Source: Candidatus Heimdallarchaeota archaeon
GTDB taxonomy: Archaea; Asgardarchaeota; Heimdallarchaeia; Heimdallarchaeales; Heimdallarchaeaceae
Reading direction: 5' to 3'
Assembly: GCA_030668875.1 (NCBI GenBank)
Contig: DAOVER010000029.1
Span: 6,709 to 38,708, forward strand
Length of the DNA stretch: 32,000 bases
The translations under genes were made by a program, and so were the position numbers. Every line of letters starts with the position of its first letter. Positions within the stretch are counted from its first letter, which is position 1. Positions 1-32,000 of the stretch are shown here, in pieces. Under the pieces are notes generated by a model, which saw nothing but the letters and a program-made list of their open reading frames with translations, searched no databases and was not told where the DNA came from.

Positions 1-116
1 ACAAAACCTTAAACAGCCTTCTGTGTTATTTTAGGGGTTTTAGTCTATAAGAGCTTAAAACATTAAATATAACCTCTACAAATATAATCAAAGCTTTATT
101 CGGACAGAGTTACGGA

Positions 117-893
117 GTGAACCTTGTGGAAACCTATGACGAGATCATAAGAGTGATTGCCAAACATGTGCTAAAAGCAGAGACAATCATTTTTTTTACC
201 GGTGCTGGTACAAGTGTCCATAGTGGTATTCCCGATTTTCGTTCCGATGGAGGACTGTGGGAAAAATTCAACCCTCTTGAAGTAGCAACTATCAGAGCTT
301 TTAGAAAAAACCCTGATAAAGTGTGGGAGTTCTTTCGAATAATTTATGAGGACTTTCAACCTGTGGAACCTAATAAGGGTCATTATGCAATTACAGAGAT
401 TCAACAAATAAAAGGAGAGAATAAGGTTCACATAGCAACACAAAATATTGATGGACTTCATCAGAAATCTGGATCTACAAATGTATACGAATTACACGGA
501 AATCCTGACATAATGCACTGTATTAGATGTTCTCATGAGGAACAGATGAATTACGAAAAACATATTGAACCAGAAAAATACCCCTTATGTCCTAAATGTG
601 AAAATCCTCTAAAACCAAAAGTAATACTCTTTGGAGAACCTCTGGACATGGAAGTTTTTAACTCTGCAATGAGAGTATCCAATAGGAGTGATATAGCTGT
701 TGGAGTTGCTACTAGTTTAGAAGTTTTTCCAGCTGCTAATATTCTTTTATCTCCACCTCCGCCAACTAAAAAAGCACTATTCAATCTTACACCTACCTTA
801 TACAACGCCCAAATAGATTACTATGTTGAGGGAGACATAATTGAAACCTTACCTACTTTGGCTAGAATTCTGAAAGAAATAAGTCAAAAATGA
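117..893 (+). CDS. cobB: NAD-dependent protein deacylase, sirtuin (Sir2/CobB) family
   Basis: TGAGTSVHSGIPDFRS, TQNIDGLH, ELHGN, zinc motif CIRC...CPKC, PKVILFGE, TSLEVFPAA; GTG start. Confidence 0.95.
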   Translation: MNLVETYDEIIRVIAKHVLKAETIIFFTGAGTSVHSGIPDFRSDGGLWEKFNPLEVATIRAFRKNPDKVWEFFRIIYEDFQPVEPNKGHYAITEIQQIKGENKVHIATQNIDGLHQKSGSTNVYELHGNPDIMHCIRCSHEEQMNYEKHIEPEKYPLCPKCENPLKPKVILFGEPLDMEVFNSAMRVSNRSDIAVGVATSLEVFPAANILLSPPPPTKKALFNLTPTLYNAQIDYYVEGDIIETLPTLARILKEISQK

Positions 894-974
894 AAATTTT
901 CAAGTTATATCCAGAGAATCATAGAAAATTTAAAGTATTCAGTCTATTATTATAAATTGTAAGGATGATTTAAA

Positions 975-1988
975 ATGTCTGAAGAAAAAGAACATAGTAG
1001 CTATGAAGAGACTGCAAAAGATGTCATAGAAGAGATGGATGAGATGGATGATGTTCAATCTGAAATTTCTAAACGAGTAGAAGAAGAGGAAGAAGAAATG
1101 GAAACACAAGTAGTTGAGGAAGAGACAGCAAAAGAACCTGAAGAGACAGCAAAAGAACCTGAAGTTACAGCTAAAATACCTGAAGATAAAAAAGATGAAA
1201 AGAAAAAGAAAAAAGAAGAACGGGTAGTTTATTCTCACATTGATGTTGATCTTTGGAGAACTAAAATGCACCGAGAAGAATGGGGTATTCGCTTAGATGC
1301 TCAAAGAGCTCAAAAAGATCGCCAATGGACTCGCGACATGGATATGATTGGCGAGATTAAAAAAGACGGTGAAACTTATGGTTTTCTTGGTCAAAGAGAA
1401 AAATTATGGAAGAATAAAGACCCTCTAGAGAGAAGATTTGTCATGAAAATGTTCTCAAAAGGTGGTTACTGGCGAGGTAGCATAGAAAGATTGCAGGGAG
1501 AAAGTTTCGCGAATTCTCATGCAACTAAGGAACCTTGTCCTTCATACGTTTGTATTTTCAAACATACTAGGAATCTATATAGAATCAAGAGATTGGCTCA
1601 TTTCCCAAGATTTCAAGGAGAAGTTTTCGGTTTCAGTTATCTTGATGAAAATGATGTATTTCAAACATTTGTGATAGATGACAAAAGGTTAACCTTCGGT
1701 AGCGATTGGATGATCAAAGACATTCACAACAAGATTATTGCCAAAATTGATGGTAAATTCATGAACTTGGGTGGAAGATTCAATATTGATATTTTCGATG
1801 AAGTACTTGCAAATGATAAGACATTTTACAATATAATGATTCTATTCAGCGCCACACTTCGTTTCCATAAAAATATCAAGAAAAATATCAAGAAAGCTCT
1901 AAAAGAGCTTAGGATTACAGATGCTAAAGTTAAATTAGATGATAGTGAAACAAACCTATATTTGAATCCTCGAAAACTATCAATTTAA
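975..1988 (+). CDS. Hypothetical protein: acidic low-complexity N-terminus, C-terminal LURP-one/Tubby C-like region
   Basis: 337-aa ORF; E/K-rich first ~85 aa; the C-terminal pattern GSDWMIKD...IIAKIDGK...FNIDI...MILFSATL resembles Tub_2/scramblase-like folds (recognised by eye). Confidence 0.6.
   Translation: MSEEKEHSSYEETAKDVIEEMDEMDDVQSEISKRVEEEEEEMETQVVEEETAKEPEETAKEPEVTAKIPEDKKDEKKKKKEERVVYSHIDVDLWRTKMHREEWGIRLDAQRAQKDRQWTRDMDMIGEIKKDGETYGFLGQREKLWKNKDPLERRFVMKMFSKGGYWRGSIERLQGESFANSHATKEPCPSYVCIFKHTRNLYRIKRLAHFPRFQGEVFGFSYLDENDVFQTFVIDDKRLTFGSDWMIKDIHNKIIAKIDGKFMNLGGRFNIDIFDEVLANDKTFYNIMILFSATLRFHKNIKKNIKKALKELRITDAKVKLDDSETNLYLNPRKLSI
1119..1181 (+). repeat. In-frame 21-bp tandem repeat x3 (EETAKEP EETAKEP EVTAKIP)
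   Basis: GAAGAGACAGCAAAAGAACCT exact at 1119-1139 and 1140-1160; degenerate third copy GAAGTTACAGCTAAAATACCT at 1161-1181. Confidence 0.95.
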
Positions 1989-2019
1989 TTCTTTCTTCTA
2001 TTTTTTTTCTTTACTTTTT
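1989..2019 (+). terminator. Archaeal U-rich intrinsic terminator
   Basis: Long T/C tract directly after the TAA at 1986-1988. Confidence 0.55.
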
Positions 2020-2037
2020 ATATGTAAATAATTTTAA

Positions 2038-3459
2038 ATGGTTGTAGGATGCAGAAAGATGAAAAAGCTCTCAATTCGTTTCAGAGTAGGATTTGATTTA
2101 ATAATCGAAGCTGATGAAGAGATAACAGACTCTGCTTTACTCAAGTTAATGAAAGTAAATCCAAGAAAAAAGAATGAATACCGAGCTTCTCCTCACACAT
2201 ATAAAGACATTATTAGTATCCTTGAAGAAAAAAATGTATCGTTAAATACTGAAATCTTAAAAGATTCAGCTCTTACTCACGAATATATTAATAGAATGAA
2301 ACTTAAGCTAGATCTTAGACCTTATCAAGAACATGCAATTTCTGAATTTTTTGGAAACAAAGGTATGGGTGTTGTAATCTTACCAACAGCAGCAGGGAAA
2401 ACAATCATAGGTTTTAAGATAATTGAAAAACTCAAACAGAAAACACTAATCATCGTTCCCACAAAAAACTTACTTTATCAATGGATTGATCATTTGACCA
2501 AGTATACATCTTTATCAAAAAACATGATTGGTCAAGTAGGCGACAATATCAAAGATATTAAAGAAATTACCATTACTACATACGATAGCGCGAGATTAAA
2601 TCTCAATTTATTCAGAAAAATATTCAATTTGGTTATTCTAGATGAAGCACATCATGCTGCAGCAAAAGAAACAATCAAAGTACTTGAAGGTCTTCCAGCT
2701 GAATACAGGTTAGGATTAACTGCTACTCCTGATAGATCTGACAAGGGAGAAGAGTTACTGTTCAAATATATTGGAAAACCTATTGTTGTGGCTAAGATTT
2801 CTGATTTAGCTGAAAATGGTTTTATTGCAAAACACCAGCTGAAAACAGTAAAAGTTCCATTAACTGAAGAAGAGAGGATTCAGTATGAAAAAAACATGGG
2901 AATATACCGGGAATATTTGAGGAAAAGAAAAATCCAGATACGTTCTCCGGAAGATTATGAACGTTATCTTATCTTTCGAGTCAATCAAGATGTTGAAGCA
3001 AAAGAAGCTTTAGATGCTCACAGAATGGCAAGAAAGATTGTTTATTCATCTCAATCTAAGTTAGACAAGATGGAGGAATTATTAGATAAGCACTGCAAAG
3101 ACAAAATGATCATATTTTCTGAATTCAATGATATGGTTTATTCTATTGGAAGGAAACACCTGATTCCTATTATTACGCATGAAACAAAGAGCTCCGAACG
3201 TGAGGAAATTCTGAATATGTTTAGTTTAGGAGAATACACTAAGATTGTAACTGGGAGAGTTCTTGATGAAGGATGGGATTGTGGTTCAGTTAATGTTGGA
3301 ATTATTGTAAGTGGGACTGGGCAAGCTAGACAGTTTATACAGAGATTAGGGAGAATTCTTAGACCAAAAGAAGGAGAGGCAATTCTCTATGAATTAGTTA
3401 CACCAGATACGATAGAAACAGGGACAGTAAAACGAAGGAAGAAGGCTGATGTGATATAA
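2038..3459 (+). CDS. xpb: Archaeal XPB (Rad25-like) SF2 DNA helicase/translocase; real start may be the ATG at 2059
   Basis: Walker A LPTAAGKT, DEAHH, TATPDRSD (RED-motif position), motif VI QFIQRLGRILR; N-terminal YRASPHTYKDII resembles the archaeal XPB damage-recognition domain. Confidence 0.88.
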   Translation: MVVGCRKMKKLSIRFRVGFDLIIEADEEITDSALLKLMKVNPRKKNEYRASPHTYKDIISILEEKNVSLNTEILKDSALTHEYINRMKLKLDLRPYQEHAISEFFGNKGMGVVILPTAAGKTIIGFKIIEKLKQKTLIIVPTKNLLYQWIDHLTKYTSLSKNMIGQVGDNIKDIKEITITTYDSARLNLNLFRKIFNLVILDEAHHAAAKETIKVLEGLPAEYRLGLTATPDRSDKGEELLFKYIGKPIVVAKISDLAENGFIAKHQLKTVKVPLTEEERIQYEKNMGIYREYLRKRKIQIRSPEDYERYLIFRVNQDVEAKEALDAHRMARKIVYSSQSKLDKMEELLDKHCKDKMIIFSEFNDMVYSIGRKHLIPIITHETKSSEREEILNMFSLGEYTKIVTGRVLDEGWDCGSVNVGIIVSGTGQARQFIQRLGRILRPKEGEAILYELVTPDTIETGTVKRRKKADVI

Positions 3460-5186
3460 TGAGACTTGCGTTATCTGATTTTGAGTTTGACATACGTGGA
3501 TCGGGATCTAATGCGGTATTTTTACCCTTTTATCTAAAATACGAGGATAATAACAGAGTTCAAACTTATATAAATCTCCTTGAAGATAATTTACATAAAA
3601 AAAGGTCAGAAATACCCTTAAAATCACTAGAAGGTTTGTTTATCACTGAAAAAATATCTAAAGCTTTGTTAACCTCATTAAACAGATATTACCAATTCCA
3701 AAGTCAAACTATTAACGAAATTGTAGGACTAGAGGTGAAAGTAGGAACAGAATCAAAGGAGGGGTCAGCAGACATAGCAAAGTTCCTGACACAGGCAGGT
3801 GATATAAATAAAGAAATTAGCAAAATGTCTGCTGCTCAAATCAGGTCTGTTGTTTTTAAAATTGTAAATAGAAACAATAGAGGTTATGTTAAGTCATCTG
3901 AAAGAGAAGAAATAATTAAGCGAATTGAAAAGAACCTCAAAATCCCTAAAAACTCACTGGATAGACTCCTTTATCACGATGTTGATTCTGAAAGAAAACT
4001 GATTAAAAGGGAAGTTGCTGAAACTACTAAGGTCATTGGATGGTATAACTATGATGCTATAGAAACCACTTTGGCTTATGCATTAGATTTACAAATTAAA
4101 ACGCCCAAACTTCCAGGTTATATTGCAAAGAATGTTGTTTATGTTTCTAAGAAAAATTGTGTTTTTACAGAAATAGCTTTGGAGGGAGATGGATATGTTT
4201 TAACTATAATTCCCCCGCTAGAGATGTTTAAAGAGAAAGGAGGATGGGGCAAAAATATCAGTAATGTTGCAATGTATATTATACGCAATTTGCTAAAGGA
4301 AAAAATTGAGTTTCAGCTTCAAGCAATTATTATGCCAAGAAAAAGAAAGGCAGTGTTCGCTTTAAATTCAGAAGGTCTACCAGTTCTTCCCACATTCAGA
4401 ACAGAAGATGATGAGACAATTAAACCTGAGATTGATTCAAAGATAGAGGATAGATTCTTAAAAACATGGAAAAATTATCAAGGATGGAAAGCTCAACCAG
4501 AGCCAGATGCACTTATCATCGGCAAGAAAATGTACATCCCAGATTTCTTACTCGAAAGAAGTGGAAAAAACATATACGTGGAAATTGTTGGGTTCTACAC
4601 GTCAAAGTACATTCAAAAGAAGAAGAGTCAGATGAAAGAGCTATCTACACTAAATATGCCAATTCTGTATTTGGTGGATCAAAATATTTTGTCAAACTTC
4701 ACAGATTTAAGAGATGTTATCTTGCTTCCTTATACGGGAACAATTGTTCCATCTAGTGAGATAGTGAAAATATTAGAGAGTGATTATTCAGATTTTGAGG
4801 AAAGGCTTCCCCAATTTACAAAAATTATAGAAGAAATTGTTTCGGATCTAAATGAGAAAAAAAGCCTTGTTACCCTGCAACAATTAGAAGAGAAACTACA
4901 AGCTTATTCAGCTAAAGAAGTAATAAGAGTACTCGCAGAAGTTGAAATTAAACAACTTATTCAGAAGAATTCAATCGTATTTATTTCTAGTTTTGGATTA
5001 GCTTCAGAGAATATAATAACTGAAGTTGAAACTTATCTCAAAAAGGTAAAGAGAGTTCTGTTATCCACACTTAAAGAAGAATTCCCCAGCTATAAAGAGG
5101 CCGCAATAGCTATCAGCCAGCATATTGGGTGTAGAATTCATTGGAAATCAATTGAAGTAGTGGAAATAATAGCACCTAGAAAATAG
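3459..5186 (+). CDS. bax1: Bax1 endonuclease (DUF790 family), XPB partner
   Basis: PD-(D/E)XK-type PDFLL...YVEIVGFYTSKYIQKK; start overlaps the xpb stop (TAATG), the known xpb-bax1 arrangement. Confidence 0.85.
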   Translation: MRLALSDFEFDIRGSGSNAVFLPFYLKYEDNNRVQTYINLLEDNLHKKRSEIPLKSLEGLFITEKISKALLTSLNRYYQFQSQTINEIVGLEVKVGTESKEGSADIAKFLTQAGDINKEISKMSAAQIRSVVFKIVNRNNRGYVKSSEREEIIKRIEKNLKIPKNSLDRLLYHDVDSERKLIKREVAETTKVIGWYNYDAIETTLAYALDLQIKTPKLPGYIAKNVVYVSKKNCVFTEIALEGDGYVLTIIPPLEMFKEKGGWGKNISNVAMYIIRNLLKEKIEFQLQAIIMPRKRKAVFALNSEGLPVLPTFRTEDDETIKPEIDSKIEDRFLKTWKNYQGWKAQPEPDALIIGKKMYIPDFLLERSGKNIYVEIVGFYTSKYIQKKKSQMKELSTLNMPILYLVDQNILSNFTDLRDVILLPYTGTIVPSSEIVKILESDYSDFEERLPQFTKIIEEIVSDLNEKKSLVTLQQLEEKLQAYSAKEVIRVLAEVEIKQLIQKNSIVFISSFGLASENIITEVETYLKKVKRVLLSTLKEEFPSYKEAAIAISQHIGCRIHWKSIEVVEIIAPRK

Positions 5187-5268
5187 AAACAAAGAATCTT
5201 GTAACAAATCACTGTTTTTTCATTAAAAATGCGAAAAGTTCTTTTAATTTCAGTGCAAATAAATTATA

Positions 5269-6060
5269 ATGTCTGAAAAAATAGCGATAATTGGAGGGTC
5301 AGGAGTTTATGATTTAATCAAGAAAGCAAGCAAGGTATCTGTCAAAACTCCATATGGGAAAGTAGACACTATTAAGAAAACTATGTATAAGGAAAAAGTG
5401 ATTTATTTTCTTCCTCGGCACGGACCAAAACACTCCGTTCCACCACATTTCATCAATTATAGAGCTAATATATATGCACTCTTCAGTTTAGGAGTGAAAA
5501 AAATCTTTTCTACTAATGCTGTAGGCTCCATTGATTTAAGCATTAAACCAGGAGATTTTGTTGTTCCTGACCAGATAATAGATATGACAAAGGTCAGACC
5601 ATTGACATTTTTCGATGGAGCTACAAAAGTTAAGTTTGAAGATGGTTCCATCCGAAAAGGTGTTGTACATCTAGATTATACTGATCCCTACTGCACAAAT
5701 CTTAGAAATATGTACATTAAAGCGGTTGAGGACATTGGAGAAATGGTTTACACAAAGGGAGTCTATGTTTGTTCTGAAGGACCTAGATTTGAAACACCAG
5801 CAGAAATCACCATGTATCAAAAAATGGGCGGAACCTTAGTAGGAATGACTACAATTCCTGAAGCAATCCTCGCAAGGGAGTTGAAGATGTGTTATTCAAC
5901 TCTCTGTCTTATAACTAACTTTGGTGCAGGCATGCAAGAAAAAATAACTCACGAAGAAGTTGTTGAAATTTTTGAACAAAAGACAAATCAAGTTAAGGAG
6001 ATAATGAAGAAAATAATTGCAGCAGAAATTTCTACTGTTAAATGTACTTGTATAAATTAG
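5269..6060 (+). CDS. mtnP: MTAP/PNP-family nucleoside phosphorylase, probably 6-oxopurine/methylthioinosine-specific
   Basis: IAIIGGSG, LPRHG...HSVPPHFINYRANI, EGPRFETPAE, GMTTIPEAILARE, ITNFGAG. Confidence 0.9.
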   Translation: MSEKIAIIGGSGVYDLIKKASKVSVKTPYGKVDTIKKTMYKEKVIYFLPRHGPKHSVPPHFINYRANIYALFSLGVKKIFSTNAVGSIDLSIKPGDFVVPDQIIDMTKVRPLTFFDGATKVKFEDGSIRKGVVHLDYTDPYCTNLRNMYIKAVEDIGEMVYTKGVYVCSEGPRFETPAEITMYQKMGGTLVGMTTIPEAILARELKMCYSTLCLITNFGAGMQEKITHEEVVEIFEQKTNQVKEIMKKIIAAEISTVKCTCIN

Positions 6061-6212
6061 CAAAGCATTGAGATTGAATAATGAAGAAAAATAGTTTTGC
6101 TGGAAATAAGTTAGAAGCTGCTCCTACCCTATCTGTTTGGTAAACGTTGATATTTTGATTTCTCACTTTTGCAACAAGCTTTATAAACCGATGTTGATTT
6201 GTTGCACATATC

Positions 6213-6220
6213 TTATATAA
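6213..6220 (+). promoter_or_regulatory. TATA box of tbp (probably leaderless or short leader)
   Basis: TTATATAA ends 25 nt before the ATG at 6245. Confidence 0.6.
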
Positions 6221-6244
6221 ATAACTTAGAGTTGGAATAACAAA

Positions 6245-6823
6245 ATGGCCCCTAAACTTGATTTTGGAATAGTTATACAAAATGTTGTTGCGAGCATCAA
6301 TCTTTTTACAACCATTGATCTTGTTACTTCTTATCAAACTTTAATAGATGATGATGATCTTTTCGTCAGTTATAATCCTGAAACATTTCCAGGTCTCATC
6401 CTAAAGATTAAGAAACCAAAGATTTCCAGTCTTGTTTTCAGTTCTGGAAAACTGGTTTTAACTGGAGCTAAATCCACCCAAATGGTTCATGAAGGAGTTC
6501 AACAAATGATTAAAATACTCCGTACAGTTGGAACAAAAATTACTGAAGAACCAGAAATCATTGTTCAAAATATCGTTGCTTCTGGTCATTTCAACCACAG
6601 AACCATTAACTTAGAGTTAGCAGCTCTATGGCTTGAGCATTCCATGTATGAACCAGAACAATTCCCAGGTTTGATTTATAGATTGGCAGAACCAAAAACA
6701 GTATTGTTACTGTTCCAATCTGGAAATCTTGTTTGTACAGGTGCAAAAACAGAGGTACAAGTCCGTCAAGCCGTTGAAAACACTTACAATACACTAGACG
6801 AAATCAATGCATTTGATTTCTAA
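6245..6823 (+). CDS. tbp: TATA-box binding protein
   Basis: Two TBP repeats: IQNVVAS...YNPETFPGLILKI...LVFSSGKLVLTGAK and VQNIVAS...YEPEQFPGLIYRL...LLFQSGNLVCTGAK. Confidence 0.99.
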   Translation: MAPKLDFGIVIQNVVASINLFTTIDLVTSYQTLIDDDDLFVSYNPETFPGLILKIKKPKISSLVFSSGKLVLTGAKSTQMVHEGVQQMIKILRTVGTKITEEPEIIVQNIVASGHFNHRTINLELAALWLEHSMYEPEQFPGLIYRLAEPKTVLLLFQSGNLVCTGAKTEVQVRQAVENTYNTLDEINAFDF

Positions 6824-6995
6824 TAACTCTTTTTTCTTTCCCTTTATTCATACTATTTTCGAGAGAACTTGATTCATATCTTCAATTAAACCATCGATGA
6901 TTCCTCATTTCTTACTTTTTAAGATTTTCAGAAATATGATAAGTATAATAAATAAATGCGAGGGTATTTAAATTGGAAAAATAAATAATTAATCA

Positions 6996-8024
6996 ATGAC
7001 GGATAGAAAAAAGAAACAAGTTAATTTTTTGGACAAAGTACTTGGATCTGTAACAAAGGAGGGAGGAGGTGGAGTATTTATCGCATTTGGAGAAGAAGAA
7101 TCGAAACGATTACGTTCAGAACAAAGAAAAACTTATGGAGATTCTGGATTAAAAATTGGCTCTATGCTCACATACAAAATTGATGACTATATAGCAATAA
7201 TTGAAGGAGAACTAAAGAATAATACACTTGAAGATGAAGAGAGATCTGCAAAAACAGAGACCCTATTATTTGCTACTAACATCAAAGTTTCCTTACAAAG
7301 CTTGAATATTTCAGACATTCAAATTCAAGAAGTTAACAATGAACTAAGATTATCATTTGATTCTTTAGTTCAGAACAAATATCCCTTCTTCTTACAGTTT
7401 TTTATCAGATATGAACGAGATGGAAGTATAGTTCTAGATGGTTTATTCAAGAAAATTCAACCCTTTAAAGTTTCAATAAGATCTTTTGGGGATGAAGCTA
7501 AGAAAGAAAATCAAGACAGTTTTGAAAATCTTAATTCTCTATACATTATAAATTCTAATGATGATTTGCTTGTTAAATTTTTAAACCAGAATCCAAGAAT
7601 AACTCAGAAATTAATTGCTTTATCTTCAAATCTTGAGCTAATCATGATTAATCGGAAATACTTTGTTGTAACATTTTACGATGCTAATTCTGTTATCAAA
7701 GTTATTGATTTACTAGGAGAACTCTATAATGAGTTTGTGATACAAAAAACTGGTTTGAAATCTGTAACTTACATCAAATGTTTCAATTGTGGAGAGGAGC
7801 TTGATGAAAATGACGAGAAATGTCCTAACTGTAATGCTAATAGACCTAGATGTGCTGTCTGTCTGTTAGACTTACAACTTGCTGAAAAAGAAGAAGTTGT
7901 TCAAATGCCTTGTTGTGGAGTTTATGGACATAGGGAACACGTTCTGATGTGGGTTGAAAGAGCTCATACTTGTCCAAATTGTAAATCAAGACAGATTGAT
8001 TGGTTGGATGAGTTAAATCGTTAA
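6996..8024 (+). CDS. Zinc-ribbon plus RING-finger protein (putative E3 ligase-like)
   Basis: C-terminal CFNC-x10-CPNC, then CAVC...PCC...GHREH...W...CPNC. Confidence 0.75.
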   Translation: MTDRKKKQVNFLDKVLGSVTKEGGGGVFIAFGEEESKRLRSEQRKTYGDSGLKIGSMLTYKIDDYIAIIEGELKNNTLEDEERSAKTETLLFATNIKVSLQSLNISDIQIQEVNNELRLSFDSLVQNKYPFFLQFFIRYERDGSIVLDGLFKKIQPFKVSIRSFGDEAKKENQDSFENLNSLYIINSNDDLLVKFLNQNPRITQKLIALSSNLELIMINRKYFVVTFYDANSVIKVIDLLGELYNEFVIQKTGLKSVTYIKCFNCGEELDENDEKCPNCNANRPRCAVCLLDLQLAEKEEVVQMPCCGVYGHREHVLMWVERAHTCPNCKSRQIDWLDELNR

Positions 8025-8167
8025 GTTTAGCGCACCTAGTGAGAATCTGATAATAGATAATTGGGTTCAAGGGATGAAAATTATTGCTACTTCAATTCAT
8101 ACTTTCTAATTTTTTTAAAGTTGAGAGAGCAAATTCTTTTTTAGTAAGTTATATATAACATCACTTG

Positions 8168-9559
8168 ATGTGTGATACAGTTGTTGCTGTTGGTAAGTCT
8201 ACCAAAGATGGTAGTGTTATTTTAGGTAAAAATTCAAATCGTGTTCCTAATGAGGTTCATAATGTTGAATATGTTGAAGGGAAAAAACATGGAGCTAATG
8301 CTAATGTCAAATGTACTTATATCACAATCCCCCAAGTAAAAGAAACATATGATGTTCTTCTACTGAAACCATTCTGGATATTTGGTTGTGAAATGGGTAG
8401 TAATGAGTTTGGTGTAACTATCGGTAATGAAGCCGTTTGGAGCAAGGAACCCATACGCGATACAGGTTTGCTTGGTATGGATATGATGCGCTTAGCATTA
8501 GAGAGATCAAAAACTGCAAAAAAAGCCCTTGAAATAATAGCAGAGTTACTGGAGAAGTATGGTCAAGGTGGTCAATGTACTTATGGTGTTAAAGGTCGTG
8601 ATTACCATAATTCTTTCATAATTGCTGATACAAAAGAAGCTTGGATTTTGGAAACAGCTGATAGATTTTGGATAGCTGAGAAAGTGAAAGGAATACGTAC
8701 AATTTCAAACACTCTTTCGATAGGTAGTGATTATGACTTAATTCATCCAGAGTTAATAGACCATGCAATCAAGAAAGGTTATTGTAAGAGTAAAGATGAC
8801 TTCCATTTTGCTAATAATTTCATACCCAAATTCCGTATATATCATGCTATAAAAGAGTCTCAACCTAGATCGCAATATTTTGCAAAGGGCTCTGATCGAC
8901 AACAATGTACTACAGCTCTTCTCTTAAGAAACAAGGGTAAGATAACTCCAGAAGACGTTATGGAAGTTCTTAGAAATCACAATCTCAAACCAGAAGAAGA
9001 AGCTACTTGGTCTGCATCAAAAGCTTCAGCTAAGAGTCCTTGTCAACACGCAACTGGTATGACAGTACCTAGTCAGTCAACTGGGTCTATCGTCTCTCAC
9101 CTGAAAAAAGTCATCCAAGTTCACTGGGTAACCGGTACATCAGGCCCATGTACAAGCACCTTTAAACCTGTATTCTTACCTAAAGTAGGATTCAGTAAAA
9201 AACCTATCCTGGGAGATGAAAAGTACAATGAAAAAGCTCTCTGGTGGCAACATGAAAAACTTCACAGATTGGTTCTTTTAGACTATCAGAAAAGGTTAGG
9301 AACATACAAAGAAGATCGAGACAAATTTGAGAAAAAATATGTTAAAAAAGTAAACACAATTCTCAAAGGTTTATCAGGAAAACCAACAAAAGCTGATTTA
9401 ACAAAAATGAAGAAGGTTACAACAGATTCGTTTAAGGAAAGTCAAAAGTTAACTGATGAATGGATTAATAATATAGTAGATCTTCCAATTGAAACAAGTA
9501 CAGGTGTACTTTATCGAAGATTCTGGAATAAATATAACAAAGTTGATGGTTTAAAATAG
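8168..9559 (+). CDS. Peptidase family C69 (secernin/dipeptidase, Ntn hydrolase)
   Basis: Met-Cys start MCDTVVAVG...GKNSNR, GCEMGSNEFGVTIGNEAV, GLLGMDMMRLALERS, HNSFIIAD...AWILET; ATG at 8168 exposes the Cys nucleophile. Confidence 0.9.
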   Translation: MCDTVVAVGKSTKDGSVILGKNSNRVPNEVHNVEYVEGKKHGANANVKCTYITIPQVKETYDVLLLKPFWIFGCEMGSNEFGVTIGNEAVWSKEPIRDTGLLGMDMMRLALERSKTAKKALEIIAELLEKYGQGGQCTYGVKGRDYHNSFIIADTKEAWILETADRFWIAEKVKGIRTISNTLSIGSDYDLIHPELIDHAIKKGYCKSKDDFHFANNFIPKFRIYHAIKESQPRSQYFAKGSDRQQCTTALLLRNKGKITPEDVMEVLRNHNLKPEEEATWSASKASAKSPCQHATGMTVPSQSTGSIVSHLKKVIQVHWVTGTSGPCTSTFKPVFLPKVGFSKKPILGDEKYNEKALWWQHEKLHRLVLLDYQKRLGTYKEDRDKFEKKYVKKVNTILKGLSGKPTKADLTKMKKVTTDSFKESQKLTDEWINNIVDLPIETSTGVLYRRFWNKYNKVDGLK

Positions 9560-9568
9560 GAGAAAGAG

Positions 9569-9645
9569 TGGCGTAAACTCAGAGGTGCCGTTATTTACAT
9601 TGCCAATTGGCTCAAACGGTAAAACCTTCATCATAATTCACGCCA
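9569..9645 (-). ncRNA. Putative box C/D small RNA (kink-turn RNA)
   Basis: Minus strand: 10-bp terminal stem UGGCGUGAAU/GUUUACGCCA, box C AUGAUGA (9634-9628), candidate D' UUGA (9615-9612), hairpin GCCAAUUGGC, box D CUGA (9582-9579); TTTTATAC at 9670-9663 upstream. Confidence 0.7.
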
Positions 9646-9721
9646 TTTAACAAATTACTATTGTATAAAATAAGTTTATCTTTGCGATAAGTTTAATTTT
9701 TATGAATTCTGTATCATAGAT

Positions 9722-11473
9722 ATGAAAGAGAGTATCAAAAAGTTTTTAGAAAAAGAATATCTCGAAACTATACGAATTCATCAACTTCGTCCGCTATTTG
9801 AGAGGTATTTAAACTTAAATTCTGATTTAGTTGAAAAATATGAAAAAGAATATTCTCGTCCCAAAAATTTGATAGTATCTGCTCTATATACAGCTGATTA
9901 TATTATAATGTCGTCGGAAGTGAAACTTGAACTTGAAGATGATGCTAGAAGGAAAGAAATAATCGAATTCTGGATAAACCTGAATATAACTAATGATGAA
10001 ATGTGGTACGAATTAACTTACATTGTAGCTTTTTCATATAGAATTGCTTCGATGCTTAGGAAACGTTACTATTATTTAATGGATAGAGGAGTTGCTAAGC
10101 AAATTGCAGCAGCATTGGTAGCTGATTACTTTGTTCGACACCACTTGGAATACACTTCTGACAAATTGAATATCATTCCAACTTGGTGGGTTGTTTTTCT
10201 AATGGAAACAGCTATGTGCCAAACAATATTTTCCACAACTCAAAAGAAGTGGGCTAACATCCAAGAAATACTCCACTCTAATGAAATGGGTTTATTATCA
10301 CACATAATTGCAAATAACTTCATAGGGGAAACTATAGGGGAACCCAATCCAGCTGTCCCCATACCATACTTCAAAGATTCTTCTATTTTCTACTATGCCA
10401 CATGGGTTCAAGACACAGTTAAAAAGAATCGATTTGAATCACTGTTACCTGCTAAGACTTCAGCACAAATTCATAAGGAGTTCAAGAAATGTACTCCGTT
10501 ATTGGATTCAAATAATCCACACATCTTAAAATACATGAGACTTGCAGGAAAATACTCGATTTCTTCTCCTGAGATAAATTTCATTATTGCAAATTCCCAA
10601 ATTAATGATGCTGAAGGTTGGATTGGATTGCTTACACCTTTAGATGATATCAATATGAAGGAAATAGAATCCCTATTAAAACTTAAACTAGATGATCTGA
10701 AAGCTCTTGAAAAATATGCAAAACATCTCCCAACTATTCAAGTTCTTCAGAGGCAAAAGGAAGAACGAGAAGTAGTTGAAGAGATAATAGAAAAAGAAGA
10801 GAAAAAAGGATTCTTCAAAAAGCTATTTTCAGGTTTTAAAAAGAAGAAGAAAAAAGCAGAGCCGAAGAAAGCTGTAAAAATACCACAATCAATAGATAAG
10901 TGGTATCGATTGGTTTTAGATGAAATACTCATTGCCAGCGTTTCTGGTATAGGACTAGGGTTAGAGATTTATGATTCATATCGTGAGGATAATTTCGTAA
11001 TTAGTGGATTAATTGAGTCGGAACAAAAAGAAACTCAACCCACAGTTTTCTATTCAGAAGCGACTGTCGCATTCCCATCTGAATTTCTAGATCCAATTAT
11101 TAGCCTTATTGAAGTAGGTAAATTGTTTATAGCAACAATAAAAAATGTAGAAACGATTTCAGTTATTCCTGAAGAAGCGTTTTATCGTGATAAGCAAGAT
11201 GTAGGTCTCTATAGACTTGTAGAATTTGTTTTCGGTGAAAAACTATTAGTTGGTATATTAGCAGAAAAACAAGCTAGAACAGCTATGACACTCGCAAGGT
11301 CAGAACCAACTTATCAGAGAAGATCACTTCAAAGAAAAGCTAACGAATTCGTACATGCGAGAAGAGTCAACAAAACTGACGACGTAGGTAAAAGAACACT
11401 TTCAAGAGAGATAAATTGGGATACTGTGAAATTAAGTTACGAGGAAAAACCATTGTTTTACAAGAAAAAATAG
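9722..11473 (+). CDS. Hypothetical protein with an internal amphipathic/polybasic segment
   Basis: 583-aa ORF; no family recognised; KKGFFKKLFSGFKKKKKK linker. Confidence 0.8.
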   Translation: MKESIKKFLEKEYLETIRIHQLRPLFERYLNLNSDLVEKYEKEYSRPKNLIVSALYTADYIIMSSEVKLELEDDARRKEIIEFWINLNITNDEMWYELTYIVAFSYRIASMLRKRYYYLMDRGVAKQIAAALVADYFVRHHLEYTSDKLNIIPTWWVVFLMETAMCQTIFSTTQKKWANIQEILHSNEMGLLSHIIANNFIGETIGEPNPAVPIPYFKDSSIFYYATWVQDTVKKNRFESLLPAKTSAQIHKEFKKCTPLLDSNNPHILKYMRLAGKYSISSPEINFIIANSQINDAEGWIGLLTPLDDINMKEIESLLKLKLDDLKALEKYAKHLPTIQVLQRQKEEREVVEEIIEKEEKKGFFKKLFSGFKKKKKKAEPKKAVKIPQSIDKWYRLVLDEILIASVSGIGLGLEIYDSYREDNFVISGLIESEQKETQPTVFYSEATVAFPSEFLDPIISLIEVGKLFIATIKNVETISVIPEEAFYRDKQDVGLYRLVEFVFGEKLLVGILAEKQARTAMTLARSEPTYQRRSLQRKANEFVHARRVNKTDDVGKRTLSREINWDTVKLSYEEKPLFYKKK

Positions 11474-11581
11474 TCCTTCTCTCCCACTTTTCCCACTTAT
11501 TTGCGGAAAAAACTACTAGAAACTATATATTAAATCATGTGAATCTTAATATAGAAAGGTAAGTGGGCTAGGGGCAAATAT

Positions 11582-12382
11582 ATGAATGACCATAATACTA
11601 ATGCAAATTTCTTCTTCTTACGAGGAAAAGACGGGTTCCTTAAAGGTAATTATCAGAATTGTATAAAGGATTTAATGTATGCACAAGAGATGTTTACAAC
11701 CATAGGTAATAAAGAGAAATCTGCAGAAAGTTCACTTCTTTTAGCTTCAGCATACTTTAACATCACTCGTTTTGATCAATCAAGATTGATGTTTGATCGA
11801 GCATATTCTAGGTTCAAAGAACTTAACAAACTAGTTAAATTAGGAGAATGTGCGTTAGCTCTTGGAGAGATCTATAAGGAAGAAGGGGAGTTCAAGCGAA
11901 GCAGACAGTATCTATTAGAATCAATACATATTTTTACTAATCTAAAAGATACAGAAAAACTAGCTGATTCATGGAAGCACCTAGCTGAAGCATATCAAAT
12001 GGATCTTTCAGATTCACATGATCATCAAGTTAGTATTGTTGAAGCTTACAGAACAGCACTTGGTTATTATAAAAAAGCAAAAAATAACAGAATGAAAGCA
12101 GAATGCGAATTTGATTTGGGGCATGTATTAATCTCCCAATCTAATTTTTCAGCGGCTTTGAAATTTCTCTCTCCTGCATTCAACTACTTCAAGGAAATAA
12201 ATAATCACGATAATGTAATTACAATTGCAATACTAATTGGTCGAATATATTTTGAACTTAGGAAAAAACCTAAAGCTAAGGAATACATGTTCGAAGCTAT
12301 AAATCAGATGAAAAAGGCTAATTATAATCCTGAAAAGATTGGCTCTGTACAGAATACAATTGCTTCCATGTTTGCAGGTTAG
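11582..12382 (+). CDS. Tetratricopeptide repeat protein
   Basis: Repeated helical TPR-like units (LASAYFNITRFDQSRLMFDRAY, LGEIYKEEGEFKRSRQYLLESI, LGHVLISQSNFSAALKFL). Confidence 0.8.
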   Translation: MNDHNTNANFFFLRGKDGFLKGNYQNCIKDLMYAQEMFTTIGNKEKSAESSLLLASAYFNITRFDQSRLMFDRAYSRFKELNKLVKLGECALALGEIYKEEGEFKRSRQYLLESIHIFTNLKDTEKLADSWKHLAEAYQMDLSDSHDHQVSIVEAYRTALGYYKKAKNNRMKAECEFDLGHVLISQSNFSAALKFLSPAFNYFKEINNHDNVITIAILIGRIYFELRKKPKAKEYMFEAINQMKKANYNPEKIGSVQNTIASMFAG

Positions 12383-12383
12383 G

Positions 12384-13982
12384 TTACTTTCTCACAAATA
12401 ATAGTTGCTTATAGGTTATTGCAATATCGTCACTTGGGATTAAAATTTCAATCTTTTTGAAACGTTGTGTAGCTCTTAAAAGATCATACACAAATTTAAT
12501 ATCAAAATCCTCGTTATGTTTATTTTCTCTGAGCTTCTTAGGTAAAATGTGTCCAATTACCTGATATCCTGAGAATACTTTTCGTTTTTTCCTTAGATCT
12601 TTTTCATCCATTGTTGTACCTACAAACAAAAGTGATTGTATATCATCATCATGGTTTAAAGCGGTAATAGCAAAGATTTCTAAATTTATCAGTATTTCAT
12701 CCTTACTATTTCTGTAGAAAAATTTGCTTATATTGTCTTTAAGTACATACCTATCTTTAATGGAAATAAGTAATTTCTCTTCTATCAATTCTCTCGAAAG
12801 AGCAAATGTAGCATCAGAGTCACTGACAGCATTAGCAAATTCCACGCTCTGGGTGTTATCACTAATTAAGCATGGACTATTGAATTTCAATGTTAACTTT
12901 TTCAGTGACTGAGTTGTCTGTGAAGACGAAGCAAGATCATATATCATAGATATCCCTAGAAGCTGAGCGAGTGTATATGCATAACCTTTCCTAATCCGCC
13001 TTTGATGGTCATCTGTTGTATAAGAGGAAAATTCTATCGCTTTCTCAAAGTAAACTAAAGCCACTTTGTACTCTTTGTATTCTGCAATACCATAAGCTAC
13101 AGCAGAATAAAACATCGCTTTCTTGTTGCGATTTAATCCTTCTATAAAATCATCTATTTGTTTTATTGATGGTTCTAGTAAGCTATCTGAAAGTTTCAAA
13201 ACACTTACAAGTATGGTTAAACGTCTAGTTGCTTCATAATCCGACTTCAAAAACTTAATTGCTCTTAAAACAACACCTACACCCTTTAGTATAGTTCCCT
13301 TATTCTTCGAAACAACTGCAAGTCCAGGGTTATCAGAAAACAATTGTAGGAAGAAATCTGAAGGCATGATAATTTTTTCGTTCGGGTAAGGTTTCGAAGT
13401 AATTATATCAATTATATTTGAGCAAAATTCTGCTGCTTTATTTGTTTCTTTTTTGAATAGATGCATTAAACCAATATTAACATCACAAAATACGATGTTC
13501 TCATGTAGACTGTGTTTTTCTGATAATTCTTTAGATTGAAGAAGAAAACCCATTGCTTTGTCTTTTCCAATTGTCCTATTTATAACAAATAACATGTTAT
13601 AGACCTTAATCTGTATCTTTGGATCCTTCAATTTCTTAGCAAGAACATCTGCTTTTGTAACCGCTTTTTCAGCGCCCTCATAATCATTAGAAAGCAAAAA
13701 TGAATCTGCTAATGCTAAGTAGAAAAAGGCAGTTAATATTTTAGGAACTAAAGGTAGTAAAACCTTAACATGACGTAGTATTATCATTCCTTCGTCTCTA
13801 TTTTCCAAATTGAACTGTTTCTTACACTCTGTTAACATGTATTCTACGAGATCAATTACGGTCAGATTTTTTTCCAGTTGTAAATCTTCTAAAATTTTGG
13901 TGAATTTAGATTTATCCTTTACACTATTTGCGAAGGTTTGGGTTTTTGTAGACTTAAGATAATTGTGTAATAACACGGTCAT
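12384..13982 (-). CDS. TPR-containing hypothetical protein with an unrecognised C-terminal domain
   Basis: 532-aa ORF; TPR-like units (LADSFLLSNDYEGAEKAVTKA, AYGIAEYKEYKVALVYFEKAIE). Confidence 0.75.
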   Translation of the reverse strand: MTVLLHNYLKSTKTQTFANSVKDKSKFTKILEDLQLEKNLTVIDLVEYMLTECKKQFNLENRDEGMIILRHVKVLLPLVPKILTAFFYLALADSFLLSNDYEGAEKAVTKADVLAKKLKDPKIQIKVYNMLFVINRTIGKDKAMGFLLQSKELSEKHSLHENIVFCDVNIGLMHLFKKETNKAAEFCSNIIDIITSKPYPNEKIIMPSDFFLQLFSDNPGLAVVSKNKGTILKGVGVVLRAIKFLKSDYEATRRLTILVSVLKLSDSLLEPSIKQIDDFIEGLNRNKKAMFYSAVAYGIAEYKEYKVALVYFEKAIEFSSYTTDDHQRRIRKGYAYTLAQLLGISMIYDLASSSQTTQSLKKLTLKFNSPCLISDNTQSVEFANAVSDSDATFALSRELIEEKLLISIKDRYVLKDNISKFFYRNSKDEILINLEIFAITALNHDDDIQSLLFVGTTMDEKDLRKKRKVFSGYQVIGHILPKKLRENKHNEDFDIKFVYDLLRATQRFKKIEILIPSDDIAITYKQLLFVRK

Positions 13983-14057
13983 TATTACACGAATAAAGAA
14001 TTGGAATAAATTTCTTTTGTTCTTCCATTTTTCTTGAAGATGGAAAAAATAGATCTT

Positions 14058-15560
14058 TTATTGGCTAATTCGCTTCTTTAATTCTTTTGTTAAATCAGAG
14101 ATTAATACTAGAGATTCCTCTCTTGTCTCTAAATTTTTAAGAGTTACGCTCTTATTTTCTAAATCTCTTTCGCCAACAATAATCATATATGGGATATTTC
14201 TGTTTATCGCATCTTGGAGTTGTTTCTTACGGTTCCAGCCAAATGGGTTAAATAATGTTGCAAAGTTGTCTCTTAGAGTTGCAACGATTTCAGCTGCAAC
14301 ATCAGTGACATCTTTTGTCATTGATGTAACATAGACCATAGCAGGATGTTTATACTTTTCTAGCTTTCCTTGCTCTTTTAGAATGGAATAAAGAACAGTT
14401 TCACCCATACCTATTCCAGTACAAGGAATTTTTCCACCACCAAAGTTCTCCACAAGTTGATCATATCTTCCGCCTCCAGCTATTGCCCTCACAACAGAAC
14501 CTGTAGTATCATAGAATTCGAATACTATTCCTGTGTAGTAATCAAGACCTCGTGCTACTGAGGCATCGTAAATGCAAGTATCAATAACTCCAAACATTTT
14601 CAAATGGACAGCAAGCTCACTCATTTTATCCAATATTTCTTTGGTTGCTTCATCTAAATCAATCTCATTTTGCATTTGTTCAATGAAAGCTTCTGGATTA
14701 CCTCTGATATTAGAAAATACATATAGCTGATCTGATTGTAAATCAGTTAAACCTAGTTCTTTGAATGATTTCTTGATTACATTCTCAGCAATCTCTTGTA
14801 AGCTATCAACATAAGCAACCAAATTAGAATCCTTCTGAAGTATTGAACTGTATCTTTCTAATTTTGGATCCTGCATCCATACAGTTCTAACTATCATAGA
14901 GAGATCTTCAGCTTTTTCTTTCTTAATTTTCTTATCTATTAAATCCTGTTTAATATAACTTTGAACATGTTTTTCACGAGAATCTATAGCTCTTATGATA
15001 TCAGGTATATTTTCAACACCCAAGTGATTCAGAAAATTTTGAACTAATTCTCTGCTATTGATTGTACATACAAACTCGTCTTCTTTTAGTCCAGCTTGTT
15101 TGATTATTTGAGTAGTAAGAGCTATAATCTCAGCATCAGCACCAACGTGATCAACACCGATAATATCAGCATTAAATTGGAAATGCTCTTTGACTCTTCC
15201 CCTTTGAGGTGTTTCATCTCGGAAAATTCTCGGAATAGAATACCATCTCATGGGTTTGGGATACCTTTGATGTTGATTAGCAATTAATCGTGCCAAAGTA
15301 GGAGTTTGCTCTGGTCTAAGAACTAATTTACGCTTTTCTCTATCTTCTAGGCTATATATTTCTGCATACAAATCTTTTCCAGACTTGTACTCAATCAATT
15401 TAGCATACTCTAGGGAAGGTCCTTCATACTCCTCAAAACCGAACTTAGCAGAAACACCGTGCATAATATTAAGAATCTTATTGATTTCAGCATAATCCTC
15501 TGGGAAGAAGTCTCTGAATCCTTTGATACCTTTAAGAATCTCTTTTAGTTCAGAATCCAT
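14058..15560 (-). CDS. hisS: Histidine--tRNA ligase
   Basis: KGFRDFFP, LRPEQTPTLAR, motif 2 RDETPQRGRVKEHFQ, ARGLDYYTGIVFE, GGGRYDQL, C-terminal anticodon-binding domain. Confidence 0.97.
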   Translation of the reverse strand: MDSELKEILKGIKGFRDFFPEDYAEINKILNIMHGVSAKFGFEEYEGPSLEYAKLIEYKSGKDLYAEIYSLEDREKRKLVLRPEQTPTLARLIANQHQRYPKPMRWYSIPRIFRDETPQRGRVKEHFQFNADIIGVDHVGADAEIIALTTQIIKQAGLKEDEFVCTINSRELVQNFLNHLGVENIPDIIRAIDSREKHVQSYIKQDLIDKKIKKEKAEDLSMIVRTVWMQDPKLERYSSILQKDSNLVAYVDSLQEIAENVIKKSFKELGLTDLQSDQLYVFSNIRGNPEAFIEQMQNEIDLDEATKEILDKMSELAVHLKMFGVIDTCIYDASVARGLDYYTGIVFEFYDTTGSVVRAIAGGGRYDQLVENFGGGKIPCTGIGMGETVLYSILKEQGKLEKYKHPAMVYVTSMTKDVTDVAAEIVATLRDNFATLFNPFGWNRKKQLQDAINRNIPYMIIVGERDLENKSVTLKNLETREESLVLISDLTKELKKRISQ

Positions 15561-15637
15561 GATATATTCAAATTAAAAAATAATAGAAATTATTTAATGT
15601 TATTGTTCATCAATGCTTGTGAAAGACTACTTGATGG

Positions 15638-16633
15638 TCATGAATTGTTTTCTAAATAGGAGATTTCAAACATTGGTAGCTCTTTCTCAGACCAGAAGGA
15701 TTGGTTGTTAATCAAGTATTTCATAAGATACCCTGTTAAATCAGATTCTGATATATCAGCACCTTTATCCTCTCTCAATCCCTGTATTTCGATGATGAAT
15801 TCAGTTAATAATTTCATCAACAAATTGGCACCCTTTATTTTTTTATTCTGATTAATCATATTTGTCATCAACCAGCATGATGTTTGATTGTCAGCTGCCA
15901 TTACTACTTGTCGTCCGTTAATATTCATGTAATCAAGAATTGATTCATTTCCAGAGGCAAATTTGTAGCGAATGACAGGAAACATCCCTTCAGTATCATT
16001 AATCGCGGATGGAGAGCGAATTCTTGCCTCAATTATACCTTTATCGGTTTTTAGATAAGCAATGAAAGACTCTACAGATACTCCTGTGCTCATTAGATTT
16101 GTGATAATTGTGTTAGCTAACCAATCAATTGTTTTATTTAGATTTTCACCAGTAATTGGAGATACACTAAAACATTCAATCAATTGTAGACGAGAATATG
16201 ATTTAAACAAGTTGGAAACAGTATTGATCTCTTTTTGGTTAATCTTCTTATCCCAAGTATTAATTAAAACAAGTATAGGTGAATCCTTTTTAATCCACTT
16301 CAGAGAACGAACAAACCATTTCTCTGATTCTTTAATCTGATGTTCTTTAGTTGCATCAACGACAAAAATGAGCGCATCGGAACGAGAGATATAGCTAGGC
16401 CAAAGAGATTTTCTAAAAGGTTCTTTACCTCCTAAATCTGTCAAACCGAGTTTCAATCCATCAATATTAACTATTTCTTGATTAATTCCATATGTTGAAT
16501 AGGTTTCAGTAATCTCTTCATTCAGGAGCTTATTAATAATAGTAGTTTTTCCAACCCCGTCTAATCCAGCGACTGATATAGATACATCTCTATCATTCGA
16601 TAACCAATTTGAATTTGAATTAGGACCTAACAA
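15638..16633 (-). CDS. Arf-like small GTPase with a C-terminal longin/roadblock-like extension
   Basis: G1 GLDGVGKT, G2 STYG, G3 DLGG, G4 variant NTWD; ~150-aa extra C-terminal domain; TTG start. Confidence 0.85.
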   Translation of the reverse strand: MLGPNSNSNWLSNDRDVSISVAGLDGVGKTTIINKLLNEEITETYSTYGINQEIVNIDGLKLGLTDLGGKEPFRKSLWPSYISRSDALIFVVDATKEHQIKESEKWFVRSLKWIKKDSPILVLINTWDKKINQKEINTVSNLFKSYSRLQLIECFSVSPITGENLNKTIDWLANTIITNLMSTGVSVESFIAYLKTDKGIIEARIRSPSAINDTEGMFPVIRYKFASGNESILDYMNINGRQVVMAADNQTSCWLMTNMINQNKKIKGANLLMKLLTEFIIEIQGLREDKGADISESDLTGYLMKYLINNQSFWSEKELPMFEISYLENNS

Positions 16634-16702
16634 ACTGTGTTCACTTCTTTCCCCGCTTCACACAAATAGTGTGATGAATCTATTAGAAAAACCCCTATAT
16701 AT

Positions 16703-16720
16703 ATATTGGTAAACCAATAT
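16703..16720. promoter_or_regulatory. Perfect palindrome next to a TATATATATA box in a divergent promoter region
   Basis: ATATTGGT-AA-ACCAATAT overlapping the TA run at 16696-16705. Confidence 0.5.
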
Positions 16721-16867
16721 TAAAAATTTATTTAGTTCGGCAATTAAGTCGGGAAATTGTACTAAATCAATTAACACATTGGATAGGCAATGCAAATAAA
16801 TTGTGATTTAAGAATAAGCTTATATGTAACTCAAACTAGTACAAGTTAATCACTAATAGGGATTATC

Positions 16868-17311
16868 TTGCCAGACATACTTTCATCAGAAAAAGCCGAA
16901 ATACGGGAGATAGCAAAAAGTTATGCTCAAGCTTTGTGGACCATACCCTTTAACAAAGGTTTCATAGCATATATCAAAACAAGTGATGAGATCTCCGTTC
17001 ATCCAGCACGTTGGAGATATTGTTTTAAATGTGGAATGATTTTAAGAACAAATTTAGTCAAAAATGATGAAACTGCTGATGAAACAAGGAATCATGCATG
17101 TATCTTAGAATTTGAAGATATACCATTATTAATAAAAACTTCATGGATTAAGTTGCGAAAATTCTTTCTTATAGATGAGAATCATAAAAAAATTCTGAAG
17201 GAAATAGGGTTAACTATATTACCTAAACCAATTATTATTACAAAATCAACTTTAGAAAGAGAATCAACTAAGAAAGACATTTCTGAAGGATTTACTGAAG
17301 AGTCGACATGA
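16868..17311 (+). CDS. Small hypothetical protein, possible zinc binding
   Basis: 147-aa ORF with TTG start; CFKC...HAC motif; GGGA upstream. Confidence 0.6.
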   Translation: MPDILSSEKAEIREIAKSYAQALWTIPFNKGFIAYIKTSDEISVHPARWRYCFKCGMILRTNLVKNDETADETRNHACILEFEDIPLLIKTSWIKLRKFFLIDENHKKILKEIGLTILPKPIIITKSTLERESTKKDISEGFTEEST

Positions 17312-17359
17312 CACTTTCTCCCATTTTTATCGTTTTCTCCTCTTAGGTCTGCAAAATAC

Positions 17360-17405
17360 GTATATGTAACCACATTGTTACATATACTGTAACGGATAGG
17401 TTACA
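17360..17405. promoter_or_regulatory. Tandem palindromic operator-like sites TGTAAC-N6-GTTACA (x2)
   Basis: GTATATGTAAC-CACATT-GTTACATATAC (17360-17387) and TGTAAC-GGATAG-GTTACA (17388-17405); SD-like AGGTGA at 17412-17417 before the ATG at 17422. Confidence 0.7.
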
Positions 17406-17421
17406 TACAGCAGGTGAAAAT

Positions 17422-18738
17422 ATGAAAATTAAAAAAACATTTACGTTAATTATAGTTTCAAGTATGATTCTTTTATTATCATGGCAAAATCAAATGATTG
17501 TAAACACGAGAGCATCAACTCAGAACAGCTTTTTACCGGTTCTTAATGCAGATCCAATGATAGTAATTGATGAGGATTCAGACTTCTCAATCTATCCAGG
17601 CTATGGAAATGAATCGCATCCATATATCATTAGCGGATTTGATATTGAAGTTCCAACAGGCGATGACATAGGGATTAATATAACAGGTACAACGATGCAC
17701 TTTGAAATCAGGAACAATGACCTTTCAGCTACTACTGTTGGATATATCGCAATTTCTATTATTGATGTATCGCCAAATACTGCGAAGGTGAGTAACAATA
17801 ACATACAAGGGTTCCACGCAGGGGTATATGGAGAAAATGCTGAAGGAATAATAATAGAGGAAAACATTTGTCTTTGGATAGGGGATACGAACTTTAGATT
17901 AATAAACAGCCCTCATGCAAGAATAGAAAAAAATGATTTGTACAAGATTAATCCACCAGAATTGCATGAAAGAAGTTCGATCGAAAGCTCTCTTCAGGAA
18001 AGCTTAGATGAGCTGTTTTTTGGAATGTATCTAGAACATTGCTCAGACAGTAACATCACTGGAAATTATATGGATCTTGACTCGAATTCAGTAATATATG
18101 GGGGCGGGATAACAGTTTTTTATTCTGATAGAGTCTTAATTGATGAAAATATAGTGAGGAACATAAGAATTGAAATTACTTCTTACGAATACCCTGAAGT
18201 TGGGGGGATATATTTGAATGATGTTTCCTATGCAACCATATACAATAATACTGTTGAAAAAACGGAAAAAAATAGCCTTCACGTTGTAGAAAGTGATAAT
18301 ATTCTAATATCAAACAATACTTTTAGTGAGAGTGAGAGATACGGAATAAATTTAGTATCTACAACAAATACAAATATCACATATAATACCATTCAACAAC
18401 ACCCAAGTTTTGGCATTATGATTCCTTCAGGTTCATCTAACACACGTATACATCATAATCACTTCATAAACAATAACATAGGTAGCTCACAGGCAAGTGA
18501 TTCTGGGACAAATAATGTGTGGTATGATCCATTAAGTATGCAAGGAAACTGGTGGAATGACTGGTCAGGAGGAGATTACGTAATAGGTGGCTCTGCAGGT
18601 TCTTTAGATATATACCCATTAGGTGAACCTATAGTTGTTCCAGAATTTTCGCAGCAACAAAGCATCATATATCTCTCTTTGATATTTTCAGCAATCATTC
18701 TTACAAGTACAATAATACGGAAAAAGAGGAAGAAATAA
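17422..18738 (+). CDS. Secreted right-handed parallel beta-helix (NosD/CASH-like) surface protein with a PEF-CTERM-like sorting signal
   Basis: N-terminal signal peptide; repeated N-x-I-x-x-N units; GNWWNDWSG motif; C-terminal VPEF + TM helix + RKKRKK. Confidence 0.85.
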   Translation: MKIKKTFTLIIVSSMILLLSWQNQMIVNTRASTQNSFLPVLNADPMIVIDEDSDFSIYPGYGNESHPYIISGFDIEVPTGDDIGINITGTTMHFEIRNNDLSATTVGYIAISIIDVSPNTAKVSNNNIQGFHAGVYGENAEGIIIEENICLWIGDTNFRLINSPHARIEKNDLYKINPPELHERSSIESSLQESLDELFFGMYLEHCSDSNITGNYMDLDSNSVIYGGGITVFYSDRVLIDENIVRNIRIEITSYEYPEVGGIYLNDVSYATIYNNTVEKTEKNSLHVVESDNILISNNTFSESERYGINLVSTTNTNITYNTIQQHPSFGIMIPSGSSNTRIHHNHFINNNIGSSQASDSGTNNVWYDPLSMQGNWWNDWSGGDYVIGGSAGSLDIYPLGEPIVVPEFSQQQSIIYLSLIFSAIILTSTIIRKKRKK

Positions 18739-18867
18739 TTCACTTTTTTCGTTTTTTTATTTTATTTATTTTGAAATTTGTTATAACATTGTTTGATGTT
18801 TTCAATGCAATAGAGATTTATATTGAAAAAATAAAGTACTTTACATTATCTAATTGGGAAATTTTAG

Positions 18868-19059
18868 ATGACTTTATTACAACACAAACTGAATTTGGCA
18901 ATAAATCACTTAGTTAGGGGAGAATATAGAGAATTTCAAGACACAATTAGAATTATAGAAAGTAATAGTAAATTATCAAAATTTCAACGTCTCGAGAGTT
19001 CAATTCTTCAAATGTAATTTACAGATAAAACAGATAATTTTGGACCAAGAGAAGAATTA
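18868..19059 (+). pseudogene. In-frame N-terminal segment of the downstream TPR gene, cut by a premature TAA at 19015-19017
   Basis: ATG 18868 is in frame with ATG 19060 (192 nt); reads MTLLQHKLNLAINHLVRGEYREF...SILQM*FTDKTDNFGPREEL. Confidence 0.55.
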
Positions 19060-21000
19060 ATGGTTAAAACATCTAAGCTTCTTGAGGAAATTTGTCTAAC
19101 TTACAAACTAGAAATTATTAACATCATGGATACGAGTTCTAGAGTTTCTGAATCTTTGATAGAATCTACAATTAATCAATTTAGCAATCAGTCAAGAGAA
19201 TCGCAACATACATTCTTAATTGTTTCAATGGCCAAAATAAAGTTCCAATATAAATATAACATTTTGTTCCCACTTTTCAGTCATTATATAGAAGTCATTA
19301 TGCGTATAGCTAAGGATATGAATGAAAATTATTACTACACTGAATTACTAAATGAACTGTGCTGGTCTTTTACATATAGGGATTGTTTTGACAATGCATT
19401 AGAGAGTGCAGAAAAACTACTACCGCTTGCAAAAGAACTTGAATCCCAAGATTTAGTGATGCGATCTTTGGCGTATCTAAGGCACAATTATTCTGAAAAA
19501 GGTTTTCATGATCTCTCCTTGAAGTATGGATACCAGTATCTAGAACTGGCGAAAAATGTAAAATCAAAATATAGACTATGGCATGCCTACATAAATTTGA
19601 GTTTTGCATATTGTTATAGTGGTGATTTAATAAATAGCATGAAATTTCTGAATTTGGCTAGAACACATGAGAAAGATTTGAATTATAAAAACTATAAGGG
19701 ATGGAGGATGTTGGTTAGAGGTCAAATCAGTTATTATGAGGGAGATTTACACAAAGCTTATGAGCAACTAGAAGATGTATTGAAAGTTTTTCAGAATTCA
19801 ACACAATACTACCCATTAGGATTTGGATATAGCATGATGGGAAGTATATCATATCAATTAGGAAAGTATGATGATGCAATAGAGTTCTATAAGGAGGGTT
19901 TGAAATTCAGAGAAAAACACGAAAGTGAAGTGCGTGTTGCACTAACTTACTTAAGACTAATTAGCATCTATGCTATTAAGAGAGATAAGGTTAGCTTGAA
20001 AATATGCTTAACGGAACTAAACAAACTCAAGAAAAAAAGCAATAATAGAATATTAGATAATATAAATGAAGCAGGGAAAGCTATAAACTTGAGATATGTA
20101 AGTGACCAAATAGAGCAATCTAAAGAAATATTCGAAAATATAATCATGAGTAAGAGCATGCTATTTGCTACAACAGAGAAATCTTACCTGTATATCTGTG
20201 ACATCTTGTTTGAAGAAGTAAAAAGAAGCAAAGACATTAATTTGTTAGTCGAACTAAACAGCTATATTAAGAATTTAATTGATATTGCAGAAAAGAATCA
20301 AGCGTATTTGCTACTCATTGAATTATACTTTTTGCAATCAAAACTAAGTACACTAGAATTTAAGACAGATACATCTTTATCTCTGTTGGAAAGGGCTCAA
20401 GAAGTTGCAAAACAAAAGGGATTGAATAGATTGGAAATATATTTGTCAAACGAACACGATGTTCTTCTAGAACAACTCGACACATGGGAAAGAGTGTCAA
20501 ACTACTTACCAACATTAGAAGAACGATTTGAAGCAACACATATTGAAGAGATTCTTAGTAAGATGTTATTAAATAGGGTAAACTATATAGAAGCTTCCAT
20601 TGAAGATGAAAAGCCAATTTCATTCTTAGTCTTCGATGAAAATTATAGCATCTTATACGCAGATTCACTGTCAGAAACACCTAATGAAGAAATCGGATAT
20701 GGAGAGCTTATTACAAAAATTACTGAGAAGAAACTCAATTTTACGAAAGGGGGTAGAATATTGAAAATTAAACATCATAAGTTCATGTGTATCCTGGTAA
20801 AAAAGATGAAAGCATATTATTGTTATATATTCATTGGAAAATCGTTTTTCGCTAAACGGAAATTTGTTCAATTGATTGACACTTTGTCAAATTGCAAAAT
20901 TATCAAAAGATTTGAAGAATTGATTCCACAGAATAGTCCTGTGAAATTAGATCTTAGAATGCAGCTTGCATCGCTAATTAGAGAAGAAATTTGTTCATGA
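19060..21000 (+). CDS. Large TPR protein with a C-terminal longin-like domain (possibly N-terminally truncated)
   Basis: Multiple TPRs (GSISYQLGKYDDAIEFYKEGL); C-terminal EKPISFLVFD...YCYIFIGKSFFAKRKF segment resembles a family I recall from Asgard genomes. Confidence 0.8.
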   Translation: MVKTSKLLEEICLTYKLEIINIMDTSSRVSESLIESTINQFSNQSRESQHTFLIVSMAKIKFQYKYNILFPLFSHYIEVIMRIAKDMNENYYYTELLNELCWSFTYRDCFDNALESAEKLLPLAKELESQDLVMRSLAYLRHNYSEKGFHDLSLKYGYQYLELAKNVKSKYRLWHAYINLSFAYCYSGDLINSMKFLNLARTHEKDLNYKNYKGWRMLVRGQISYYEGDLHKAYEQLEDVLKVFQNSTQYYPLGFGYSMMGSISYQLGKYDDAIEFYKEGLKFREKHESEVRVALTYLRLISIYAIKRDKVSLKICLTELNKLKKKSNNRILDNINEAGKAINLRYVSDQIEQSKEIFENIIMSKSMLFATTEKSYLYICDILFEEVKRSKDINLLVELNSYIKNLIDIAEKNQAYLLLIELYFLQSKLSTLEFKTDTSLSLLERAQEVAKQKGLNRLEIYLSNEHDVLLEQLDTWERVSNYLPTLEERFEATHIEEILSKMLLNRVNYIEASIEDEKPISFLVFDENYSILYADSLSETPNEEIGYGELITKITEKKLNFTKGGRILKIKHHKFMCILVKKMKAYYCYIFIGKSFFAKRKFVQLIDTLSNCKIIKRFEELIPQNSPVKLDLRMQLASLIREEICS

Positions 21001-21093
21001 CATATTTTCATAAAACCAAAACAATTATATATCAATGAATAGCACCATCAATTGAAATTTACACTCAACTATTACTAGAGTGAGGTAAAAAAT

Positions 21094-22716
21094 ATGTATG
21101 GTACTCCCGTTTATATTATGAAAGAAGGTACTGAGAGAACTCAAGGCAAAGATGCTCAAAGAAATAACATTCTTGCTGCTAGAGCAGTATCTGAAGCTAT
21201 TCGTTCGGCTCTCGGTCCTAAAGGTATGGATAAAATGTTGATAGACAATTTTGGTGATACAACTGTGACAAATGATGGTGCTACAATTTTGAAAGAAATT
21301 GAAGTCAGCCATCCTGCAGCTAAATTCCTTATTGATTTATCTAAGACACAAGATCAAGAAACTGGTGATGGAACAACTACCGTTGTTGTTATTGCTGGAG
21401 AATTACTTAAGCAAGCTGAAGAATTATTAGATGTTGAGGTTCATCCCAGTATCATTGTTGAAGGTTACAAGAACGCTCGATTTAAGGCTGCTGAAATTCT
21501 AGAAGAAATGGCTAAAGACGTAACATTTGAAGATGAAGACATACTCAATTATGTTTCTCAAACTTCCATGGCTTCCAAAATAATCAGTGGTGAGAAAGAA
21601 TCTCTTTCTAAGATTATTGTAAAAGCAGTTAAAGCCATTACTGAAGAAAAAGATGGTGAATATGTTGCCAACATTGACAATATACAAATTCAGAAGAAAA
21701 AGGGTGGAAGTCTTGTTGATACAGAACTCATCGATGGAATTATCCTTGATAAAGAGTTTGTACATGTTGACATGCCCAAGAAGGTAGCAGGTGCTAAAAT
21801 ACTTCTTTTAGATAAAGGTCTTGAATTAAGCAAAACAGAAATTGACGCTAAAATTAACATTACAAGTCCTGATCAAATTCAAGCATTCTTAGATAATGAA
21901 CAAGATATGCTAAAAGAGATGGCAGATAAAATAATCGCTTCTGGTGCAAATATTGTGCTCTGTCAGAAAGGAATTGATGACATTGTTCAGCATTATCTTG
22001 CTAAGAACGGTGTTTCCGCAGTTCGAAGGATAAAGAAAAGTGACATGGACAAATTAGCTAAAGCCACAGGAGCTCAGGTTACCACAAGTCTTGACGATTT
22101 AGATCAATACATCGGAAACGCTGCACTAGCAGAACAGAAATCCATCAGTGATGATAATATGATTTTCATTACAGGTTGCACAAATCCTAAGGCAGTATCT
22201 ATTGTTATCCGCGGTGGAACAGAGATGATTGTTAATGAAGCTGAAAGAGCGATTCATGATTCGTTATGTGTCGTTAGACAAGTTATTCATGACAAGAAAG
22301 TCGTTCCAGGTGGTGGAGCTCCAGAAATTCAAATTAGTCAAAAACTAAGTGAGTTCGCTAAAGCACAAACCAGTAAAGAACAATTAGCCATAGAAAAATT
22401 CGCTAAAGCTGTAGAAATTATTCCAAGAACTTTAGCAGAAAACGCTGGACTTGATCCTATTGATGTGCTTGCCGAATTACATGTTAAACACAACAAAGTA
22501 GGTAATGTTTTTGGAGTTAATCCTTTTGCTAAGAAAGTAGATGACATGTCTAAACGCAATGTTTGGGAGCCAATTTCCGTCAAATTACAAGCTATCAGTA
22601 GTGCTGCTGAAGCAGCGGAAATGATCTTGAGAATTGATGACGTTATTGCTTCTAAAGAACTATCTGGTGGTGGTCCTCCCATGCCAGGTGGCGGCGGAAT
22701 GCCCGAAGATTACTAG
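21094..22716 (+). CDS. ths: Thermosome subunit (group II chaperonin)
   Basis: LGPKGMDKM, TNDGATIL, GDGTTT, VPGGGAPE, ILRIDD, Gly/Met-rich tail; SD-like GAGGT upstream. Confidence 0.99.
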   Translation: MYGTPVYIMKEGTERTQGKDAQRNNILAARAVSEAIRSALGPKGMDKMLIDNFGDTTVTNDGATILKEIEVSHPAAKFLIDLSKTQDQETGDGTTTVVVIAGELLKQAEELLDVEVHPSIIVEGYKNARFKAAEILEEMAKDVTFEDEDILNYVSQTSMASKIISGEKESLSKIIVKAVKAITEEKDGEYVANIDNIQIQKKKGGSLVDTELIDGIILDKEFVHVDMPKKVAGAKILLLDKGLELSKTEIDAKINITSPDQIQAFLDNEQDMLKEMADKIIASGANIVLCQKGIDDIVQHYLAKNGVSAVRRIKKSDMDKLAKATGAQVTTSLDDLDQYIGNAALAEQKSISDDNMIFITGCTNPKAVSIVIRGGTEMIVNEAERAIHDSLCVVRQVIHDKKVVPGGGAPEIQISQKLSEFAKAQTSKEQLAIEKFAKAVEIIPRTLAENAGLDPIDVLAELHVKHNKVGNVFGVNPFAKKVDDMSKRNVWEPISVKLQAISSAAEAAEMILRIDDVIASKELSGGGPPMPGGGGMPEDY

Positions 22717-22723
22717 AGAAAAT

Positions 22724-22748
22724 TTTTCTCTTTTTTTATTTTTATTTA
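22724..22748 (+). terminator. U-rich terminator after ths
   Basis: T tract following the TAG at 22714-22716. Confidence 0.5.
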
Positions 22749-22777
22749 TCAAAAATCAAATGTTACTGTATTTCACT

Positions 22778-22990
22778 TCAAGAATAAGTCTTTAAGGCTT
22801 GAGTAACTTTGGTTAGCATTTCTTCAGTAACTTGATCTGATTCCATCTCTACTATTGAAACCCAAGTAGAATATGCTGCCTCTCTCACACCTCTATTCGT
22901 ATCTGACATCCCTTCCACAATTATTTCTACAACTTCGTTGGTTAGTTTTAACCTACTCTCTATGGTTACTTTTTGTTGTAGATATGTCAT
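22778..22990 (-). CDS. Small HEAT-repeat-like protein (start may be ATG 22990 or TTG 23032)
   Basis: GMSDTNRGVREAAYSTW matches the HEAT pattern L-x-D-x4-VR-x-AA. Confidence 0.5.
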   Translation of the reverse strand: MTYLQQKVTIESRLKLTNEVVEIIVEGMSDTNRGVREAAYSTWVSIVEMESDQVTEEMLTKVTQALKTYS

Positions 22991-23162
22991 CCTAGTGTTA
23001 ATTTCTCTTAGGAATTTAAAACTTTTGTCCAAGAATTGTTTGAAATATGTAAAAAATTAAGAGATTAGTGTTTATCTAATATTCATTAATTAGATATGCT
23101 AAACAAAGTGTTTTTACCCAAAGTTTTTAACAAACATTCATTACTCGATTAGTGATAAGCAA

Positions 23163-24110
23163 ATGGATCTTGAAGGAATTAATAAGAAGGTATTAGAAAA
23201 ATTAGAGATTGCCGGTTTTACTATTGAAAATTTATCTATTTTAACATCAGAAGAACTTTCCTCTAAGATTGATTTAGACATTGGAGAGGCAAAAAAGATC
23301 ATTAACAAAGCCCAACATAAACTTGGAATTCAACCTATTTCAGCTATGAAATTCTTGGAACTTGAATCGAAGAGAGGTAAAATCACCACATCTTCAAATG
23401 AATTTGATGGCATACTTGGTGGAGGAGTGTGGACTCAAGAGCTAACAGAATTAGCTGGTGGTTTTGGTTCCGGTAAAACACAGCTTTGTTTTCAATTATG
23501 CATAAACGTACAATTGCCTTTTGAAGAAGGGGGATTAGAAGGCAATGCCTTTTTTATTGATACTGAGAGGACGTTTTCACCACGAAGAGTGGTTGAAATG
23601 GCATCATACAGAGAATTGGATGTTGAAGAAATACTCAACAATATTTACATCAGCTCAGCAGTCAATACTCATCATCTATTTAGTATAGTCGACCAATTAG
23701 ACGAAATTATACCAGAGAAAAACATTAAATTGCTGATTATTGATTCTTTAGCTTCACATTTTCGTTCCGAATTTATAGGTAAAGGAAAACTTGTTGAGAG
23801 ACAACAAAAACTCATGAAAATTGCTGAGCTGCTGATTATGATTGCTGTAAAATATGATATTGCAATTGTTGTAACCAACCAAATTATTGCTAACGTTGAA
23901 GAGTTCTTATTTGGAAGCCCTGAAGAACCTGCTTTAGGTTTTGCTTGGGCTCATCGACCTCAACAGAGAATATTTCTAAGAAAATCAAGAGGTAGTTCAA
24001 GAATTGCTAGATTGTTTGATAGTTCTAGAATGCCCGAAAGAGAAGCATTGTTCTATGTAACAGAAAGTGGCATAACTGATGCCCCTTACTCTACAGAACT
24101 ATTTGAATAG
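23163..24110 (+). CDS. radA: RadA/Rad51-family recombinase (divergent, possibly a paralog)
   Basis: N-terminal HhH-like domain, Walker A GGFGSGKT, FIDTERTF, Walker B LLIIDS, RQQKL, TNQ, RKSRG..RIARL.D. Confidence 0.9.
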   Translation: MDLEGINKKVLEKLEIAGFTIENLSILTSEELSSKIDLDIGEAKKIINKAQHKLGIQPISAMKFLELESKRGKITTSSNEFDGILGGGVWTQELTELAGGFGSGKTQLCFQLCINVQLPFEEGGLEGNAFFIDTERTFSPRRVVEMASYRELDVEEILNNIYISSAVNTHHLFSIVDQLDEIIPEKNIKLLIIDSLASHFRSEFIGKGKLVERQQKLMKIAELLIMIAVKYDIAIVVTNQIIANVEEFLFGSPEEPALGFAWAHRPQQRIFLRKSRGSSRIARLFDSSRMPEREALFYVTESGITDAPYSTELFE

Positions 24111-24169
24111 AAATGAATAGAAAATAATCTATTGAAATCGTAATTATAGGAAAAATGGAGAATTCAAGA

Positions 24170-24469
24170 TTACTCGGCTGCTGGTTTATTCTTTGTAGCA
24201 GAATAAACACTTGTTCTTTTTGATTTACTGATGCATTTAATAATGTTGTTTGCTTCAGCTTCTCTGAGAATTCTTTTTGCAGCGCTAACTCTAATATTAT
24301 ACTTATCTGCAAGGTAAGCTGGTGTTACTCCTTTTGCCCTTGATAATTCTCCATCAATCTTTTTCTTTGTCTCTTCATCTGGAGAAAGATCACGAATGAC
24401 AGGGATGAATTCGAACACTAAACCAAACTTTTTCTTCTTTCTTACAACTTTCCTCTCGCGTAATGACAT
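24170..24469 (-). CDS. rps25e: 30S ribosomal protein S25e
   Basis: VTPAYLADKYNIRVSAAKRILRE...IIK...RTSVY winged-helix signature; basic N-terminus. Confidence 0.88.
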   Translation of the reverse strand: MSLRERKVVRKKKKFGLVFEFIPVIRDLSPDEETKKKIDGELSRAKGVTPAYLADKYNIRVSAAKRILREAEANNIIKCISKSKRTSVYSATKNKPAAE

Positions 24470-24568
24470 CGTTCTCGAACTCTGGATTTTCCGCGGATTT
24501 TTAAGTTATTCGATTGAAAGGTTTTTCACTTACCGCAATCTTGATAATTTCCTCGCCTAAGATACCTT

Positions 24569-25567
24569 ATGGATAAATTGGAGTTGTTACTAAATACATT
24601 CAAAGGGGGGAATACAAATTATCCTTTGTTCAGTTTGTGGAAGCATTTTCCACATGATGACAGAAACTTTGAGAGATTAGCTGAAGCTCACATTAAATTC
24701 TATGAGCATCATCAATTCGATTTGATGAAAATATCTCCTCACGGAAGATATCCTGTTGTTGATTATGGATGCAAAGTAGCAAAAGAATTTGACTCAATTA
24801 CTGGCAGCACAAGCTGTGAAGAATGTACAATACACACTTTTGAGGACTGGGAAGCATTAGAACAAGTTAATGTAAATGACGGGGAATTTGGTAATCAAGT
24901 AAAAACTGTCAAAATATTAGGTAAAAAACTAGAAGAGCTACCTAAAATGATGACTATATTTTCTCCTTTGATGGTTGCTTCTAAAATGGATAATAATCTT
25001 GTTGCACATATGCGAGAGGATAAAGCAAAATTAAAAAAAGCATTTTTTGTAATATACAAAGATCTTTTAGAATTTGCTCAATCATCAATTGATGCTGGTG
25101 CAAATGGATTATTCATTGCATCACAACATTTCCGAAAAACTGATTTAACTTGGGAAGAAGTAGATAATTTTGAGATTTACTTTATCAAAAAATTAATACA
25201 AGAAACTAGAAAGAAATCAGATTTCAACATCATACATATTCATGGACAAGAAATCAATTTCAATAAGGTTGTAGAAACTATTGATGTAGATGGTCTTAAC
25301 TGGCACGATCAACTAACGTGGCCAACAATACCTGAAGCTGCAGATATTTTTTCGAAGGGTCTCTTGGCTGGTATTGATGAAACCCAGAGTTTAGTAGATG
25401 GAGATGAAGAAGAAATAAAGAATAATATACTAGAATCCATAGAGATGTCTAAGAAGCTTGATAATAGAGTTATAATCTCCCCAGGATGTGTAATTCCAAT
25501 TACTGCAACAAATGAATCCATAGAAATAATTTCAAAAACCATGCACAAATCAAGAAAGAGGGTTTAA
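24569..25567 (+). CDS. Uroporphyrinogen decarboxylase (URO-D/MtaA-like) family protein
   Basis: SLWKHFP...FDLMKISP, IHIHG, GGI-equivalent AGIDE, IISPGCVIP. Confidence 0.85.
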   Translation: MDKLELLLNTFKGGNTNYPLFSLWKHFPHDDRNFERLAEAHIKFYEHHQFDLMKISPHGRYPVVDYGCKVAKEFDSITGSTSCEECTIHTFEDWEALEQVNVNDGEFGNQVKTVKILGKKLEELPKMMTIFSPLMVASKMDNNLVAHMREDKAKLKKAFFVIYKDLLEFAQSSIDAGANGLFIASQHFRKTDLTWEEVDNFEIYFIKKLIQETRKKSDFNIIHIHGQEINFNKVVETIDVDGLNWHDQLTWPTIPEAADIFSKGLLAGIDETQSLVDGDEEEIKNNILESIEMSKKLDNRVIISPGCVIPITATNESIEIISKTMHKSRKRV

Positions 25568-25569
25568 AA

Positions 25570-26244
25570 ATGGCAAAAGAAGAGAAGCAATCAGTTGAGA
25601 AGAATAATATTGAAGTGATTCTAACAAAGAAATCAACAAGATTTGGATGGAGAGATTTCACTCTTAACCTTGTCCTAAGCCTTATTATGATTGCAAGTAT
25701 TGTTGTTTTTGTGTTTATTCAACCCCCAGATGCTGGAGATTTAACTGCTTGGTTTTCCTTAATCCTTGCTACTGTGTTACCTCTGTTAATCTTTGGGAAT
25801 CGAGTAGTAAGAGAATCAATTTATCATTATGATTTCATTTCGATTAGTGGTGACACTATTAAATATCGTTCAACACCTCTGTTTTTTACTGGAATAAGAA
25901 CCAAAAAAGGTGAAGTTGATATACGTAGCATAAGGAAATTTGGTATTTCTAAAATTCCAAGAAAATTCTCGTTTGATTTGCGAAAACACAAAAATAAAGC
26001 AATGTTAATACTTAATCTCAAAGACGGTAAAGAACATTTATTTGGAGAATATTTCATTAATGAAGATTTAGTCGAAGTTTGTGTGTACATTAAGAAAATC
26101 TATCCCAAAGCTAAGTTGATAACTAATCTCGGGGAGGAATATCCAGAACTTGCGGAACTGCAGAAAAAAGTTGCATCATCAAAGAAGATTAAAGAATTAG
26201 AGGATGATGGAGAACCTGAAGGCGTAGAAATTAGACGAAAGTAG
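25570..26244 (+). CDS. Membrane protein, two TM helices plus a PH-like soluble domain
   Basis: Hydrophobic LNLVLSLIMIASIVVFVFI and AWFSLILATVLPLLIFG, followed by a beta-rich domain; starts 2 nt after the upstream stop. Confidence 0.75.
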   Translation: MAKEEKQSVEKNNIEVILTKKSTRFGWRDFTLNLVLSLIMIASIVVFVFIQPPDAGDLTAWFSLILATVLPLLIFGNRVVRESIYHYDFISISGDTIKYRSTPLFFTGIRTKKGEVDIRSIRKFGISKIPRKFSFDLRKHKNKAMLILNLKDGKEHLFGEYFINEDLVEVCVYIKKIYPKAKLITNLGEEYPELAELQKKVASSKKIKELEDDGEPEGVEIRRK

Positions 26245-26293
26245 GCGGGAGTATCTCTACTTTTATTAATGATTTCTTCGAGATAATTACTTG

Positions 26294-27355
26294 ATGTCAT
26301 CCAATCAATCAACAACTTTTATGGCAACAAAAAAGAACGTTGCAGTTCTTGATTTTGGTCTAACAATACATAGAATCATAATTATAGACCCAGCTCATCC
26401 AGAAGAACCATTGAATTTTCAGAAAATTTATCTGCCTTTAAGAACAAAAAAAGAAGAATTGGAAGGCATTCTTAAAACATTATTGCGTTCCTATTCTGAT
26501 TATCATATTCGAAAATTCATTATTACTACTTCAAGCTCCTTCTACTCTTCTGCAAAAGAAACAATTGATTTTGTTATCCAATCTGTTACAAAATTCATTC
26601 AAAGCATGAATATGCTATGTTATACTATAGATGGTGATTTTATATTAATTGAAGAAGCGATAAAAATACCTGAGAAAATTGTATCAGCAGGATGGAAGGC
26701 ACTAGGAAAAGGTATTTGGGAACTAGTGGGAAAGGATGCCTTAATTGTTGACTTTTCCACACGAACAACCAGCTTTATACCAATAAAAGAAGGCAAAATC
26801 CTATCAGCTTCATCGTCTGATCATGAAAGAATGAAAAATAACGAGTTATCATATTATGGACTTCTTGAAACAAATGTAGCATTCATAAAACCGAAATTTG
26901 AATACAAAAGTGAAGTATTCAATCTACCTTTTGAACCGCATGCAGTAACAGCAGATGTTTTTCTTATCACAAACGATTTACCTCAAACAGACTATATTAT
27001 TGATACTCCTGATAAAAAAGCAAAATTCAAGGAAGATGCAATAAATAGGATTCGTAATATGTTATGTATAGTAGACGAATGTATGGAAGAAGAAGACTTG
27101 ATTGAGATAGCAGAACAACTTAAATCTCAGATGCTTGAAGAAATTAATGCTAATATTAAAAGAAAGTTAGAAGAATATAATTTGAATAGAGTAATTATAA
27201 CTGGTTCTGGTTCAAATGTACTCTACCAATATTTAAAAAACAAGATGATATATGGTGAATTAATACAAGCAACTGATATTATAAGATCAGCTGAAGTAAA
27301 TCCAGCATATTGTATCGCGTATCTTTATGCAAAAAAGATGATTGTTAATGGCTGA
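26294..27355 (+). CDS. Hydantoinase/oxoprolinase-family H4MPT-linked C1 transfer protein (MfnF-like), with degenerate active-site motifs
   Basis: DALIVDFSTRTTSFIPIKEG, SDHERMKNNELSYYG, AVTADVFLI, YIIDTPD...RIRNMLC follow the MfnF-family layout. Confidence 0.75.
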   Translation: MSSNQSTTFMATKKNVAVLDFGLTIHRIIIIDPAHPEEPLNFQKIYLPLRTKKEELEGILKTLLRSYSDYHIRKFIITTSSSFYSSAKETIDFVIQSVTKFIQSMNMLCYTIDGDFILIEEAIKIPEKIVSAGWKALGKGIWELVGKDALIVDFSTRTTSFIPIKEGKILSASSSDHERMKNNELSYYGLLETNVAFIKPKFEYKSEVFNLPFEPHAVTADVFLITNDLPQTDYIIDTPDKKAKFKEDAINRIRNMLCIVDECMEEEDLIEIAEQLKSQMLEEINANIKRKLEEYNLNRVIITGSGSNVLYQYLKNKMIYGELIQATDIIRSAEVNPAYCIAYLYAKKMIVNG

Positions 27356-28595
27356 AAGATCGGATCTTCTAAATAGAATCAATGTGATGTTATTTCACTT
27401 TGACCAAAGGTTAGGGCCTAGGTTGCTCTTTAACGTTGCAGAAATACAAGATACAAGAATAACAGCTTCTCTAACCAGACTTATGGATTTCAATTTCTTA
27501 GAAGAGATGAAAGCATTTGTAAATGCAATGGCAAATGTAGTTTACTCAAGTATGTTTTTCTCAATTCCTAATCCAATGGCTAGGGGAGGAGTAGAACAAT
27601 TCATGCTTTCTTTTGTTATATTTGATCCTACGATTACTGAATCTCTCACTATTTCTTCACTCGAAGAGGAGATGAATAAAACAATCAGCAGACTGATTGT
27701 ATTATCGGAAATGTTTATTGTTATAACTTATGCTAATCCCATTTTAGATGATTTTCCAGAGGTGGAAGATTGCTTAGCTTCTCTTAAAGACAATGCAATT
27801 AGTATTTTACAAGAATTGTTCTATGGTCAATTTGAGGGTCGAAAAGACGCAATTTCGCAGATTCTTGGTAAAGTAGGAAATGATGCTGGCAAAAAAATAT
27901 TTATGCGTCATCAACATAAACAAGATGATTCATTGCGCGTATATCTTAACACAATTCTCACATCTCCAATTGTTTCTAGATGGGGGGAGATTAGTGTTTT
28001 ACATTTTGATCCTGACGAAAAGGTTGCTACTGTTTCATTAAAAAACTCAATCTGGACAGAATCACTAGGTGTAATTGCAACTAAAGCTTGTGCCTATGTG
28101 GAAGGGATGTTAGAAGCAATATTCAGTCAACTATTAAACGAACCAATAGTTTGTAGTGAGATGAGATGTGCTGCTGAATATAGTTACGTTAATGATTGTA
28201 TTTTTCAAATAGCTCCTGGTCGCGTAAGTAGAGAGATCATATCCTATAGAGAAGATCAGACAATCAGGGAGATGGGAGACAAGGAGAGAGAAGAAACAAT
28301 GGAGTTGATAAAAGCAGATATTGGTGAGGAGTTCTACCCTGAATTAGATCCAATGATAAGATTAATTCAGCTCTTCAACAAAGCACCATTCATTCCAGAT
28401 CATTTCATCAATGAAACAGATGAAACTGTGAAATTCTTAGTCGTATGTAATTATTGGAGATATCCAGATGAGATTATTTGTAATTCATGTGAAAAATGGA
28501 TAAGAGATAGCAGTAAAATAGAAGTAAATCTCACAAAAAGTAAACACAGAATCTGTGAAATCATCTATGCAAAAGAAGTAGAACCGCGAGATTAG
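27348..28595 (+). CDS. Folliculin/uDENN-like longin domain fused to a V4R domain
   Basis: N-terminal LFHFDQRLGPRLLF and FSIPNPMARGG; V4R ACAYVEG...CSEMRC...DCIF; ATG 27348 overlaps the upstream gene by 8 nt. Confidence 0.7.
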   Translation: MAERSDLLNRINVMLFHFDQRLGPRLLFNVAEIQDTRITASLTRLMDFNFLEEMKAFVNAMANVVYSSMFFSIPNPMARGGVEQFMLSFVIFDPTITESLTISSLEEEMNKTISRLIVLSEMFIVITYANPILDDFPEVEDCLASLKDNAISILQELFYGQFEGRKDAISQILGKVGNDAGKKIFMRHQHKQDDSLRVYLNTILTSPIVSRWGEISVLHFDPDEKVATVSLKNSIWTESLGVIATKACAYVEGMLEAIFSQLLNEPIVCSEMRCAAEYSYVNDCIFQIAPGRVSREIISYREDQTIREMGDKEREETMELIKADIGEEFYPELDPMIRLIQLFNKAPFIPDHFINETDETVKFLVVCNYWRYPDEIICNSCEKWIRDSSKIEVNLTKSKHRICEIIYAKEVEPRD

Positions 28596-28682
28596 AGCTT
28601 TTTCACATTGTCAAAATAACAAAACCAAGAATTTCGTCAAGATTAACAAAATAAAAAAGAAGGGAATAGATAATAAATAAAT

Positions 28683-29438
28683 CTAATTTCTTTTTCTAGT
28701 TTTATTGATACTTGTTCCAATCATCCCCAAAAGGATTATTCCAAATAATAGACCGAAAATTGAGAAAGGAATAGGTGTTGTCTCGGGATCTGTAGTGTCT
28801 GGTGGGTCGCACATATTATCGAACTCATCTAGCCAACCACTGTTTGGTGCTATATCAACTGTTGTTAGGTTGGAAGTATTGGCAACACCTTGGATGACAT
28901 AACCTGTACCTAAAGGTTGTTCTCTAAAAAGAGCTCCTTCAGTATCATAAGAAATGGTGCTTCCTGAAACAACTGCTACATCTATGTTTGGATCAGTATC
29001 AACCCAATTATTTCCATCCCAGAAGAAACTACCAGTAACCTTAGCACTACCATCAGAAGTTAGATAATAGCGGAAGGCATTGAGATACGAGTTGTTTATC
29101 CATTGATCTCCATTCCAACGGCAATCAAAGTGAGCTAAATACTCATAAACATCAGTGCTCCAAGTTGAAGTATCAGGATTGGTATCCTCCATACTTGTAT
29201 CAATCCAGATATTATAGAAACGCCAATTAACCTCACTATCATTGAAATAGGGATCAGCATTTAGGGTGAGTTCCAAATAATTTTTTGAGATAGTCATATT
29301 TACGATATCTAGATAAGCTTTGGGAACATCACCTACAGGATCAACTTCCCAACCAGCATAAGAAAAATCAACATTGAAAAATGCTACAGAAAAAAGCATA
29401 ACAGAAAATAGTAAAAAGGCAAACTTACGTCCTTGCAT
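28683..29438 (-). CDS. Secreted, C-terminally anchored surface protein
   Basis: Signal peptide; DPVGD motif; Thr-rich linker TTDPETTPIPF, then a TM helix and KTRKRN. Confidence 0.8.
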   Translation of the reverse strand: MQGRKFAFLLFSVMLFSVAFFNVDFSYAGWEVDPVGDVPKAYLDIVNMTISKNYLELTLNADPYFNDSEVNWRFYNIWIDTSMEDTNPDTSTWSTDVYEYLAHFDCRWNGDQWINNSYLNAFRYYLTSDGSAKVTGSFFWDGNNWVDTDPNIDVAVVSGSTISYDTEGALFREQPLGTGYVIQGVANTSNLTTVDIAPNSGWLDEFDNMCDPPDTTDPETTPIPFSIFGLLFGIILLGMIGTSINKTRKRN

Positions 29439-29491
29439 AATATAATAACGCCTTTTCCGTTAAAAAACCTAACTTAATATGCAAGTGGATG

Positions 29492-29508
29492 AAAAAAAGA
29501 AAAAAGAA
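29492..29508 (-). terminator. U-rich terminator after the orphan fhs fragment
   Basis: Minus strand TTCTTTTTTCTTTTTTT, 10 nt after the fragment's TAA. Confidence 0.55.
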
Positions 29509-29518
29509 TGATTGAATG

Positions 29519-29722
29519 TTAGTTCAATCCGATTATTTCACCATCTTCTGTGTAATCCATTCTGTTAGCAGCTGGAACAGGAGGTAGTCCAGGAAGCAAG
29601 AACATGCTACCACAGACAGGAACGATGAAACGAGCACCAGTGTATAATCTGACTTCGTCGACGTTGAGAGTCCAACCTTTAGGAGCACCCATTAAACCAA
29701 TTTTATCAGAAAGACTTAGTTG
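29519..29722 (-). pseudogene. fhs: Orphan 3' fragment of formate--tetrahydrofolate ligase (67 codons plus stop)
   Basis: QLSLSDKIGLMGAPKGW...EDGEIIGLN*; 179/204 nt identical to 31763-31966; in-frame TAA three codons upstream, no 5' part. Confidence 0.92.
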
Positions 29723-29742
29723 ATTTTCTTATTCTCAAGATA

Positions 29743-31554
29743 TTATTTCCTATTATTCATTCTATTGAAAGAAGGTTTTCTTTTGTAAATTAAATAGAAA
29801 CTGGATAATCCTAAAGTACAAAGAATAAGTAAGCAGTTTTCTGCTGTTGTCTGTGTTACAGTACAAGGTCCTTCAACACAATATCCTGCTTGTTCAATAT
29901 AATATATTGCAGAATCAAGCTCATAACGATAAGGTTTCAAACTATCATCAAAATCTATACAAGAATCAGGCATAGGTATAATACCAGGCTGGGCTAAATA
30001 GGATAAACCTACTAAGATTTCAGATCTTGGTATAGCATGACTTATAGCTTTACGAATCAACCTAGCTGCTTCAGGAGTTCCAACAGGAGTTAATTCTCCA
30101 GTACCAATAACTGGATGCTTTAAGTTAATAGCTATTTCTTCATGAGCGAGTTCTTTCACTAAGTAACAATCATAACTTTCAAATCCCCAAAAAGCACATG
30201 GGAGAGGTTCAAAGTGGTAATCCATGATATCAATATGGCCTGCGAGTAATTCTGAATGAACATAATCAGTGTTAGAGAAAGGAATAAAATATAATTCATC
30301 CAAAAGTGGTTGTATTCCCCCAGAAGCAGTAAGGTTGTTCCAGTAAGGATTAGGAAGAAGCTTAACTGAACCGTTATCTGAATCATATACATCTAACATG
30401 AAAGGACCACAAGATTTGACCAATATATCAAGTACATTCCCCGTTAATGGAATTTCATTAAAAATGTTATATCCATGAGCTGCGATAGCTGGTTCAACAA
30501 TACTCTTATCCACAATACTATAAGACAGCAAACTGTGTGCAAAAGTGTATACTCGAGTTAGATTGAAGTTCAGAATATATGGATTAACAATTTCAATTGA
30601 ATCATTGGTTGTAAACCACTTTGTTAGATAATCGTAATTCGATGAATGAACAGCAGGAGTCATATATAATTCATAAGAGTACTTTACATCCTCAGCAAGA
30701 ACTGGGCTTCCATCACTGAATTTAGCATTTGGATCGATTGTAACTGTTAAATTCTTATAATCAGAACTATAAACAGCATCTGATGCAATAACAGGTTCCC
30801 ATGCATGGTTATACTGAGCTCTTTGATACAAAGATCCATAGACACATTGCATCCACTGAGCGTCATAGAATGTCTTTTGAACAAAAATATTTGGCTCTGC
30901 GAGCTTTTCAGGAAGAGCGTATTTGATAACATTATCATAATCATCTAGCCAATTTTCAGCACGATGATTGGAAATTGATAGTAAGAACCAATCAATATAA
31001 CTACTATTGGTAGAATACGCGAAGAGAAATCTTGGATAGACAATACATATTGAAGGCAAGTCTTCATAGAGTATTTCTTGCAGATCATGAGAATATTTAT
31101 TGCGTAGAATTGGATCAAATTCTGTCAAATATTTATCTAATTTAGCATCAAATGTGGTATTATTATATTGGTAGAAATTGTTTCCACTAGGATATAAACA
31201 TCGACTGCTATAAAGATCTGTTGGATCCCAATCAAGATCCCAAGACCACCTAACGAAGAGCAAATCATAACCGCCCTCAGCATATGTTGGAATATAATCA
31301 TAATCAATTAATGGATAAGAATAAGTTCGGGGAGCAATGTTATCCCAAGTTGTTGATTCATGTATTCTTACTCCTATCCCTATTTTTGAAAGATGTTCTT
31401 GGATCAACATAATCCATTGATTTCTTTCAGGGTCTGTATTTGGTGAAAGTAAATCAATGTAAAATGCGATATTCACATTTGCTTCAACTGGTTTCAAAAA
31501 GTATGGAGAACTAAAAAACAAAATTAAAAATAAAACGACAATTTTTTTATTCAT
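29743..31554 (-). CDS. ABC transporter substrate-binding protein, family 5 (peptide/nickel), circularly permuted, C-terminal TM anchor
   Basis: FSDGSPVLAEDVKYSY, KSCGPF, IRKAISHAIPR, LSKIGIGV, YDLLFVRW; signal peptide; C-terminal TM + KRK. Confidence 0.9.
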   Translation of the reverse strand: MNKKIVVLFLILFFSSPYFLKPVEANVNIAFYIDLLSPNTDPERNQWIMLIQEHLSKIGIGVRIHESTTWDNIAPRTYSYPLIDYDYIPTYAEGGYDLLFVRWSWDLDWDPTDLYSSRCLYPSGNNFYQYNNTTFDAKLDKYLTEFDPILRNKYSHDLQEILYEDLPSICIVYPRFLFAYSTNSSYIDWFLLSISNHRAENWLDDYDNVIKYALPEKLAEPNIFVQKTFYDAQWMQCVYGSLYQRAQYNHAWEPVIASDAVYSSDYKNLTVTIDPNAKFSDGSPVLAEDVKYSYELYMTPAVHSSNYDYLTKWFTTNDSIEIVNPYILNFNLTRVYTFAHSLLSYSIVDKSIVEPAIAAHGYNIFNEIPLTGNVLDILVKSCGPFMLDVYDSDNGSVKLLPNPYWNNLTASGGIQPLLDELYFIPFSNTDYVHSELLAGHIDIMDYHFEPLPCAFWGFESYDCYLVKELAHEEIAINLKHPVIGTGELTPVGTPEAARLIRKAISHAIPRSEILVGLSYLAQPGIIPMPDSCIDFDDSLKPYRYELDSAIYYIEQAGYCVEGPCTVTQTTAENCLLILCTLGLSSFYLIYKRKPSFNRMNNRK

Positions 31555-31713
31555 GATTGGTTTCCTTTTTATTTCTCAACTATAACATTAAGAATCATTT
31601 ATTTTAAAGATTCTGGAAGCAGTTTAGCAATATAATTAAGAAATAGTGCTAATTTTAATAAAAAACAAACATTCTAAGTTGTTATCATGAAATGAAAAAA
31701 ATTATAACTTTAC

Positions 31714-31738
31714 AAAAAAGAAAAAAAAGAGAGGAAAA
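31714..31738 (-). terminator. U-rich terminator after fhs
   Basis: Minus-strand T tract ~25-50 nt after the TAG at 31765-31763. Confidence 0.5.
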
Positions 31739-31762
31739 TCATCTCAAATTTCCTTTTCATAA

Positions 31763-32000
31763 CTAATTTAATCCTATTATCTCTCCGTCTTCGGTGTAGT
31801 CCATTCTGTTAGCAGCTGGAACTGGAGGTAGTCCAGGTAGCAAGAACATACTACCACAGACAGGAACGATGAAACGAGCACCAGTGTATAGACGAACTTC
31901 GTCGACGTTGAGAGTCCAATCAGTTGGAGCACCCATTAAACCAACTTTATCTGTGAGACTAAGTTGGGTTTTGGCCATACAAAGGGGGAAGTCAGCAAAA
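31763..32000 (-). CDS. fhs: Formate--tetrahydrofolate ligase, 3' end (gene continues beyond the window)
   Basis: FADFPLCMAKTQLSL...VRLYTGARFIVPVCGSMFLLPGLP..PAA..D.TEDGEIIGL matches the FTHFS C-terminus; frame is open to the window edge. Confidence 0.93.
   Translation of the reverse strand, partial: FADFPLCMAKTQLSLTDKVGLMGAPTDWTLNVDEVRLYTGARFIVPVCGSMFLLPGLPPVPAANRMDYTEDGEIIGLN

Follow-up and report, generated by a model that had tools for sequence, protein, structure and literature searches.

Archaeal box C/D ribonucleoproteins, assembled from L7Ae, Nop5 and fibrillarin on a small RNA (sRNA), direct 2′-O-methylation at the nucleotide 5 nt upstream of box D or D′. In archaeal genomes the annotation of such sRNAs is poor. 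The generic members (the Rfam sR families of Pyrococcus, Sulfolobus and Pyrobaculum) share RUGAUGA and CUGA boxes, 12-nt spacers, the N+5 register, the L7Ae–Nop5–fibrillarin partnership and an organization as independent small genes in intergenic gaps. The locus described here resembles them in each of these respects, as far as its sequence predicts, and departs from them in a longer terminal stem, an internal hairpin and the lack of any Rfam family at the gathering score, a search that returned no match anywhere in the window (the whole stretch of 32,000 nucleotides analysed here, from a Candidatus Heimdallarchaeota archaeon). Its host has a 34% G+C genome, with marine sediment as the source on weak evidence. 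A literature search of incomplete coverage found no report or catalogue of C/D sRNAs for Asgard archaea.

Helix 18 of 16S rRNA is a methylation hotspot in archaea and is served by double guides, namely Sac sR115, Pca sR28, Tte sR114 and Iho sR21 (Dennis et al. 2015, PMC4644070). In the Sac sR115 set, the D′ guide is directed to E. coli A535 and the D guide to G515 on the other strand, and Sac sR115 itself reads GUGAUGA-AAGCUGGUAUUU-UUGA-UCA-AUGAAAU-AAGACAUCAGAA-CUGA (PMC4644070). Among known systems the present element comes closest, in arrangement, to Sac sR115 and Pca sR28, both of them crenarchaeal. As in that set, the D′ guide would pair with the 3′ strand of helix 18 and the D guide with its 5′ strand, and the D′ box UUGA with a degenerate C′ box (AUGAAAU in Sac sR115) has its counterpart here in AUGAAAA/UUGA. 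The predicted target differs, being A535 in the crenarchaeal set and U531 here, with the D′ guide shifted by 4 nt. The D guide of Sac sR115, directed to G515 (PMC4644070), forms 9 bp in our own alignment, whereas 6–7 bp are formed here, with N5 at G517–C519. The architecture differs as well: the crenarchaeal RNAs have a short stem and a 3-nt K-loop, whereas a 7–10-bp terminal stem and a hairpin-closed internal K-turn are predicted here.

The element lies between a Peptidase_C69 gene (8165–9559, plus strand), which is convergent to it, and a divergent gene for a 583-aa protein (9722–11473, plus strand) whose product has no Pfam match, and it accounts for a conserved intergenic block left empty by gene callers. 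The first-pass annotation, made from the sequence alone, had proposed a box C/D layout on the minus strand at 9569–9645, and its stem, bulge, boxes, spacers and hairpin all lie where it had placed them (Table 1). Read directly from the window sequence, the minus strand from 9645 to 9569 is UGGCGUGAAU-UAUGAUGA-AGGUUUUACCGU-UUGA-GCCAAUUGGC-AAUGUAAA-UAACGGCACCU-CUGA-GUUUACGCCA. The 10-bp terminal stem consists of eight Watson–Crick and two G-U pairs; among relatives only the inner 8 of the 10 pairs are conserved. The C box AUGAUGA stands opposite UCUGA in the register of a K-turn, and the sheared G·A and A·G pairs of the terminal K-turn would follow from the boxes as read. Both spacers, 12 nt from C to D′ and 11 nt from C′ to D, fall within the archaeal range of 10–12 nt (PMC7994747), and A9620, five nucleotides upstream of D′, is the proposed partner of the target uridine. 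The D′ box aligns with the canonical CUGA of a second family (f5, see below), whose C′ box is AUGAUGA. In the C′ box of the window and of six others of the 20 genus sequences, GU replaces the GA of the second sheared pair, which in AUGUAAA would become U·G. The internal hairpin measures 8–26 nt depending on the genome and retains two closing pairs.

Table 1. Features of the predicted box C/D sRNA gene, in window coordinates.
Feature	Position	Strand	Basis or remark
Entire predicted box C/D sRNA, 77 nt, bounded by the terminal stem	9569..9645	-	Sequence; covariance model score 91.6 bits (model from 20 homologues)
Terminal stem, 5′ strand UGGCGUGAAU	9636..9645	-	Partner 9569-9578; 97% of cells paired, 19 distinct homologues
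Terminal stem, 3′ strand GUUUACGCCA	9569..9578	-	Covariation counts
K-turn bulge UAU, 3 nt (U9635, A9634, U9633)	9635-9633	-	Sequence
C box AUGAUGA	9628..9634	-	RUGAUG(A/U) in 20/20 genus homologues
D′ guide AGGUUUUACCGU, 12-nt spacer	9616..9627	-	Core GGUUUUACCGU invariant in all family homologues
D′ box UUGA (UNGA across the family; CUGA in the second family)	9612..9615	-	GA invariant, second position variable
Variable hairpin GCCAAUUGGC, 10 nt, predicted to close the internal D′/C′ K-turn	9602..9611	-	Alignment
Degenerate C′ box AUGUAAA	9594..9600	-	Bulge A9601, A9600, U9599; AUGAAAA in most of the genus
D guide UAACGGCACCU, 11-nt spacer	9583..9593	-	GGCACC invariant in the genus
D box CUGA	9579..9582	-	Invariant in the genus alignment; 20/20 homologues
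TATA-like block CTTATTTTATAC, putative promoter	9663..9674	-	Centred ~25 nt before the stem
T-rich (pyrimidine) tail CUCUUUCUCCUAUUUU, likely transcription stop	9553..9568	-	Sequence

The surroundings of the RNA are consistent with a transcription unit of its own. An upstream element and a downstream pyrimidine tract had been noticed at first reading, and both are present: TTTTATAC occupies 9670–9663 (minus strand), 17 nt upstream of the stem, and the tail runs across the TAG (9557–9559, plus strand) with which the convergent peptidase gene ends. Each of the 20 genus homologues has a block of the form TT(T/A)AT(T/C/G)T at a constant ~26 nt upstream of the stem, and T-rich stretches follow the stem in homologues too. 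RNA reads from one run reached part of the peptidase gene in a relative and no position of the sRNA. The equivalent in family f5 is (A/T)TTAAATA, at a comparable distance. Another conserved block, on the plus strand, reads TTTGCGATAA-GTTTAATTT (9681–9699, 23–41 nt upstream of the ATG at 9722) and extends as TTTGCGATAA-GTTTAATTTTTAT to 9681–9702, 20–41 nt before that ATG; it is found in 20/20 genus genomes and, by its sequence, looks like the BRE/TATA promoter of the divergent, probably leaderless 583-aa gene and not a part of the sRNA. The two candidate promoters would thus stand back to back, ~20–30 nt apart. As for the neighbouring proteins, the first ~312 residues of the 583-aa protein are conserved, at 41–87% identity, beside the sRNA gene family-wide. 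Two further genes of the window are eukaryote-flavoured. The 342-aa product of 6996–8024 (plus strand) weakly matches the RING finger zf-RING_2 (E 1.6e-5, slightly below the Pfam cut-off), and the 266-aa product of 11582–12382 (plus strand) is a TPR protein with an additional match to the SNAP family.

Conservation was followed from the genus outwards. With the 191-nt intergenic region as query, BLAST gave matches in 22 of the 23 genomes of the genus, at 69–94% identity, and in distant genus members the similarity is limited to the RNA and ~55 nt upstream of it. A covariance model built on 20 genus homologues identified the element in 28 of the 29 genomes of the family, across five genera, and in none of the 16 genomes of three sister families. 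In a pattern scan of ~185,000 species genomes, the holders were MAGs assigned to Heimdallarchaeota, among them AB_125 and the closed genomes of Ca. Heimdallarchaeum endolithica and Ca. Heimdallarchaeum aukensis. Bacterial pattern matches were dismissed, since their number is that expected by chance and only two reach E 0.01 with the model, at 23.5 bits versus 35–97 bits for the archaeal ones. The C69 peptidase gene and the 583-aa gene flank the element throughout the family, and the flanking proteins diverge to 41–60% identity while the D′ guide remains identical. The first-pass annotation had suggested a search for covariation in related genomes, and compensatory changes were indeed found in all three helices, namely the terminal stem, the K-turn pair C7/N1 and the internal hairpin. 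Of the alignment cells, 93% agree with the proposed pairing, compared with 26–50% after the partners are slid by 1–3 columns. One pair of the terminal stem exchanges AU for GC (9:9), position 7 of the C box covaries with the nucleotide preceding the D box (AU 9, UA 5), and the closing pairs of the internal hairpin show CG/UA compensation. One member of the genus (G012) holds an additional, incomplete copy (L110:7376-7454, that is, contig C117:15376-15454), 2.1 kb from the syntenic gene, which comprises the 3′ half only, from the hairpin and C′ box through the D guide AACGGCACC to the D box and one stem strand; in the syntenic gene of that genome the D guide is altered to AAAGGCACC. Being incomplete, the second copy was not counted as evidence of selection.

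The same D′ guide recurs outside the order, in a second family (f5, one genus) that belongs to the same class. A pattern consisting of a C box, 2 nt, GGUNUUACCG, 3 nt and GA matched 28 of the 29 genomes of the first family (f1) and 18 of the 22 of the second, with no match in ~350 other genomes of the phylum and one match for a reversed-pattern control; with a relaxed guide pattern, matches across the class outside f1 and f5 stayed at the level of the reversed-pattern control. The RNAs of this second family have a canonical scaffold: the D′ box is CUGA and the C′ box AUGAUGA, the terminal stem is short, oligo-T comes after D, and a TATA-like TTAAATA lies ~33 nt upstream of the C box. The D′ guide keeps the register, with N5 = A, while N1 varies among G, C, A and U; the SSU rRNA of this family has the identical 530 loop, and the D′ guide again gives the best duplex there. 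Two of its genomes (G067 and G071; L154 and L159) carry the guide modules in swapped order, anti-GUGCCAG first and anti-530-loop second, which suggests module shuffling or a permuted gene. Lineages with GGUAAAACC and lineages with GGUAAUACC offer a contrast relevant to guide–target co-variation.

The assembly itself is without rRNA genes, and targets were therefore read from relatives, namely 11 SSU rRNAs (six from the genus and five from other genera) and, for the LSU, six from the genus and three from other genera. The D′ guide core GGUUUUACCGU forms ten contiguous Watson–Crick pairs and one G-U pair with the 530 loop of 16S rRNA (helix 18), GCGGUAAAACC, a loop that is identical in 11/11 family SSU rRNAs. 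This site is the unique best duplex in SSU and LSU rRNA (−17.1 kcal/mol versus −13.3 kcal/mol for the next), and a Watson–Crick run of 10 that includes N5 arose in 252 of 20,000 guide shuffles (frequency 0.013). The N5 nucleotide is the A of UUUUACCGU and its partner is the U of GCGG-U-AA, corresponding to E. coli U531. The target strings suggested by the first-pass annotation fared unequally: ACGGUAAAACC is almost right, the real site being GCGGUAAAACC, but GGUGCCGUUA is in no rRNA of the genus, where only its GGUGCC part is found, and its single perfect genomic match (contig C93) is at chance expectation. Among the 24 tRNAs found, neither guide forms a convincing duplex. As a separate observation, rRNA genes differ greatly in length among close relatives: the LSU (L025 and L026 of G015 and G019) measures 3.4 kb in some and 4.2–4.4 kb in others, and the SSU of G073 (L165) measures 2.2 kb, not 1.5 kb; such differences may reflect insertions, expansion segments or introns.

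The predicted site is one reported to be modified in eukaryotes. Since yeast G577 corresponds to E. coli G530 and to G626 of higher eukaryotes (PMC5187420), the target matches yeast U578 and human U627, and methylation has been reported as Um578 (snR77), Um627 (HBII-135), Um580 in Arabidopsis (snoR77Y) and Um571 in Dictyostelium (PMC8817022, PMC11542601). On the archaeal side, the P. abyssi column of a comparative table has no entry in the row of the U531-equivalent (PMC11542601), and the tables of a seven-species archaeal survey do not list U508, that paper's number for the same position (PMC4644070).

The D guide pairs less strongly. Its genus form, AACGGCACC-(U/A)-CUGA, makes 6 bp with GGUGCC on the 5′ strand of 16S helix 18, extended to 7 bp by an A at N1; in the four remaining genera, AACUGGCAC-N-CUGA forms 7 bp with GUGCCAG, and in the second family, AACUGGCAA-CUGA forms 6 bp with UGCCAG. 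The N+5 position accordingly shifts by lineage, from E. coli G517 to C518 to C519. By shuffle test, rRNA runs of 6–7 bp are expected by chance and are not significant alone. In favour of the pairing, the site lies 6–7 nt from the D′ site, complementarity to positions 514–521 survives indels, and the two genomes with the changed guide AAAGGCACC differ outside GGCACC. Three other candidate targets were rejected: 16S GUGCCGU in the helix-34 region, the pairing of which is broken in G011 and G012 (guide AAAGGCACC) and is also unsupported by the AACUGGCAC form; the 16S 5′ end GCCGGUU, which is missing from family f5 even though f5 keeps AACUGGCA; and 23S AGGGGCUGUUGU, where a mismatch adjoins N5. 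A methylation directed by the D guide as well is doubtful, though possible.

The genome encodes the protein machinery that such an RNA would require, namely fibrillarin (PF01269, 307 bits) with an adjacent Nop5 (PF01798, 212 bits; contig C36) and L7Ae (PF01248, 94 bits). A loose regular expression for more sRNAs in the genome returned mostly coding sequence and one further convincing sRNA gene, which begins at 8467 (plus strand) of contig C36 and has the form AUGAUGU-12 nt-CUGA-AGA-AUGAUGA-11 nt-CUGA; both guides have perfect matches in 16S rRNA, of 10 and 9 nt, which lie toward its 3′ end and are separated by ~70 nt (positions 1356 and 1429 of a relative's SSU). Given the fibrillarin, Nop5 and L7Ae genes together with a second sRNA whose guides match 16S rRNA, RNA-guided rRNA methylation is expected in this organism. 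In Rfam at relaxed threshold, the region 9450–9780 matches four families only, all of the C/D-box kind and all on the minus strand, the best being SNORD19B, aligned over its full length with E 0.23 and 22.8 bits, where the family threshold is 50.

We therefore favour, with a probability of roughly 0.85 for the account as a whole, an independently transcribed archaeal box C/D sRNA gene whose D′ guide directs Um at the U531-equivalent. It is very likely indeed that the locus encodes a box C/D guide RNA; if it does, the direction of that modification by the D′ guide is itself likely. A snoRNA-like guide with a transcript of its own had been one of two readings offered at first sight, and it gains support from the boxes, the covarying K-turn stems, the 12-nt spacing, the TATA-like block and the T-rich tail, as well as from the fibrillarin, Nop5 and L7Ae genes and from a 530-loop antisense in register. 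In the proposed mechanism, boxes C and D would form the terminal K-turn, and D′ and C′ an internal K-turn closed by the variable hairpin; L7Ae would bind both K-turns, upon which Nop5 and fibrillarin would assemble. The 12-nt D′ guide would then anneal to the 530 loop of helix 18, 5′-GCGGUAAAACC-3′, and fibrillarin would methylate the 2′-OH of the uridine opposite the fifth guide nucleotide upstream of D′, that is, E. coli U531, adjoining the decoding nucleotide G530. The D guide, through its weaker 6–7 bp with GGUGCC(AG) on the opposite helix 18 strand, probably keeps the hairpin open or aids folding, and probably sets no conserved methylation site.

The other reading offered at first sight was a K-turn RNA acting by its own fold, as an L7Ae-binding regulator or scaffold with its two guides paired together, and not as a methylation guide. 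The partial complementarity of the guides is plain in the sequence, and the minimum free energy fold does pair AGGU with ACCU and CCGUU with AACGG (−22.8 kcal/mol, z −2.7); the D guide, moreover, has no significant rRNA match, and the conserved AAC at its 5′ end is unexplained by rRNA pairing. The inter-guide pairing, however, shows no covariation, and complementarity between the guides follows from their being antisense to the two strands of a single rRNA hairpin, helix 18, so that a self-paired regulatory RNA is not needed to explain it. The D′ guide is an exact 530-loop antisense at the canonical 12-nt spacing, and it is kept in the second family, where the 3′ end of the guide (CCGG or CCGC) has lost its pairing with AAC; the swapped modules in two genomes likewise preserve guide function and not a single long hairpin. 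An RNA acting by self-pairing is thus very improbable. Improbable too, if a little less so, is that the particle serves as an assembly chaperone for helix 18 without methylation, or that it methylates the D′ site alone and uses the D guide purely as a clamp. The guides bracket the 530 loop so that only the pseudoknot-forming CCGCC is left free, the D-guide register slides by 1–2 nt between lineages with complementarity to 514–521 kept, and a chaperone role has been proposed before for double guides (PMC4644070). The D′ register, on the other hand, is strictly fixed, with N5 = A opposite U531 in both families despite a variable N1 and D′ box, as would be expected if the methylated nucleotide matters, and fibrillarin is encoded.

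A different kind of explanation places the function on the plus strand, where the element would serve the peptidase gene as terminator or 3′-UTR structure, or the 583-aa gene as an operator upstream of it. The position of the element, 10 nt past the stop codon of the plus-strand peptidase gene, would suit such a role, and the plus strand folds as well (−18.8 kcal/mol, z −2.5). Yet 22 stem cells of the alignment hold G-U, which on the plus strand would become C-A mismatches, so that the functional strand is the minus strand; the boxes and the TATA-like block share that orientation, as do the weak Rfam matches, and the invariant stretches correspond to loops of the plus-strand fold and not to its stems. 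A plus-strand function is therefore scarcely credible, and the minus-strand guide RNA remains the preferred reading.

With the eukaryotic guides snR77, HBII-135 (SNORD65), snoR77Y and Dictyostelium CD21, the archaeal RNA would share the box C/D mechanism and the predicted target, the same uridine 3′ of the decoding G530 (PMC8817022). The guide differs from those of snR77 and SNORD65 where the rRNA differs, the archaeal sequence being GGUAAAACC. The eukaryotic counterpart of that sequence is GGUAAUUCC. The archaeal RNA further differs from snR77 and SNORD65 in having functional-looking C′ and D′ boxes and a second guide; the snR77/SNORD65 families are absent among Rfam matches up to E 10, and there is no sequence or covariance-model similarity to them. 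Since guides are constrained by their target, likeness between guides cannot decide homology.

The guide RNA gene is apparently undescribed. Its kind is ordinary and its interest lies in the target; as an example it is well supported, comes with a covariance model and has a clear predicted target. The predicted site adjoins decoding G530 and is the counterpart of a ribose methylation reported for yeast, human, plants and Dictyostelium that is not among the predictions for the surveyed archaea. The Heimdallarchaeal class is thought to comprise the closest archaea to eukaryotes. That Um at this decoding-centre uridine (U531/Um578/Um627) was already RNA-guided in Heimdallarchaeial ancestors, with the present sRNA family as the forerunner of snR77/SNORD65, is a speculative and unlikely proposal; were it true, this would be among the very few individual snoRNA–target pairs that can be followed through the archaeon-to-eukaryote transition. 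Confirmation of the methylation would open the question of whether individual rRNA modifications, together with their guides, descend from the archaeal ancestor of eukaryotes.
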